In this document: positions 1-64,000 of the stretch, one piece after another
Numbering within the stretch: the first letter of the stretch is position 1
Layout of the letters: each line of letters starts with the position of its first letter
Virus record (IMG/VR): IMGVR_UViG_3300030002_000007
Span: 1 to 64,000 of that record
Length of the DNA: 64,000 bases
From: a virus
Direction: 5' to 3' (one strand)
Made by a program: the position numbers and the translations under genes
The notes under the pieces: model-generated
Told to the model about the DNA's origin: nothing
What the model saw: the letters and a program-made list of their open reading frames with translations, nothing else
The model's database searches: none

Positions 1-124
1 GATCGTGATGGTGGAACTCGCGGGAACCTAAGCCGGGGGAGCGAGAGTACCCTGCACCCAACGAGGCCGTCGTCAGGTGATGCACTTGTGCATTGACTTC
101 AGCGTCGAAATCGGAGTCTTCTTC

Positions 125-1621
125 TCACTCTTCGCCGTCGGGCCTCTGTTGCTCGGTCTCGCCCTTCAGCTTGTTCAATGCAAGAGTCAAATCTTTGTCC
201 GTACTGAGATCACGGAGCAACGTGTCCTTGTCGATGTTAGCAGCGGCCATCCACATCTTCATAGGGATCGGCACACCCTTGTCTGATGCCTTGTCCAACA
301 TGTCGAACATCGTGTCCTCTTGCTTGGCTTCCAACCCCTTGTGCCAGATCAGCTGAGGCATCTTCAGGTTGCCAGAGTTGTTGGCATTGAACAGGAAGTC
401 CAGTGGATTCTGCGTAGCCTTGGCTTTGGCTTTGTCTTTGAACAGGCCGTTGGTCACAGCGATCAGAGGGAACACGCGACGGTAGAACACCTGCGAAGTC
501 AGGTGCGACCGATAGCCGTTGCAAGTCTCGAGGAACGTTGAGTAGGCAGACTCGGCAGATGCGAACGATGCGTCACCAGACAGCAATGCCTCAGAGATGC
601 CCAAGGCTCGCAGCTTGTAGGCCACCATAATGTCGGCCATGTCTGTCCATTTGAAGAAGTCGCCAGCAGCACGAATGTCTTGCACTTGGACGGCGTTACG
701 AGTAGCAACCCAACCACCTAGAGGGTCGGCCTCTGATGCTTGGAACATCTGCACCAAGGACGTAAGCTCTTCCGAAGTCGGTGTCCATGTCTCGTCACCA
801 GCTTGCAAGTGGGTGGTCGCTCTTTGGCGTTTCGTGGCTTCAACCAACGTACCCCGGAACATCGTCTTCTCGATCAGATACATCGGGAGGACGCGATGGA
901 GGTACGAAGTGTACGCTCTGTCTGTCAGGCCGCGACGAGCAATGAACATCGTCGTGACTGGGTCGAGTGTGAAGCTTCCTTCCTTCAGAGTGCGAACGAA
1001 GTCTTGAGGCATCGACCTCATGTACTTCTTCGCGTAAGTAGAATGCGAAGCCATGAAGGCCTGCACCGTAGCAGCCACGTTGACCGTGATTGCCGGATCG
1101 ATGTTGTAGAACGGCGACGGAACAACTGAGCATTGCAGGGCGTCATGGATCAGTGTGTCAATGAATGCGCGAGCCTTGGCATCGTAGATCAGACTGCCGC
1201 AGAAGAAGCCGTCGACCAAGTAGGCGATGGAGAGCTCAGGCATCATCTGCCGAAGGTTCAGGCGCTCCAATGTAGAATTGAAGGGAATGAGTTCAGTCTC
1301 TTCCAAGCCCCGTAGTTCCCAGTCGGAGAACGGAAACACTGACTGGATATCAACCGAAGAGCCCGCTGTCGAATCAAGGAGGTAGCAATCCCGATAGAAC
1401 AGTGCGAGTGAGGAGCTGTCCGTGTTGCGCGGATCGGCCGGAAGGATCCCGGTCATGGTGTAGTTGTATTGCGACTGCATGGTCAGGTTCGTGCTGGTGG
1501 AGTGCATCCCACCCACGTCGGCAAACAGGCCATTGCGTTTGCCTGTGACCTGTGATTTTGGTGGAGGCGCTGTGCGCACTCCAGAAGAACTGACGCCGAG
1601 GATCTTGTTGCTCGTGAACAT
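125..1621 (-). CDS. Probable portal protein
   Basis: 498 aa near the terminase; portal-like C-terminal half (KLRALGISEALLSGDASFASAE..., helical stem segments flanking a clip-like region at about residues 267-311). The frame stays open past the TGA. Confidence 0.65.
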   Translation of the reverse strand: MFTSNKILGVSSSGVRTAPPPKSQVTGKRNGLFADVGGMHSTSTNLTMQSQYNYTMTGILPADPRNTDSSSLALFYRDCYLLDSTAGSSVDIQSVFPFSDWELRGLEETELIPFNSTLERLNLRQMMPELSIAYLVDGFFCGSLIYDAKARAFIDTLIHDALQCSVVPSPFYNIDPAITVNVAATVQAFMASHSTYAKKYMRSMPQDFVRTLKEGSFTLDPVTTMFIARRGLTDRAYTSYLHRVLPMYLIEKTMFRGTLVEATKRQRATTHLQAGDETWTPTSEELTSLVQMFQASEADPLGGWVATRNAVQVQDIRAAGDFFKWTDMADIMVAYKLRALGISEALLSGDASFASAESAYSTFLETCNGYRSHLTSQVFYRRVFPLIAVTNGLFKDKAKAKATQNPLDFLFNANNSGNLKMPQLIWHKGLEAKQEDTMFDMLDKASDKGVPIPMKMWMAAANIDKDTLLRDLSTDKDLTLALNKLKGETEQQRPDGEE

Positions 1622-1634
1622 ACCTACACCTCAA

Positions 1635-2042
1635 TCAAAAAGGGGCTACACATAAACTGAACAGGCAACGCAGTACGTGAGTACCAGTGTGGGCCCTAGA
1701 AGCAAACTTGGATGGAACCCTACTCGACAACCGCCAGCATGAAAGGTGTCCATACCGATCAGGGTACTTTAGACACAGACGCTCTAGGTTCGACAACTCT
1801 TTGGAAAGTTCCATGTCGGCTTCAATACGGAAGCGTACTTCGGCCTCACGCAAAGTATTACCTTCAACCATGACTGAAAACTCCGGAGGATACACCACTT
1901 TTGAATCTTGGCGATAGGAGGGTATCGTATCACCCACCCAAGAACTTATCTGTACATGTGGATGCTTAGTCTTGAAATCACCGAGCACCTTCATGACTAC
2001 GGTCTCTTCGTCCTCAACAACCTCTGCGATAGCTAACGACAC
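1635..2042 (-). CDS. Hypothetical protein
   Basis: 135-aa ORF tiling the operon; GGAG upstream of the GTG start. Confidence 0.55.
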   Translation of the reverse strand: MSLAIAEVVEDEETVVMKVLGDFKTKHPHVQISSWVGDTIPSYRQDSKVVYPPEFSVMVEGNTLREAEVRFRIEADMELSKELSNLERLCLKYPDRYGHLSCWRLSSRVPSKFASRAHTGTHVLRCLFSLCVAPF

Positions 2043-2053
2043 TTTACTACTCC

Positions 2054-2515
2054 CTAACCTTTATTTACGTGAGAATACCGATTGTGATCTGCGCTGCGAA
2101 AGGCCATGCGGATGATCAAGTTCGAAGCTACGTCCTCGTCAAGATCGAACCGACGCGACGCCTGCACTGAATGTACTTTGCCCGTCAATAGGGCTCCTGA
2201 CTTTGAGAAGTTTTCGGTGACTAGAAGAACACCAATGCCTTTCGGAATCTGGTCTTGCACTTTCGCATACGTCACCTTCGACATAACGAAAGACATGCGA
2301 TGGCAGTAGTCCAGATAGTCTGCCCACTTAACGTCACTGAAAAAATCACGGGCAGAACTTTTGATTTCAAGGAGGTGAAGATCACCACGCATGGACAGAC
2401 ACAAGCAATCAGCTCGAAGCCTCCCTCTGCGATTCAACCCCACCTCACTATGTACGCACATTCTCTTCTTGACGAAGAACCGAACGGCTGCAGCTTTTAG
2501 GTATTGAGCATCCAT
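2054..2515 (-). CDS. MmcB-family (PD-(D/E)xK) DNA repair endonuclease-like protein
   Basis: RADCLCL...LLEIKSS-x-x-DF-x-SD-x-KW-x-DYLDYC pattern typical of MmcB. Confidence 0.75.
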   Translation of the reverse strand: MDAQYLKAAAVRFFVKKRMCVHSEVGLNRRGRLRADCLCLSMRGDLHLLEIKSSARDFFSDVKWADYLDYCHRMSFVMSKVTYAKVQDQIPKGIGVLLVTENFSKSGALLTGKVHSVQASRRFDLDEDVASNLIIRMAFRSADHNRYSHVNKG

Positions 2516-2524
2516 GCAGTGTAT

Positions 2525-2911
2525 TTACAGGGAGCGTCGAATCTTCAGGAAATCCCTGCGCGGCATCAGGATCAACAGCGTGTCCATGTCCACGGGCTTG
2601 AGCACGCAGGTCATGAGTTCGAAGACGCGGCTGTGCGGGGAATCGAGAGATTGTCCTTCGCCGGACACGATCGAGTATTCACCGATGTGCTCTTCGTGAC
2701 CCTTGTGGAGCAACTGGAGAAGTCGCTCAGTGAGGTCGGCGGCGTTGATGTTCAAGAGGCAACCGGGGAACGACGAGCCATGGAACGGAATGTCTTTGAC
2801 AGGACCCGTCTCGTGCAGCTTGGTCATCAGCTCCTTGACGACTTCCATAGGAGGCTTCGTCAGGTCCATGTAGTACGCGGCCCTAAGCCGATCAGCAGCT
2901 TCGATCTTCAT
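2525..2911 (-). CDS. Hypothetical protein with N-terminal IEAADRLRA motif (possible virion protein)
   Basis: AAGGA upstream; shares the N-terminal motif with four other proteins. Confidence 0.6.
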   Translation of the reverse strand: MKIEAADRLRAAYYMDLTKPPMEVVKELMTKLHETGPVKDIPFHGSSFPGCLLNINAADLTERLLQLLHKGHEEHIGEYSIVSGEGQSLDSPHSRVFELMTCVLKPVDMDTLLILMPRRDFLKIRRSL

Positions 2912-2925
2912 AATCAATCCTTAAA

Positions 2926-3504
2926 TCAACGACCCAAGAAGGCTCTCGAGTCTTCCTTAACCTTACCGTATTCGCGTTGAATGAATTCCGAGATCGAACC
3001 TCGGCTCTTCGCCAACACTTGCTTGTACGCTTTCCAATCATCGGGTGCCATGAAGTTCTTCGCATCCGCAGCGACAGACGCATACTCCTGAACGATGTGC
3101 ATACCAACGTCCAAGAAGGATGGGCGAATAATCTTCTCCACTAGGGAGTCGCCGATGGCTCCGCGATCCTGCATGTTCTGCAGATCGATCATCACTTCAC
3201 GCATGGATGAGATGAGTGAATTGAGCTGATACACACCCCGGGCGCCCTTGGTACGACGGATGGTCGCTTCAGCGTAGGGAATAGAATCGATGATCGTCTG
3301 CAAGCTCTTCTTGTAGATCAGTGCTGTCGCCGAATCATTGTCGCCCACTTCGAGCAACTGTTGAATGGCTTCGGCGCTGTCACCAAGGATAGAACGCATC
3401 TTGCCGACGTTCTTCAGCTTGGAAATCTTGTCCCGCACCTCACGCTTGGCGGGAAGCGAAGAGGCAATAGTAGCGGGCAAGTGGCGAGGGAGATCTTTTT
3501 TCAT
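2926..3504 (-). CDS. Helical hypothetical protein (terminase small subunit is possible but unproven)
   Basis: 192-aa ORF in the packaging region; no diagnostic motif. Confidence 0.55.
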   Translation of the reverse strand: MKKDLPRHLPATIASSLPAKREVRDKISKLKNVGKMRSILGDSAEAIQQLLEVGDNDSATALIYKKSLQTIIDSIPYAEATIRRTKGARGVYQLNSLISSMREVMIDLQNMQDRGAIGDSLVEKIIRPSFLDVGMHIVQEYASVAADAKNFMAPDDWKAYKQVLAKSRGSISEFIQREYGKVKEDSRAFLGR

Positions 3505-3509
3505 TTTGA

Positions 3510-3794
3510 TTATATCGTGAGGCTCAGCGGAGGAAGCTTGGAGGCATCGCCGTCCGTTGCTTCGTCGACGGTCTCAGCGTCCTTGATCGGAAGGACGATA
3601 CGGCAAGGGATGCAGGAGATGACAGGATCTTCGTCGAGGAACACTTCTTCCATCGGCGACTGACAGTCAGGGCACAGGCCTTGACCTGCAACCTCTGCGC
3701 TCATGTCGATCTTTGCGGTCACTGTCTTCGATGTATCGCTTGATGCCTGTAGCTTGGACGGTGCGGCAAATGCTTGGGGGATTCGTACAGCCAT
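3510..3794 (-). CDS. Small zinc-ribbon protein
   Basis: CPDC...CIPC; AGGAG RBS. Confidence 0.65.
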   Translation of the reverse strand: MAVRIPQAFAAPSKLQASSDTSKTVTAKIDMSAEVAGQGLCPDCQSPMEEVFLDEDPVISCIPCRIVLPIKDAETVDEATDGDASKLPPLSLTI

Positions 3795-3804
3795 TTCATT
3801 ACTC

Positions 3805-4041
3805 CTAAAGCATGTTGAGGTTGACGTTGTTGCCCTTCAATGCATCCCGGACAGCAACCAAAGCCTCGAGGGTTCCTTTGGCCGCCCAGTAGGAAGGAGC
3901 GACCGTGGGGTTGTGCTTTTCCTTCTCTAGCGAATGGAGAAGTCTTTCTTTGTCAGTGATCAGAGCATTGATCTTTGCGAGTACTGCCTTCGGAGAGCCT
4001 GCGGTCAATCGAGTAGCAGCGTTGATGCGCGTCTCAGTCAT
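3805..4041 (-). CDS. Small protein with INAATRLTA N-terminal motif
   Basis: Overlaps the upstream stop; shared motif. Confidence 0.65.
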   Translation of the reverse strand: MTETRINAATRLTAGSPKAVLAKINALITDKERLLHSLEKEKHNPTVAPSYWAAKGTLEALVAVRDALKGNNVNLNML

Positions 4042-5203
4042 GATCGAACTCGGTGTAGTAGACAGGCTTGCCCACCTTCTGCGTCAACTCTTTGGAAGCT
4101 GGCTTGTCGTAGGAGAAGCGACGAGTACTGAATCGATACCCGGTACCGAAACCTGACGGCGTGAGATCGAAGCTCCTACCCTGCTGGAGAATGCCTACAT
4201 ACTTCTCCATCTCTTGCGGGAGGACATTCCGAGCAGTAGGTCCGAAGTTGAATGTTGCACCATTGGCTTTGCGATGCGCCGTAGCTTCACGCGTCTTCTG
4301 TACTCGAGTGATGCAACCCTTGATCGTCGAACCGATGTGACCGTACGTCAAGCCAGATGAGCCGTCGTCGATACCGCTACGTTCGTAGGTGTACCACTGG
4401 GGATCAGAAGCGTCGAGCTTGAAGTACGGCTTGATGGATCCCCCAACTGAGATGAATCCCCCACCCGGATTGTAAACCAGTACGAGGTCGGGGCTTGCAG
4501 CCATCCAGCCTTTGTTCTTGTTCAGGTAGTAAGGATCAACGCCGAGGGGATCGCCTGACACTTCACTGAGTTTGAAGCCCTTGCTCTCCAGCTTCTTCAT
4601 CTCTGTCAGGACTGCGGCCTGCCCCGCTTTAGGGTCAGTCTCCCAGTCAACATTGAGATGGTGCCGGTCACTCATCTCGTCGTAGTCCTCTTTGAGCTTC
4701 TTGCAAATGTACGCCCACGAAGAGTTCAGCAGTGGCATGACTTTGAGCAGACCTTCCACGAAGACGTAGGTCCCGGGCACTGTGTGCTTGCCCGAGGGCT
4801 TCGACTTGAGTAGGATCGTGTAGGCCTTTATCAGAGTATCGAGGTTCTTTAGTCCCACTCCTCTACGCGCTCTTGGCCCGAAGAACTCCAAGAGGGTTGA
4901 AGCATATTCGTCTTCATCGTCTTTGCCTGAGTCAACGATGGCTTTGCAGATATAACGCAAGGTGTGACTCTGTCCGGAGACTACGTTATAAAGCTCGACA
5001 TTGCCGATCTTCTGATTCCAGAACGCGTGGGTCTTGCGATCCTGCTGATTGTCCCTGAAGTTGAAGATGAAGTTGTACGTGTCGAACTTCAGGTGCGACC
5101 ACAGCGCGAGAATCTTCTCAGCCTCTGCTACTTGAGGCGGTGTGAATTTCGCTACTAGCTGCGTAGCTTTAAGGCGTGAGGCTGCATTGATCTCGATCTT
5201 CAC
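4034..5203 (-). CDS. Hypothetical protein with INAASRLKA N-terminal motif (possible head-internal protein)
   Basis: Start re-called at GTG 5203 (AAGGAG upstream, GTGA overlap with the RuvC-like stop). Confidence 0.65.
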   Translation of the reverse strand: MKIEINAASRLKATQLVAKFTPPQVAEAEKILALWSHLKFDTYNFIFNFRDNQQDRKTHAFWNQKIGNVELYNVVSGQSHTLRYICKAIVDSGKDDEDEYASTLLEFFGPRARRGVGLKNLDTLIKAYTILLKSKPSGKHTVPGTYVFVEGLLKVMPLLNSSWAYICKKLKEDYDEMSDRHHLNVDWETDPKAGQAAVLTEMKKLESKGFKLSEVSGDPLGVDPYYLNKNKGWMAASPDLVLVYNPGGGFISVGGSIKPYFKLDASDPQWYTYERSGIDDGSSGLTYGHIGSTIKGCITRVQKTREATAHRKANGATFNFGPTARNVLPQEMEKYVGILQQGRSFDLTPSGFGTGYRFSTRRFSYDKPASKELTQKVGKPVYYTEFDHD

Positions 5204-5853
5204 TTTCTCTTCTCCTTGATGATGCGCAGAGGCAAGCATGATGTGTTCTCCACTTGCTTGATGATTTGTTTGGGAGTGTAGTGCAGCTGACGCTTCAGTC
5301 CAAACTCGAGGCCATACACCCCGATCAGCGAAGCATCGAACGGGTGTGGGGCGGTCTTGACGCAAGGATACACGAGCTTCAGGTCAAGCTTCTCTGCCTC
5401 GGGGTACATGTCGCCCAGCTCTTCTTGGAAGCGGCGATTGAACGCATTCTTCCAAGTCGATGCAGTGATAGCACGGATGGGCAAGTGAGAGTACATACCG
5501 CCTAGAAGGCCGATCATGGAGGACACTAGCTCGATCAACGGACCACCGTTGCCTCTTGTCTGGAACCTTTCAATCACGATAGCGTGAGGCTCGAAGTGAT
5601 TGATCCACCGCGAGATCTCTGCCAAGAACACATGCCTCAGACTGTTGAACTCAACCATGCTGTTCAAGGGAGCCGTGAGCACCGAGTTGGCAAGGACTAC
5701 AGGCTTGTTGTCCTTCATGCCGACGCACGCGATACCGAAATGCTTCGAGCCCGGATCGAGAGAAAGCACACGCAGTTTGGGCAGGGCTCCGAGCTTAGGG
5801 AGTGTGTACTCTGCGTTGGGTTTTGCTGCCTTCTTCTTTTTCCGGGCGACCAT
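5200..5853 (-). CDS. RuvC-like Holliday junction resolvase
   Basis: VLSLDPG...FGIA, AIVIERFQ, STWK, HPFDA acidic catalytic pattern. Confidence 0.8.
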   Translation of the reverse strand: MVARKKKKAAKPNAEYTLPKLGALPKLRVLSLDPGSKHFGIACVGMKDNKPVVLANSVLTAPLNSMVEFNSLRHVFLAEISRWINHFEPHAIVIERFQTRGNGGPLIELVSSMIGLLGGMYSHLPIRAITASTWKNAFNRRFQEELGDMYPEAEKLDLKLVYPCVKTAPHPFDASLIGVYGLEFGLKRQLHYTPKQIIKQVENTSCLPLRIIKEKRK

Positions 5854-5858
5854 GAGGA

Positions 5859-6488
5859 TTACAGATCCGAGACGTTGTCGACAGTTGCGAGTTGCAGGAT
5901 GTTGGTGTCCGGCATGGAGAAGCTCGTTGAGGTGGAGATCATCAAAGGCCAGCTGCCGTCCTCACGCGCAAAGACAGTAGCCTTGCCGTTTTTCCCATGC
6001 TTGCGCCAACCGAGCTTCTTCAGGACACCGGGCATTGCAGCAGTATGACTGGAGCTCATTGCTATCGCGATGATCTTTCCCTTGCGCACCAAGCGAACAT
6101 CTTCTTTCGCCGGATCGCCGGTGCCGTCCTTAGTGAAGACGCGCTTGATCTCTTTGTATAGAGACCGCGTGCACTTCTCGTGGGTCTTGAAGTCGATGCC
6201 GGATTGCAACTGCTTGGAGGCTGACGCGTCGGAGATAGGATGCAGGTCCTTAGCTTCGTACCCACTCTTGGTGGTACCCTCTTCATCCTTAAAGCGGGCA
6301 GGTATTCCTGAGTGCTTCGGATTTGCATCCCACTTGACCGGATACACAGTAACCGGCTTTCCGCCTAGGGTGATAGAGATCCCACCGGAAGCTACAGTAC
6401 CTTTGAAGTCAGTGCCTTTGAAAGAGACACGGTCGCCCTTGTTAATGGATGCAGCACGCAACCGTGTCGCGGCATTGATTTGAACCAT
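5859..6488 (-). CDS. Hypothetical protein with INAATRLRA N-terminal motif
   Basis: AGGAGG RBS; shared motif; CTAATTTCAT element upstream. Confidence 0.7.
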   Translation of the reverse strand: MVQINAATRLRAASINKGDRVSFKGTDFKGTVASGGISITLGGKPVTVYPVKWDANPKHSGIPARFKDEEGTTKSGYEAKDLHPISDASASKQLQSGIDFKTHEKCTRSLYKEIKRVFTKDGTGDPAKEDVRLVRKGKIIAIAMSSSHTAAMPGVLKKLGWRKHGKNGKATVFAREDGSWPLMISTSTSFSMPDTNILQLATVDNVSDL

Positions 6489-6532
6489 GACTCGTACCTC
6501 CTGTGTTTGTGTAGAATGAAATTAGCACTACA

Positions 6533-6796
6533 CTAGGTGCAACAGTTGCCACCCCGACTATGGAAACCAGATGGAGGCTTCACCTCATAGACGTCAAACT
6601 TACCACAGCGAGCGCATTCTCCGATAGCCTCAGTGGGCCAGTACTTCACACATCGCGGTGCATGCCTTACGTCGAAGCCTTCAGCGTAGCGAACGAAGCG
6701 GAAGAGGTGACCCTTCTTACGGCAAGCCTCGCGAATATGGATGTCCGCACCTTGCACGTTGAGCAGCCGACGTAATGGCGCCTTACTTCTTCCCAT
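6533..6796 (-). CDS. Small Cys-rich hypothetical protein
   Basis: CxxxGH and CARC motifs; overlaps the GNAT gene end. Confidence 0.5.
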   Translation of the reverse strand: MGRSKAPLRRLLNVQGADIHIREACRKKGHLFRFVRYAEGFDVRHAPRCVKYWPTEAIGECARCGKFDVYEVKPPSGFHSRGGNCCT

Positions 6797-7229
6797 GACT
6801 TTCCCCTTTCCCTTTCTTGGGCACAGCGTATTCGTAAAGAACCATCGTCTTCACTCGACCTTGCTTGGCCATGACCTTTTGCATAGCCTTGTTGGTGTGG
6901 TGCGTGCCGCCCTGTATCTTACCGAGTCCCGCAGCTTTGGCGATAGCAACAGCACGCTTCCACAGCTCAGAGTAGATGCCCTGCTTCCTGTAGCCTTTGG
7001 ACACGTACCCGAGTACGACCAAGAGGCTGTTACCCCACTCCTGAATATCGTACAAGAGCACACCAACAATGCGCCCCTTGTGTTCCGCGACTATGGCCTG
7101 CTGGTCGTAGCTGAAAGACACAGATTGATGATTGTGGCCTTTGTCAGTCAGCTCGATCATGGCTCGAAAGTAGTAGTCGACTACGGGCGTGTTGTTGCAG
7201 CGTGCAACCTTAGTGTATTGAATCTTCAT
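6783..7229 (-). CDS. GNAT-family acetyltransferase
   Basis: Motif A YVSKGYRKQGIYSEL and motif B HTNKAMQK. Confidence 0.8.
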   Translation of the reverse strand: MKIQYTKVARCNNTPVVDYYFRAMIELTDKGHNHQSVSFSYDQQAIVAEHKGRIVGVLLYDIQEWGNSLLVVLGYVSKGYRKQGIYSELWKRAVAIAKAAGLGKIQGGTHHTNKAMQKVMAKQGRVKTMVLYEYAVPKKGKGESHGKK

Positions 7230-9316
7230 CGCATACTCCTTCCGGCAAAAGCGGGCATCGGCATTTTTGGTCTTAGGGTGTCATCTACGAGCACAGCATT
7301 TTTGAGTCTCTCCATTATTTTTGGCTCGTGCACAAGGACCTGAAGAACCAGAGCCCTAAAGATATCATCGGTAAAGCCCTCGCCCTTGCCCGGACATTGA
7401 GTGGGCCCAAGCTCTCGCACCGTCAGCATCTGCAAGACCAAATGTTGGATAGGCTTGCCATTCAACAACCTGAAGTCAATGACTGAGCCATCAAGCACTG
7501 CCTCGAACTGTTCCTTGCTGATACGAGGGAAGTGCATGTTCATGCTTTCCATCATAGCGACAAGAACGTCGAAGTGTTTGCGTCTCGGAGAGAACTGCTT
7601 GGTCAGACATCTAGGCTTGCCATCTACTAGCTTGCCCATATCTTCCATAGCACGGTGCAGAATATCCAATGACTGCCATTGGTCTGCAAGAAGACATACT
7701 GCGTGGAGATCCTTGCAAACAGGGAGGATCACCTGCTGGTACATCTTGTTGAAGTCGATCTTCCGGCCTTCGTGAGGCATGCACTCCAGTACCGTTGACA
7801 CTTCGGTCTGGTGAGTATCGAAGTTGTAGTGCGCAGCTGTGAGGCAGAACGAGTTGTTCACCGAGCCTGCGTCTATCGTTACTACTGAGGGGAACGGACA
7901 GGCACGAAGCTTCTGCACCTTAGCGTAGAGCATGCCCGGTTGGTCGTAGCAGTACGTCATCTCGTGCGTAGGTATCTGATCGAACAACTCGAACTTGACC
8001 GTTGATCGTCCGATGAACGCAGAGTGCACCCTAGGTGGATTGGCCCCGAAGTCGCGCTCTGCCTTTTCCGGATTGGTCGCGTAGGCTAGAGCGATCAAAG
8101 GTGTATCTCTGTGAAGCGTTGGGTTGACCTTCCATGTCGGCAACTGAATACCGAGGATGTACTTCTCGCCTTCAGGCGTCTTGGCATCGCCCAATCGACG
8201 CATGACCTTATCGCGGATGCTGATCGGAGAGGACACACCTAGCATCAAGGCGGGAGGCGCATTGATCCCTTCCTTCAGCAGATCGATGTTAATCGACTGC
8301 ACCGTAGCAAGGCTGTTGGTCAAGGACTTGTGCGCTTCATCCGCATTGGCTCGTGACGACTGCTCGTCTTCCTCTTCGTTACCCTTCGGTAAGGGAAACA
8401 AACCCAACTCGTCGATCACCGCAAAGATTCGTGAGTCGCCGCGAAGGATCGGGCCATTCGGATGTGTCGGGTAGAACTTCAAGTTCTTGTGAAAGTACTT
8501 GATGAACAGATCCTTCTTCCGGAAAAGTTCTACGCCATACTTCTCACCGTAGTGCGTCAGGAGTTCATGGTAGTTCTTGAACCAGTCGCTCTCGTCGATG
8601 ATGTTCATGTAAGGCGTCCACAGCAACGCCTCTGCCTTACTGAACGTCAGGGACACGAACGTGCCAGTGAGCTCCGTGGACTTCTGCATCGAATTCGGAG
8701 CCAAGCTTGCAAGCTTTGGGAACTTCAAGTAGCGATGGGTGAGGTAGGAGCAGTACGAGGCAGCACTTGAGGACTTTCCGGAACGCTGACCTAGGCAATT
8801 CACCAGCTCCTGATAGTTGTGCAGGTAGTGATTCGTAATCAGGTCATGCTTGGTGCGTTTGCACTTCGGGCACTTGCCGTTCTCGAGAACTTGCATGTGC
8901 TCAGTGATGCCTATCGAGGGCATTGCCTTATCGACGTTCTCGACAATGTAGCCTAGGTCGAACCACCGCTTGTCTGAGCAGCACGGACAGACTTCACCCA
9001 TGAGCATCAGGCCCGTCCACATCTGAATGACCCACGGAGGGTTGGCATCTTTGCCGATGATGTTGTACGCGTAGTCGTAGTAGTTCTTCGCCGATGCAAG
9101 GTCGCGGTCGTCGATCTTGAGGTCGCGGATCATCCCAGTGTCAGGGTCTTCCGCGTCATCCATCAAAGCGACAATGTCGAAGTCATCGACATACTTCGGA
9201 GCGTCTTCGTACTCTACCTCAACCTCGGAGCCAAAGGCAGCTAGCTCGGGGAAGAAATGCGCTTCCATCTCCGCCCTTGAAGGCTTTGCCTTCTTCTTAC
9301 CCTTCAACTGGGCCAT
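7226..9316 (-). CDS. terL: Terminase large subunit
   Basis: Walker A LGQRSGKS, Walker B AVIDE, VSSP coupling motif, nuclease TIDAG...DQWQS...DDIFRA; N-terminal Cys pairs. Confidence 0.85.
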   Translation of the reverse strand: MAQLKGKKKAKPSRAEMEAHFFPELAAFGSEVEVEYEDAPKYVDDFDIVALMDDAEDPDTGMIRDLKIDDRDLASAKNYYDYAYNIIGKDANPPWVIQMWTGLMLMGEVCPCCSDKRWFDLGYIVENVDKAMPSIGITEHMQVLENGKCPKCKRTKHDLITNHYLHNYQELVNCLGQRSGKSSSAASYCSYLTHRYLKFPKLASLAPNSMQKSTELTGTFVSLTFSKAEALLWTPYMNIIDESDWFKNYHELLTHYGEKYGVELFRKKDLFIKYFHKNLKFYPTHPNGPILRGDSRIFAVIDELGLFPLPKGNEEEDEQSSRANADEAHKSLTNSLATVQSINIDLLKEGINAPPALMLGVSSPISIRDKVMRRLGDAKTPEGEKYILGIQLPTWKVNPTLHRDTPLIALAYATNPEKAERDFGANPPRVHSAFIGRSTVKFELFDQIPTHEMTYCYDQPGMLYAKVQKLRACPFPSVVTIDAGSVNNSFCLTAAHYNFDTHQTEVSTVLECMPHEGRKIDFNKMYQQVILPVCKDLHAVCLLADQWQSLDILHRAMEDMGKLVDGKPRCLTKQFSPRRKHFDVLVAMMESMNMHFPRISKEQFEAVLDGSVIDFRLLNGKPIQHLVLQMLTVRELGPTQCPGKGEGFTDDIFRALVLQVLVHEPKIMERLKNAVLVDDTLRPKMPMPAFAGRSMR

Positions 9317-9992
9317 TGTTCATGCCTCCATTCTGATCCAGCACCTGCTGCAGCTTACGCTTCAAGGCTCGCGTCTCTCTGCGATTGCCTGATTCACTCT
9401 CCGGCTCTTGCGGCACGTAAGGATCAGGGAACCTCTTCGGCTGTGAGGGGTTGGCCGCGGAAATGAGTTCACCAGTTGAATTCGCAGGGAGCTTGAGGAA
9501 CCGCTCGATGAAATGCGACATCTTGATGACTACAGCGTGGTGGGCCATCTTCTCAAACTTGACGAGGGTGGAAAGCTCCACCTCTGATCCAGTCACTGCC
9601 TTGATGGCCTCAGAGGCCTGAGACGCCCCAGCGCCAAGCGCCAACGTGAGTGGCGCGATTTCCTTGATAAAGAAATCGCGAACCGTTACTATGTTTTCCT
9701 TCAAGACAGGAGGCAAGGTTTTACCCAATGCCTCCGCGTACTGAATTGCTTCCTTGTTCTCAGGCTCCGGCTTGGTCGGGACTGCCTCCCGTTTCAAGCT
9801 GGCTATCTCGTCCTCAAACATGGAGAAGAAGAACCGCGAACGGTGCCGCTTCTTCAGGGTCGGGGCTACAGCCTTGACTGGAGCTATAGGAGTGGCAACG
9901 CGGCTCAACATATCGTCGATGCTCGCCTGCATTTCAGAAGGCTTCACGTCTTGAACTGCGACGCTCCTTCTCTTCATTGAACCGGTTGCCAT
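9297..9992 (-). CDS. Hypothetical protein
   Basis: 231-aa ORF, AGGAG RBS, overlaps the terL start. Confidence 0.6.
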   Translation of the reverse strand: MATGSMKRRSVAVQDVKPSEMQASIDDMLSRVATPIAPVKAVAPTLKKRHRSRFFFSMFEDEIASLKREAVPTKPEPENKEAIQYAEALGKTLPPVLKENIVTVRDFFIKEIAPLTLALGAGASQASEAIKAVTGSEVELSTLVKFEKMAHHAVVIKMSHFIERFLKLPANSTGELISAANPSQPKRFPDPYVPQEPESESGNRRETRALKRKLQQVLDQNGGMNNGPVEG

Positions 9993-10004
9993 GTCGTCTC
10001 CTAA

Positions 10005-11489
10005 TTACTCGTCGTCACCGTCATCATCGTCCGACGGCACATCATCAGTCTCGCCCTTGCCAGCTTTCGCCTTCTGAGTAGACACATACAGAAGTTCACC
10101 GATGCCCTTCGCCATCTGCGAGAAGCAGAACTTGCGAATGCTCATGGGCTTGTACCCCAGCACTGTTGAGATCTTCGTCATTGCATCCTTGTCACCAAGC
10201 ACCCACTTCTTGAAGTAGCCCCAAGGGATCGGCTTCTTTGAGGCACCGAGACCGTCGAGGTTGAGCTTGAAGCCCGCACGCGTACCGGAGAGCTGCCCCG
10301 TCTGCTTGAGGTAGTAGATCGTATCGAACACTGGATCGATACCTCGCGCTTGACCGTCAGCATCTTCCGTCCACAGCCGGATTAAGCACTCACGTTGCGG
10401 CGTCCACAGCTTGTTCTTGTTGGCCTTCAAGTGGACATAGCGGTACGTGTCCAAGCCATCGAATTCAACTGAAGGCTCCTGCTCGTCAAAGGTCTTCTTA
10501 CCCTTCTTCGGACTGAACGGTGCAGCACTCAACGAACGGGACACCTGACGCATACGAACGTCGGAGAACTGCTGCAAGGCCTTGCCGCCCTTTTCAGAAT
10601 CCTTCGGCCCGAACATAGCCATCGGATTGGAACGCAGGTGATTGAGGCCATAGACGGTGACCATCTTCTGCACCATACGACCTTTGACCCGCTCGAGCTG
10701 TTTGGAGAACGCAGAAGCCTTCACCGACAACTGGTTACTGATTTCCTCCTTGTCCTTGGCTTCCGGATTCATCGCCGTGTAAGAATCAACGAAGATGATG
10801 CCCTGCAGCTTGTCGTCAGGAGCCGGCACCCACCAACCATTGCCGTACTTGCGAGTCATGACTGGATCGATGAACTCTTCGATCTCGGCCTTCTTCTTTT
10901 TGTCCTCGGCATCGAAGATCAACCACCACTTGCCCTCAACGTAACGTTTGTCCGGAAGGTCGCGCAAGACTTCGGCCAGCCAGTCGTAGAAGCGTTCAAG
11001 GATAACCTCGGAGCGATAACGGACGCGAGGTGGGATTATGTACTGGCCTGTCTTCGGATCCTGCTTACCGAACACTTGATCCATCGTCATCTTGATGCCC
11101 ATCCCCTTGAGGATGTTATGCACATACGGCTTGGAGTTCTTTGTCGAACCCTCGAAGTCAACAAAGGCAATGATCGGAATGTCAGCCACGATAGCGGCAC
11201 CCATTACGTTCAAGGCAACCGTCGTCTTCGCGCATTGCTCTTCACCAGCCCCGGTCATCATGCAGGGCCGTATGCCCCCACCCAAGACTAAGTCGAGGGC
11301 TAACAGCGCGGTACTCATTGGAGGACACACATCCAACGACGAGCACTCGAAGCCTTGCCGTTTCGCAATGACATTGAGCGTAGTGTTATACATGGCGCGC
11401 ACATCGAGCTTCGGGCGTCTATCGACCTTATCTTCAACAGGTGCCTTCGTTTTCGCCTTTGTTGCTGGCGGTGCTGCTTTTTTAACCAT
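10005..11489 (-). CDS. RecA/UvsX-like recombinase
   Basis: LDLVLGGGI, variant Walker A GEEQCAKTT, FVDFE, FVDS, GGKALQQFSDVRM. Confidence 0.85.
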   Translation of the reverse strand: MVKKAAPPATKAKTKAPVEDKVDRRPKLDVRAMYNTTLNVIAKRQGFECSSLDVCPPMSTALLALDLVLGGGIRPCMMTGAGEEQCAKTTVALNVMGAAIVADIPIIAFVDFEGSTKNSKPYVHNILKGMGIKMTMDQVFGKQDPKTGQYIIPPRVRYRSEVILERFYDWLAEVLRDLPDKRYVEGKWWLIFDAEDKKKKAEIEEFIDPVMTRKYGNGWWVPAPDDKLQGIIFVDSYTAMNPEAKDKEEISNQLSVKASAFSKQLERVKGRMVQKMVTVYGLNHLRSNPMAMFGPKDSEKGGKALQQFSDVRMRQVSRSLSAAPFSPKKGKKTFDEQEPSVEFDGLDTYRYVHLKANKNKLWTPQRECLIRLWTEDADGQARGIDPVFDTIYYLKQTGQLSGTRAGFKLNLDGLGASKKPIPWGYFKKWVLGDKDAMTKISTVLGYKPMSIRKFCFSQMAKGIGELLYVSTQKAKAGKGETDDVPSDDDDGDDE

Positions 11490-11513
11490 ACGAAAATGCT
11501 CCCAAGAAATGAA

Positions 11514-11545
11514 GAGAGGGAGTGGGCTGAATGCACCACCCCCTC
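11514..11545 (-). terminator. Hairpin, probable intrinsic terminator after the SSB gene
   Basis: Minus strand GAGGGGGTGG...CCACTCCCTC followed by TCTTCATTTC. Confidence 0.5.
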
Positions 11546-11568
11546 ATATTTACACGAGTTCGGAACGA

Positions 11569-13041
11569 TCAGTCGTCGTCATCATCGAAGTCATCATCTT
11601 CATCGACAACCTTTTTCTTCTTGGCCGGAGCCTTCTTCTTCGGAGCAGGTTCATCGTCGTCATCTTCGTCCGCATCGAAGTCATCGTCTTCATCAACGAC
11701 TTTCTTCTTTTTCGCGGGAGCCTTCTTCTTCGGTGCTGGCTCGTCGTCATCCTCGAAGTCGTCATCTTCATCGACGACCTTCTTGGACTTCTTCTTTGCC
11801 GGCGCGGGTTCATCATCCTCGTCGTCATCAAAGTCATCTTCGTCGACTACCTTCTTCTTTTTCGCAGGAGTCTTCTTCTTTGGAGCCGGTTCATCTTCGT
11901 CATCGTCGAAGTCATCCTCGTCAACGACTTTCTTTTTCTTCTTCGGCGCCGGTTCATCTTCTTCGTCGTCGCTGTCGAAGTCGTCTTCGTCTTCGTCGAC
12001 TACCTTCTTCTTTTTGGCCGCAACTTTCTTCTTGGGGGCCGGCTCGTCGTCATCCTCGCCGTCAAAGTCATCTTCGTCTTCATCAACGACCTTTTTCTTC
12101 TTGGCCGTAGCCTTCTTCTTCGGTGCTGGCTCGTCGTCATCCTCGTCTTCGTCGAAGTCCTCGTCAACTACCTTCTTCGACTTCTTCGGTGCGGGCTCGT
12201 CGTCCTCGTCAGCATCTTCGACCTTCTTCTTTTTCTTGCCGGCGTTGACCTTGAAGCCCATGCTTAAGGCCCAACGCTCGAAGTTTGCACGAGTGCCTTC
12301 TTCGCTGTCTGCTGAGCTGAGGTCGGACAGATCCCACAGTAAGTAGGCCAATTCTTCTTCAGTAAGCGGAGTCTTGGCTTCACGCGGAACGACTTGATAT
12401 TGCTCAGACGGAGCCTTGTCGCTATCGTAGAGCACGCGAATGTCGCAACCATACTTCGGATGGCTAACCGGGAAGCACTTCACTTCACCCGAGCGGCTTT
12501 CGATAGTGTTGAGTTCTTTCAAGCCCTTGATCTTGCCGGCCAAACTTGTCGGAATGCGAACGGCAACGACTGGAGTCAGTGTATCGCTGTCCTTGTCCTT
12601 GAAGCCAGTGGTACGCTCGATCTTGGTGGGCTTGTTGTCTTCCGCATTGAACTTGCGCTGTAATGAACGGCTGATCATGCACACCCAATAGTTCTTGACG
12701 AACTGAATCGGGGAACGCCAGTTCTTCATGTCCTCGCCGTCACTCTCGGCTTTGGCACGCAGCTTGGCTTCGGCATCACGCCACGGATCATAGATCGTGG
12801 AATCGCGCTCTTGCGTTGCCGGGTCGAATGACGGACACTCGACATAGTACTTGATCGGCTTGCCTTCCTTGTTCTTGCCAGCGATCCAGTAGCCGGCATA
12901 AGCAAACACCTTGCCGAGGACTCGCATTTGGATCCACTTCTTTTCGGGGAAGTGATAGACGTCAACCTTATCCTCTGGCCGACTCTTCTTCTCTCTTCCG
13001 CCACCCTTTACGTCGTCAAAATCAGTACCTGCACGGCCCAT
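11569..13041 (-). CDS. Probable single-stranded DNA-binding protein (gp32-like) with a long repetitive K/DE tail
   Basis: Adjacent to RecA; aromatic-rich N-domain with HPKYGCDIRV...YQV pattern; acidic C-terminus. Confidence 0.65.
   Translation of the reverse strand: MGRAGTDFDDVKGGGREKKSRPEDKVDVYHFPEKKWIQMRVLGKVFAYAGYWIAGKNKEGKPIKYYVECPSFDPATQERDSTIYDPWRDAEAKLRAKAESDGEDMKNWRSPIQFVKNYWVCMISRSLQRKFNAEDNKPTKIERTTGFKDKDSDTLTPVVAVRIPTSLAGKIKGLKELNTIESRSGEVKCFPVSHPKYGCDIRVLYDSDKAPSEQYQVVPREAKTPLTEEELAYLLWDLSDLSSADSEEGTRANFERWALSMGFKVNAGKKKKKVEDADEDDEPAPKKSKKVVDEDFDEDEDDDEPAPKKKATAKKKKVVDEDEDDFDGEDDDEPAPKKKVAAKKKKVVDEDEDDFDSDDEEDEPAPKKKKKVVDEDDFDDDEDEPAPKKKTPAKKKKVVDEDDFDDDEDDEPAPAKKKSKKVVDEDDDFEDDDEPAPKKKAPAKKKKVVDEDDDFDADEDDDDEPAPKKKAPAKKKKVVDEDDDFDDDDD
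11572..12240 (-). repeat. Coding tandem repeat of about 8 units: EPAP-(A)-KK-(x)-KKVVDED-(D/E)n
   Basis: Read directly from the translation. Confidence 0.9.
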
Positions 13042-13044
13042 GGC

Positions 13045-13992
13045 TCATGTCTCCAATGTGAAAAGTTGCAAAACTGCGCGCTGCTTTGATGAAACAAACT
13101 CAGGGATACGCAATGTCGCTCGAACGTACCCCTCCCGATCATATTGCTTTGCTACCGATGCTACGTGCTCTAATGCTTCAAAATCCATGTCAGGCAATAC
13201 GTCACCCAACTGCGTTCCTTCTTCAACTAGTTCCTCATAACTAGTGTGGTAGTTATCTTTTGCCTGCCGGGCTGCCTCTGCCTTGGCGCTCTTCAACCAA
13301 GAGGAGATGAATGTCGTTAGCACGCCCTGTCTCGAATCGCACCTATCAATTGCCTTGGCAACATACGCCAGATAGATCTGAGCAATGTCGTCCAAAGGGA
13401 ATGAACAAGCCAACTCCTTGTACGTCGACTGCGCTTGCAGCAGAGCCATTCGCATGTACTTCTGAACGATCAGCTCTTTGAACCACCGCGCCTTCCCTTC
13501 CCAGTATTGCACTTCGCGGGAAATGGCAAACAGGTTGTACTTGTACTCCATGCCCAATGCGTCCTGAATGGAAGCTTGAACGCGAAGCTCTGTCTGCTTG
13601 GATACTCTGACAGCCCTTGCCTGAATTTTGTCGTATGTATTTACAAGATGGGCAAAGACAGACAGGATGCCAAACAGGATACCTCGGTTCAGGTGCATGT
13701 TCTCGAAATGCGCGAAGTCCTTTGTGATAATGAGGTTGTAGAAATGATGGGGCATCACGCCCTTCGTATTCATGGAGAACTTGGTCGACGGCTTGAGCGT
13801 CTGCGTAGCCACTACCTTAGCTGCGAAGTTTTCGATGAACGCGGGGGCTGTGCCGTACAGCAAATCCAGACCATGCTTGAGGAAGAACTGAAGAGTGCAG
13901 AGGTACTGGTGGGAGGTTAGATTCCCAACAATGCCTTCTGTGACTCCTTTCAGTGATCCGAACGTCGCGGAGTGTTTGTATGCCTGAGCCAT
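13045..13992 (-). CDS. Phage sigma70-like RNA polymerase sigma factor
   Basis: Region-2-like ELIVQKYMRM...LDDIAQ...KAIDRCDSRQG-LTTFISSWLK. Confidence 0.7.
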   Translation of the reverse strand: MAQAYKHSATFGSLKGVTEGIVGNLTSHQYLCTLQFFLKHGLDLLYGTAPAFIENFAAKVVATQTLKPSTKFSMNTKGVMPHHFYNLIITKDFAHFENMHLNRGILFGILSVFAHLVNTYDKIQARAVRVSKQTELRVQASIQDALGMEYKYNLFAISREVQYWEGKARWFKELIVQKYMRMALLQAQSTYKELACSFPLDDIAQIYLAYVAKAIDRCDSRQGVLTTFISSWLKSAKAEAARQAKDNYHTSYEELVEEGTQLGDVLPDMDFEALEHVASVAKQYDREGYVRATLRIPEFVSSKQRAVLQLFTLET

Positions 13993-14001
13993 CGTCTATA
14001 C

Positions 14002-14421
14002 TCACAGCCCAGCGATTTGGTTTCTGAGCTTCAGGTACAGAGCAACGAGATGCTTGCACTGACCGACCACTTGAGTTGGGTTCGTCATGTCAGGTGGCTG
14101 ACCATTGGAGTACTCGAGATCAGCGGCCTTGCGTTTGTGTAATGCGTACTCATACCGGTACATGAAGTCAGGACAGGAGCAAGACACATTCACATGCAGC
14201 TTCTTGTCGATGAATTCGACGACTGTGACGTACCGTGTGCGATCTGGATTTACCCGCACCCGGCCATGCACATCGTAGTGATGCGTGGAGTACGACTTGC
14301 AGGCTGCGTAGCCGGTACCTCGTGGAGTGTAACCTGCCTTGAACTGCACAAGCCGAACAAACTTGGCATTGGATCTACGAACAGGATCAGTGCGGGTGAC
14401 AATAGTGCTGAGCTTTAACAT
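14002..14421 (-). CDS. SWIM zinc-finger protein
   Basis: VSCSCPDF...CKHL. Confidence 0.75.
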   Translation of the reverse strand: MLKLSTIVTRTDPVRRSNAKFVRLVQFKAGYTPRGTGYAACKSYSTHHYDVHGRVRVNPDRTRYVTVVEFIDKKLHVNVSCSCPDFMYRYEYALHKRKAADLEYSNGQPPDMTNPTQVVGQCKHLVALYLKLRNQIAGL

Positions 14422-14433
14422 GAAATGTGCTCC

Positions 14434-14892
14434 TTAGAAATCCCCGAATGCCGTCTGGTAGCAAACAACGCCAAGAGACCGCCACATCGAGACAACACGG
14501 TTGCGATCCTCGAATACCAAGAAGACATCTTTCGGTAAAATGCCCTCCAGCTCAAGGAGGTACGGCTTGAGTATGTCGTCGTGCATGTGATCGCCTGTGA
14601 TCGCATCCGGGCGCATGAGCAACTGCGCAGAGATGATCGAAGGTGATACGTACTTCTTCAATTGCTGCAAGGTGAGCGCTCGCGCCATCTCCGGCCGGCC
14701 GGTCACGAAATAGAAGCGGTAATCAGAATCACTCAGGAACTTGCGATAGATCTCGACACCTTGCGGTATCGGCGTGTCCAAGTGATGATTGTCGTTCCAG
14801 CCCTTCAAGTCATTCGACAAGAAGAACGGGAGTCTTTCTTCTGAGCAAATGCAGCAGCCATCAATGTCTGCAACGATAACGTTCTTTGTCAC
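14434..14892 (-). CDS. HAD phosphatase (polynucleotide kinase 3'-phosphatase-like)
   Basis: DIDG, VTGRPE, LLMR, FEDR, WRSLG...GDF motifs. Confidence 0.85.
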   Translation of the reverse strand: MTKNVIVADIDGCCICSEERLPFFLSNDLKGWNDNHHLDTPIPQGVEIYRKFLSDSDYRFYFVTGRPEMARALTLQQLKKYVSPSIISAQLLMRPDAITGDHMHDDILKPYLLELEGILPKDVFLVFEDRNRVVSMWRSLGVVCYQTAFGDF

Positions 14893-15113
14893 GTGTCCAC
14901 CTCGTCCATTTCAGTTTCCATGCAGTAATCGTCAACGCGACGAATACTCCCATCTGCTTCCACTACACCAACTGCGATCAGCCGAGCCATACCGTACCTA
15001 GGCTCTGTTGGAAGGATGACTTCAAACCCCTTTCCCAGTTGGTCAGGAACCAAAATGGAACCTACATGAACAACACGAACGTCTACGTTTGAGGAAAGGG
15101 ACTTGACCATCAC
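14889..15113 (-). CDS. Hypothetical protein
   Basis: Small ORF overlapping both neighbours. Confidence 0.5.
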   Translation of the reverse strand: MMVKSLSSNVDVRVVHVGSILVPDQLGKGFEVILPTEPRYGMARLIAVGVVEADGSIRRVDDYCMETEMDEVDT

Positions 15114-15877
15114 CTTGAAAGCTCCACGAGTTGGAAGAATTCAGCACGAGCCATAGCATTATTGCGCATGGCACCCCGCGTCACAGAATTCACCATCAAG
15201 GAGTCTGGATCTTTGACACCTCGATGGCTGCAACACAAATGCTTGGCACGAATCAGCACAGCCAGGCCTTCAGGCTGAGTACAGTCTTCCAAGAAGTCAG
15301 CTATGCGCATCGCCCATTCTTCCTGTATTTGAGGACGGGAAGAAATGTGATCGATTGACCTATGAAATTTGGACAGTCCGATCAGTGCATCTTTTGCGAT
15401 AACACCAACCCATGCGTGCCCGGTGATAGGAACCATGTGATGCGCACAGACACTGCGTATCGTGATGGGCCCGACTACGTACATCTCGTCGATCTGTGTA
15501 ACGTTGGGGAACTCGGTGATCGCGGGGGGCGGGAAATAACGACCCCGATACAATTCCGTAATCATCATCTTTGCCCAACGATTTGCGGTGTCTTTTGAGT
15601 TGTGGTCGTTCTCAGTGTCGATCAGCAAAGCGGCCAACACCGCTTGGAACTTGTCGGCCACTTCTTTCTGCAGGTCGACCAAAGCTCCTTCAGGTATGGC
15701 CTCATAAACTGTGTCTGTACCAAGGGCTGGTAAGCCAAGCTTCTTAATCTCCAGCCACAGGTACTCGCTGCAAGTAAGTGGCGGAACGTAGGGCCCGCTG
15801 TCTATGGCAACAGTAGCCATTACACTGTCGACGGTATTAGCATTGGCAATCTTTGTCAGGGCTTCAAGAGCATCCAT
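15110..15877 (-). CDS. folE: GTP cyclohydrolase I
   Basis: RSVCAHH, IGLSK, RPQIQE, HLCCSHRGV. Confidence 0.92.
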   Translation of the reverse strand: MDALEALTKIANANTVDSVMATVAIDSGPYVPPLTCSEYLWLEIKKLGLPALGTDTVYEAIPEGALVDLQKEVADKFQAVLAALLIDTENDHNSKDTANRWAKMMITELYRGRYFPPPAITEFPNVTQIDEMYVVGPITIRSVCAHHMVPITGHAWVGVIAKDALIGLSKFHRSIDHISSRPQIQEEWAMRIADFLEDCTQPEGLAVLIRAKHLCCSHRGVKDPDSLMVNSVTRGAMRNNAMARAEFFQLVELSR

Positions 15878-15890
15878 TGAGTACTTGTCC

Positions 15891-16721
15891 TTATGCGAGA
15901 TTTACAAAGAGGTGTGTCTGGAGTGACAGCTTCAAGCCATCGTGCTGCAGCACGTACTGCGCTGCGTATTCGTAATTCTTCTTCGTCGCTTCATGATCGA
16001 CGAGCGTCGCATCCCACACGCTGGCCACTTCGCCTTCAGGCGCTCGGAGGTAACGGGCCATCGGCGATACGTAGACCGGGATCATAGAATTCGCCATGAG
16101 GTCGAATGCCCAATCCGGAAGCTCGTGATGTGGGCTGTCCTCGTCGGCGTCGATCACGAACTTCAGGAAGCCATTCATCTCGATCATGTTGAGTACGTCG
16201 AAAGGAATCTTCATGCACTCTTTGGTCTTGTAGTTGGCTTTGGGTGACACGCCGAAGCACACCTTGCCGAATATCTCTTCGGGCAACTGGCGAAGCTGTT
16301 GCGAGAACTGAGGATTGGTACCGTTGCTCTCGAACTGGAAGATCTCGAACGAGGGGCCGACATGCTCTAGGCGCACTAACACATCGAGGATCAGAGGCTG
16401 GAGAGTTGGCTCCCCGCCAGTGATAACGAGGATCACACTCTTGCGATTACCGCGCAAGGTAGTCAACAGGTTTGCAAGCTCTGAGGGTGTGATCTTGGTG
16501 GCGTTCTCCATCTTGAAGTTCGTATCGCAGAACTGACAGAAGTTTGTCTTGTCACCGAAGTTGCACCCAGCCAAACGAACGAACACCGCAGGGTGTCCCG
16601 CGTACGGGCCTTCGCCTTGGATCGTTAACCATGCACCACTAACGTAAAGGTGTGTGGCGTCTTTGAACTCATTTCGAGTCACTGAGCGATCAGTGTTGTG
16701 GGTGACGATAGGTATTACCAT
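15891..16721 (-). CDS. queE: 7-carboxy-7-deazaguanine synthase (radical SAM)
   Basis: TIQGEG, FVRLAGCN...CQFCDT, ITGGEP, ESNG, VSPK, SLQTH; ATG 16721 with GAGG RBS. Confidence 0.92.
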   Translation of the reverse strand: MVIPIVTHNTDRSVTRNEFKDATHLYVSGAWLTIQGEGPYAGHPAVFVRLAGCNFGDKTNFCQFCDTNFKMENATKITPSELANLLTTLRGNRKSVILVITGGEPTLQPLILDVLVRLEHVGPSFEIFQFESNGTNPQFSQQLRQLPEEIFGKVCFGVSPKANYKTKECMKIPFDVLNMIEMNGFLKFVIDADEDSPHHELPDWAFDLMANSMIPVYVSPMARYLRAPEGEVASVWDATLVDHEATKKNYEYAAQYVLQHDGLKLSLQTHLFVNLA

Positions 16722-16858
16722 AATGTTGCCTCTTTCCCTCGTAAGAAATCGGACTCCCATATTGTCAGGAAGGTCGAAGAAACAAACAAATGCTTCTCGT
16801 CCTTGAAGTCCTGACGCAGAGCCACGTGGTCTGCATTATGAATCTTGATCGGTTGCAT
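16715..16858 (-). pseudogene. 47-aa remnant or duplicate of the QueE N-terminus
   Basis: MQPIKIHNADHVALRQDFKDEKHLFVSSTFLTIW aligns without gaps to QueE VIPIVTHNTDRSVTRNEFKDATHLYVSGAWLTIQ. Confidence 0.7.
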
Positions 16859-17318
16859 AGACTGACGCCTTTCCATTTCCGTACACCCGATCGTGAACCT
16901 CTTGAGGCGTGAGGGCCAAGTACCGAGTGAACCGCTTGTTTTCAATAGTTGACACATCACCAGTTCGATAGAAGGCTTCGAGCTGATCACTGTCAGGGAA
17001 TTTGTACGACGGGCCATACACCTTGATCTTGTTGGGTGCGACCTTGCGAGGGAACGTTGTCTTCACAAGCATGCCCGAGGGCTGAACGGCGTACCCAAGC
17101 ATTGGAATCCCTGCTGACTGGAGGAACGCCAAGTTCGCAATCACCAAAACGTTCTTGTGACCCTTCCTATTTACAGGATTGGATAACGATGTGACCCCGA
17201 AAACAAGGAGTGCATCAATCACTTTTGCGTACGCATCGACGGTGGGATTGAAGAACGGAATACCGTAGATGTTCTCATGCTCTACTGAAAAGTATTTCTT
17301 GACTGGCGTCTTCTTCAC
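16836..17318 (-). CDS. Hypothetical protein within the deazaguanine cluster
   Basis: 160 aa; GTGA overlap with dpdA. Confidence 0.65.
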   Translation of the reverse strand: MKKTPVKKYFSVEHENIYGIPFFNPTVDAYAKVIDALLVFGVTSLSNPVNRKGHKNVLVIANLAFLQSAGIPMLGYAVQPSGMLVKTTFPRKVAPNKIKVYGPSYKFPDSDQLEAFYRTGDVSTIENKRFTRYLALTPQEVHDRVYGNGKASVYATDQDS

Positions 17319-18751
17319 TTCGCTCCCTTTGCCTTTCCTGCAATGCCATGAAACTCTTCGTAGCGTTCGATGGCTTTGGTTGTTATTGCGCCTGCCTTCA
17401 AATGGCGATCTGCGACCGTGGCAACTTTGAACAGGCCACTTGGAGCAGACGACTTGCGAAGGAAGCCTTCCAGCACTTCACGATGCTTTGCCCATGCGGG
17501 GTGGAAGCCATTACCCATGTCCATCGTGAAACGATACAGCGCCCGGCACATGTCGGTCAGTCCGGAGGGCGCGGTGATGTTCAAGAGTTCAGACATCTTG
17601 ATCTGACCCTTCAGCATCGCCACCGTAGCTTCGTTTACCACAGCATACATCTGGAACATGGTGTGCATACCGTGCAACGCATTCCCCATCGCCGCCAGCT
17701 TGAAGGCTAACGGGTTCCCGGCTACGTAGCAGATCGGGCAATTGCAAGGCAGCGCAAAGCTGAACGTCTGATTCGGAATTGCAAAGTTCGCGATCTTCGA
17801 TTCCATCGTGTGCCGGATACCCAAGCTGCTGTGCGAGATCGCAGCCTGTGCATACGTTGACGAATCCGAACTGATGAATGGCGCCATACCAAGTGCAGTA
17901 AGGATGATGTAGATCGAGATCATGAATGGGTTGGTGGTTCCCAAGACGTGATACCTTTCGTACTCACCCTTCGTCAAATCTAGGACTGCCGACAAATTCA
18001 CAACTGCCATGAGCTGTGAAGTGAATGCGGTGTCGTAGTTGGCCTGACCGATACCGCCCAACGCTAACCCTACCCCGGCCTTGTGCTTCATGATGTACTC
18101 GGTGAACCTCAACCGATTCGCCAACGTGAGGCCGTGACTCACATCATAGATCGCGGCTTCACTGTTCAGGCTCTTCAGATGACCAGCAATGTACTTGTCG
18201 TTCAAAGCTGTCACTCGGGCCATCCTCATAAACCACTCCGTGTCTTGCAAGTGGCGAGAAAGCGGAATGTCCAAGCCGATGCCGTAGTCAACGTGGCGGT
18301 GATAATGATTGACCAGCTTGTCGGGTTCAATGAACGTCTCAACGCCCTTCGACAACTGGAAGCCACCTGAGTCAGAAAAGATCTTCACCAAGCCGTTACG
18401 CTTGTGGTACGCATCCGGATGCTCGGGCAGCACCATCATGTGGTTGTATCCGATCGACTTCAGCATCTCCGGGTTACTTAACGGAGACAAAGGGAAGCAC
18501 ACATCGAACGCTTCGGACGCAATGCCTGCTGACGAAACGGAACCCATGCCGTAATACACAGTGCGATCGGGTAGGTACATCGTATCCAACCCGAGCTTGC
18601 GCTCTACGGTGTAGGGAGGCTTTTTTGGCTTACCAAACTTCGCCGCGAAGTAACTGTTCCGCGAGATCGAACAGACTGAGGCCGGCATGATCTCGACCTT
18701 AGCTGTACGACGGATTTCAACCGATGGCTTCTTTTGGGTATTCATAATCAA
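17315..18751 (-). CDS. dpdA: DpdA/TGT-like 7-deazaguanine DNA transglycosylase
   Basis: FSDSGGFQ, GLDIP, LALGG, HVLG, SSDSST and zinc site CNCPIC; inside the que cluster. Confidence 0.8.
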   Translation of the reverse strand: MIMNTQKKPSVEIRRTAKVEIMPASVCSISRNSYFAAKFGKPKKPPYTVERKLGLDTMYLPDRTVYYGMGSVSSAGIASEAFDVCFPLSPLSNPEMLKSIGYNHMMVLPEHPDAYHKRNGLVKIFSDSGGFQLSKGVETFIEPDKLVNHYHRHVDYGIGLDIPLSRHLQDTEWFMRMARVTALNDKYIAGHLKSLNSEAAIYDVSHGLTLANRLRFTEYIMKHKAGVGLALGGIGQANYDTAFTSQLMAVVNLSAVLDLTKGEYERYHVLGTTNPFMISIYIILTALGMAPFISSDSSTYAQAAISHSSLGIRHTMESKIANFAIPNQTFSFALPCNCPICYVAGNPLAFKLAAMGNALHGMHTMFQMYAVVNEATVAMLKGQIKMSELLNITAPSGLTDMCRALYRFTMDMGNGFHPAWAKHREVLEGFLRKSSAPSGLFKVATVADRHLKAGAITTKAIERYEEFHGIAGKAKGAK

Positions 18752-19472
18752 TCATCTCGAGGGCCGGAAGGATTTCCTGTTTTCTGTGATCGTCGTAGTA
18801 CGTGCCATAGAGCATCTCGTAAATGATGCGCTGGTTCTCTTCGACGTTCAAGGGATAGATGTTGTACTTCTCAGTCAGTCCCAACTGCGTGAAAATTCCC
18901 CAACGCCTGAAACAGACGACACACGCCCCACATTTGCCAGCCTCGCCAGAAAGACACGAAGAGGAATCAATGATCTCCTGAGCAGGGAGGCCGGCATCCA
19001 ACGCCCACTTGGTAGCTGTGAACTTGTTGAAGCCCGCATCAGCAAGAGGAAAGCGCACTTGGATCTTCGTCTTGAACGGAGACAGTACATAATTCAAGGT
19101 GCGATTTGCATGCTCGAGGAACTCGTAGTTCTTGTCGGTGCCATGCGCGACTGTCTCACCGAGAAGGGCACCCATCCAGATTTCGTCAGGCAGGTCAGCG
19201 CAAGCAACCAGAGTAGCAAGCACCAAGTTGCGACCGGGGATGTAAATGTTACCCGACGTGCTGCCTTCCTTCGCTGCGGCAGCCTTGCCACCGAGCCAAT
19301 CGAGCTTGCGACGAATCACGTAGTCGGGGAGGGCGGCCATTTCCTTCTCAAGGTACTCTTGGCCTATATCGTAGAACACGCAAACAACTTCGGCTTCAGG
19401 GAAATAGAACTCGGCGTACTTCTTCATAATGAGCGAATCAAGTCCGCCAGAAAACAGGATGACGATTTTCAT
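18717..19472 (-). CDS. queC: 7-cyano-7-deazaguanine (preQ0) synthase
   Basis: SGGLDS, YIPGRN, SC...CGACVVC. Confidence 0.92.
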   Translation of the reverse strand: MKIVILFSGGLDSLIMKKYAEFYFPEAEVVCVFYDIGQEYLEKEMAALPDYVIRRKLDWLGGKAAAAKEGSTSGNIYIPGRNLVLATLVACADLPDEIWMGALLGETVAHGTDKNYEFLEHANRTLNYVLSPFKTKIQVRFPLADAGFNKFTATKWALDAGLPAQEIIDSSSCLSGEAGKCGACVVCFRRWGIFTQLGLTEKYNIYPLNVEENQRIIYEMLYGTYYDDHRKQEILPALEMIDYEYPKEAIG

Positions 19473-19474
19473 GA

Positions 19475-19714
19475 CTAGTCCTTCTTCATGAGATCAACGA
19501 TGGGGAGGTCAACCATAGCACGGACGACTCGGACTTCAGCACCTTCGGACACTTCAACGATCCGGGCAACAACGCCGGAACGAGTCGTGATAACAGCGCC
19601 GTCAGGGCTCGCTACTGCTTCCTGAAACATCGCAGTCAGCCGACTCAGATCCTCTGCCGAGGGGTTCCAGTCAGGCCCACCCGCTTCGATATGCAAAATT
19701 TGACGTAAGCTCAT
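19475..19714 (-). CDS. 79-aa stand-alone homolog of an internal portal segment
   Basis: AAGGAG RBS; 18/45 ungapped identities with portal residues 267-311 (hand count). Confidence 0.75.
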   Translation of the reverse strand: MSLRQILHIEAGGPDWNPSAEDLSRLTAMFQEAVASPDGAVITTRSGVVARIVEVSEGAEVRVVRAMVDLPIVDLMKKD

Positions 19715-19718
19715 TGCT

Positions 19719-20225
19719 CTACTCCTTCTGTGAATTGGTTGAAGTACCGTCGCGGAACAATCCGTGGTCACCTTCGACCACTCGATCCATTTCTTCGTAA
19801 GGGAACACTACCCAGTTGGGAGTGATCAACGCAGTCGACTGTGCAATGTGCGCGAAGTCTCCACCGTCGTACCGAGAGTCGATCACCGCTGGATAGATTT
19901 CGTAATTGAGAGTATCCGGTGCCCACTTCATGTGCGCGTGAATGCACTGAACGGTTCTGCCTGTAGCTATCACGTCTTCGAGATAGACGTAAGTAGCATC
20001 GCGCTCCACAGGCTCCGCGTAGTTCCGCGAGGGATGTAACGACTGACCCGACGCCGGGTAGTAAGTGCCAACAGGCATTGCCAACTTGTAGCCAACCAGC
20101 TGGGCCAAGGTCATGCCGCCGCGTACCACAGCAAACAAGTAGGGGTTGGTGATCCGCGCCTTGATGTCTTCTGCAATGGCATAGGCAATCTTCTGCAGCT
20201 CAGCATACGTCATCTGGTGTTTCAT
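19719..20225 (-). CDS. Type I purine phosphoribosyltransferase (Gpt-like)
   Basis: AVVRGG, YLEDVIATGRT PRPP loop, WVVFPYE. Confidence 0.85.
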   Translation of the reverse strand: MKHQMTYAELQKIAYAIAEDIKARITNPYLFAVVRGGMTLAQLVGYKLAMPVGTYYPASGQSLHPSRNYAEPVERDATYVYLEDVIATGRTVQCIHAHMKWAPDTLNYEIYPAVIDSRYDGGDFAHIAQSTALITPNWVVFPYEEMDRVVEGDHGLFRDGTSTNSQKE

Positions 20226-20227
20226 GT

Positions 20228-21394
20228 TTACTCCTTTACTGGTGAGGGCCAAGGTTTACGATTTCTGAATTTCTGATCTTCGAGTGCCCAATCGATACCA
20301 ATGTGATCTTGGGCGAATGGGTGCCACGCTCTCCGACCTGTCCACGAGGTATCTGGATCACTCCAGAACTCATTCAACGGACTCAAGCCAAGAGGGAGTA
20401 GGAAGAACGCTGTGGCATACAAGCTGCCGGTGCTGATGTAAGAATCTGCGAGGGCTTCATCCACGGACACTAGTCCCGGTGTCAAGAAGCCTTCTGAGAA
20501 CATGTGAGGCAGCATCAACTTCAGCGAGGCAGTCAGCGCACATCGAACTGCTGCGGGCCTTATGCCTGTATTTACAATGTCACCATGGAGGGCGCCGTAG
20601 GCAAGTGCGTAGAAGGCACCGAGCCGATAAACGATTGAACGTCCGATTGCCGGGAAGCTTCCCGTCTCTGAGAACTGGCGCTCTTGGATTTCGAGGAAGC
20701 GCAAATAGCGAGCAACAAACACATCCCCCGTAGCTAAGGCGAAGGCACCCGGTATGGCTTTCATCAAATCTTGGATCGCCGGATGTACCACGATACTGTT
20801 GTAGTAGTTGGAGCTGTACAGTGGGCCATCACCATAGATACCATCTCCAACATAGAAGCCATTGAAGGTGTGGATGGCTCGACGCACTGCACTCGAATAT
20901 TGACTGGCGTACGTAATGTCCGTCTCTTGCACGTACAGGAATGCGGTGACCAATGCCTTCTGCAGAATCCAGTTGTTGTCGTAGACGGGCATCATGTTGA
21001 CAGACTGCAGCCAATGAACGAACGAGTGCCGTCCGTAAGAGTCCATCGCCTTCCAAAGCTTGGGACTCCGAGTGAACGCCTGACACAAGTATCCAGCCTC
21101 AATCACGCTCTGCTGCTCCAGCGCAGGTCCTCCGCTGTTGAACAGCGCGCGGAGGCATTCAACAGCCGAGTCATAGAGCTGATGACGCCTACGCAATTCG
21201 GTCTCAGTACACACTGGCATCGACAAGTCCGCTTGGAACCAAGGAGCAAGACCGCAGGTGGTTCTCGCAATAGCCTCGAGCTCAGAGCTTACAGGATTGC
21301 CAGTATGCAGCTCCGGCATCTTCGCACCAGAGTAGACTGGGGTTGCCAGCTGGACAGCAAAATTCACCCACAGCTTACGTGCTTCATTTCGCAT
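20228..21394 (-). CDS. DUF2264-family protein (GH154-like)
   Basis: LEAIART..GLAPW, NNW, YVGDGIYGDG, YYNS-VVHP, FPAIGRSIVYRLGAF, YISTGSLY, LPLGL...FW. Confidence 0.75.
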   Translation of the reverse strand: MRNEARKLWVNFAVQLATPVYSGAKMPELHTGNPVSSELEAIARTTCGLAPWFQADLSMPVCTETELRRRHQLYDSAVECLRALFNSGGPALEQQSVIEAGYLCQAFTRSPKLWKAMDSYGRHSFVHWLQSVNMMPVYDNNWILQKALVTAFLYVQETDITYASQYSSAVRRAIHTFNGFYVGDGIYGDGPLYSSNYYNSIVVHPAIQDLMKAIPGAFALATGDVFVARYLRFLEIQERQFSETGSFPAIGRSIVYRLGAFYALAYGALHGDIVNTGIRPAAVRCALTASLKLMLPHMFSEGFLTPGLVSVDEALADSYISTGSLYATAFFLLPLGLSPLNEFWSDPDTSWTGRRAWHPFAQDHIGIDWALEDQKFRNRKPWPSPVKE

Positions 21395-22175
21395 AGTGAT
21401 CACCTGTCCATGAACCGCCAATGAACGCATGCTCCATACCCATGTGGATTGCTTCACATCCAGTCACTAGCGTGATCTCGATCTTGTTCTCGTTGAGCAG
21501 CTCTTCAAGGCGAACATCGTAACCGCGAACACCCTTCACTTTGAACTTCTCGAGTATGTCGTCCCATAGCTCTGGAGCCTTCCACAACGCCTTGGGCAAA
21601 CAATAGAGCTGTGTGATCGCCGGGTACTTGTGGTGGTAGGCCACTTGCTCGAAGCGATGGTGCTTTGCCTTGTCCATTTCCATGCCGGGCGTGCGAAGGT
21701 ATGCGAACATCGAAGGAAAGATCTCGGTCGTGTAGTCAGCGTAACCCCGACTATCGTTTGCATCTACCACGCCCAAAGTCGCAACGCGATGAGTCTTAGC
21801 ACGATGGACGCATTGCTTCAGGCGATACCACGCATGTCTAGGAACAAGAAGGTCGTCATCAAGGTTGATGAAGAAGTCAAACTCAATCAGCGGATCGACG
21901 TTGCGCTTAGTGTGGGCAACCGACATATCAGCTGGAACGGCCTTGACGATCAGTGCGTTACCTGTGAACTCAGCGAGCAGCTTAAGGTACGGGAACGGAG
22001 AGCATTCAGGCACTTCCCCGTAATGCTGGATGTTGAAGATAGCACCACTGACTGAAGTCATGACGGCTGCGAGTGTCATCGGCAGCAGGTGGTAACGCGA
22101 CGGGCTTGTTGTTGTGAGGAACAGAAAACCATCTAGTGATGTTTGACTAGAGGTCGTTGCTCTGGGGTGTGACAT
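21384..22175 (-). CDS. GT-A fold glycosyltransferase-like protein
   Basis: FFINLDDD DxD motif after a hydrophobic strand; GYD and C-terminal His (AIHMG). Confidence 0.55.
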   Translation of the reverse strand: MSHPRATTSSQTSLDGFLFLTTTSPSRYHLLPMTLAAVMTSVSGAIFNIQHYGEVPECSPFPYLKLLAEFTGNALIVKAVPADMSVAHTKRNVDPLIEFDFFINLDDDLLVPRHAWYRLKQCVHRAKTHRVATLGVVDANDSRGYADYTTEIFPSMFAYLRTPGMEMDKAKHHRFEQVAYHHKYPAITQLYCLPKALWKAPELWDDILEKFKVKGVRGYDVRLEELLNENKIEITLVTGCEAIHMGMEHAFIGGSWTGDHYAK

Positions 22176-22630
22176 GAATACTCCCTGACAAATGAAAGGA
22201 CTGACTTGCGTAGTACGATAACAGCACTAGGAATATCCTCTACAGACGAGACCTCTAGGAAGGTCGTTGCTTCGACTGGAGAGGGAGGAACAAACAAGAC
22301 TGCAGTGTCAGGATAAGGGCACGGCTGACCGGTGTTCATGTAGACGAGAATGTCCGGCTGCACTATGTGGCGATACTCGACGCACAGGCAGGCGAAGTCC
22401 AAGATGGCCACCGCATTCAGTGAGCCACAGTTGAGCCTCGCCAGTCTTGCCATGCGTACAGCTTGATGCCAACGACCTGTATCGGAGAAGTCCCAGTCGT
22501 CGTACATCGCGTGGATGTCATCTTCATTCAGCCAAGTGGCATTCACGGTGTCGATCAACGCCGCGTGCAGGGCCTTAGCTAGTAGGGACTTGCCCGAATT
22601 AGGCAGTCCCATAACAAGGACCTTAATCAC
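22133..22630 (-). CDS. Adenylylsulfate-kinase-like P-loop kinase
   Basis: VLVMGLPNSGKS, WLNED, DWDFSDTGR, DF-C, FVPP; GTG start at 22630. Confidence 0.7.
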   Translation of the reverse strand: MIKVLVMGLPNSGKSLLAKALHAALIDTVNATWLNEDDIHAMYDDWDFSDTGRWHQAVRMARLARLNCGSLNAVAILDFACLCVEYRHIVQPDILVYMNTGQPCPYPDTAVLFVPPSPVEATTFLEVSSVEDIPSAVIVLRKSVLSFVREYSCHTPEQRPLVKHH

Positions 22631-22632
22631 GA

Positions 22633-23235
22633 CTATTCCTGAACGTAAAGCGAATGGCTCTTCGGAGTCTCCCACCAGTCTACAGACGCCACGCGACACA
22701 GGCGCTGCATCTTCCACGCGACAATATCGAACATCCACTTACTGAGGTTCTCACTCGTCGGCACGAAGTCGACGATGAAGAAGCTTTCCAGATACTCGCG
22801 CATATGGATCGGAAGCTCCGGAGGAAGCATGATGCGACGACCCACGACCATCTGCGAATACATGCCGCCGCTATTCGGAGAGTTGGCAACGTCCGTGCGT
22901 TCGATCTTCCACGGATACAGAATTGCGTCCGGGTGGCCGGGCATATTGAGCAACGACTGCATGAGAGGATCATTAACGTCGATGATGAAGTGGTGATCGA
23001 TGATCTGGTTCAGGAACGTCTTGAGCCATTCGAGGTGACGGAAATCCGTGACCATGCCATTGCGGAGTTCGATGCCACCGAGCAGCGAAGTGAGCGTAAC
23101 GTCTACCTTGCCTTCGTGGCCGTGCAGATGTCGGCAAGCACACAGAAGATCGCTGGCGAACTCAGAGTCAAGAGTCTGACTCCACACGCGGTGACCATAA
23201 CAGAATTCGACGGCCTTCGTTATAAAGTGGGGCAT
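22633..23235 (-). CDS. queD: 6-carboxytetrahydropterin synthase
   Basis: FCYGHRV, CRHLHGH, GMVTDF, DH, PTSENL, WETPKS. Confidence 0.92.
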   Translation of the reverse strand: MPHFITKAVEFCYGHRVWSQTLDSEFASDLLCACRHLHGHEGKVDVTLTSLLGGIELRNGMVTDFRHLEWLKTFLNQIIDHHFIIDVNDPLMQSLLNMPGHPDAILYPWKIERTDVANSPNSGGMYSQMVVGRRIMLPPELPIHMREYLESFFIVDFVPTSENLSKWMFDIVAWKMQRLCRVASVDWWETPKSHSLYVQE

Positions 23236-23237
23236 TG

Positions 23238-23546
23238 CTATTCCTTTCGGGGTGTGATGATTGAAATATCGACCTTGCGGGTATCGGATAGCTTGAAGCT
23301 CATTACTTTGGCACAAGCTACGTTGGAGATCTCGGTAACATCGCCACCGAGCAGTTTGGGGAGGACGGTGATTATGAGCTTCATGTGGTTGCTGTCTTCA
23401 GTCCTAGGCACAGCAACCAGATCAAGATCGTTGTCGCTATAGCCGTTGTTCAACACCCCACCAGCCAAGGCTAGGTAGTAGCCTGCCGCCATGACCTCAG
23501 GTTGCATAACGCGAATTAACCGAAGGGCTTCATCAGTCGTCCACAT
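23238..23546 (-). CDS. Minimal Pol-beta-type nucleotidyltransferase-like protein
   Basis: LAGGVL...SDNDLDLV...VDI; TGATG coupling to the upstream gene. Confidence 0.55.
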   Translation of the reverse strand: MWTTDEALRLIRVMQPEVMAAGYYLALAGGVLNNGYSDNDLDLVAVPRTEDSNHMKLIITVLPKLLGGDVTEISNVACAKVMSFKLSDTRKVDISIITPRKE

Positions 23547-23752
23547 CACAGACCCATCCATTTTGTTACGGCAGAGAATCCCGGAGCCTTTTCCCACAAC
23601 CAGTGTTCAATAGGAAAGCCCAATGTAGTGCCTATCCAGAACGAGGAGTCCATCAACACTGATTTACAGGAATGGTAACAGGAAACCAGAAGCCCAGTGC
23701 GGTCATAGTGATAGTGGCGCTTGCCGGCCTCAGTCTTTGGAAACTTTATCAT
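23546..23752 (-). CDS. Hypothetical protein
   Basis: 68-aa ORF overlapping both neighbours; GAGG RBS. Confidence 0.55.
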   Translation of the reverse strand: MIKFPKTEAGKRHYHYDRTGLLVSCYHSCKSVLMDSSFWIGTTLGFPIEHWLWEKAPGFSAVTKWMGL

Positions 23753-24746
23753 GCGTCATCCTCGCGTATGAAAGCGTTTTGTCGACGAGATCCTGAACGC
23801 GCTTCGGGAGCTTCTTGCCCATAAGGAAGAAGGCAACTGACTCGGCGATCAGCTCATACACCGATTTTGTCGCGTATTCGGAAACGATAGGAGCCAAATC
23901 CTTCTTGTGCAAAGTACGGATAGGCCACAGTGCTTTGATCTCGTCAAGGTCGCCAGACTCGAACAGCATGTCGAGCTCTTTGATCCCTACTGCGTGATCG
24001 GCCTTGATAAGGCGAATGATCTGCCGGTAGGCCAACGCATCTTCTTCCTCGAGATCAGACACGAAGCCTGATGGGAAAGTCTGCCCACCGACCAAGTTGT
24101 CGAGAAGCTTCTGGCTCAATGCTTTCGGCACAGTAGCCAGCTTGATGGACGTATTGAACTCGATCACCCACCTGGCCATCAGCTTGGGATGGTTGGCATA
24201 CAGGCGATTGAGTTGGTGCGCCAGCTCGTGATAGATGACGTAGGGGAATTCGGTCGGCACCATCTTCTCAGGGCGAATGAGGAAGCGATGCGGGTTCTTT
24301 TCTGGCTTGGTGGAATGTTTGTACATCCCTGCATACTTGCCGCCACCCTTGGCACTACGGATTTCCCACACGCCGTCGCCCATGAGAAAATCAAGGCGAT
24401 TCTTCTTCAGGGTCTTCGCTGCAATGTTGAAGGCTGACATGACTGAAGTGCCGACGTCCTTCTTGACGCGATACAGGAACGAGATCTGACCGAAGTCGTC
24501 ATGCTGCTTCGTGACTACGTGATAGGTAATGTCCACGCCGTAGATAGAACCATGCCGAGGCTCTTGCCCAAGGTTGAGCACTATGTCGGCAGGTACAACT
24601 TCGATGGGTGTGCGGCGAACCGTAACGTGATAGTCTTTGGCGAGAAACCCGTGAATGGTTCCTTTCGACAAAGACATGACCTGCATCAGGAACGTCTGCT
24701 TCTGCTGCTCACACAGCAGGTAGTCTTTTACTTGAACTGTACTCAT
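23730..24746 (-). CDS. HExxH zinc-metallopeptidase-like protein
   Basis: IYHELAH and SEYATKSVYELIAES. Confidence 0.55.
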   Translation of the reverse strand: MSTVQVKDYLLCEQQKQTFLMQVMSLSKGTIHGFLAKDYHVTVRRTPIEVVPADIVLNLGQEPRHGSIYGVDITYHVVTKQHDDFGQISFLYRVKKDVGTSVMSAFNIAAKTLKKNRLDFLMGDGVWEIRSAKGGGKYAGMYKHSTKPEKNPHRFLIRPEKMVPTEFPYVIYHELAHQLNRLYANHPKLMARWVIEFNTSIKLATVPKALSQKLLDNLVGGQTFPSGFVSDLEEEDALAYRQIIRLIKADHAVGIKELDMLFESGDLDEIKALWPIRTLHKKDLAPIVSEYATKSVYELIAESVAFFLMGKKLPKRVQDLVDKTLSYARMTHDKVSKD

Positions 24747-24767
24747 GATTAGTGCCCAAAGTAGAGT

Positions 24768-24798
24768 AGGGGTGCCCTCTAGTTACAAGAGCACCCCT
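24768..24798 (-). terminator. Hairpin, possible terminator
   Basis: AGGGGTGC...GCACCCCT stem between genes. Confidence 0.45.
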
Positions 24799-24818
24799 GA
24801 CTTGTGGAGGAAGCGGAA

Positions 24819-25703
24819 TTACGAAACTGCGACGACGGGGGCTGCGGGCGCCACAGCTGCATCCGGACCTGCGACAACTGCAGCGGGGGCGACTGCCGCT
24901 TCAACTGCCACCGGGACGGTACCGAGTTCTTGTTGCAGCTTTTGATCGACAGCTTCAGGCGAATCGGAACCCAAGTGCAGACAGACGACGCTGTGCTTCT
25001 TCGACATCTTCGGGAAGACACCGAGATACGTCGACCAGTTCACCGTGAATGAATCTGTGACGACAAATGACGGGATCACGCCGGACACGCTGTCTGGATC
25101 GAACAGTGACTCGAGGCCTTCGATTGTGACGCCGGCTTGCTCAAGGACTTTGCGGTCGAATTCGATGATGTGGTCGGTAAGGCCTTCGTTGAGCAACGGG
25201 TTCTGTGAATACGCGACGACTGCGGAGTTGAGGGTCAGCGCTGCGAGATGATGAACTGGCAAGGCTTCTTGCGTGAATGACACCAAGGAAGGCTCCAGTA
25301 CTGCTGTCAAGTCAACGCCTTCACGGCCGTCATCGACGACTTCATCATCGGCGTCAGGGGCTTCGTCGGTGATCTCGAGTTCGAGGCCATCGTCTTCAGG
25401 AACTTCTTCTGCATCCGTCTCGCCAGCTTCTTCCATATCGCTGAGATCGCGGTAGGCGAGAAGCTGATCGACCATGCTTTCGACCTCAGGGGCAACATTG
25501 AAGAACGTGCGCTCTTCCATGAACAGATCGAGGGGCTTCGTGAGGACTTGCCCGTCTTCGCTCAGGAACACAGCTTGCGGAGGGAACCGCTCTTGAACCC
25601 GAGGCTTGAGCTCCAAGTTGCTGATGAACAGGAGCGTTGATTTCTTGCCGGCTTCGTTGATCCAGACTGCACCGGGCGTCATGAACGTAATATCGTTGGA
25701 CAT
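24819..25703 (-). CDS. Acidic hypothetical protein with Ala/Val/Pro tail
   Basis: Long ORF, AAGGA upstream, TGTAAAT element upstream. Confidence 0.65.
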   Translation of the reverse strand: MSNDITFMTPGAVWINEAGKKSTLLFISNLELKPRVQERFPPQAVFLSEDGQVLTKPLDLFMEERTFFNVAPEVESMVDQLLAYRDLSDMEEAGETDAEEVPEDDGLELEITDEAPDADDEVVDDGREGVDLTAVLEPSLVSFTQEALPVHHLAALTLNSAVVAYSQNPLLNEGLTDHIIEFDRKVLEQAGVTIEGLESLFDPDSVSGVIPSFVVTDSFTVNWSTYLGVFPKMSKKHSVVCLHLGSDSPEAVDQKLQQELGTVPVAVEAAVAPAAVVAGPDAAVAPAAPVVAVS

Positions 25704-25780
25704 CTTTTTTCTTTCCTTTGCTTTGTTGTAGTTGAACATCACCATGGTTTGCTACATCGAGTATTTACAGTATTGAGTTT

Positions 25781-26086
25781 TCACTTGTCGGCAATCTTCT
25801 TTCCGGCGGCGCCCTTGATCGTGTTGATAAGGACCAGCTTGCCGGAAGCACAGGACTCGTGCGACGTGACCCAAGTGTTAAGGACTTGGATCAACTCGTT
25901 CTCAGTGTAGGGTCGAAGCTCGAGCATTGGCAACGGAGCACAGGGGAGCAACTGCTCAGCGGGGATGTGCACGGACTTCACTGACGCTGCAACGTCCAAG
26001 GTGCCGTCATCCTTGGGAGGATTGGGAGCACATGCCGAAAGGAGAAATGCTAGGCTAAGAACGAGGAACAAAGAAATGCGTTTCAT
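25781..26086 (-). CDS. o-spanin (Rz1-like lipoprotein)
   Basis: Signal peptide with lipobox LSAC, Pro-rich, two further Cys; GGAGG RBS; overlaps the i-spanin end. Confidence 0.75.
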   Translation of the reverse strand: MKRISLFLVLSLAFLLSACAPNPPKDDGTLDVAASVKSVHIPAEQLLPCAPLPMLELRPYTENELIQVLNTWVTSHESCASGKLVLINTIKGAAGKKIADK

Positions 26087-26615
26087 CAGATGCCTCCAGA
26101 AGTTGATTGACAATTTGCGCGTTGATAACTGACAGGCCACAAGCAAGCCCAGTACTTGGATCAGGGGACTGCATAGGTTCTTCACTTGCAGGTGGTGAAC
26201 TTGTACCTGGAACAGTAGAAGGCTTCACAGGAATCTTGACCGGAGGTTTCGACTTTGGATCGCCACCAACAACTTGAGGCTGAGGCTTCAATGCTTCATT
26301 CAGGATCTTGTCGCGGGCCGTTGCCGATGTGTCGCCCTGTACTTTCGTGTTGGACAGTGTATCAGTCATGGCATCCTGCCCACCCTTGGCAGAGGTAACA
26401 TCAGCTACGACCTGAGTGTTGACCTTGAGCTGCAATGCTGTGATCTTTGCATTCAGATCTTTGATCTCTTTCTGATCGGCTGAGGTCTGAAACACCACGC
26501 CGGCTTTGTAGCCACCGGCAGCCCCGATACCCATCAGGACAATGGCGGCTAGAACATAAAACGCGATCTTGACTAACAGGCTGTTACCACCTGTCCCTAC
26601 GTCGAGCAGACTCAT
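26055..26615 (-). CDS. i-spanin (Rz-like)
   Basis: N-terminal TM helix, coiled coil, C-terminal Cys; overlaps the lipoprotein gene. Confidence 0.7.
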   Translation of the reverse strand: MSLLDVGTGGNSLLVKIAFYVLAAIVLMGIGAAGGYKAGVVFQTSADQKEIKDLNAKITALQLKVNTQVVADVTSAKGGQDAMTDTLSNTKVQGDTSATARDKILNEALKPQPQVVGGDPKSKPPVKIPVKPSTVPGTSSPPASEEPMQSPDPSTGLACGLSVINAQIVNQLLEASDETHFFVPRS

Positions 26616-27211
26616 TTCGTTACCCCTTTGTGAAAGAATGTCCTGAGTATTTCGGCTTCGTACGCGGGACTGCTAGAGACTGCCGTGTTTTTGAAATGCG
26701 GGAACTTTTTCTTGAAGTCCATGCAATGCAGCTCAGAGATGTGGGCTTTTCCTGCCTTCGCGTTAGCCTGAAGCTGAAGCTCCGCAGTCAAGCTGTACAC
26801 GTAATAGAACTCAGCACCAACAGCTTCAAGTGCCTGAACCTCGATAGGAAAACGCATGTCGGTCACGATCTGAATGTCGATCCGATCCTGTGGCCTTACG
26901 GCTGCCGCTGCGAGTATCTCCCGGATAATAGGCTTCACCCAAATGGCGGGATCGAACTCCTTCGGCGTCTCCCCGATGAACTCCAAGAAATTTCGAGGGG
27001 TCTTTCCGTCGGGCAAGCCGGGATGGGGAATGTTCTTTAACTCAGGATCGCTGAAGAACTCGATCGGGATTCCGTAGATCAAAGATGCGACCTCACGCAT
27101 CTTGTCGGCAAAGGCCAACCGCTGAGCGTGATAATGCGTGAGGATGTAATTTGCGACTGTGTCCTTGCCTGAGCCCTTAGGGCCACAGAGGGCAATGATA
27201 CGAACGGCCAT
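26612..27211 (-). CDS. Deoxynucleoside monophosphate kinase
   Basis: GPKGSGKDT, LAFAD, TPR, TDMRFP-E. Confidence 0.88.
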   Translation of the reverse strand: MAVRIIALCGPKGSGKDTVANYILTHYHAQRLAFADKMREVASLIYGIPIEFFSDPELKNIPHPGLPDGKTPRNFLEFIGETPKEFDPAIWVKPIIREILAAAAVRPQDRIDIQIVTDMRFPIEVQALEAVGAEFYYVYSLTAELQLQANAKAGKAHISELHCMDFKKKFPHFKNTAVSSSPAYEAEILRTFFHKGVTK

Positions 27212-27223
27212 GATGCCTCCTTC

Positions 27224-28192
27224 TTAACTGATCTTGAGTCGACGTTTCAAATCGTGGATGACTTCCACGGGGCAATTGCCCGGATCCCAATCCTCCTCCC
27301 CTTCCGGCGATTCTGGTATCTTGAATACTTTTGTGTTGAGCATCATGTTGACTGCACCCTTTATCATCTGCGTGGCCTTCTTGCCAGCCGCGTCTGCGTC
27401 AAACACCAGAACTACCGTTTCTACACCTGACAGTTCGAGCATCTTCGTCTTCGTCTCGCTCCACGACTGAGTACCCAAGATGGCAACGGCAGGGATACCG
27501 AACTTCAACAAGCGCAGGGCATCCCGAGGCCCTTCCACTAGCACCATAGTGGTCAAGCCCAACTTCTGCATAAGGGCTATCGCGTAGTCCAAGGGGAACA
27601 GGCCGTACTTGTGTCCCCACTTGCCAGCAGAGTTCAAATACGAGGGTTTGTCTTTCACCTTCTTCATGCGGGCCCGAATGTAACCCCGGAGCCTCTTGCG
27701 AACGACGACGGGCAAGTAGATGAAGTGCTCTGTAGTGTAGTCCGACTCGGAGTAATACACGTTGCACATCTTGCCGCCCAAATCGATAAGCAGACTGGTC
27801 GGAATGTTACGCCACACCTTCTTGGGAGGGATGTCTCCGATAATCTGAAGCTCCCCTTTGCCGTCATCCTCTTCACTGTCCTCGCTCAGGGGTTTGAGGT
27901 TTAGGTCACGAGTGTATTCGTCCTGCGGCTTTGGGGCTTTGAACGGCTGCAGGCCAAGGAGGGGAGCGACTTCATCCCACTTGGCGTGCTTCCCGCAACC
28001 GTAACAACGAAAGTAGCCCGGGGACTTAGATGCGTCGCTGTGCCATATTCGAGCAGAGGGGTCTGTATCAGCGTGATAGGGACATACAACTAGCACGCTG
28101 TCACTGAGCTGCTTCTTTGGACCTGAGTACGCGTTCAACTGACTCCGCACGAACGAGAGTTTAGTCCCGAGCGAAGTAGCATCTATGGCCAT
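27224..28192 (-). CDS. DNA primase (zinc finger + TOPRIM)
   Basis: CPYH...CYGC; LVEGPRD; FDADAAG; WDPG. Confidence 0.88.
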   Translation of the reverse strand: MAIDATSLGTKLSFVRSQLNAYSGPKKQLSDSVLVVCPYHADTDPSARIWHSDASKSPGYFRCYGCGKHAKWDEVAPLLGLQPFKAPKPQDEYTRDLNLKPLSEDSEEDDGKGELQIIGDIPPKKVWRNIPTSLLIDLGGKMCNVYYSESDYTTEHFIYLPVVVRKRLRGYIRARMKKVKDKPSYLNSAGKWGHKYGLFPLDYAIALMQKLGLTTMVLVEGPRDALRLLKFGIPAVAILGTQSWSETKTKMLELSGVETVVLVFDADAAGKKATQMIKGAVNMMLNTKVFKIPESPEGEEDWDPGNCPVEVIHDLKRRLKIS

Positions 28193-28194
28193 GG

Positions 28195-28689
28195 CTAGGT
28201 ACCGGAAACAGACCCTGCTGCTTTGGTGGAGCCGTCAGTAGTAAGAACAAACGTACCGTGATCTTCGGCAGCATCGACAGACAGAACGGAGTTAGCAGAC
28301 AACGCCATCTTTATTGTGGCATCGAAGTCACCAGCGTCATGATCGCCGCAATGACAACCTTCGCAACCCGCGCACCCATCAGCTGCTTCGGCTTCACCAC
28401 ACAGATACTGTAGCGCGGCCATAACGCTCTGGATGTCACGACCACGAACCGGCAAGCGAATAGTCTGACCAGCAGCGAAGTTATCCATGGCCCGACGCTT
28501 GCCTTCCTTCTTGTTGTAGCTGTCCCGGATGTTGCACAGGGCCGTCGCCACCAGCACTGTGGAGTCAGGCTTGTTATAGCGATTGAATTCATACAGGTAG
28601 GCGACAGTCAAGCCGCCTTTGGTGTCGACATTGCCGTCTGCCTTGATTCGGCGAATGTGTTGGATACGAATCTTGTTTTGCGCGCTCAT
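28195..28689 (-). CDS. Hypothetical phage protein
   Basis: AGGAG RBS; GGLTVAY...ALCN-RD-YNKKEG pattern. Confidence 0.6.
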   Translation of the reverse strand: MSAQNKIRIQHIRRIKADGNVDTKGGLTVAYLYEFNRYNKPDSTVLVATALCNIRDSYNKKEGKRRAMDNFAAGQTIRLPVRGRDIQSVMAALQYLCGEAEAADGCAGCEGCHCGDHDAGDFDATIKMALSANSVLSVDAAEDHGTFVLTTDGSTKAAGSVSGT

Positions 28690-29114
28690 GCGGGTACTCC
28701 TTCTTCGATGGTTACTGGGGTTGTATAAACGACTAAATCGGGTTCTGTGCCGTTCTTGAAAAAGCATTTCGCTAGGGCTGCGTGCTTCGTGTCAAAGTCG
28801 TCTGACGAAAGCCTTCCAGCCTGTTGCAGTTTGGTACATGAGTCAAATGCCATCTCGTTGGCCTTAACGAAACCAAGGTCGACGAAATACCGCTGCCCGT
28901 CCTTCATCCGTATGTGCTTGAGTCTTCGATCCTGATGCCAATTAACATGACTCATGACTCCGGTGCATTGGTAGCCATTTTTCTTCTTGCAACAAGGAAT
29001 GCTGAAGGGTGATACACCATCCCTTGAGTTCCACACTACCTCAATCATCTTGCAGGTCTCACACTGATACTGCATCAGACAAAACGCTTCTTTGTGCTTA
29101 TAGGTTACCACCAC
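28686..29114 (-). CDS. Cys-rich hypothetical protein
   Basis: YQCETC...WNSRDGV-PF-IPC. Confidence 0.6.
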   Translation of the reverse strand: MVVTYKHKEAFCLMQYQCETCKMIEVVWNSRDGVSPFSIPCCKKKNGYQCTGVMSHVNWHQDRRLKHIRMKDGQRYFVDLGFVKANEMAFDSCTKLQQAGRLSSDDFDTKHAALAKCFFKNGTEPDLVVYTTPVTIEEGVPA

Positions 29115-29761
29115 GCTGTCACCTCCCTGAAAATTTTCAACTCGAGTGCATTGAATGCAAACAGTGTATTGTTATTTTTACAGTATTGGTACATGTTCGC
29201 ACAAGCAATCTGCACGGGGATGAACACCGCACGATCTTGCACCACGGGGAAGCGATAGAAGTACAGCTGCAGAGGGAAAGCGGCACGCAGCTTGTGGATT
29301 AAGTCAGCGTCGGTACTCCACACCAGATGGAGGCTATCCAACTGTGGATCAACTACACCCCACACATAGATGGGATCACCGTGAGAGATCAAGGAAAAGC
29401 TGCCGTGCTTAGAAGTAGAGGCCACCAGCAGAGCATGGGGTACTCCCTCGCGTCTACGAATACGTTCCAGCTTAGACAACCATGACTCGCCCACGTACTC
29501 TGAGTCCAACGTGGCCAGCCTGTTAGGGTAGTGAGCTTCAAGAGACTTGATCGAGTCGTCTGCTGAGCTGCTGAGGTACAGATCTAGGTGCTTGTCTCTG
29601 GAAGGAATCGAGACCTCTTGATGGTTGAGACCTTCCACATCAAGTTCATAGCCGCCGATGTATCGACCGATGTAGTGGTCACCACGAACAAGGTTAGGAC
29701 AAACAGGGGCTAACGAAAATGACGGAGCTTGTTGGGCACACAAGACTAATGAGCCATACAT
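29105..29761 (-). CDS. Hypothetical protein
   Basis: 218-aa ORF in the operon. Confidence 0.6.
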   Translation of the reverse strand: MYGSLVLCAQQAPSFSLAPVCPNLVRGDHYIGRYIGGYELDVEGLNHQEVSIPSRDKHLDLYLSSSADDSIKSLEAHYPNRLATLDSEYVGESWLSKLERIRRREGVPHALLVASTSKHGSFSLISHGDPIYVWGVVDPQLDSLHLVWSTDADLIHKLRAAFPLQLYFYRFPVVQDRAVFIPVQIACANMYQYCKNNNTLFAFNALELKIFREVTAWW

Positions 29762-29770
29762 GGGATACCC

Positions 29771-30142
29771 TCAATGTAGGTTTGGTTTTGGAATTGGAGA
29801 GAAGGCAGTTGACGAATCAGTAGCAAGCTTGCCACCATAGTGAGAGAGCATGTGACGAGGGTTTGAGATGTCGCCCGCAGTCAAGTGCTCTAGTAGATCA
29901 AGTGCGAACGAGGGAACCTGAGCGTCCGTCAGGTACGCGTCAGTGCTGTACAGCTCAGTGCTAAATACGGGGAAGGGAAACTCGACGAGCTCTCCATGCA
30001 CGGCAACGACCAACTTCGCATACGTTATATGGTAGAAGTTTTGGCGCCAGCTGTGCATGAATAGCATATACGAATCGTCTCGGCCATCGATGATCCATGT
30101 CAAGAGCGACACGGCCTCTAGCGAGAAGTAAGGAGGGCTCAC
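29771..30142 (-). CDS. Hypothetical protein
   Basis: GGAGG RBS; GTGA overlap with the polymerase stop. Confidence 0.6.
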   Translation of the reverse strand: MSPPYFSLEAVSLLTWIIDGRDDSYMLFMHSWRQNFYHITYAKLVVAVHGELVEFPFPVFSTELYSTDAYLTDAQVPSFALDLLEHLTAGDISNPRHMLSHYGGKLATDSSTAFSPIPKPNLH

Positions 30143-33100
30143 GCCGCCTCCATCTCAGGTTCAGGTTTACGGACATACACCGGTTTCACAGCGGTGAGGA
30201 TCTGTTCGTCTAGGTCTGTGACATTCAACAACGGGAAATGCTCTTGCAGGTATGCCCGGACTTGCGCGCTACGCCACGGCTTGAAGATGCGCTTCATCAC
30301 CTCAGCTTTCGGCATGTCCAGCTTCTTCATGTCTTCCATATCGGTGAGAGCCTTTTCGATATTGACGACTAGGTTGGGTATGGACCAATCCCACTTGTAG
30401 CTCTTGTCATCACGCGAGGACACTTCGATTTCGATTTCAGGTTCGATAGTGAAATGCACACCGAACTCATCTGCGTAGGCCTTAGTGATTCCATAGGTCG
30501 CCTCCCACTGCAAGATATGAATGAACGGGATCACCATCTCGTAAGGCACACAGAAGTACGAAGCGTCATGCACAATACGATTGAAGAAGATGCGGAACCT
30601 CGACGGCTTCCAGTCATCAAGCTTCATCATCTTTCGGAGAGTGGCACATTGATCGTAGTACGTCTCCATGATCCGACGAGATGCCTTCGTGCCGATCTCC
30701 GACGCGAAGCCTTGGATAGGTGCATTTGCACCACGTCGGGTCTGCTTGGCAGTAATGCCTTGATCGCCCATCAACCCAGCTAGCATCAAACGCCGACGGC
30801 CAATCGGGGAGTAGACATAGAACTCTTCCTCCGCCATCTTCACCATCTTGTCGATCCAAGCCTTGCCCTTACTGAATTCGGCAAACAGCTTGTCCATGAT
30901 GTCTTGAGCGTACGGGCTACGATCTTCTTCAAGCAAGGCTAGGAGTTGCTCTTCGACCACATCTATCTCTCCCTGCACTTTCCGATCACCATCGCGTAGC
31001 CGCTTGTACATCCCATTAAGCTTTGCTCGTAGCTCTTTGATCTCTGCCTCTTTCGTGTCATGCCCCAACGTCCGAGCACCCTTCAAGTAGATGACTCCGA
31101 AAATAACCTTCTTCACAGCGTCACGCAATGGGCTGCTCTTGTCCACGATCTTGTTGAAGAATCGCTTGACGTTCAGAAGGTGGAAGTCTCCATCTCGTTT
31201 GATCTCTGCTGCCATCTCGGGCGTCGGAGATTTGATCCAACGCTGCCGCAGCTTCTGACCAATCGCAAACACCGCAGCTAGAAGCTTGTCACCCGACACG
31301 ATCGACCACACTCGAACTTCGTGGGCTGAATAATCGAACCGAATGAGCAAGTGACCGATAGGTGCTCGGAACATCGCCTTGATGATCTTCGACAGTTTAC
31401 CTCGCGCCGGAATGTTTTGCAGGTTCGGATTCTTCGAGGCTAGGCGTCCCGTGTCCACATCGAAGAACGAATAGTCCGGGCGCAAATACGAATCAAGGGA
31501 GGAGTCAAGGTCTGATCTGATTCTTCGATACCAACCCTTGACGTAGGTGCTCAACAGCTTGGCGGCTTCTTGGTAGTCGCCGAACATTGAAACGATCAGG
31601 CTCTTGTCTTTGTAGTATGCGATGTAGTTCTTATCGATTGCATCGGCACCGGCCTTCGTCTTGGAGATTGCTGGCAGATTCAATATGTCGAAGAAGAGCT
31701 TACGCTTATGCTCCGTCTTGCCGAGGGACAGTATCCAACGTGCTGCCGCACCTGCCTTAGCAAACAAGCCCTTCGACTTGAAGCCCGATTCTCCGAGCAA
31801 CTCAGTATTAGCTTTCTGCACGTCAGGATGCAAATACAGCTCGTCGAGCAAGCGCTTGATTTCAATATCTAGCACTGACCCTTCAGCCATCAACGACCGG
31901 AGGTATGTACGACTCACCAAGGAGCCATCTTGCTTCAAGTGCGAGAGCTGGTGGGCTGTGTCCGACATCTGGTAGCGCATGTGGTTGTCGAAGTACGGCA
32001 ACCAATCTTTGCCAGCGATCTTGATCCTTGACGCCCGCTCCCTCTGCATCTTCCGCATGTGCAATAAGCACACCGCATCCATCGATGCATACTCAAGGAA
32101 GTCTGGATTGTTCGGCTCGACGTTCCCGCATGTGGCGCGTTCGCCCTTGGAGAACTTGGCTGTGTAGTAGTGATCGTTGCCGTAGCGACACAGGGCGGCA
32201 GCTAGGCCACCTGCTCGGAAGCCATAGGAAGGCAGGCTCGATATGTTCTCATCTAGCAAGTGCTCACCGGCAGTTATCTCCCACACCGGTGCTTTGATGA
32301 TAAGCATGTTCAAGCACGTGCGAAGGACTCGCAGGTCGAACATGCCATTGTAGGTGAGGAAGATGTTGGTCTTCAGGCGTAGACGCGCTCGCAAGGTCGC
32401 CTTGATCTCTTTCCGTTCTTCCTGAGTGAATGGAGACTTGGGGTGGTCGACTGGAATGACAAAGCCCAGCTCGGGATTAGAGTCGAAGCACAGCTGCACG
32501 GTGTAGATCTTGTTGTGATAGACCGACAGATTCTTCGTCTCCGTGTCCAAGCCGATGTACTCAGACTTGTCGAACAGCTTGGTCATCTTCCTGAACAACT
32601 CGATCGTACCGACGTACTTGGGCTTGTTGATCAACTCCTTCAAAGAGCAGGGGTCTTTGCCGAGCAGCAAGTGTGAGAGATCCCGGCAGAAGAAGCCGAG
32701 CAGGTTGGCTAGGGCACCATTCTTCTCAGTGAGCCGTGCAAGATCGAGCGTAGAGGTGACCTTGCGCTTGTCGATAGTATGAACCCAGCCATTCTTCTCG
32801 ACGGGGTGGGTAACAGGATAGATCAGGGATAGATTCCCTGAGAACAAAATGTGCGTGGGGTTGAGCTTCTCGATCAGATCGAGGGTACGCTCTTTGAAGG
32901 AACGCTCAACGTCGAGTCGAGCGGAGTCTCGCATGTGGAAGCTTTTGGCGTCGTTAAAGTTTATAACGGCGTAGGAGAACTCAGGGATGTCGCCCCAAGT
33001 GCGGGCGAACTTGCGCGCGTACTTGATGCAGTTGGAGAGAGTGGGGGTGCTGGCTAATCTCCCACTCTTCAGATCTGCAGTGTCGACGGTCTGCAGGATG

Positions 33101-33195
33101 ACCAGTAAGCGATGCTTGGACTGTTCCCATGACTGGTCACGGCCAAGGGTCAGGTTGTAATCTACGGTGTCAGCTTTGAATCCACGATCAAACAT
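30139..33195 (-). CDS. polA: Family A DNA polymerase with 3'-5' exonuclease and N-terminal extra domain
   Basis: Exo GLDTET, YNGMFD, YASMD; TGRLAS-NPNLQNIP; DYSAHEVR; K-VIFG-IY; NAPIQG; VHDA. Confidence 0.93.
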   Translation of the reverse strand: MFDRGFKADTVDYNLTLGRDQSWEQSKHRLLVILQTVDTADLKSGRLASTPTLSNCIKYARKFARTWGDIPEFSYAVINFNDAKSFHMRDSARLDVERSFKERTLDLIEKLNPTHILFSGNLSLIYPVTHPVEKNGWVHTIDKRKVTSTLDLARLTEKNGALANLLGFFCRDLSHLLLGKDPCSLKELINKPKYVGTIELFRKMTKLFDKSEYIGLDTETKNLSVYHNKIYTVQLCFDSNPELGFVIPVDHPKSPFTQEERKEIKATLRARLRLKTNIFLTYNGMFDLRVLRTCLNMLIIKAPVWEITAGEHLLDENISSLPSYGFRAGGLAAALCRYGNDHYYTAKFSKGERATCGNVEPNNPDFLEYASMDAVCLLHMRKMQRERASRIKIAGKDWLPYFDNHMRYQMSDTAHQLSHLKQDGSLVSRTYLRSLMAEGSVLDIEIKRLLDELYLHPDVQKANTELLGESGFKSKGLFAKAGAAARWILSLGKTEHKRKLFFDILNLPAISKTKAGADAIDKNYIAYYKDKSLIVSMFGDYQEAAKLLSTYVKGWYRRIRSDLDSSLDSYLRPDYSFFDVDTGRLASKNPNLQNIPARGKLSKIIKAMFRAPIGHLLIRFDYSAHEVRVWSIVSGDKLLAAVFAIGQKLRQRWIKSPTPEMAAEIKRDGDFHLLNVKRFFNKIVDKSSPLRDAVKKVIFGVIYLKGARTLGHDTKEAEIKELRAKLNGMYKRLRDGDRKVQGEIDVVEEQLLALLEEDRSPYAQDIMDKLFAEFSKGKAWIDKMVKMAEEEFYVYSPIGRRRLMLAGLMGDQGITAKQTRRGANAPIQGFASEIGTKASRRIMETYYDQCATLRKMMKLDDWKPSRFRIFFNRIVHDASYFCVPYEMVIPFIHILQWEATYGITKAYADEFGVHFTIEPEIEIEVSSRDDKSYKWDWSIPNLVVNIEKALTDMEDMKKLDMPKAEVMKRIFKPWRSAQVRAYLQEHFPLLNVTDLDEQILTAVKPVYVRKPEPEMEAA

Positions 33196-33238
33196 TTAGG
33201 GAACCTCGATGGGTTGTGTTCCCTAGTATTTACATTTT

Positions 33239-33499
33239 TCAATCCTGCGTCTTCTTCAGAGCATCCAGGATGGTGTTGCGGATCTCTTGCACCTCCGTAC
33301 TGTGGGGAGTGTTAAGTCCAACGCGCCTACAGAAGTCGTCGATGTTAAGTTCGTCAGGGGTGTAGACACACACGCCTGTCGCCCGGTGCTTCCACAAGCA
33401 CACGCCCCGGCTGAGAGGGCAAGAAGTCACAGCCAATTGTTTGTTGATGATTCCACAGTACGCACCCACTTTGTCACTCCGTCGTTGTTGATGTTGCAA
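33239..33499 (-). CDS. Small Cys-rich hypothetical protein (start uncertain)
   Basis: Fills the gap; C...CP...C-W-H...C pattern. Confidence 0.5.
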   Translation of the reverse strand: MQHQQRRSDKVGAYCGIINKQLAVTSCPLSRGVCLWKHRATGVCVYTPDELNIDDFCRRVGLNTPHSTEVQEIRNTILDALKKTQD

Positions 33500-33725
33500 C
33501 TGATACCGAATCTGTTGGCTCCACAGTTTCTAGAGCCTTCTGTGCCAGCGCCTGATCGGTAAAGTCTTGCAGCTTGGCGATAACAAACACGCCCAACTGA
33601 AAGCCCAACCACAACGTCTCCGTCTTAGTGCTGACGTAACCGTTGGGTCCTCGTGATACACTGTACTTCAAGCCATGTGCTTGCACTTCAAACAGTCGGC
33701 GCAGCTGCGCCTCACTCATAGCCAT
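33474..33725 (-). CDS. Hypothetical protein
   Basis: GAGG RBS. Confidence 0.55.
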   Translation of the reverse strand: MAMSEAQLRRLFEVQAHGLKYSVSRGPNGYVSTKTETLWLGFQLGVFVIAKLQDFTDQALAQKALETVEPTDSVSVATSTTTE

Positions 33726-33729
33726 ATTT

Positions 33730-34230
33730 TCAGTTCCTCATTTGATTGTAAGTCACCAGCGCTTTGGTCAGATATTGCTTGGCCAGAGCGATGTGGTGAT
33801 CGTTCTGCATGTTCTCCGGACACGCTTCAAGATTGGCGACACCCAACTGCGCGGAGTCTTTCATCACAGTAAGCAGCTGACTGTTCTTGCTGATCGCTGC
33901 TACGATCCCTTCTGTCTGTTGGAGAACTTTGCGTAGGGACGCATCCAGTACCTGAACTTTATTGTCCAGCTTGTGCAATGTATCCTTTACAGCAAGTACA
34001 TCGACGGCAAAATCCTGCATTGTTGAGGAAGGAGCAGTAAGGGTTTCCACTTGTCGCTCGAGCAACGCGATCCGCTCAATGGCAGAGAGGCGTCCGCGCT
34101 CTTCTGCCTCTGCGAACAGTGCGTTAAAGTCCTCGCCACTCAAGACTACATCTGCCACCGCAGGAGGAGTCTTCGCAGGTTCTTCACTTGGTATGGATGT
34201 ATCACCGGTGTTGTCAATGTTAGAGGTCAT
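33730..34230 (-). CDS. Coiled-coil hypothetical protein
   Basis: AAGGA RBS, heptad pattern. Confidence 0.6.
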   Translation of the reverse strand: MTSNIDNTGDTSIPSEEPAKTPPAVADVVLSGEDFNALFAEAEERGRLSAIERIALLERQVETLTAPSSTMQDFAVDVLAVKDTLHKLDNKVQVLDASLRKVLQQTEGIVAAISKNSQLLTVMKDSAQLGVANLEACPENMQNDHHIALAKQYLTKALVTYNQMRN

Positions 34231-34255
34231 GATGATTCCTTACTTCTTATTGATG

Positions 34256-35272
34256 TTACCTGAGGGAGGATAAAATACGCTTACGCGTAGCTTGGACAGA
34301 AGCCTTCAACTTGTCGGGGACATCCAAACCAGAGACCCACGAATTGAAAAACTCCTTGGTGGAAATTCTGTGATCGATACCGTCTGATGGTAAGTCCTCA
34401 GTAAGGACGGAGGCTAGCTGAGCTTTAGACTGGAAGTTGCGAACGACACAAACATTCAGATGCTTGTAGTCATCTGCAGTGACCTGTGCCCCGTCTTGCA
34501 GAACCAGCTTGACCAGATCGGTGCTCTTCAGATCGTGCGGGATGTCAGAAGCAGTTTGCACCGTGATCGTATGCAGCCGGTACTTCGGCTTGAACGGAAC
34601 ACTGGTGATCTCGAAATCCTGAGGGCCATTGAATTCGATGGAATGGAAAAACTTCTTGGGCTTCTCACCGAAGCACGTCTGGTACAGAGTACCTGAGTAG
34701 TAAGTGTTCCGTACAACTTGGTTCGTATGGATGTGACCCGCGACGGCAACACAGTCACTCTGGTCTCGCTCTTCATTCAATATCTGCCGACCGTTGTCTG
34801 TAGTGGCACCGTAGACGTCGAGGTGACAGACGTTCAAAGCTTTCGGATGGAACTTGTCCCGAGGGAACGGAAGGAAGCGCACAAGAGCGCCGTCGATCTT
34901 AACGTCAGCTCCAGCGAGGTAGATGTGAATGTTCGATCGCTTGGCAACTTCAAACTCACTCACGACTTCCAGCGAGTGTCCGACCTCGGGCGTACGCCCG
35001 ATCGTGTCGTGATTACCGGGGATGATGAAAAATTCAAACTCTTTGTTGCTCAACACCTTTGAAAGCTCGAGCATGCCTGAGTAAGACATGCGTGGGTTCT
35101 CACAGATGTCACCGTAGAAGATAATGTTGCGTACGTTCTGTTGCTCAGCGTATCTGAGAACTCTCTGAACTTCACCACACACCATAGCGTCGTGGTTATC
35201 AATGTACTTGGAGAGGCCACCCAATCCTAGGTGGTCGGTCAAATGAAGGTCGCCAATTCCGAGTGCGCGCAT
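34256..35272 (-). CDS. SbcD/Mre11-like metallophosphoesterase nuclease
   Basis: GDLH, GD, GNHD, GHIH, YSG motifs; AGGAG RBS. Confidence 0.88.
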   Translation of the reverse strand: MRALGIGDLHLTDHLGLGGLSKYIDNHDAMVCGEVQRVLRYAEQQNVRNIIFYGDICENPRMSYSGMLELSKVLSNKEFEFFIIPGNHDTIGRTPEVGHSLEVVSEFEVAKRSNIHIYLAGADVKIDGALVRFLPFPRDKFHPKALNVCHLDVYGATTDNGRQILNEERDQSDCVAVAGHIHTNQVVRNTYYSGTLYQTCFGEKPKKFFHSIEFNGPQDFEITSVPFKPKYRLHTITVQTASDIPHDLKSTDLVKLVLQDGAQVTADDYKHLNVCVVRNFQSKAQLASVLTEDLPSDGIDHRISTKEFFNSWVSGLDVPDKLKASVQATRKRILSSLR

Positions 35273-35942
35273 ATACTGAACTCCTAAATCTTTCTTTGTA
35301 TGAAATTAGAACTGCTCCCTCAGAATTTACAGTATGAAAGGTTGCGAGAATTCAGTGAGTCTCTGTAATGATGAAGTCCTCTCTTCTATAAAACAAGCCA
35401 GACTGAAAGTGGGTCCGCGCTTGTCCTGACTTGCAGTTGATCCATCGTGTCCGTAGGACATGGACGGATCCGTTCCTCAAACGTAAGGTAGGCTCCATGA
35501 CTCAACTGTTCTTGAACCTAGGAAGGGTTTGAGGCTTTAGCCTTCGCTCACCCACACGCTACCTCGAAGGGCGGAGCCCGAAGAGGGTGGGGGAATATCC
35601 GGTGCATTGCTGACTAGAAGGATCCGAACCTAAGAGAGATCCGATCCCTACCGCATCCTCAACCTTTACTGAGAAGCAAGAGCGATCCCTTCCTTACTGA
35701 ACCGACAATTCCCCCCGAGGGCTCCGCCCTCTGTCGGGGTGATCAAAGGCTAAAGCCTCAAACCCTTCCATTATTCTTTTGCGATAGCACTGTGAATGTC
35801 CTAGGATTCAAATACTGTAAATTAGGGGAAATGAATTGTTATCCATCCACGTTCTATAATAAGCAATGACAATTCATTTCATTCATTGATCTCAGTACGA
35901 TTTTGGGGCACAGAACAACACATTTCACAGAGGCGAATAAGC
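35273..35942. other. Divergent intergenic region with nested inverted repeats; candidate replication origin
   Basis: Strand switch; largest non-coding gap; perfect 24-bp IR at 35521-35544/35746-35769. Confidence 0.55.
35521..35769. repeat. Long interrupted inverted repeat
   Basis: GGAAGGGTTTGAGGCTTTAGCCTT / AAGGCTAAAGCCTCAAACCCTTCC plus inner AGGGCGGAGCCC / GGGCTCCGCCCT. Confidence 0.9.
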
Positions 35943-38033
35943 ATGAAAAGCACGACTCGTAAACCCCTAGAGAGTAAGGCCAATCCTATCTACTTCGCAG
36001 ACGTGCTTCCAGGTGCAGGGAAGACTCTCTGGGCTATAGAGAAGATGCGAGACTGCATAGACAAGAAGAAGGGCATCATCCTCTACGTGGCACCGACTCA
36101 TGATCTCTTGGACGAAGTCGAGCGGAAGCTAGTCATCAACACTCGTGCTAGTTGTGTCCACCACATTCGCGCTACCAACGATGGCGAGTCAACCTCTGTT
36201 GCTCTCCGCCTGAAGATCGACGGTGGTGTCTCGCGCTACGGTGCTACTATAAAGCCGTGCAGTCCCGGCACTGTATTACTCTGCACTCACGAGACCTTTC
36301 TGTATCTCACCACCGATGTGAACTCTTCCATGTATATCAAACGTAGAGCGGAAGTGAATGTCATCTTCGACGAAGCGCGCAAGTGCGTGCTGTCCGAAAC
36401 GAAATTCTCCTTACCGAGAGATGCCACTTCAGCCTTTCTGGAAACGTTCATCCACAGAGAGGACGCACCTGCGGGTCATGAGTTTGGTCGCGTCCATCTG
36501 AAGAAGGACGTGCTAGACACTGAGGCCTTCGACGCCATCTTCTCTAGGAGCAGCAAGCTCCGGCGTTTCCGTAGTCGCGTGCTTCAGCAGCTAACTGCAA
36601 TCCGTGGAGACTCTAACATTGAGATGTACGCTAGCATCAAGCGCATGGAGGACGCAGAGGACACCGAGTTCCTATTCCAGACTATGCTCGTGCCTCGCCA
36701 CGCCTTCCATGGTTGGAAGAAGGCTGTCCTGCTTGCTGCCTTCTTCAAGAACTCTCAGATGTACCACCTGCTGGCGCAGTACGACGTGTCCTCTTTGCTA
36801 GGGACGACAGACAAGAGTAGTGCTGCTAAGTACGACCAATTGATCCTGTCTGCTGGTGGTGAAGATAAGCTGTGCAAGCTGATCGACATATCCACTAAGG
36901 TGGTTAGGGCTGCAAGGGTCAACGCCATCCTCAAACGCTATAAAGCACTGACCGTCACTTACATCAGCCCCAACACTTCGTTCACTATGTTTCATCTGCG
37001 GAACAGTGTGTTGGTTGGAAATATTGAGCCAGATACTCTAGCCGAGTTCACCTTGGCATACAGAGCGTGGAGTAGGAAGAGAGGGCACGCTCACATCCCT
37101 CTGGCTGCGTCGCTACCTGAGGTCTTCTCAGCCAGCCCTGATCCTGAACTAGTACGCATGTTCAAGCTGCTCAAGATCCACACGGAGTACTCTAGGCTGA
37201 CACCTCTTCGTTACTATGTACGTGCAGCCTTTGGGTTATGTCGACGCTGGTTGTCCCAGCATCGGATGAAAAAAGAAACTATCCCTATGCTGGTGAACAT
37301 CGGCACTACGGAAGGATCTAGCTCCCGCAATCGCCACTGGGTGCAGGACGTGATGAAAGTTGTACCTGATCCTGCAGACAATTTGTTGGAGGTGCCGTTT
37401 GTCAATCATGGCTTGAATAGGTTCAAAGAGTTGAACACTCTTGCCTTCCTCGCTACCCTGAATCCTACACCGACCACGGCTCGATTGTTTCGTCAGCTAT
37501 GCCCGAGTTACAATCCCAAGCTAGACCACACTGTCGATCAGGCGATCCAGACGGCGATGCGCATTTCGATACGCGACACATCCTCACGCACCAAGCCCCT
37601 AGTAGTGGTAACGGACCGTCCGTTGGCCGAAGCAATCGTCGAGCACCTACAGGGTGTGCCGTCCTTAGTTGAACCGCAGTCGATTTTTTCTGAGTTCCCA
37701 AACTTAGATCCATTTTTCTTACCTAGGGAGACGCACGCAGAGAAGAAAGTGAGACTCAAAGCCAATCCCGAGCTCGCAACTAAGATGCGTGCCAAACAAG
37801 CCAATGCTATGGCCCGGTCCCGTGAGCGCAACGCAGAGCAGATAAAGTACATAAAAGAAAACAGTAAATATGTTAGTGCAGTAAACACGTTATCAATAAA
37901 GGTGACTCGCCTGAAGAAAGACGGAAAGCCGTTTGAGAAGCAGAAACTGGAGCTAACTGCCTTGCGTGAGAAAGCTAAAATGGAGAGGAAAGAGTTGATA
38001 GCGGAATTCAAGAAGGGACAGAGCAATGGTTGA
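35943..38033 (+). CDS. SF2 helicase-like protein, possible origin-binding protein
   Basis: PGAGKT, YVAPT, LCTHET, IFDEA, HGLN, QTAMRISIRD; basic helical C-terminus. Confidence 0.7.
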   Translation: MKSTTRKPLESKANPIYFADVLPGAGKTLWAIEKMRDCIDKKKGIILYVAPTHDLLDEVERKLVINTRASCVHHIRATNDGESTSVALRLKIDGGVSRYGATIKPCSPGTVLLCTHETFLYLTTDVNSSMYIKRRAEVNVIFDEARKCVLSETKFSLPRDATSAFLETFIHREDAPAGHEFGRVHLKKDVLDTEAFDAIFSRSSKLRRFRSRVLQQLTAIRGDSNIEMYASIKRMEDAEDTEFLFQTMLVPRHAFHGWKKAVLLAAFFKNSQMYHLLAQYDVSSLLGTTDKSSAAKYDQLILSAGGEDKLCKLIDISTKVVRAARVNAILKRYKALTVTYISPNTSFTMFHLRNSVLVGNIEPDTLAEFTLAYRAWSRKRGHAHIPLAASLPEVFSASPDPELVRMFKLLKIHTEYSRLTPLRYYVRAAFGLCRRWLSQHRMKKETIPMLVNIGTTEGSSSRNRHWVQDVMKVVPDPADNLLEVPFVNHGLNRFKELNTLAFLATLNPTPTTARLFRQLCPSYNPKLDHTVDQAIQTAMRISIRDTSSRTKPLVVVTDRPLAEAIVEHLQGVPSLVEPQSIFSEFPNLDPFFLPRETHAEKKVRLKANPELATKMRAKQANAMARSRERNAEQIKYIKENSKYVSAVNTLSIKVTRLKKDGKPFEKQKLELTALREKAKMERKELIAEFKKGQSNG

Positions 38034-39549
38034 GAAAAAGAAGAGACCCAAGGAAGACCTAGACTTCTGGATCGACTACGAAGCCGCGGTCTCTGCGCTT
38101 AACGAGGCGGGCGTTCCAGACACCGTTGGATTCGTGCGTCTGTCTCTGTGGGACAGGATTGCATACTACGGCGCCTTGCAAGTGGCCAAAGCTCAAGGGA
38201 GGATTCCTTCTCCTCCCTCTCCAATACTCCACGCGAAGCCGATGGATCTTCAAGTCCTTCCCGCCGACGTGCCTGAAGAGAAGAAAGCATTTGAGCTGAC
38301 TGACGGGCAAGCCACAGCGTGGAAGAAGCTGAAGCGTTTCGTTGCCTCGAAAGAAGACAAGGATGACTTCTTTGTTCTCCGTGGGTTCGCTGGTACAGGC
38401 AAGACGTTCCTCCTCCAGATGCTGAAGGACCTCAACCTCTACAACATTCTCTACACCGCACCGACGAACAAGGCAGCGAAGGTGCTGTCGTCTATGCTCG
38501 AAGTGCAAGCGAAGACGATCTACTCCGCGTTGGGCATTCGCATGGAGTCTGAGGATGATACGGTCGTCCTGAAGTATCCTGATCGACTGCCAGCGAATCT
38601 TCGCAACTGTGTCTTGGTCATTGACGAAGCCTCGATGGTCGGCCAGCAGCTATTGGACTTCATCAAGCGTGCCCAGTACGAACTCAACCTGAAGGTGATC
38701 TTCGTCGGTGATCCAGCACAGCTAAGGCCAGTAGGCGAAGATCGTTCATACGCTTGGGCTGTGACGGACAGGAAAGAGAATCGTGCCTTGCTCACGGAGG
38801 TCAAGCGAAACGACGCACAGCTCTTGGTTCTAGCAACCGCTCTGCGTCAGTGCTTGCGTACTCGACAGTACGACTTCGACGTTGCCGACTACGTGGATGG
38901 CGAGCAGGTGAAGCAAGTGTCACAGAAGGAACTCGAACGGATGATGGACGGTGATCCGGACACTCGAGTCTTGGCATGGCGCAACAAGACAGTCACTCGG
39001 TACAATCGAATCATCCGTAAGCGGTTAGGGTTCACCGAAGAGTTCTGCATCGGCGACCTACTGTTGCTCGCGGGTCCGATGAATGAGTACGATGCTCAGG
39101 GAGAGCCTGTATTGATTGGCAACACAGACGACGAGCTGACAGTGACGCAAGCCATACTCGACTACGTCACAGTGCAGGAAGTGCAGATCGAGATATGGAA
39201 GCTGACATGCAACCTAGACGGATTGACCAAGACGTTGAGGATTGCAACCGACAAGGGGCACGCAGCTCTAGCACCTCTGCTCTCTCGCATGGCAGCGAAG
39301 GCCCGGAAATTCGACAAGACCAAATCATCTATCGGTCAAGTTACGTGGAAGGACTTCTGGCGAGTGAAGAACACCTTCCATCGTGTTCGGTATGGCTGGG
39401 CATTGACCGCACACCGTGCCCAAGGTTCAACGATGAAGCGCGTGCTAGTTGATCAGGCAGACATCCTCGCTAACAGGGAGACAGCAGAAGCCTTCCAGTG
39501 CCTCTATGTCACCAGTACTCGACCCTCTCACGAAATCGTTTTCAACTAA
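38026..39549 (+). CDS. Dda/RecD-like SF1B DNA helicase
   Basis: GFAGTGKT, APTNKAA, IDEASMV, GDPAQL-PV, ALTAHRAQGST, LYV-STR. Confidence 0.9.
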   Translation: MVEKKKRPKEDLDFWIDYEAAVSALNEAGVPDTVGFVRLSLWDRIAYYGALQVAKAQGRIPSPPSPILHAKPMDLQVLPADVPEEKKAFELTDGQATAWKKLKRFVASKEDKDDFFVLRGFAGTGKTFLLQMLKDLNLYNILYTAPTNKAAKVLSSMLEVQAKTIYSALGIRMESEDDTVVLKYPDRLPANLRNCVLVIDEASMVGQQLLDFIKRAQYELNLKVIFVGDPAQLRPVGEDRSYAWAVTDRKENRALLTEVKRNDAQLLVLATALRQCLRTRQYDFDVADYVDGEQVKQVSQKELERMMDGDPDTRVLAWRNKTVTRYNRIIRKRLGFTEEFCIGDLLLLAGPMNEYDAQGEPVLIGNTDDELTVTQAILDYVTVQEVQIEIWKLTCNLDGLTKTLRIATDKGHAALAPLLSRMAAKARKFDKTKSSIGQVTWKDFWRVKNTFHRVRYGWALTAHRAQGSTMKRVLVDQADILANRETAEAFQCLYVTSTRPSHEIVFN

Positions 39550-39562
39550 AGAAGGGATGCAT

Positions 39563-39964
39563 ATGTTTTCAGCAATATGGAATGGGATACTCGATCATGT
39601 CTATCGTAACAGATTCACAGCTGCAGTGCAGGCAGCAGAGCACGAACTCATGGAGCTTCAGGCTGAACTGAGAGAGGTCAAGGAAAGACACAAGCTGCTG
39701 TCTGCTGCGATCCAAAGTCTAGAGCAGGCTGATGCGAATTTCGCCATTGCCTTCTCTGCGATGAATGCCTTCTCTATTGAACGCATCCCTCGCTGTACTA
39801 TAGAGGGGGCGACTGCCGAAAGCTACGGAGTCCCCTGCAAGTCTGTCGTCGGTTATTTCTTCAAAGACGAAGTGCGCGAGTGGATGTTCACTTGCAGCCT
39901 CGCCACCCATCAACGACTCGTTCTCGAATTCAAGGAGTATCAAGCAGCTAAAACCAAGAACTAA
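39563..39964 (+). CDS. Hypothetical protein
   Basis: GAAGGG upstream; coiled coil. Confidence 0.55.
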   Translation: MFSAIWNGILDHVYRNRFTAAVQAAEHELMELQAELREVKERHKLLSAAIQSLEQADANFAIAFSAMNAFSIERIPRCTIEGATAESYGVPCKSVVGYFFKDEVREWMFTCSLATHQRLVLEFKEYQAAKTKN

Positions 39965-40038
39965 CCTGTTGTAAATATCGCATGGAATGGTTAGCGCGAC
40001 CATTCATCACTTACAAACCTCATGAGGAGCACAAAAGC

Positions 40039-40722
40039 ATGGCAATAAAATACCTTGGCATTGAAGAGCTAGAAACCGGAGCGGCCACCGATCCGATTTG
40101 GGCAATCAACACAGCCTCCAGTTCGGAGATCGGAGTGTCCGGTGAAGTGCATATCGGCATCCCGAAGATCAACGGCTCGAAGATCGATCCCCTGCACATT
40201 CCGCAAACCTGGTTGGCAATCGAACTGACGCGCACCATTCCGCGTAGCCAACTTCTGCATGCGTCCGAATTCCGGACGGCCATCGACAACCAGCTCATTC
40301 AGTGCGTGAGCGCGAAGAGCGCAGCGTCGATCAATTCGCAAGAAGGTGCAGACGAAGAGCGTAGTCGATTGGCCGAGTTCCGTCGGCATGTTCGCGCAGC
40401 GGGTGCCGCTCGTACGCTGGGCAAAGGCATTGGCGAGATCAAGATGGTGACGGTCGGCAATGGGGCAGATGACGATGCAGACGGCGAGACGCAAGTCATC
40501 GGCGGTGGCGAGGATGACGAAGAGGACAGCCCGAAGAAAGGTTTGACGGCCGGCTTCCTCACGTTCGCGGAACGCCTCCCGTCCAAGAGCGACATCGTGG
40601 TGTTGAACGAGATCAAGAGCCGTCGCACCTTCTCACGTAAGGAGATGGTCTACCTGCAGACGCTTCTGAAGGACAAGCCGAAAACGCACGCGGCGATCTC
40701 GAAGCAGCTCAAGAGCAAGTAA
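40039..40722 (+). CDS. Hypothetical protein
   Basis: GAGGAG RBS, TGTAAAT element upstream, terminator downstream. Confidence 0.7.
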   Translation: MAIKYLGIEELETGAATDPIWAINTASSSEIGVSGEVHIGIPKINGSKIDPLHIPQTWLAIELTRTIPRSQLLHASEFRTAIDNQLIQCVSAKSAASINSQEGADEERSRLAEFRRHVRAAGAARTLGKGIGEIKMVTVGNGADDDADGETQVIGGGEDDEEDSPKKGLTAGFLTFAERLPSKSDIVVLNEIKSRRTFSRKEMVYLQTLLKDKPKTHAAISKQLKSK

Positions 40723-40743
40723 AGTTTACTGGCACGCGTAGTC

Positions 40744-40783
40744 ATGGGGAGTCTTCCTTTTCATCGGGAGATTCCCCATTTTT
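40744..40783 (+). terminator. Intrinsic terminator
   Basis: ATGGGGAGTCTTCC / GGGAGATTCCCCAT followed by a T-run. Confidence 0.75.
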
Positions 40784-40986
40784 CGTTTGTGCTCTCGTTT
40801 GTAGCACGGCCCAGTTGCGTATAGTTCAGCACTGCAAAAACGACCCGCAACCCCTGCATTTCCAAGGGTTACGTCACTTTGCCTGTTAGTCGCCTTTTCC
40901 CTCGAAAACAGCCCAAAAAGAGGCGAAAAAGAGCAGTAAACCCCTGTAACTCATTGATTTTGTAGGGAAAAACAGGCTAAAAACCC

Positions 40987-41015
40987 TTGATTTTGGGGCA
41001 TTTTTCCTGTAAAAT
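40987..41015 (+). promoter_or_regulatory. Sigma70-type early promoter
   Basis: TTGATT-17-TAAAAT. Confidence 0.7.
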
Positions 41016-41064
41016 GGAGTTGTAGCAAATCCGTTCATCAATCCATAAGGAAGGAAAAATCAAA

Positions 41065-41316
41065 ATGAGTAACTCGAAAAAGAACAAAGTCACCAAAGGC
41101 CAAATGCTTGACCTGTTGGCATTCATAGTTGTTACCAAGCCAACTACGCTCAAGATGGTGCCGAAGTGCATTAGCAAGCTGGCACTCAAAGACGACTTGA
41201 TCGTCAAGCACACCGTCGGCAAGCGTAGCTACGCGATCCGTCCAAACGGGCGTCGCCTTCTGACCGAGCAGTTTGCCCGCTGCACCCAAGTCATGGCATT
41301 GCTCGCAAATTGGTAA
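41065..41316 (+). CDS. Small basic protein, possible winged helix
   Basis: AAGGA RBS; YAIRPNGRRLL C-terminal wing-like pattern. Confidence 0.6.
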   Translation: MSNSKKNKVTKGQMLDLLAFIVVTKPTTLKMVPKCISKLALKDDLIVKHTVGKRSYAIRPNGRRLLTEQFARCTQVMALLANW

Positions 41317-41397
41317 TCGTTTTTTGTCACACCGGGAACTCGGAAGGGTTCCCTCTCCTGTTTTTCCAACCCGTAGTTCATTTCTGGAGTTTCAACA

Positions 41398-41940
41398 ATG
41401 TCTTCTGCAAAATCCACCAAAGCCATCATCCCCTCCGTCAATCGTCATGGTGTTGCGCTGATCGCGTTGCAGCCGGGTACGCTTGTCAACGTTCGCAAGG
41501 TTGAAGTTTCTGATTGCGTCGAAGGTAATCCCAATGTCGTTCCTGCTCTAATCATGAGCAGCATGATCGGCGTCGGCGATGTTCGCGGCACTACGATGAC
41601 TTCGAGCAAGCAAATGAAAGAGCTGAATCGGCGTCGGCTCGTGGTGATGGTGCGTACTCTGCCCGAGGTGTATGAGCTGTTCACGGTTAGCGTCAAGCAT
41701 ATCTGCTGGAGCTTCGGTCCGTTGGATTTGGAACAGAGCGCATCACTTACCACGAAGATGACACCTGCAGTCAGTGACGCTCCGAAAATTGACACGCCTG
41801 CAGTCACAGTGGCGGCAGTTAAGGAAGTCAAGCCTAACACGATCACGCAACCGAAAGTGACAAAGCCGCGCAGTCGTAGCAAGACAGCAACAGGCGTGGT
41901 GCAGACGCCGGGCCTTCGTGACAAGCCCGCATTTGCGTAA
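41398..41940 (+). CDS. Hypothetical early protein
   Basis: GGAG RBS; hairpin at 41958-41983 downstream. Confidence 0.65.
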   Translation: MSSAKSTKAIIPSVNRHGVALIALQPGTLVNVRKVEVSDCVEGNPNVVPALIMSSMIGVGDVRGTTMTSSKQMKELNRRRLVVMVRTLPEVYELFTVSVKHICWSFGPLDLEQSASLTTKMTPAVSDAPKIDTPAVTVAAVKEVKPNTITQPKVTKPRSRSKTATGVVQTPGLRDKPAFA

Positions 41941-41997
41941 TTGATCCACTGAAGCACGGGGTTGGGTGCGTTCTCCCAACCCCCATTGAGTTTATGA

Positions 41998-42351
41998 ATG
42001 GGAGATTTCATCATGGCATCACGCGACTTGTGGTTCACGGAAAAAGCACCGACGATCAAATGTATTCATTGTGGTCAGCCGAAGATGAGCCACTTGGCCG
42101 TCACGCATCATTGCCCCTTGGGTGCCAAGAATCGCACCCTTGGATATACCCAGTACAGCAACACGAAGCGCTTCGCACCCAAGCCCCTGACCTTGCGTAA
42201 GGTGTGGCTGGACAATCGTGCAGCCCTTGAAGTGTATTTGCAGTCGCACGGTTTCGTTGGCGTGTATCCAAAGAGCCTGCGCCTCCTTCAAGCCTTGGTG
42301 CAGGATACCAACGACACCTACCTGTCTCGCCCGAAGTCCTGCAAGCCCTGA
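41998..42351 (+). CDS. Hypothetical protein (CxHC...H...C)
   Basis: ORF in operon order; start may be the ATG after GGAG. Confidence 0.55.
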   Translation: MGDFIMASRDLWFTEKAPTIKCIHCGQPKMSHLAVTHHCPLGAKNRTLGYTQYSNTKRFAPKPLTLRKVWLDNRAALEVYLQSHGFVGVYPKSLRLLQALVQDTNDTYLSRPKSCKP

Positions 42352-42427
42352 TTTTTCAAGTCGCTGTAAATACACAGTGACGGTATTTCGTTTTAATCAT
42401 CCGCCGTTTCATCATTAGGAGATTCCA

Positions 42428-42850
42428 GTGAAAGCAGTTATCTATCAGTTGTTCGCTACCTCAGACATGTTCAGTATCCCCGAAGCTGAAGCCTACCACG
42501 CATTGCAGCACGGGCACTATGTCGTCAAGGCGTTGTACGACGACGAAGCACGCCAAGGCGCCGCCGTGCAGGTGTTCAATCGGAAATTCCCGAACCTGCA
42601 TTACAACGCTGTGGCCTCCATGCAGTTCGATCCGGAGAACAAGATGACGTTTCTCCAAGCCCTCAATCTGGTCTTCGACAAGACGAACAACATCGACGAG
42701 CCGTGGACGGGTAATGCGGAGATTACTCACAAGCTGAGTTCATCATTGCCGTCTCTGCGCGTCGGTGATCTGATCAAGTTCAACAAACAGGGCTACTTCT
42801 TGGTCGACCCCGTCGGCTTTTCCAAACTCAAAATCGAAAGCGCAAAATGA
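42428..42850 (+). CDS. YodL-like domain protein
   Basis: C-terminal SLRVGDLI...YFLVDPVGF; AGGAG RBS. Confidence 0.55.
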   Translation: MKAVIYQLFATSDMFSIPEAEAYHALQHGHYVVKALYDDEARQGAAVQVFNRKFPNLHYNAVASMQFDPENKMTFLQALNLVFDKTNNIDEPWTGNAEITHKLSSSLPSLRVGDLIKFNKQGYFLVDPVGFSKLKIESAK

Positions 42851-44724
42851 AAACGGCTATGACACTCAAAGAAATGCAAGCCCAGTACCTTGCGGCCAAA
42901 GAGGCTTACTACAACGAAGAACCGATCATGACCGACAAGGCTTTCGACAAGTTGGAAAACGACATTCGTGCCTTAGCTCCCAAGTGGAAAGAGCTGGCGA
43001 AGACGGGCGTTGAAGCCGACAAGAAGATGAAGGCTGAGCTGCCGAATTACATGCCGTCGTTGAACAAGTGCTACCCTGAGCAGTTCCCAAAATGGCTCAC
43101 CAAGCGGAACGCTGATTCCCACCTGCTCATGGACAAGCTGGACGGGTCGGCGTTGCATGTGTCGTACTTGAACGGCAAGCCCTTCACTGTCATGACTCGC
43201 GGCGACGGCACCATCGGCGGTGACATTAGCTTCATGGCGAAGAAGCTCAACCTTCCGACGATTAAGGACAAGGCCCCACGTAGCATGCGTTGCGAAGCGG
43301 TCATCTCGAAGAAGAACTTCAAGAAGTGGGCGAAGGATTTTGACAATCCCCGCAACATGGTCAATGGGCTGCTGAATAGAAAGGCCACCGAGCGGGCCCA
43401 CCCTGCATTGAAGGATGTGGACATAGTGGTGTTGGGTGTGTATGGTTCGATCATGACTTCGTCACCAGCAGACGACGTACCGCGAGGTCTTGAGTGGGCC
43501 AAAGCCCAGGGCTTCAAGACTGTGGCTCACATCATCACAGACAACGTGCTCGATAACGTCAGCGTCGCTCTAGCCCATCGCAAAGAGAAATCGCCCTACG
43601 AGATTGACGGCTTGGTCGTCACATCACCGGGTACTCTGTTCCAGTACTCGAATGCCGAGAAGCCCGGTTGGGTCACAGCGTACAAAGAGAATCTTGATTC
43701 GACAGCGGCAGAGGCCGTAGTCGAGCAGATCATCTATCAGGTATCGAATCGTCGTCGGATCATTCCGAAGATCCAAATCGAGCCGGTGAAGCTTGACGGA
43801 GCGATGGTGCGTTTTGCCACTTGCCATAACGCGAAGTGGATGCGTGATCGTAAGATCGGACCGGGAGCTGTCATTCGTATTCTGCGGTCGGGTGGTGTGA
43901 TCCCGAAGATCATTGCGGTCACGAAGCCGGGTGTGTTTCAAGAGCCTGATATTAAGTACCGTTTGCTTGGAGTGCATTTCGTTGTCGATGGTAACGATGA
44001 TGAAAAAGCAAATCGCACTATCGGCATTCAGTCGGCCAACAAGTTCTTGGGTACGTTGGGTGTCGAGTTCATTGCCGTCAAGACGATCGAAACTCTGTAC
44101 GATGCAGGCTGCACAACGCCTTTCCATTACATGAGCTTGGCAAGCAAGGGCAACGTTGCTCCTATGCTCAAGGCCGGCATCGGTGATGCTAATGCCAAGA
44201 AGATCATGGGCGAATTGAAGCGTGCGTTCTCCCCGTGCAGTCTGTTGAAGTTGATGGTTGCCTCAAACCTGTTTGGCGTTGGCGTTGGTGAACGGCGTTT
44301 GACGGCAATCCAAGCAGCGGGAATATCAATGACGAAATTGATGGCCATGGATGAAGACACCGCCCTCAACGCAATCGTCAAGATCCCCGGCTTCCAAAGC
44401 ACTACGGCAGGGTTGGTCGTTGCAGGGTTGCCACGGTTCAAGAAGTTCTTGGCGACGGCTAAGAAGTACATCACGGTGAAAGACCTGAAGCCTGTAGCGA
44501 AGAAAGTGGTGCAGGGTAAGCTGACAGGTCAGAAGGTGTCGTGGACGGGCTATCGTGACAGCACCGAAGAAGCGGCAGTTGAAGCGGCAGGTGGCGAGGT
44601 CGTGAGTTTCGGATCGAAGACGACGGTGCTTCTGTATAAGCCCACAGGTAAGCCGTCGGCAAAAGTTGCGAAGGCAAAAGCCTCAGGCATCAAGGTTGTT
44701 CAATTCAAGGACCTCAAGGTCTAA
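42847..44724 (+). CDS. ligA: NAD-dependent DNA ligase
   Basis: AYYN...FD-LE, MPSLNK, KLDG, TRGDG, NPRN, IDGLV, RSGGVIP, HhH motifs and BRCT-like end. Confidence 0.92.
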   Translation: MKTAMTLKEMQAQYLAAKEAYYNEEPIMTDKAFDKLENDIRALAPKWKELAKTGVEADKKMKAELPNYMPSLNKCYPEQFPKWLTKRNADSHLLMDKLDGSALHVSYLNGKPFTVMTRGDGTIGGDISFMAKKLNLPTIKDKAPRSMRCEAVISKKNFKKWAKDFDNPRNMVNGLLNRKATERAHPALKDVDIVVLGVYGSIMTSSPADDVPRGLEWAKAQGFKTVAHIITDNVLDNVSVALAHRKEKSPYEIDGLVVTSPGTLFQYSNAEKPGWVTAYKENLDSTAAEAVVEQIIYQVSNRRRIIPKIQIEPVKLDGAMVRFATCHNAKWMRDRKIGPGAVIRILRSGGVIPKIIAVTKPGVFQEPDIKYRLLGVHFVVDGNDDEKANRTIGIQSANKFLGTLGVEFIAVKTIETLYDAGCTTPFHYMSLASKGNVAPMLKAGIGDANAKKIMGELKRAFSPCSLLKLMVASNLFGVGVGERRLTAIQAAGISMTKLMAMDEDTALNAIVKIPGFQSTTAGLVVAGLPRFKKFLATAKKYITVKDLKPVAKKVVQGKLTGQKVSWTGYRDSTEEAAVEAAGGEVVSFGSKTTVLLYKPTGKPSAKVAKAKASGIKVVQFKDLKV

Positions 44725-44737
44725 GGAAGGAATCGTC

Positions 44738-44953
44738 ATGGGAATTTTCGGTACTATACTTAAAGTTGGGGTAAACATCGCAGTCGGTTTTGCGGATAGC
44801 GCCTTGCTCGGAGCTGCGGCTAATCGGTTGCCTAAGTCAGGGCGTCAAGGACTTATTGGCTACGGCCTGCAGAAGAAAGACGGCAGTCACGATCACCGCT
44901 ACAACAAGGGATCGGATCGCACCCCCGCGCAGCAAGCTGGCGACAAGAAGTAA
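44738..44953 (+). CDS. Small hypothetical protein
   Basis: AAGGA RBS. Confidence 0.55.
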   Translation: MGIFGTILKVGVNIAVGFADSALLGAAANRLPKSGRQGLIGYGLQKKDGSHDHRYNKGSDRTPAQQAGDKK

Positions 44954-44970
44954 TCAACTAGAGGGAGATT

Positions 44971-45528
44971 GTGATGTGTTCTATTCTTGAACGAGTAAGT
45001 GTCATGTCTGCACCTGACGAGACTCCTAGGCACTCGCCGTATGGTTACGTGATCCAGCCAGACGGCACGGCGTACGCACTTTTGCAAGAGTTCTGTCATG
45101 GCTTCGTGTTGGCCTGTTTGTACCCTGAAGCCTTGGCAGAGTACAGAGAGGAAGATCCGCGGTACGAGACAGTCGGCGATGAATCGGTCGAGGTTTACAC
45201 TTTGTCGATTCCCGAGAGCGTCGATGACATAAACGTGTTTGCTTTCCAGCGCTTTGAGGGTGCCCAAGAAGGAAAGCTTCCGGCAATTCGTATCTGCACA
45301 TCTCGCATGTTCGGAGATACCACCGTGGATCTTCCGAAGGAGCCCTGCCCTGATAGGCAAATCCTGACGCTTGAGCGCACCCTCTACAAGAGCCTTGAGC
45401 ATTCTCCTGAGGACGATGTGCAGATGGACTTCGCACAGACCACGATGAAAAAGTGCTTGATGCTCGCCGTCAAGGATAGCGATGAGCGCTTCAAGCTGAT
45501 CTACGACAAGCGAGGCCAAGAATGGTAA
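44971..45528 (+). CDS. Hypothetical protein
   Basis: GGGAG RBS, acidic ORF. Confidence 0.6.
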   Translation: MMCSILERVSVMSAPDETPRHSPYGYVIQPDGTAYALLQEFCHGFVLACLYPEALAEYREEDPRYETVGDESVEVYTLSIPESVDDINVFAFQRFEGAQEGKLPAIRICTSRMFGDTTVDLPKEPCPDRQILTLERTLYKSLEHSPEDDVQMDFAQTTMKKCLMLAVKDSDERFKLIYDKRGQEW

Positions 45529-46019
45529 CGCTTCCCTCGCACGTGTTCTTCACACCCAAGCGTTATTTTTGGGCATTGATGCAAGAGCTATACAGCTGTG
45601 CAGTGACAGTTACTGATTGCGGCTGCGGCATGGGGATTCTTTTGGGCATGGCTGATTACTTCAAGCTCCCAATGCGCGGGGTCGACATTTGCCATCGCGA
45701 GGCTTTATCGAACAAGATCGAGTTCATTGATGCTACTACACTGAGCTGGAGTTCGTCAGAGTGGCCTATGCTGTGTAGGCCCTCGCATGGTCAGTGGATC
45801 GGGACAATGATCGATCGAGTTCGAGCTGACGGGTCGTGCATGATCTACATTGGCTTACCCCGCAACGTGAAGCGTGATCTTGCAGGTGCTCGTTTCGTCA
45901 AGATCACCACCAAGCCCGTTGGTATTGATGGAGAACATTTCTACGTAGTCCCATCCAACGGATTTCCTTACTGGCCCACCATACGCGATGCTTTGAAGCG
46001 CGTGCCTTATTTGGAGTAG
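45522..46019 (+). CDS. Class I SAM-dependent methyltransferase-like protein
   Basis: VTDCGCGMG motif I, GVDI, FIDAT. Confidence 0.6.
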   Translation: MVTLPSHVFFTPKRYFWALMQELYSCAVTVTDCGCGMGILLGMADYFKLPMRGVDICHREALSNKIEFIDATTLSWSSSEWPMLCRPSHGQWIGTMIDRVRADGSCMIYIGLPRNVKRDLAGARFVKITTKPVGIDGEHFYVVPSNGFPYWPTIRDALKRVPYLE

Positions 46020-46022
46020 CGC

Positions 46023-46214
46023 ATGACTTTGAAAACTCAATTCACTTTGGGTGACGTAACTCCCGACTCTATCGGAGAGAATCCCCAGTGGCGTTACATC
46101 CACATGGTAACCCCTCGACCCAACCGAGATCCTGCACGGCAGACGATCGTGCTTCCTGAGAAGGATGCGTACTTGCTGTTCGGTGCGGCTGAATTGGTCG
46201 ATAAAGTCGGTTAA
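46023..46214 (+). CDS. Hypothetical protein
   Basis: GGAG RBS. Confidence 0.5.
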   Translation: MTLKTQFTLGDVTPDSIGENPQWRYIHMVTPRPNRDPARQTIVLPEKDAYLLFGAAELVDKVG

Positions 46215-46302
46215 ACCCTTGATTTTGGGCAGTTTCGGCAGTTTTTTCATGCTGATTCTGCCCAAAAGTGCGTCCTAACCCCGGTTTTCATGCTGATATT
46301 GC

Positions 46303-46331
46303 TTGTTTTAACGTACTTTTTCCTGTAAAAT
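46303..46331 (+). promoter_or_regulatory. Sigma70-type early promoter
   Basis: TTGTTT-17-TAAAAT, context conserved with 40987 and 61076. Confidence 0.7.
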
Positions 46332-46373
46332 GGGGTTGTAGGCAATCCGTTTATCACTTATCAGGAGATCACC

Positions 46374-46931
46374 ATGAGCACATTGAATATCGTCAAACAA
46401 TTGTTGAAGTCCCGCTCCCCAGTAATGAACAAGCTCGAGTCGTTGGCTGACCGTTGGTCGGAAGAGAAGCAGTACGAAGACATCAACGAGTACGCAGCTG
46501 CGATCAAAGCCGTGTTGCCGAAGAACATTAAGTTCATCAGCATCTCGAGTTCCCCGTTCGGGTTTACGTTTGCCGTCGAAGGTGACGTGTGGCGCGTGAA
46601 GTTCAATGCGTCGTCAGTCAGCGTCAAGTGCCTCAAGCAGGCAACTAGTGCCCAGCGTCGTACATCAGCATCGACCGCTACCAAGCCGGTGCGCTCGTCG
46701 CATAAGCAATTCACGCAGAAACAGTTGCACGAAGCGTTCGAGATGGTTCAGAACAAAAAGAACTGGAAAGGCGTCGTGCGTTGCACATTGCCAAACCCGG
46801 GTGAGTTGAACATTGAATGTGCTCGGCAGGCAATCGTTCACTTCACCGGCTCACTTCCAGAAGTTATCCTGCTCGGTGGTGACCGAGTTCGTTTTCGCGC
46901 AGCAGGCTACTACGCAACAATCGGTAGCTGA
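46374..46931 (+). CDS. Hypothetical early protein
   Basis: AGGAG RBS directly after the promoter. Confidence 0.7.
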   Translation: MSTLNIVKQLLKSRSPVMNKLESLADRWSEEKQYEDINEYAAAIKAVLPKNIKFISISSSPFGFTFAVEGDVWRVKFNASSVSVKCLKQATSAQRRTSASTATKPVRSSHKQFTQKQLHEAFEMVQNKKNWKGVVRCTLPNPGELNIECARQAIVHFTGSLPEVILLGGDRVRFRAAGYYATIGS

Positions 46932-46999
46932 GTTTTTCTTGTAGTTCATTTTCGTTTCAATCGTTCATTTTCCGTTCATCACTTTATCAGGAGTTCCAA

Positions 47000-47293
47000 A
47001 TGAAAACCATCTCTATCAAATTCGCTCAAGCCAACCAACTCGTGACTGAGTCCTCCATCCTCAAGGCTTTCCAAGCCCAGCGTCGTGCCTACATGCAAGC
47101 CCTTGGTACGAAAGAGTTGCCGGTTGAAGACAAGCCGCTCACCAAGTACGCCATCCAGTGCTTCAAGGCGTTCAAAGCGAACCACAAGCTCTGTCAGTCG
47201 GCGCACGATCACAAGCGCCTTGCCAAGTTCTTCGCCGTGAAGACTGCCACCAAGGGCATCGAGTTCCTAAAGGCGCGCAAACTCGCAAAGTAA
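47000..47293 (+). CDS. Small basic hypothetical protein
   Basis: AGGAG RBS. Confidence 0.7.
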   Translation: MKTISIKFAQANQLVTESSILKAFQAQRRAYMQALGTKELPVEDKPLTKYAIQCFKAFKANHKLCQSAHDHKRLAKFFAVKTATKGIEFLKARKLAK

Positions 47294-47310
47294 AACTGCC
47301 GTAACAAGGA

Positions 47311-47328
47311 AGGGGGCGAAAGCCCCCT
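47311..47328 (+). terminator. GNRA-tetraloop hairpin
   Basis: AGGGGGC GAAA GCCCCCT; no clear U-tail. Confidence 0.45.
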
Positions 47329-47356
47329 GATCCCACGTTCTGAATTGGAGTTCGTC

Positions 47357-47650
47357 ATGTCTGAAAAAGTCGGCAAAGGTAATCCCGTCTCTATTCCCGT
47401 CGGCAGCATAGTTGAGGTTTTGCGCACCCCTCACACTGAGAAGGTCGTACCGAAGAGCATCTTTTCTTCTGTGTATGTCGTCAAGGCTGAAGCCATCAAC
47501 AATCTTCACGATCCCGAGCATCACATCGCATACACCATTCACACTGATCTCACCGTGCGGTTGTTCTCCGGCGACCTGAAAGTGATGGAGCTGTGCACTA
47601 GTGCCGACCAGTTGTTGGCAGCCGCTGAAACAGACGGCTTCTCTTTTTAG
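47357..47650 (+). CDS. Hypothetical protein
   Basis: GGAG RBS. Confidence 0.6.
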   Translation: MSEKVGKGNPVSIPVGSIVEVLRTPHTEKVVPKSIFSSVYVVKAEAINNLHDPEHHIAYTIHTDLTVRLFSGDLKVMELCTSADQLLAAAETDGFSF

Positions 47651-47663
47651 GGAGTTGTTCATC

Positions 47664-47891
47664 ATGGCACTCACACTCAAAGCAGTCAACGCAGAGATCA
47701 CGAAGCGTGGCCTCAACCTTGAACTCTTCAAGGGGCAGGGTTACTTCTACTTCAGTGGCGATGCGTGTAACTTGCGGCAGAGTACGAGCGTCATGGTCAA
47801 TAGCCTGAACCAGTTGACGCTTGAGCAGTGGGTTGAAGAAGCCGTCGAGATGGCCAAGCCCTCCAGCAGTTACATCCCAGTTAATGATTGA
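47664..47891 (+). CDS. Hypothetical protein
   Basis: GGGAG RBS. Confidence 0.6.
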   Translation: MALTLKAVNAEITKRGLNLELFKGQGYFYFSGDACNLRQSTSVMVNSLNQLTLEQWVEEAVEMAKPSSSYIPVND

Positions 47892-47901
47892 GGAGTTTCT
47901 C

Positions 47902-48135
47902 ATGGAAGATACAACGCAAAGACCGCTTATCACCGCGAGTCAAGTCGAAGAAGTTGAAGCTCACAGGTTCATAGCTGATGCGTCAGATCTGCAGTGGCCA
48001 CCGGGGTACTTCCCCGAAGTATTGGACACCAGCCTCGGAAACAAGCTGCCGTTTTATCGTGTGTCGTTGACTGCGCAGGCTGCCAAGTACGAGCAGCACT
48101 CTGGTTGCATTTCGCTCACTGTATTGAACGACTAG
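47902..48135 (+). CDS. Hypothetical protein
   Basis: GAGGAG RBS. Confidence 0.6.
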   Translation: MEDTTQRPLITASQVEEVEAHRFIADASDLQWPPGYFPEVLDTSLGNKLPFYRVSLTAQAAKYEQHSGCISLTVLND

Positions 48136-48144
48136 GAGTCGATC

Positions 48145-48465
48145 ATGTCAAAAACCAAACCCAAGTACTTGCAGGCTCTTCAAGAGCGGCAGCAAGCGAT
48201 GATGTTGCACGTAGCCGACATTGTTGATCTGAAAAAGAAGAACCATCCCCAGCTGCGAGACGGTATCAAGAACAAGCCCGTCGAGTATTGGATGGGGTTG
48301 GCTGACGGAGTGAACGCCCTCTTTGAAGATGCTCTGCATAAGGCGAAGTGCTACAAGGGCTTCTCGTATGTCTACTTCGAGCATGGCGAGATGCATCGCG
48401 TGGCCACCGAAGATGTTCAACAGAACAAAGGGCGGTACCAAGAGTGGTGCCGTGAATATCACTGA
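48145..48465 (+). CDS. Hypothetical protein
   Basis: AGGAG RBS. Confidence 0.6.
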   Translation: MSKTKPKYLQALQERQQAMMLHVADIVDLKKKNHPQLRDGIKNKPVEYWMGLADGVNALFEDALHKAKCYKGFSYVYFEHGEMHRVATEDVQQNKGRYQEWCREYH

Positions 48466-48479
48466 CAAGGAGTTTGACA

Positions 48480-48788
48480 ATGAGCAAAGAATACCTTTTG
48501 GCACTGTGGCAGCGTGCTGATCGTTCCACTTGGTGGGCAGTTGCTTGCGGCATCGTGATGTGCTTCTACGGCATCTACAACGAAAGCTTGGGTCTCATCT
48601 TCGTTCATGCCTTCGGGCTCTTCGGTTGGTTCTGTGTGCTCAACAGGGAAGCCCAAGTGTCCTTTCAGGAAGAGACCATTGCTTTCCACCTGAAGTACAT
48701 AGAGACCATACTCCCGCTGCTTCCGGAGTCAGTCAAAACCCAAACAGAAGAATTCTTCTTCGGAGAAGATCATGACGCATCAAACTAA
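48480..48788 (+). CDS. Membrane protein (2 TM)
   Basis: AAGGAG RBS; two hydrophobic segments. Confidence 0.6.
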   Translation: MSKEYLLALWQRADRSTWWAVACGIVMCFYGIYNESLGLIFVHAFGLFGWFCVLNREAQVSFQEETIAFHLKYIETILPLLPESVKTQTEEFFFGEDHDASN

Positions 48789-49251
48789 AGAGGACAGGGT
48801 CCGGGCCGTCTGCCTGACGTTCATCAATCGCGTGAAGTTCACGTGGAATGAAGTCGAAGCTGCTGTGCGTGCAGCCCATCTAGGTGACGCTGGTGTCGAT
48901 ATTGCTAGCCGGGTCATTTTGTCATTTGCAGACGACCATGTGATCCTGCGTATTGGCGACGTGGTGCCGGGTGCCTATGGTCCTCATCCCGCAGCGGTTT
49001 CCCCGTTGTTCATTGCATTGTGTTTTCGTCGTCAGCTCAAAGCGTACAACGAGCGCAAGAAGCTGCTCGAGTACATCGACATTCCGCAAGCACGACTCGA
49101 GCTGTTTGCCCAGCGCAGATACGAGTCGTATCGGGCACACCTTGCTAAATGCACTACGCCCAGAGACGTCCACAAGCTGGTAGCCGCGCTTGCTGATCGG
49201 CTGGACCCGAATGGAGAAGACTTCCTTTCCATTCTCCACGACGCAGTTTAA
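48772..49251 (+). CDS. Hypothetical protein
   Basis: GGAG RBS. Confidence 0.6.
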   Translation: MTHQTKEDRVRAVCLTFINRVKFTWNEVEAAVRAAHLGDAGVDIASRVILSFADDHVILRIGDVVPGAYGPHPAAVSPLFIALCFRRQLKAYNERKKLLEYIDIPQARLELFAQRRYESYRAHLAKCTTPRDVHKLVAALADRLDPNGEDFLSILHDAV

Positions 49252-49263
49252 CTGGAGATCATC

Positions 49264-49692
49264 ATGTTACGTACTTTGTATCAGTTGTACAATCGGCTTC
49301 CCTTGATCACTCGGTTCGCCTTGCTCTTCCATGTAGTGCTGCCTATGGTTCTGGTTTGGCGTTACTTAGCGAGTGGCAGTACCGGTTTCTCATACTTCGA
49401 CTTCGAGTTCTTTTGGGCAATCAGTTTTACGGGGTGGCTTGCACATGCGCGCAGTTACATCAAGCTGCAAGTTGAGCGTGCTGGCTTTGACCCACTGGTC
49501 AAGTGTATTGAGTCGAGGATCTCTATCAATGGCGAAGCGGCTATCGTCGTGTGCTATGCTGATCCTGAGAACCCGTCAATCAAGAACTTGAGGTTTGGAT
49601 ACCTCAACACTATCGACGAGGCCGAGGCGAAGGTAGTGCCAGAGGGCAGTGTCTCGAAAAAAGAGTTCCTGCGTTCTGTATATACCGACTAA
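49264..49692 (+). CDS. Membrane protein (2 TM)
   Basis: GGAG RBS; hydrophobic N-terminal half. Confidence 0.6.
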   Translation: MLRTLYQLYNRLPLITRFALLFHVVLPMVLVWRYLASGSTGFSYFDFEFFWAISFTGWLAHARSYIKLQVERAGFDPLVKCIESRISINGEAAIVVCYADPENPSIKNLRFGYLNTIDEAEAKVVPEGSVSKKEFLRSVYTD

Positions 49693-49710
49693 GAGAAGGA
49701 AGAGAACATC

Positions 49711-50139
49711 ATGTCGATCCGACTTTCTGATTTGCGTGCCGTCGCCGATAACAACAACACCAATTGCATGACCTTTAATCCTGCGAAGTTTGAAAAGGCA
49801 TTCCGTCAACCCGATGAAGGCACCAAGGGTTTTGAGCGTCGGGTCGCCACTGAGCTCGAGCCTTACAACCTGTGCGTGTGTTTCGGCAATAATGCAACCC
49901 TCGTCGTTGCCGATTCTGATTTCCACCCCGTGAGCTTGGAACGCAGGCTTGAAGTGCCTTTGGTCTTCGAAGACGAGCTGATTCGTATCGTGGAACAAGA
50001 TGGCGTCAGGTTCAAAGAAGACGATGCCGGTTGGTTCTGGTTGTATAAGGGCCGCACCTACAGTAGTGAACCTGCCAATACGAAAGCTGCTGCAGCTCGA
50101 GCAGCCCACGATTACTTGATCGCTAATCACTACCTATGA
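49711..50139 (+). CDS. Hypothetical protein
   Basis: AAGGA RBS. Confidence 0.6.
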   Translation: MSIRLSDLRAVADNNNTNCMTFNPAKFEKAFRQPDEGTKGFERRVATELEPYNLCVCFGNNATLVVADSDFHPVSLERRLEVPLVFEDELIRIVEQDGVRFKEDDAGWFWLYKGRTYSSEPANTKAAAARAAHDYLIANHYL

Positions 50140-50191
50140 CCTACCATATCGTGCTAGTCGCAATGGCATTGATAGTGCTGTGGGTCTGAAA

Positions 50192-50362
50192 ATGATCTCG
50201 CAATATCTGCCTGAAGACCTGCTCGAGTTGGAGCGTCAGTTCAGCCCTTCGTTTTATCAAGCCGCCCTTGAAGAGCTCAAGCCGTTTTACGCTCAGCAGG
50301 ATTGTGAATACGTGGCGTGGATAGATTTCCTCGACGCCTTCCCTATGTACCTGAACCTATAG
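50192..50362 (+). CDS. Small hypothetical protein
   Basis: Fills the gap on the coding strand. Confidence 0.45.
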   Translation: MISQYLPEDLLELERQFSPSFYQAALEELKPFYAQQDCEYVAWIDFLDAFPMYLNL

Positions 50363-50371
50363 GAGTGAGTC

Positions 50372-50623
50372 ATGTTAGATCAGAAGACGGCACGAACATT
50401 CGTGTTTTGGGCAATCGTAATCTTCAGCACGCTCAGTTGGTTGCATTACGTAGCGACGCGCAGGTTCCTTCCTGCCGGTCATCCATGGAAGGATCGCCGG
50501 CGTACTCTGGTGGAATGGGCTACGCATTCAACACCCCTAATGCACCAAATCAATTTGTGTTTCTGGCTATGTACCAGCATCGCGGTTGAGTTGATTGTAG
50601 TTGTGGTGAGGCACGTACCGTGA
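50372..50623 (+). CDS. Small membrane protein (2 TM)
   Basis: AGGAG RBS; hydrophobic ends. Confidence 0.6.
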   Translation: MLDQKTARTFVFWAIVIFSTLSWLHYVATRRFLPAGHPWKDRRRTLVEWATHSTPLMHQINLCFWLCTSIAVELIVVVVRHVP

Positions 50624-50958
50624 ACGCCGGCAAGCCAAAGGGCGACGTAAGAGTCACCGGAATTATCGCCACTGGGGATCCCAACAAGATCAGTGTGACC
50701 GCAACGATAGAGTGTATGGATTCTGAAGGCACGAAGTTCTCTTTCAGCGCGTGTTACTTCGTCAATGAACTCAGTCCGTACAATCCCAAGCAGGTGATGC
50801 CGTTTGGCGATTGGCGGACGGCACGAGAGGAGTTCATCAAAAACCATCCCAAGCGTTGGTACGTAAAGGACGATGCGTATAGACGAGAGTTTCTCATTCA
50901 CGCGTACATGAAGGGCACCCCGTTCGATCAGGTGCCCGGATTGGAGAAAGGAAAATAG
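50620..50958 (+). CDS. Hypothetical protein
   Basis: GTGA overlap; GAGG RBS. Confidence 0.55.
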   Translation: MNAGKPKGDVRVTGIIATGDPNKISVTATIECMDSEGTKFSFSACYFVNELSPYNPKQVMPFGDWRTAREEFIKNHPKRWYVKDDAYRREFLIHAYMKGTPFDQVPGLEKGK

Positions 50959-50959
50959 C

Positions 50960-51220
50960 ATGGCTCGCACTAAGACCAAAGATCAACTGATCCTAGCCCT
51001 GATCCGTAAGCTCAACGCGGACTCAAGGTATGACAAGTACGCAGATGGTAAGCACTGCTATCGAAATCTTACTCGAGCTTCTGTTCAAAAGGATTTCGGT
51101 GTTGACCTTAACGAACTGTGGAAGATGCCTTCTGCTGATCGCGCTTGGATTGACAAGTCTGTATCGTCCTCTCCCGCTCACTATCAGATCGGCTACCGTT
51201 TCGGCCGAGTCATACACTAA
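50960..51220 (+). CDS. Hypothetical protein
   Basis: AAGGA RBS. Confidence 0.55.
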   Translation: MARTKTKDQLILALIRKLNADSRYDKYADGKHCYRNLTRASVQKDFGVDLNELWKMPSADRAWIDKSVSSSPAHYQIGYRFGRVIH

Positions 51221-51230
51221 GGAGAATAGC

Positions 51231-51482
51231 ATGGCAACAGTAACGTATCACATCAAGACTGTTTATTACGCCCACAACAAATCAGTTGTGAAGATTAACC
51301 ATGCGGGGCATGCAAATAGTGCCGTCCCTCGTTGCGTGTACCACATGCAGTTGAACAGGTATGAGGCAACAGTGGCGGAAGTGTTTGATGACGCCTCTGG
51401 CGTTCTTCATGCGGTCATCACCCGCTCGGTAAACGGTGACATAAAGATCATATTCAAACGTACTGTCGAAGAAGGGATGTGA
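51231..51482 (+). CDS. Hypothetical protein
   Basis: AAGGAG RBS. Confidence 0.6.
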   Translation: MATVTYHIKTVYYAHNKSVVKINHAGHANSAVPRCVYHMQLNRYEATVAEVFDDASGVLHAVITRSVNGDIKIIFKRTVEEGM

Positions 51483-51483
51483 C

Positions 51484-51930
51484 ATGAGAACCACAGCAAG
51501 CAGAGAAGAACAATTAGTTCGTGCGTCTAAGTTGCGCGCGTTGATTATTGGCTACCTCAATACCAATGCACAGACCATGGCGGTGACTCGTAGTGACATG
51601 GTTGCTGATTTATCAGATCAACTGAAAGAGCTCGGTTACAAAGAGTCGGCCGTAGACAATTTCTTGTACGTCATGTCCAAGGACCTGCTTATCGGCAAGG
51701 CTGCCAAGCAGGGGACTAAGGTTACCTACTGTTCAAAAGACAGTAGCCTAGCCACAAACATCCCATATCGCAAGAAGGCAAAAGACCGAGACGCCAGCAC
51801 TGCAGTCGTAGTAACAAAGAAGTCCAAGTCTTCAAGGGTTCCGGAAATCTCTCTTGACTACGTGAAAAGTTCCAATCGTGTCCGCTTGACGATCAACGGT
51901 CTTGTTATCGAGATCGGCGTTGTTGATTAG
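51484..51930 (+). CDS. Hypothetical basic protein, possibly DNA-binding
   Basis: Operon-coupled ORF. Confidence 0.6.
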   Translation: MRTTASREEQLVRASKLRALIIGYLNTNAQTMAVTRSDMVADLSDQLKELGYKESAVDNFLYVMSKDLLIGKAAKQGTKVTYCSKDSSLATNIPYRKKAKDRDASTAVVVTKKSKSSRVPEISLDYVKSSNRVRLTINGLVIEIGVVD

Positions 51931-51952
51931 TTGTGACTATAAGGAGATTAGC

Positions 51953-52324
51953 ATGGCCTACGTTACTGGACCGATAAGCACTTTGCCCGGTCACCACTCG
52001 AAGTCCCCAGACGGTGAAGTTTGCGATCACCATCCTGATCGACCTGCCATCCATAGGGTGCAGGGAGAGACCGACTCGTTCGGCTGCGAGGGTGCTGATT
52101 ACTGCCAAGAGTGCTACGACAAACAAGAGGCGGAAGTTGCCAAGCACAAAGCTGAGGCTGCCACTGGTATGTGCGAGTGGTGCAAGAACCACGCGACCGA
52201 CCTGAAGAAGCACCGGGACTTTGAAGAAGGTGCATCCGGCCGAGTTTACGATGTGTGCTTAGCTTGCCGCAGACGCGAGTCCGAGGCGCTTGCAGCCGAG
52301 CACGACGATAACGATTACTACTGA
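51953..52324 (+). CDS. Cys/His-rich zinc-binding hypothetical protein
   Basis: CDHH, CQEC, CEWC, CLAC; AAGGAG RBS. Confidence 0.7.
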   Translation: MAYVTGPISTLPGHHSKSPDGEVCDHHPDRPAIHRVQGETDSFGCEGADYCQECYDKQEAEVAKHKAEAATGMCEWCKNHATDLKKHRDFEEGASGRVYDVCLACRRRESEALAAEHDDNDYY

Positions 52325-52335
52325 AAGGAAGTGAA

Positions 52336-52785
52336 ATGAGAAAGACGATCATCCTGAATATCAAAAACGACCAAGCCATACTCAAGCCTGTGTGCTATGG
52401 CTGCGGTTACTTGGTTGCCGGATCAACGGCCTTCTACAAGTGCCATGTCGCAGGTAGCTGTCCTGCAGTTGCTGCACCCAAAGCCAAAGCACCACTAGGG
52501 AAGGTTTCCTTGGTCGACGCCAAAAGCAAAAGCAAACCTGCAATCTCGTACCCGATCGGTGCTGTAGTCATCATCACCAAGAAGGGTCGGGATGCAAACG
52601 ACGGGAAGCCTGAAGTGATAACGGGTGTGACGTTCAACACCAACGGAAACTATTTGATGTATTCCGTTGGATGTTGCTCATGGTTCACCCATAAAGATTT
52701 TGAGTACCAATGTGGGCCCACCAAGAAGAGCCTGAAGCGCGTCGCCCAACTCCTGCACGAAGAAGAGGACACTGACGAAGAATAG
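52336..52785 (+). CDS. Cys-rich hypothetical protein
   Basis: CYGC...CH...C; AAGGA RBS. Confidence 0.6.
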   Translation: MRKTIILNIKNDQAILKPVCYGCGYLVAGSTAFYKCHVAGSCPAVAAPKAKAPLGKVSLVDAKSKSKPAISYPIGAVVIITKKGRDANDGKPEVITGVTFNTNGNYLMYSVGCCSWFTHKDFEYQCGPTKKSLKRVAQLLHEEEDTDEE

Positions 52786-52848
52786 TAGCAAGTCGCTAAT
52801 CAACAAACCCTACCATTCACCATTCACCACTCAAACAAAGGAATAGCC

Positions 52849-53472
52849 ATGAACGCCAAGAAGTTTCGTAAAGCCGTACTGAGTATCCTCACCTCCGACT
52901 CTGATCGTTGTGCTTTGTTCAACGGGAATGATACCAAGTTCAAAAACACAACGGACAAGCAGATACTCGAGATGATGGATAACGGACTATCAACACTGTT
53001 CTCTTTCACGCCGGCTCGGTTACCTATCCCGAAGAATGAAGGCTTCCGCACCGGGATGGTTTCTCCCAAAGCAGACAAAGACCCGGTCATCAACTGCGCC
53101 GGCCCTGATCGCACGTTGCTGTTTCAGGCATTACCTAATGCCGTGATCCACCAGCACGCAGACTTCTTCATCCGGTGCCTTCCTCCTCGCGAACTTAAAG
53201 AACTTGAGCTTGAAGGCATCGCGGTCTTCAGCAAGAATAAGCCGGAGCAGCGTGCGAAGATGGTCGGTCGCGTCGTAGTCATGCCGCTTCAGGTCGGCTA
53301 TGTGCAACCTCTTCTATCCTCCCTCTCGCCTAAAGGAATCCTGCTCGGCAAGTACCTTGAAGAGTGCTCTCGTAACCGCCCAGCCTTGCAGGCTATGTGG
53401 CAGGCTGCATACACCGAGATCCTCAATGCATACTACGCTAGCCTTAGTGGGCGTCACGATGACGAAGAATGA
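52849..53472 (+). CDS. Hypothetical protein
   Basis: AAGGA RBS. Confidence 0.6.
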   Translation: MNAKKFRKAVLSILTSDSDRCALFNGNDTKFKNTTDKQILEMMDNGLSTLFSFTPARLPIPKNEGFRTGMVSPKADKDPVINCAGPDRTLLFQALPNAVIHQHADFFIRCLPPRELKELELEGIAVFSKNKPEQRAKMVGRVVVMPLQVGYVQPLLSSLSPKGILLGKYLEECSRNRPALQAMWQAAYTEILNAYYASLSGRHDDEE

Positions 53473-53914
53473 AGTGTTCTTCAACTTGGTATCAAACGGG
53501 TTGGCGCGTGAGACATTCACATCCATCGATTTTGAATTCGTGATCGACATCTCCTCTATTCGGGAGATCGTGGTTGCCAATCCTAAGCGCTGGCCCGTAA
53601 CTCGCGTGCTTCTCAATCCGCAGGTGGTTGACTTCGTCAGCTCGAAGCGCGAGATCGATGCAGACAGGATGAAGACCCTGACTCGGGCGCAGCTGGAAGA
53701 CTTTGGATTCGTCGCTACGTTTCCAGACGGCAAGGACGGCGTGTGCCCGATTGATGGTCACCACCGAATGATGCGCAGGTACGAGATAGGGCTTCCGTTC
53801 ATGGATGTGTATTTGATTCCGTGGATGGATCTGCCACAAGCCGATCCAAATCGCCCCACTGTCTCATGGGGCAACAAGCAGGTAAATCGCGAAACTGGTG
53901 ACTGGGACGACTAG
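53459..53914 (+). CDS. ParB/sulfiredoxin-like domain protein
   Basis: IDGHHR motif. Confidence 0.55.
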   Translation: MTKNEVFFNLVSNGLARETFTSIDFEFVIDISSIREIVVANPKRWPVTRVLLNPQVVDFVSSKREIDADRMKTLTRAQLEDFGFVATFPDGKDGVCPIDGHHRMMRRYEIGLPFMDVYLIPWMDLPQADPNRPTVSWGNKQVNRETGDWDD

Positions 53915-53924
53915 AACACGAAAC

Positions 53925-53953
53925 TAGACAGAAACGGCCAGTTGTGATATACT
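53925..53953 (+). promoter_or_regulatory. Sigma70-type promoter
   Basis: TAGACA-17-TATACT with extended -10 TG. Confidence 0.7.
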
Positions 53954-53972
53954 GTAGTTGTGAAACAATCAA

Positions 53973-54323
53973 ATGGAGGCAAAAATGAAGCGATTAACCC
54001 CCAAAATACAGACATCTACAACTGAGCTGTTTTCGGTTCAGAGAAACCTTGCAAGACTTCGCGCACAGGTTCGAGTATTGGAAGGGATTGAAACGGAGTT
54101 GGTTGAAAAGCTTACTCCAGTGTATGCCGCCACGAAAGCCCCACAAGGCATGGCTGAGATCGACGTTCTGATTGCCGGTATGAACTATACTGTAAAATAC
54201 AGACATGCAGAACGACGAATCGCAGACATGGTTAAAGTCGGTAAAGTGTTCGCATCCCTAGGTAAACGAGTGCCGACGAAAAACATCAGTATCGACACTC
54301 TGAAAGTCGTCAAGAGCGCGTAG
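53973..54323 (+). CDS. Hypothetical protein (start may be the ATG after GGAGG)
   Basis: Directly after the promoter. Confidence 0.6.
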   Translation: MEAKMKRLTPKIQTSTTELFSVQRNLARLRAQVRVLEGIETELVEKLTPVYAATKAPQGMAEIDVLIAGMNYTVKYRHAERRIADMVKVGKVFASLGKRVPTKNISIDTLKVVKSA

Positions 54324-54397
54324 TCGTACAAATCACAATTTGACCGCAGTTAGGTCGTTCCTGTTTTTAACGTAGTTCACTCTCAAGGAGTTTCACC

Positions 54398-55138
54398 ATG
54401 GTAGTCAAAAAGCCCCTCGCAAAGAAGCCGCTGATCGATCAGGCCAAGAAGGCCGTCGCGAAGATCGGCACGAAGACAGCAGCAGCCCCAGTCAAGAAAG
54501 GTGCGTTCGGTCGTCCGGTAGTTGCAGGTGCTGCAAAGAAGGCTCCAGTGCGGAAGGCCGCTCCCGCAAAGCGCAAGCCAGTTCTGTTTGCAGCGCCGGC
54601 TGACTTCAAGCCCCACTTCCTGTTGATCGAAGTCCATTCGGAAAAAGACGGACTGATCGGCGGCAACGTTGGTGCCGTTCGCTACATGGGTCGTTTCGAC
54701 CCTGCTGCAGACGACAAGAAAAAGTCGAACATGGCCGAATACGACCAAGACACGTTGCGCGGCATTGCAGCACGGCTCGCAGCTATCACGTTCAAGACCA
54801 ACGCTGATCGCGTCTTCTCAGCAGATCCGTCCGAACGTGAAGGTGTGCGCGGTGCACATCGCCTTCCGCGTTCGACAGTGTTTCACGTCCTGGTTCGTGT
54901 TGGCAGTCGCAAGGCCGACGGCAGCATCATGTGTCCCGTTCGTGCAATCTATCAACGCGTGCAGAAGAAATCGACCAAGACCGGCAAGGTCGTCAGCAAG
55001 TCCGTGGCTTTGACGAAGACCGATCCAGTTTCACGTATGTTGCGTCGCGTCGGCCGTATTCTTCCGGCGGCGTTCAAGAATGTCCTCATGCCTCCGAAGA
55101 AGACCCGTGGCAGTCGTAAGGAAGAAGCCGAAGAATGA
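54398..55138 (+). CDS. Highly basic protein with K/A/P-rich N-terminus
   Basis: AAGGAG RBS; composition. Confidence 0.7.
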   Translation: MVVKKPLAKKPLIDQAKKAVAKIGTKTAAAPVKKGAFGRPVVAGAAKKAPVRKAAPAKRKPVLFAAPADFKPHFLLIEVHSEKDGLIGGNVGAVRYMGRFDPAADDKKKSNMAEYDQDTLRGIAARLAAITFKTNADRVFSADPSEREGVRGAHRLPRSTVFHVLVRVGSRKADGSIMCPVRAIYQRVQKKSTKTGKVVSKSVALTKTDPVSRMLRRVGRILPAAFKNVLMPPKKTRGSRKEEAEE

Positions 55139-55162
55139 GTTTTCGGTAGTTCGTAGTACAGC

Positions 55163-55226
55163 AGCGACCCAACTTGTAAATAGCCCGTAGTTGTGAGCTA
55201 TTCTGCTAGACGGGTCGCTTATCTTT
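55163..55226 (+). terminator. Nested hairpin containing a TGTAAAT element
   Basis: AGCGACCC / GGGTCGCT outer stem, AATAGC / GCTATT inner stem, T-rich tail. Confidence 0.5.
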
Positions 55227-55258
55227 TAGTGTCCCAATCACAGAAGATGGAGTAGAAC

Positions 55259-55564
55259 ATGGCCGTGAAGAAAGCAACTGTTGTAAATACGAAGCGTAAC
55301 AACAAGGCAGTAGAAGAGCAGCTGGAGATTCCCTCGGTCGTAGCACGACTCGAAGCCGCTGTTTTGCAGTTGAAGAGAACGTTAGCTGAACTGTCTTCTC
55401 GCTTGACTCCAGTCACAGCAAGTGATTTCGAGTTCGGAAGTGAGGAAGTCCCTGAGGGGGATAGCTGCGAGACACCACTCGGCCAGCAGTTGGAAGATGT
55501 TGTTGCAGACATAACCGCACAGGAGGAATTCATCAGGGCGCAGATCGAAGCATTGCGCATCTGA
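55259..55564 (+). CDS. Coiled-coil hypothetical protein
   Basis: GGAG RBS. Confidence 0.6.
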   Translation: MAVKKATVVNTKRNNKAVEEQLEIPSVVARLEAAVLQLKRTLAELSSRLTPVTASDFEFGSEEVPEGDSCETPLGQQLEDVVADITAQEEFIRAQIEALRI

Positions 55565-55691
55565 AGAAACAAAACTGTAAATATTTGTTGTAGCAGCAAA
55601 ATGTTTCACCACGTAGTACTGCAGTAGTACGAGTTAATGATTGCGCTCGCCATAAAGACAATCTGTTATCTATCACAAGGAATCAAGCAAA

Positions 55692-56363
55692 ATGATCGCA
55701 AAGAAAAAAGCCCCAGCCAACAAGCCCGCCGCCAAGAAGCCTGTTGCTCGCGTTGTTGCCAAAGCGCCGGGCAAGACCAAGCGTCGCGTGGTTGAAGTTG
55801 AAGAGGACGAGGATGAAGTCGAAGCCGAAGAGTCCTCCAGCCAATGCGTCCTTCTGAACTACGTTGCTCAAATCACCGGCAAGAAGATCATCCCCTCCGA
55901 CGTCGGCTACACGGTTGACGGCGAACTGATCCTCAAGGCCCAAGTCGTTGCAGTCGTCGGCAAGACGATCTTCTATCGCACTTCCGTCAACCTTGGCGAG
56001 ATGGGCGAAGTCCAGTTGATCAAGGGCATGACCTGCATCGATACGGAAGAAGGCAAGCTGGTGGTGTTTGATCCGTCGGCCATCACGATCGTGACCCTCA
56101 ATGCCGGCGCCGGTGCCGAAGAAGAAGCCGAGGACGAAGATGAAGTCCCCGACGAGGACGAAGATGAAGATGAAGCTCCTGCTCCGAAGAAGAAAAAGGG
56201 CAAGAAGGTAGTCGAGGAAGAAGATGACGACGAAGTCCCGGAAGATGACGACGAAGTCCCGGATGACGACGAGGACGACGAAGTCGAAGTCCCGAAGAAG
56301 AAAAAGGGCAAGAAGGTTGTTGAAGAAGATGACGACGAAGGTGACGACGACTTCTCCTTCTGA
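55692..56363 (+). CDS. Protein with basic N-terminus and K-block/DE-block C-terminal tail
   Basis: PKKKKGKKVVEE repeated twice; AAGGA RBS. Confidence 0.7.
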   Translation: MIAKKKAPANKPAAKKPVARVVAKAPGKTKRRVVEVEEDEDEVEAEESSSQCVLLNYVAQITGKKIIPSDVGYTVDGELILKAQVVAVVGKTIFYRTSVNLGEMGEVQLIKGMTCIDTEEGKLVVFDPSAITIVTLNAGAGAEEEAEDEDEVPDEDEDEDEAPAPKKKKGKKVVEEEDDDEVPEDDDEVPDDDEDDEVEVPKKKKGKKVVEEDDDEGDDDFSF

Positions 56364-56395
56364 GCGTCAAGGTTGACAGGTAATTGATACTGAAC

Positions 56396-56418
56396 GGGAG
56401 GGGCATTTTGCCCTTCCC
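56396..56418 (+). terminator. Hairpin, probable terminator
   Basis: GGGAGGGGC ATTTT GCCCTTCCC. Confidence 0.5.
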
Positions 56419-56448
56419 ATTCTAGCATCAGAAATAGGAGAATGTGTT

Positions 56449-56757
56449 ATGCCGGCGATAGAGTATCTTGCCCTGTATTCAACGAACTGCAAGCGTTGCC
56501 ACTACCTTGATCCACAGGAGCCGAAGAAGTTCACCCGGTGCCATTTCTCCAAAGGCAATACCGACTGCCCCGCAACTGAAATACGAATCGTGATTGCAGG
56601 GAAAGCGACGCGCATGGCTCACAAAGTAGTGGAAGCACGAAAGAACAGAGACAGCGTTGCCGAGGCTGCGATCTTTGCAGCACTAGTGAGTGAGAGTGCC
56701 GCATTTCAATCTCGTTTTTACGACGATCTGGAGAGCATATGCCCCAAAAAGTCATAA
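56449..56757 (+). CDS. Cys-rich hypothetical protein
   Basis: CKRCH...CH...CP; AGGAG RBS. Confidence 0.6.
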   Translation: MPAIEYLALYSTNCKRCHYLDPQEPKKFTRCHFSKGNTDCPATEIRIVIAGKATRMAHKVVEARKNRDSVAEAAIFAALVSESAAFQSRFYDDLESICPKKS

Positions 56758-57203
56758 CGTTAGTCAAGCTGAAACAGTGGCTCATCCCCGCTGACATTGA
56801 TAGTTACCGAATTCTGCACCAACTCAAAGTCCCGAACGTTCGCTTCCATGAAGAGTTCCTTCCGACCTTGATGTTGCTCCTGAAGAAAAAGAAAGTTGAA
56901 GTTCAAGGCCTACCGTTTGCCGACGTCTTGAACGAGTTCATGGATCGCTTCGTTTCGGAATGGGAAAAGAACCCGAAGCGCACCATCTACATGTCGAAGG
57001 GAGTACTCAAGCTCGAATCGAAAGACCTGCGGAATGTGAAGCGTACTTTCCCCGAGGCTGAGACCTGCCTTCGCCGATTCTTCCGTCGTTGGGGTTTCGA
57101 CAACACGGCGACCTTCTCCGAATCACCAACTCGAGCAAAGCTTGTAGTGACGTTCGAGATCTCAAAGACCAAACAACCGATCATCGAGTTCCTGAAGGAC
57201 TGA
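56739..57203 (+). CDS. Hypothetical protein
   Basis: GGAG RBS. Confidence 0.6.
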   Translation: MPQKVITLVKLKQWLIPADIDSYRILHQLKVPNVRFHEEFLPTLMLLLKKKKVEVQGLPFADVLNEFMDRFVSEWEKNPKRTIYMSKGVLKLESKDLRNVKRTFPEAETCLRRFFRRWGFDNTATFSESPTRAKLVVTFEISKTKQPIIEFLKD

Positions 57204-57205
57204 GC

Positions 57206-57532
57206 ATGGAAGCGCGAAAGCGAAAACCAGCCGAGCCGTACATCTCGCAATTTGAATGCAAGGCGATCGACCTTCTGTTGAAGTTGGGTCCGTGCATTGG
57301 TCGAGTGTTCGCTGTAAAGTATTGGGGTGTAGTCAAGCACAGTAGCAGTAAGTACTCGGACTATGCGCTGAAAGGTGCTGTAGGTCTGAACCGGATGCGT
57401 CGGCATGGCCTAGTATATAGCACTGTTCCGAGCAGCGGGTTTAAGTCCCCAGCGTATCACCTGTGGCACGTAACTGAATTGGGTATCCTCTTGCAACACA
57501 ACTACCTCGCACGATATGGCGAACCAAAATGA
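57206..57532 (+). CDS. Possible winged-helix protein
   Basis: LNRMRRHGLV...WHVTELG pattern; AAGGA RBS. Confidence 0.5.
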   Translation: MEARKRKPAEPYISQFECKAIDLLLKLGPCIGRVFAVKYWGVVKHSSSKYSDYALKGAVGLNRMRRHGLVYSTVPSSGFKSPAYHLWHVTELGILLQHNYLARYGEPK

Positions 57533-59448
57533 CGACAACGACAACAAAGAGTGCAGTACCTCGTAAATATGATTCGGATAGTATTGAAACACTTCAGTTC
57601 CCTCTCAACGTTAGAGCTAATGCGTCGCAGTACATCGGCGGTGTGGACGAGCAAGGTCTGTTCAACGTGTGGCGGGAGTTGGGAGACAATGCAGTTGATG
57701 AAGCATTAGCTGGACGCAACACCGGAGTCCTGTTCTACTTCGACAAGGACGGCAGCTACTGGGTGCAGGATAAGGGTCATGGCATCCCGCAAGGCATGAA
57801 GACGCAGATCATCAATGTGTCCGGCAAGCCGGTCAAGAGCCAGATGCCAACGATGCAAGCTGTGTTCGGCGCTCTGCATACCTCCGGCAAGTATCGCGAC
57901 GACGCGTACAAAGTGTCGATCGGGTCACACGGCATTGGCGCAAAGGGTACGAATGCGACGGCTGAGTTCTTCGAAGTGTGGACGAAGTACGAAAATCAGT
58001 GGTACAACATCGCATTCAAGAAAGGCCACTTGATCACCGGCGTGCGCAAATGCAACAGACCCAAAGCGCCAGTCGGCACGATCACTGAAGGCACGCTGAT
58101 CCACTACAAGCCGGACAGCACGATCTTCTCAGCCAAGCGCTTCCCAGTATCAATGGCCGTCGAGTGGGCACAGATCATGGCCTACATGAACCCCGGCTTC
58201 AAGATCATCCTTGCTGCTCATACCGGCAAGACGAAGAGCTTCTACTCCAAGCTGGGTGCAAAGGACTATATCACTGAGCGTTTGACGGTCATGAAGTGTG
58301 ATGCAGAGCCCTCCGTGTTCGAGCATCATTCGTCGTTGGCAGACGTCGTAATTGCCTTTTCATCCTACGATGGATCAGACCTCCGGGGTTTCACAAACGG
58401 CCTCTTCAACATACAGGGCGGGTATCATGTCGACGCTGTGTCGAAAGCCCTGTACCGAGCCATCGAGCCGTACAAGAACAAGAAGCACACGTTCACTCGC
58501 CGTGAGTTCGATGATGGGCTTCTCGGTATCGTGAATGCGAAGTTGCATAAGGCATCTTTCAGTTCGCAGGACAAGGCAAAGCTCACGGACACTCGCATGG
58601 GTGCCGAGTTCGAGGAAACGTTGTTCGCTGATGCTACTGCGTTCTTCAAGGGCAACAAAGCCTTGGCCCTTCGGCTGTGCGACAAGGCCAACAAGATCGC
58701 TGAATTGCGCACGAAGTTCAAGGCGTCCAAAGCTGTGGTGTCTGCGATCAACGGCATGAGGCGTGGTGGGTTGCCGTCGAATTACGCACCAGCAGGCCGA
58801 GACGTGAAGATCAAGGATCGCGAGTTGTTCATTGTCGAAGGGGAGTCAGCAGCAGGGGGCTTCCGCAAAGTACGCGCAAGGCACCAAGCATTGCTCCCCA
58901 TGCGTGGCAAGGTGTTGAACCTCCTGAAGAAGGGGCAGCAAGCCCTAGTGTCAAAGGCGATCATTGCCATCTTGGTGGCAGTCGGTTATGATGCAAAGGC
59001 TGAAGATCCTATCGGCAAGTTCCAGTTCGGACGGATCGTACTCCTTGCAGATGCTGATGCAGACGGCGGTCACATCAACAGCCTGTTGCTCACTCTGTTC
59101 TACAAGCTGATGCCTGAAGTGTTTGATCGAGGTTTGGTCTATGTGGCAGACATGCCGGAGTTCATGGCTCAGCCGAAGGGGTTGCTAGTCACAGGCAACT
59201 CGAACAGTGAAGTGCAAGCGAAGCTCAAGACGTTGGGATTGAAAGCGCCAGTGAAGCACTTCAAGGGATGGGGTGAAGTTGATCCACCTGTGCTGAAAAT
59301 CCTTGCTGTAAATGATTCACGTAAGCTGATCAAGATCCAACCGATCTCCAAAGAGTCGGGGGTTAGGTTTGAGGCCATCATGGCGAAGGACGTTGAGGCG
59401 AGGCGCGAGGCGCTTGGCATTACCGAGGAAAAGCACCATGCAGAGTAG
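57529..59448 (+). CDS. Type IIA topoisomerase B subunit (GyrB/ParE-like)
   Basis: ELGDNAVDE, D-G-GIP, LHTSGK, G-HGIG, VEGESA, PMRGK-LN, DADADG-HI, FKGWGE. Confidence 0.93.
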   Translation: MTTTTTKSAVPRKYDSDSIETLQFPLNVRANASQYIGGVDEQGLFNVWRELGDNAVDEALAGRNTGVLFYFDKDGSYWVQDKGHGIPQGMKTQIINVSGKPVKSQMPTMQAVFGALHTSGKYRDDAYKVSIGSHGIGAKGTNATAEFFEVWTKYENQWYNIAFKKGHLITGVRKCNRPKAPVGTITEGTLIHYKPDSTIFSAKRFPVSMAVEWAQIMAYMNPGFKIILAAHTGKTKSFYSKLGAKDYITERLTVMKCDAEPSVFEHHSSLADVVIAFSSYDGSDLRGFTNGLFNIQGGYHVDAVSKALYRAIEPYKNKKHTFTRREFDDGLLGIVNAKLHKASFSSQDKAKLTDTRMGAEFEETLFADATAFFKGNKALALRLCDKANKIAELRTKFKASKAVVSAINGMRRGGLPSNYAPAGRDVKIKDRELFIVEGESAAGGFRKVRARHQALLPMRGKVLNLLKKGQQALVSKAIIAILVAVGYDAKAEDPIGKFQFGRIVLLADADADGGHINSLLLTLFYKLMPEVFDRGLVYVADMPEFMAQPKGLLVTGNSNSEVQAKLKTLGLKAPVKHFKGWGEVDPPVLKILAVNDSRKLIKIQPISKESGVRFEAIMAKDVEARREALGITEEKHHAE

Positions 59449-61012
59449 GCCAGCAACACCTACGGTTAAGAAAGCAGTAACGAAGCGTGCATCACCCAAA
59501 GCAAAGGGCTTGGCAACACTGGGTGGTGGCATCGTGCGTGAAGGTTCGATTGACGACTACGCGCAGGAGACAATGAGTGAGTACGCTGAAGAAGTGAACC
59601 TAGCGCGCTCAGTGCCTGATTTGATGGATGGGCTGAAGCCTGTGCAACGACGCATCATGTGGTCAGCGCACAAGATGCCCGGTTCCGGTTTCCGCAAGAC
59701 AGCCCGCATAGTTGGTGATTGCATCGGTAAGTATCACCCACACGGTGACGGGTCAGTGGATGGGGCGATCGAGACGTTGGTGCAGCATCCAACGCCAACG
59801 ATGCTGGGTAGCGGCAATTGGGGCGGCTTGTTGGATAGCGCGGCAGCAATGCGATACACCAACTGCAAACTGTCCAGTTACGGCGAGTCCTTCTTCCTTC
59901 CTGACTACATCAACAGTTCGGTGACGTCGTTTGTTCCCAACTACGACGGCGAAGACGACGAGCCTGTGAGCTTGCCTTCAATGCTTCCGAACGTGCTGCT
60001 CAATGGTGGTGAAGGTATCGGCGTTGGCGTCACGACGTTGATCCCGACATTCAGCCCCGAGTCGATCATTATCATGCTGAAGCGCGTGCTTGCTGGCGAG
60101 ACACTGACTCCAGTCGACTACGCGAAGACCTTGAAGTTCCAGTCGAAGTGGGGTGGGCATGTATTGAACACCAAAGAGAATAGGGCGGCGTGGTTGCAAC
60201 TGTTCAAGACCGGATCGGCATCAGTGCAGTTCAAGGCTGCGTTGCACATTGATCGGAACGGCAAGGCGATCGAGATTGACGATTGGCCACCCGGCCTCAA
60301 TCCTGTGGCTTTGGTCGACAAGATCAGACCCAAGGAAATGAAGAACGGCAAGGTACGTGCAGGGCTTGCCGAGGTCGATCAGGTGTTCAATCACAACGGG
60401 GACACCGGCTTCCGCATCGAAATGAAGAAGGACCGGAACTACACGCAATTCGATGAACTGGTCAAGAAGATCGAACGCCTGACTACGTCGCGCAAGAGCT
60501 TCAAGATCAACGTTACTTATCGGAAAGCGACAGTGGAAGATGGCAAGGTGATCTTCAACACGCGGTTCCTGTCAGTGTCCATTCCGAAGTTGCTGTCCCT
60601 GTGGCTCAAGGAAAGGCTGCAGATCGAAAAGCGCAGTCTCGAGTATCGGCTGAAGAACCAAGCGGCTATGATCGCCTACTCGAAGCTCCTGATTTACGCA
60701 TCGACGAAACTCGAGGTCGTGTTTGCTGCATTGAAGTCTCAGGACTCCAAGGCTTACTTGGTGACGAACCTCAAGCTAACACCTGAGCAAGCCGACACGA
60801 TCCTTGAGTTGCGCGTTCGTCAGTTGTCGAAACTTGACAAGGCTGCAATGGAGTCGAAGCTCAAGGAACAGGTTGCCTTCGAGGCCCAGCTGCAGAAGTG
60901 GTACAAAGCCCCACGGGCCAAGGTGTCTGCTGATATGGACACTTGCCTACTGGCGATCCAGAAGGATCGGACCTATGAAAACGTGAAGGAAGAAGAGCTC
61001 ACGATTGCCTAA
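59438..61012 (+). CDS. Type IIA topoisomerase A subunit (GyrA/ParC-like, no C-terminal pinwheel)
   Basis: DGLKPVQRRI, KTARIVG, YHPHGD, AAAMRYT, LLNG-EGIGVG. Confidence 0.93.
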   Translation: MQSRPATPTVKKAVTKRASPKAKGLATLGGGIVREGSIDDYAQETMSEYAEEVNLARSVPDLMDGLKPVQRRIMWSAHKMPGSGFRKTARIVGDCIGKYHPHGDGSVDGAIETLVQHPTPTMLGSGNWGGLLDSAAAMRYTNCKLSSYGESFFLPDYINSSVTSFVPNYDGEDDEPVSLPSMLPNVLLNGGEGIGVGVTTLIPTFSPESIIIMLKRVLAGETLTPVDYAKTLKFQSKWGGHVLNTKENRAAWLQLFKTGSASVQFKAALHIDRNGKAIEIDDWPPGLNPVALVDKIRPKEMKNGKVRAGLAEVDQVFNHNGDTGFRIEMKKDRNYTQFDELVKKIERLTTSRKSFKINVTYRKATVEDGKVIFNTRFLSVSIPKLLSLWLKERLQIEKRSLEYRLKNQAAMIAYSKLLIYASTKLEVVFAALKSQDSKAYLVTNLKLTPEQADTILELRVRQLSKLDKAAMESKLKEQVAFEAQLQKWYKAPRAKVSADMDTCLLAIQKDRTYENVKEEELTIA

Positions 61013-61075
61013 TTTTTAAGCACGGATTTGCGAGGAGAACCAGCAGATATCTTGGTTTTCTTTGCGATGTAGTAC

Positions 61076-61104
61076 TTGTTTTCTCCTGCTTTTTCCTGTA
61101 AAAT
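61076..61104 (+). promoter_or_regulatory. Sigma70-type promoter
   Basis: TTGTTT-17-TAAAAT. Confidence 0.7.
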
Positions 61105-61190
61105 GAGGTTGTAGGGGCAACAAGGATGTTGTAAATCAAATGCAGGGATCCTCCCTGTATCATTTTCTAACTCGATAGAAGGAAAAAATC

Positions 61191-61514
61191 ATGTTGAAAG
61201 AACTCGCTCAAATCACCAAAGGCGTTCGTGTCCTGACCCGTGAAAATGGTTCACTGCAACGCAAGCTGACCGCCGCCGAAAACAAGATCGCGCGTTTGAC
61301 GGGCAAAGCCGTTCCGGTCAAGGCCGCGAAAGCCGCCAAAGCGCCGGTCGCCAAAACCGTCAAGGGTAAAGTCGCCAAGGCAGCGCCGGCGAAGGCAGTC
61401 AAGGCAGCGCCGGCAAAAGCCGCCAAGGTCGTCAAGGGTGCCGCCAAGAAGGCAGCTCCGGCGAAAGCAGTCAAGGGCGGTGGCAAGAAGGCAGCCTCCG
61501 AGTTCCTGCTGTAA
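61191..61514 (+). CDS. Histone H1-like basic protein
   Basis: N-terminal coiled coil plus KAAPAKA repeats. Confidence 0.75.
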   Translation: MLKELAQITKGVRVLTRENGSLQRKLTAAENKIARLTGKAVPVKAAKAAKAPVAKTVKGKVAKAAPAKAVKAAPAKAAKVVKGAAKKAAPAKAVKGGGKKAASEFLL

Positions 61515-61547
61515 TCGAAGCTGACGAGCAAGGCTGAAGTTGGAAGG

Positions 61548-61583
61548 AAGGGGAGAAAGCGTAAAGGCTATCTCCCCTTTCTC
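61548..61583 (+). terminator. Intrinsic terminator
   Basis: AAGGGGAGA / TCTCCCCTT stem with T-rich tail. Confidence 0.6.
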
Positions 61584-61629
61584 GCATTGTGCATCTGAAG
61601 TTCAACATCACTGATCGGGAGTAGCAACC

Positions 61630-62061
61630 ATGAGCAAATCGACGAAATCACCAACCAAGACGAAAAGCACGAAAGCCCCTGAGGCCAAGCCTGCATCCAT
61701 CCAAGACAAAGTCAAGGAAGCACGCACTGCAAACCCCTCACTGCATCTTCTATACACTGGCTGGGCAGTCAAGCACATCCTGTTACTCAACGACTGCATG
61801 GCTAAGCTGGCAGAGACTTCCAATAGCAACCTGCTTGCCGCACAATCTGCACTCGCTAACGCACGCGAGGATCTGATCCAGACCGATCCTGCATTCTTTG
61901 AAGCAGACGCCATCCTCGCTGGCATACAAGAGTATCTGCCGAAGCGATTGCGCTATGATCGTGAGCGGGGCACTGGTCGCCTAGTCGACACAGAGGGCAG
62001 CAAGATCGATCTTGCGACTCTGCAACCCATAGCGAGTAGTGACGCCGGGTTCGACGAGTAA
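61630..62061 (+). CDS. Hypothetical protein
   Basis: GGGAG RBS. Confidence 0.6.
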   Translation: MSKSTKSPTKTKSTKAPEAKPASIQDKVKEARTANPSLHLLYTGWAVKHILLLNDCMAKLAETSNSNLLAAQSALANAREDLIQTDPAFFEADAILAGIQEYLPKRLRYDRERGTGRLVDTEGSKIDLATLQPIASSDAGFDE

Positions 62062-62138
62062 CTGATTGCAACACGGCTGGTCAGTACGCCGGTATCTGAC
62101 CCACCGAACTTATCCGGCACTATAGGAGTAACAGTATC

Positions 62139-62468
62139 ATGAATGCATCTGATGAAAAATCCGTCGTTGCTTTTTTCCGCGAACTGCTCGAAGAGGGGCA
62201 TAGCAATACCCCAGTCGTAGCCTTCGACTCTTCCCACATTACCGGGAAGGTTCGGAACACTCGACGCAATCGCGCGATGGAAGACATCAATGACATCTTG
62301 TCAGGTTCAGACACTTGCGTCGAGCTAGGCGGCATTTACACCGTCTGCGAATACGAAAGCAACGTCTGGTTCTTGATTAAGGCGGAGTTGGCCACGTCTG
62401 CGACGAGTCTGTTCGATCCCGCGAAAAAGACGATAGCCGCAGCTCTCTGCGAAGAAGACGACGAGTAA
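62139..62468 (+). CDS. Hypothetical protein
   Basis: AGGAG RBS. Confidence 0.6.
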   Translation: MNASDEKSVVAFFRELLEEGHSNTPVVAFDSSHITGKVRNTRRNRAMEDINDILSGSDTCVELGGIYTVCEYESNVWFLIKAELATSATSLFDPAKKTIAAALCEEDDE

Positions 62469-62557
62469 CTGATGTAGTGTAGCAAAGAGAGGGAGCTCCG
62501 ACAGTGACGTCTCCCTCTCGTCGAATTTCATACATTCACCAACCGAGACGTGTTAGT

Positions 62558-62710
62558 GGAGGTGCAGCCATAGGTGTGACCACAACGGAGGCGTAGCCGC
62601 GAGTCTACGTAAGGCAGGACGGATTGGGAAAGCAGCGTTCACGTTGCGCACCCCCTAGCGGAGCCGTTGCATCTTGCCGAGTGCTGGTTCGAATCCAGCC
62701 ACCTCCACTA
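62558..62710 (+). ncRNA. tRNA/tmRNA-like structured RNA (~150 nt)
   Basis: Acceptor-like stem GGAGGTG/CACCTCC, perfect T-arm GCTGG TTCGAAT CCAGC, large structured interior. Confidence 0.65.
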
Positions 62711-62736
62711 ACATTTTTCCAGAAGGAGAGCACAGC

Positions 62737-63699
62737 ATGTCTGATACAAAATCTGCAGTCGAACAACGCATTGTCAAACTCGATCGACTCGTCGCACGGA
62801 CCAAGGCGATCGCACTGGGGTTGGCTGATCTGTACGTGTGTAACAAGCCCAACCGTCTCAAATCGCTAACGGCGGCGATGAAGACTGTCGACGCCCTGCG
62901 TGCTGAAAAGGTAGTCGGGACCCGCCTCGTGATCGATACGTGCATGAATGAGCTGACCAGTTTGCGCGAAGGCATCTTCACAGGTGCTGCCCTCGACAAA
63001 TCTGACCTCCAGATTCAAACGTGTGCTGCAGCCGTTGGGAAGTTCCAAGAGCTTATGGCATCTGCCCGTCGCCGGCTGGACAGCATGAAGCGCGACAATG
63101 CCGAAGAGCAAGGCATCGAAGTCGAGGCTGACGTTGATTACTCGGAACTGGCAATCATCAAGAACCTGAAAGAGAAAGCGAAGCTGCCAGAGATCAAGGG
63201 CAAGGCCTTCGTCGTCGGTCGGGCGCCTGTGGTCATCGTCACTACGCCGGGTGGTGGTTCGTCCTCTGGTGTTCCGGGTGCGAAGAAGGTCACCTTCCAG
63301 CAAAAGGACAACCCATCGAACTTCGTCAACCGCACCGTTCTGGAGAAGGGTGGCTTCAGCGTCGACAACATCGACGGCTATGCGATCATTCACGACCAGT
63401 TAGTGATTGGCGTCAACAAGTCGATGATCGAACTCGACAAGCGTGGCCGTCCGGCGGAGACGATTCAGGAAGTGGCGCAGCGGGTCATGACTTCATTGTC
63501 CAAGGCCTCCAAGAAGCAAATGACGCTGGTCACTGACGGCGTGTATGGCTACGGCGGCGGCTCGTGGTTCTGGATCATGCCTGAGAAAGAGATGAGCCTC
63601 TTCTCAAAAGCGTTCCCCGGTGGTCACCCCAAGTTGAAGGTTTGGGGGTTGGCCTTTGCGAATCACTCACAGACCATGGTTCGTCGCACCAAGGTCTAA
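62737..63699 (+). CDS. Hypothetical protein
   Basis: AAGGAG RBS, 320 aa. Confidence 0.7.
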   Translation: MSDTKSAVEQRIVKLDRLVARTKAIALGLADLYVCNKPNRLKSLTAAMKTVDALRAEKVVGTRLVIDTCMNELTSLREGIFTGAALDKSDLQIQTCAAAVGKFQELMASARRRLDSMKRDNAEEQGIEVEADVDYSELAIIKNLKEKAKLPEIKGKAFVVGRAPVVIVTTPGGGSSSGVPGAKKVTFQQKDNPSNFVNRTVLEKGGFSVDNIDGYAIIHDQLVIGVNKSMIELDKRGRPAETIQEVAQRVMTSLSKASKKQMTLVTDGVYGYGGGSWFWIMPEKEMSLFSKAFPGGHPKLKVWGLAFANHSQTMVRRTKV

Positions 63700-63709
63700 G
63701 GAGACATCT

Positions 63710-64000
63710 ATGAAGCTCAAGGCCGTGGAAAGGTTGACAGCTGTACCTCAGCTAATCTCGTTGAACGACGTCGAGGTCAAGGACGCCATACTTGACTGCA
63801 AGAAGAACTTCGATGCGGCTAAAGATGTAGAATCGATCGGCTCAGGTGCAAAGCTGTTTCAGTTGGACACACCTAGTGGTGGATACTTCTTCGTTATGGA
63901 AACTTCCTCCCGTGAGATTCACTACTTGGTGCGCTACAAGCAAGTGGAGCTTAGTTCCAAGCTTAATCTTCCATCTGGAAGTTCCGCCTGCCGTCAAGTC
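63710..64000 (+). CDS. Partial CDS with LKAVERLTA N-terminal motif
   Basis: AAGGAG RBS; frame open to the window end. Confidence 0.6.
   Translation, partial: MKLKAVERLTAVPQLISLNDVEVKDAILDCKKNFDAAKDVESIGSGAKLFQLDTPSGGYFFVMETSSREIHYLVRYKQVELSSKLNLPSGSSACRQV

Follow-up and report, generated by a model that had tools for sequence, protein, structure and literature searches.

Why would a jumbo phage encode a free-standing protein of 79 residues that resembles an internal piece of a portal, and what might such a protein do some 18 kb away from the portal gene, in a run of 7-deazaguanine genes? The question arises from a stretch of viral DNA (hereafter the window) that corresponds to the first 64 kb of an IMG/VR virus record of 81,478 bp, estimated to be 34% complete. 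This record is a fragment of a jumbo phage, and DNA near-identical to it occurs in many peat metagenomes (at least half of the sampled words in 10 of the 24 runs listed).

The gene for the small protein (P0001, hereafter the mini-protein) belongs to a single long minus-strand array that spans positions 125–33195 of the window, from the DNA polymerase to the portal (Table 1). As this array is continuous, the position of the gene gives no information on early or late timing. Its immediate surroundings are a minus-strand run made up of folE, queE, open reading frames (ORFs) of 160 and 478 residues, queC and the mini-protein gene. Beyond the latter the run continues to queD through genes that break the 7-deazaguanine cluster between queD and queC (19719–23316), namely a phosphoribosyltransferase-like gene, a DUF2264 gene (E = 3.8e-58), an ORF of 263 residues and an APS-kinase-like gene. 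The interrupted cluster could represent an extended modification pathway.

Table 1 Features of the window referred to in the text, in order of position
Feature	Position	Strand	Remarks
Portal protein P0002, 498 aa, PaBG/Lu11/phiRSL1 type	125-1621	minus	phrog_16240, E = 2.4e-165
Portal clip segment, residues 263-321	659-835	minus	Homologous to the mini-protein
Large terminase subunit, 696 aa	7226-9316	minus	phrog_17415, E = 1e-200; candidate partner of the mini-protein
UvsX-like recombinase	10005-11489	minus	
Phage sigma factor	13045-13992	minus	
folE	15110-15877	minus	
queE	15891-16760	minus	
478-aa ORF	17315-18751	minus	No Pfam match at E <= 0.01 and no PHROG match at E <= 0.001
queC	18717-19472	minus	PF06508, E = 3.7e-13; ATG 2 nt past the mini-protein stop
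Mini-protein P0001	19475-19714	minus	79 aa and TAG stop; free-standing clip-like domain
Phosphoribosyltransferase-like gene	19719-20252	minus	PF00156, E = 4.9e-5, 23.1 bits, under the curated cut-off of 26.3
AAGGAG ribosome-binding site	19722-19727	minus	7 nt upstream of the ATG at 19714, within the last codons of the upstream gene
338-aa ORF	23730-24746	minus	Matched in phage Motura (see text)
308-aa ORF	24819-25745	minus	Matched in phage Motura (see text)
DNA polymerase	30139-33195	minus	

A preliminary description of this DNA had given the ORF an AAGGAG ribosome-binding site of its own, and this site is read directly from the sequence. The phosphoribosyltransferase-like gene stops 4 nt ahead of the mini-protein ATG and, judged from the spacing on the other side, queC is translationally coupled to the mini-protein gene. 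An alternative version that starts at a GTG would comprise 98 residues and overlap the gene upstream. This version is less likely, given that relatives of 65–91 residues begin at the same M-x-x-R-x-I-L-H point as the 79-residue form. The base composition is neighbour-like, with a GC3 of 0.56 for the mini-protein compared to 0.555–0.69 in the neighbouring genes. By its ribosome-binding site, tight coupling, composition and family-wide conservation, the ORF looks like a real gene.

The exact mini-protein sequence is present on eight contigs, and the ORF is identical in contigs from peat metagenomes (whole in X2 and X4, in part in X5). Between four peat runs and positions 18700–20300 of the window, 40 differences are listed, none of which lies inside the ORF, so that there is no polymorphism to score; the contig from X3 (19617–20300, covering the ORF from 19617 to 19714) has three further differences beyond those 40. 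Run X2 also holds a second contig that is roughly 88% identical to window positions 18700–19070, the 3′ end of queC (43 differences in 371 nt). It represents a related strain from the same habitat and stops short of the mini-protein ORF.

The portal protein of this phage has 478 relatives at E ≤ 1e-5, and its structural model matches solved portals with Z scores of about 15. Its ORF is shorter than those of its relatives (498 residues compared to 557–665), lacks a C-terminal tail of roughly 100 residues found in an alignment of 51 portal sequences, and reaches to within 124 nt of the beginning of the record. The preliminary description had aligned residues 4–48 of the mini-protein to portal residues 267–311, placed at nucleotides 689–823, with 18 of 45 positions identical and no gaps. 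BLASTP returns precisely this alignment (E = 6e-11 in a single comparison), and the nucleotide positions agree. The mini-protein alone matches the portal PHROG (E = 2.5e-9, positions 290–355 of 643 in the profile), and a profile of 27 stand-alone relatives matches the portal ORF in the genome (E = 1.5e-16). The comparison of hidden Markov models (HMMs) that had been proposed as a check, run with hhalign, pairs residues 1–60 of the mini-protein with portal residues 263–321 at 98.8% probability (E = 5.2e-17, 59 columns). Within this segment H271, G275, W279, P281, L286, F293, D299, G302 and R308 are invariant in the 51 portal sequences. Sequence searches of the PDB gave no match for the portal and matches for the mini-protein only at E > 0.5. 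At the level of sequence, the homology between the mini-protein and the portal segment is far past chance, and we are highly confident that the mini-protein is both a paralogue of the clip and a real gene.

The assignment of this segment to the clip, which had been made by position, holds in an AlphaFold2 model of the portal (51 sequences, pLDDT 65.7; the stems are of low confidence in this monomer model). There, a helix (240–255) is followed by a strand (269–274), a helix (283–298), a strand (311–316) and another helix (321–339), after which come a long helix (353–390) and C-terminal helices. The modelled order of elements is the canonical one of stem, clip, stem, wing helix and crown, and the homologous segment lies between the helices 240–255 and 321–339, ahead of the helix 353–390. 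The mini-protein itself (27 sequences, pLDDT 69.5) is modelled as a strand (3–11), a helix (20–35) and two strands (48–56 and 62–68). This predicted makeup agrees with the clip of the SPbeta portal YonE, whose three strands and single helix lie between two stem helices according to the accessible text of PMC12847820.

We compared the mini-protein model with 48,161 chains by a method other than Foldseek, and 15 of the top 20 matches are portal, neck or connector proteins by title. They align at mid-chain windows and are weak, with Z scores of only 2.8–4.1. Among them is the portal of P23-45, matched at residues 232–297, a span that includes the helix 263–275; the available portion of the P23-45 report places the clip helix and loop at these residues (PMC7234808). 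A Foldseek search of the PDB with the same model reached only E values of about 1. In BFVD, the PaBG portal comes first (probability 1.00, E = 9.5e-3, 48 columns, 2.6 Å), followed by an unnamed protein of 196 residues. Searches of the ESM Atlas returned no usable feature match, and their structure matches were based on a poor model. Thus, the clip assignment is well supported by homology and topology, and weakly by superposition.

To what family, then, does a free clip belong? A phmmer search of 1.84 billion representative sequences with the mini-protein gave 365 matches at E ≤ 1e-3, of which we examined the best 150. A family HMM confirms 56 of these 150: three portal-sized proteins, one portal fragment (P0269) and 52 small proteins of 65–326 residues. 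Among the best 150 of the 365 matches, at least 52 clusters at 50% identity carry the conserved signature. The nearest proteins in that set, the free proteins P0126 and P0133, are 55% and 49% identical to the mini-protein and are therefore too distant for an analysis of dN/dS. Homologue searches for closer relatives returned only P0001 itself when started from P0001 and six proteins, all already found, when started from the family alignment; scans of IMG/VR with P0001, P0126 and P0133 found no relative, nor did a megablast search of positions 17000–22500 against phages give a match.

W16, P18, F30 and A33 are invariant in the alignment of 27 family members, and H8, G12, T44 and R45 are conserved in at least 90% of them. 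Ten positions (H, G, W, P, L, F, A, T, R and V) are common to 61 copies of the free domain and 124 portals, and the shared signature reads H-x3-G-x3-W-x-P-[ST]-x-E-[ED]-L ... F-x2-A ... T-R-x-[GA]-V. Its polar residues H, T and R could stabilise the fold or form a shared binding surface. The family also has a feature of its own, a C-terminal hairpin (residues 49–69 of the mini-protein) where the portal runs on into the stem helix. Architectures are diverse. Among 54 short proteins, a count that includes P0001 itself and the portal fragment P0269, 19 consist of the bare domain and 18 contain two repeats, while N- or C-terminal extensions occur in 24, seven of which are two-repeat proteins. One member is fused to a HigA-type helix-turn-helix (HTH; TIGR02607, E = 4.3e-18), others carry an XRE-type region or, in one case, DUF1653. 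Two of 52 short proteins, P0214 and P0166, have N termini that look by eye like export signals; by the same kind of inspection, the leader of P0214 is twin-arginine-like and the tail of P0212 is rich in Cys and His.

The remaining 94 of the best 150 phmmer matches are WD40-repeat proteins that align only to residues 26–70 of the mini-protein. All four of those tested are WD40 proteins in Pfam, and 91 of the 94 contain at least two SPDG motifs. Residues 31–69 of the mini-protein (19508–19624, minus strand) resemble a single WD40 blade (SPDG..T.S..AR......G.E.RV.R), and the summing of repeats drew WD40 proteins into the list. We rejected membership of the WD40 family: the resemblance does not go past one blade, P0001 has no WD40 match in Pfam at E ≤ 1 and the family HMM matches none of the 94, for which reason we judge the likeness to be convergent.

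No Pfam or NCBIfam model covers the free clip domain. The Pfam families HrpB2 and YajC were considered for the mini-protein and rejected, both at E = 0.11 and far under their cut-offs. In PHROGs, residues 3–71 match positions 97–166 of the 182 positions of phrog_11049 (E = 7.8e-5), a weak match that involves only the C-terminal part of the profile and that the portal also gives (E = 0.0026). None of the matches in Pfam, NCBIfam and PHROGs supplies the name of an anti-defence family for the mini-protein. The free clip family is thus without a name in Pfam or NCBIfam, of ‘unknown function’ in PHROGs and, as described below, mislabelled in one RefSeq record. A literature search found no account of free clip-domain proteins, including in the accessible text of a comparative paper on jumbo phages (PMC7824862).

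In GenBank phages, tblastn matches 73 records with P0001 and 94 with P0126; among the records listed, all phages have genomes of roughly 195–280 kb except one of 78 kb, and most of the matches are to portals. Whole-record searches with the family profile found both a portal and a free copy in Lu11 (gp133, 196 residues), BcepSauron (gp210, 154 residues with two repeats), the Burkholderia phage BCSR5 (QRE00113, 152 residues) and Motura (gp019, two repeats), and only the portal in Vibrio phage GR11A and Rhizobium phage RHph_N46. BcepSauron gp210 (NC_049851.1, 118595–119059) is labelled ‘portal protein’ in RefSeq, which is a mislabel; the true portal is an open frame of 652 residues at about 150 kb.

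Whereas all 28 large IMG/VR relatives searched carry the portal copy, nine carry an extra one, seven of them with strong matches (G001, G002, G005, G006, G017, G023 and G028, of which G001 and G002 are near-identical) and two with weak ones. Among relatives that are at least 90% complete, the extra copy is found in three of 11. The free clip gene is therefore accessory. Free genes lie far from the portal, amid genes for helicases, primases, topoisomerases, thymidylate synthases and resolvases. A scan of 185,579 prokaryotic species genomes with a degenerate motif gave one match where, by our own estimate, about two are expected by chance, and we rejected this sole match as a chance one, as it is not accepted by the family HMM. 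The same pattern matches 70 of 146 other loci that we studied, mostly at portal genes, and does not match the mini-protein ORF; because it catches portals and misses the mini-protein, it documents the absence of this type of portal from chromosomes better than the absence of free copies.

Where did the free domains come from? The preliminary description took the mini-protein for a copy of a segment of the phage’s own portal, which does not stand: with its own clip the mini-protein shares 40% identity, compared to 60% (29 of 48 positions) with the clip of P0224, a distant portal that overall is only 34% identical to that of this phage. It did not arise by recent copying of its own portal. When the nine genomes with both forms are compared in an hmmalign alignment, its own portal ranks 7.5 of nine for the mini-protein; averaged over 11 free domains, the own portal ranks 3.95 compared to 5.0 by chance. 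The tracking of own portals by free domains is thus a weak trend overall and nil for this phage. In a tree of 105 rows and 52 columns, which is poorly resolved and omits two-thirds of the portals as well as domain matches of fewer than 40 HMM positions, the portals are tightly clustered on short branches and the free domains, among which P0001 is placed, have long ones. Three changes of the free or portal label are needed on this tree, and a single origin of the free domains remains compatible with the data.

Sequence types within the clip add to this picture. The portal of this phage and most others are of the type DPLGGW, and those of Lu11, G023, G028 and P0224 are of the type DP.GA[VT], to which most free copies, the mini-protein included, also belong. 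The second repeats of BcepSauron and Motura retain the portal motif (DPLGGW or DPNGGW), and the free copy of G028 is closest to the portal type of G028 and Lu11. Some free copies therefore look freshly derived from portals, which is a hint of multiple origins from portals or of gene conversion; the retained motifs would fit repeated recruitment. From all these features, we conclude that the mini-protein belongs to an old, fast-diverging, accessory and unnamed family of clip-like proteins in jumbo phages of the PaBG/Lu11/phiRSL1 type.

The location inside a modification operon, which the preliminary description had noted, is real in this phage and is not kept across relatives. Of the nine relatives with the extra copy only G006 and G023 have queC, which lies 41 kb and 22 kb, respectively, from the nearest free copy, and we rejected a conserved linkage to queC because the gene is distant or missing in these relatives. 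In Motura, some 2 kb separate gp019 from queD and queC. However, Motura gp015 and gp016 (‘peptidase’) match the ORFs of 308 and 338 residues of the window (Table 1), so that these ORFs, the clip-like gene and queD/queC form a syntenic block present in both genomes. As gp015 and gp016 also match the window, the link to queD and queC in Motura looks like inherited synteny and may be a matter of ancestry, not of function. In BcepSauron, Motura, G001/G002 and G005, a GroES-like gene is found no more than about 2.5 kb from the free copy (in G005 adjacent to it); such a gene is absent from the record studied here and from G017, G023 and G028, and is about 15 kb off in G006. We rejected GroES as a general neighbour, as its proximity is confined to one sub-lineage.

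What could a free clip be for? The portal clip domain is textbook knowledge, and the large terminase is a known clip partner. According to the accessible text of a study of phage SPbeta (PMC12847820), clips serve terminase and the tail machinery as docking stations, and those of the SPbeta portal ring also receive SpbK, a TIR defence protein that needs the resulting clustering for its activation; other STAND sensors are described as recognising portals. By analogy, the mini-protein would be a soluble and monovalent mimic of the portal clip, presumably produced alongside DNA-metabolism genes. Its likeliest partner would be a putative host immune sensor that reads the portal via the clip. Bound to a single free clip instead of a 12-fold ring, such a sensor would not cluster and would not fire, and the mini-protein would serve as a decoy or sponge.

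We regard it as somewhat probable that the mini-protein acts via some clip-type binding. That it is specifically the decoy of a host sensor is a tentative reading, drawn by analogy and held with clear doubt. What leads us to prefer it is a conflict-like pattern: the extra copy is found in three of 11 near-complete relatives compared to 28 of 28 for the portal copy, branches are long and tandem duplication affects 18 of 54 short proteins. Patchy spread, fast divergence, changes in copy number and non-structural neighbours look like conflict and not like core morphogenesis. Counting against a decoy are the fusions to HTH, DUF1653 and other parts, which a pure decoy does not predict, the lack of co-variation between the mini-protein and the own portal, and the modest quality of the predicted fold (pLDDT 69.5) and of its structural matches (Z of 3–4.1). 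The broader proposition, that jumbo phages of the PaBG/Lu11/phiRSL1 type have repeatedly spun off fast-evolving free clips that, as monovalent mimics of the portal vertex, soak up SpbK-, Avs4- or Avs11-like sensors before the portal ring appears, we consider unlikely; if true, these would be the first anti-defence decoys made from a piece of a virion structural protein.

The same observations can be read differently. The strand–helix–strand–strand unit might be a generic module for self-association or binding that pairs side by side, and the free copies dimerisation or scaffolding adaptors with a different target, which we hold to be rather unlikely. Such a module would fit the diversity of architectures (bare, two-repeat and extended forms), the fusions to HigA-type HTH and DUF1653, the export-signal-like N termini of P0214 and P0166, and a gene neighbourhood that is not conserved, with GroES nearby in some genomes only; it accounts for the HTH and other fusions and for the missing link to the own portal about as well as a decoy does. 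Yet, among the genomes checked, every free copy is accompanied by a portal of the same type, the signature residues are identical to those of the portal down to the polar ones, and some copies keep portal motifs. At the opposite extreme, the ORF could be what is left of a duplicated portal gene, functionless and open by chance. Its shortness would suit such a remnant, as would the fact that no RNA run is among those listed with this DNA, although the latter is neutral as to expression, but the strong ribosome-binding site and tight coupling on both sides, the shared start and end points of relatives of 65–91 residues, a signature kept in at least 52 clusters, a family-specific C-terminal hairpin outside the portal alignment and the distance to the own portal all make this extremely improbable.

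Two further readings have phage proteins as the target. The free clip might capture the large terminase or a neck protein and so keep it away from the portal until both replication and modification of the DNA are complete. In favour of such a timer are the docking of terminase and tail at the clip (in the accessible text of PMC12847820), the apparent translational coupling to queC within the 7-deazaguanine cluster and the proximity of the Motura homologue to queD and queC. A core regulator should be conserved, yet the free copy occurs in only three of 11 near-complete relatives; queC is found in two of nine relatives with the extra copy, at distances of tens of kilobases, and the proximity in Motura belongs to a larger stretch of synteny with the window. 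As the operon location is not conserved, the idea that terminase is held off until the DNA is modified is weakened, and we consider it improbable. We give a similarly low probability to the mini-protein as a binder of portal subunits that pairs with the clips of monomers as a neighbouring subunit does; it would then either help the phage’s own portal to assemble, as chaperone or cap, or poison the portal of a co-infecting relative. In the model of YonE, as the available sections of PMC12847820 describe it, all portal subdomains including the clip make inter-subunit contacts, and blockers made from a copy of a single domain are known, for example RpnS (PMC10327210, from the part accessible). 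The greater likeness to the P0224 clip than to the own one, and the DP.GA[VT] type of most free copies compared to the DPLGGW of this phage’s portal, also count in favour of a binder. Against the binder, the mini-protein shows no co-variation with its own portal, and the sporadic spread argues against a general role in assembly.

The free clip family matters because it provides a compact handle on a hub, the portal clip, at which terminase and neck proteins dock and so does at least one host immune protein. If the free copies are decoys, they would embody a new principle of counter-defence, the mimicry of a structural protein, and would point to clip-sensing defences against jumbo phages; if they instead bind terminase or portal subunits, they would be natural modulators of packaging or assembly. 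The homologues in the cultured phages Lu11, BcepSauron, BCSR5 and Motura make the function directly testable.

Among known systems, the closest is the portal of phrog_16240 itself. The mini-protein has the same sequence-level homology and signature as its clip and lacks the wing, stem, tunnel loop and crown; whereas a full-length portal unites wing, stem, clip and crown in one chain, the mini-protein has 79 residues and therefore cannot be a portal. It also differs from portal clips in its C-terminal hairpin and in evolving much faster. The uncharacterised proteins Lu11 gp133, BcepSauron gp210, BCSR5 QRE00113 and Motura gp019 carry the same free domain and are likewise encoded far from a portal of the same type and among DNA-metabolism genes. 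These four are longer (152–196 residues), owing to extra N-terminal regions or two repeats, and none of their genes lies inside a 7-deazaguanine operon, unlike that of the mini-protein.

More broadly, the mini-protein recalls ‘microProteins’, short products that resemble a single domain of a bigger protein and target that protein or its partners. The SPbeta system of YonE and SpbK provides the logic of a decoy, as there the clip is read by a host defence that needs the 12-fold ring (PMC12847820, accessible text); it involves a different portal family and host, and that text describes no free clip or clip-like inhibitor. RpnS and RpnL offer the other parallel. According to the accessible part of PMC10327210, RpnS is likewise a short protein homologous to the interaction domain of a larger oligomeric protein of the same genome, but whereas RpnS is translated from within the same gene, the mini-protein is the product of a separate and anciently diverged one.
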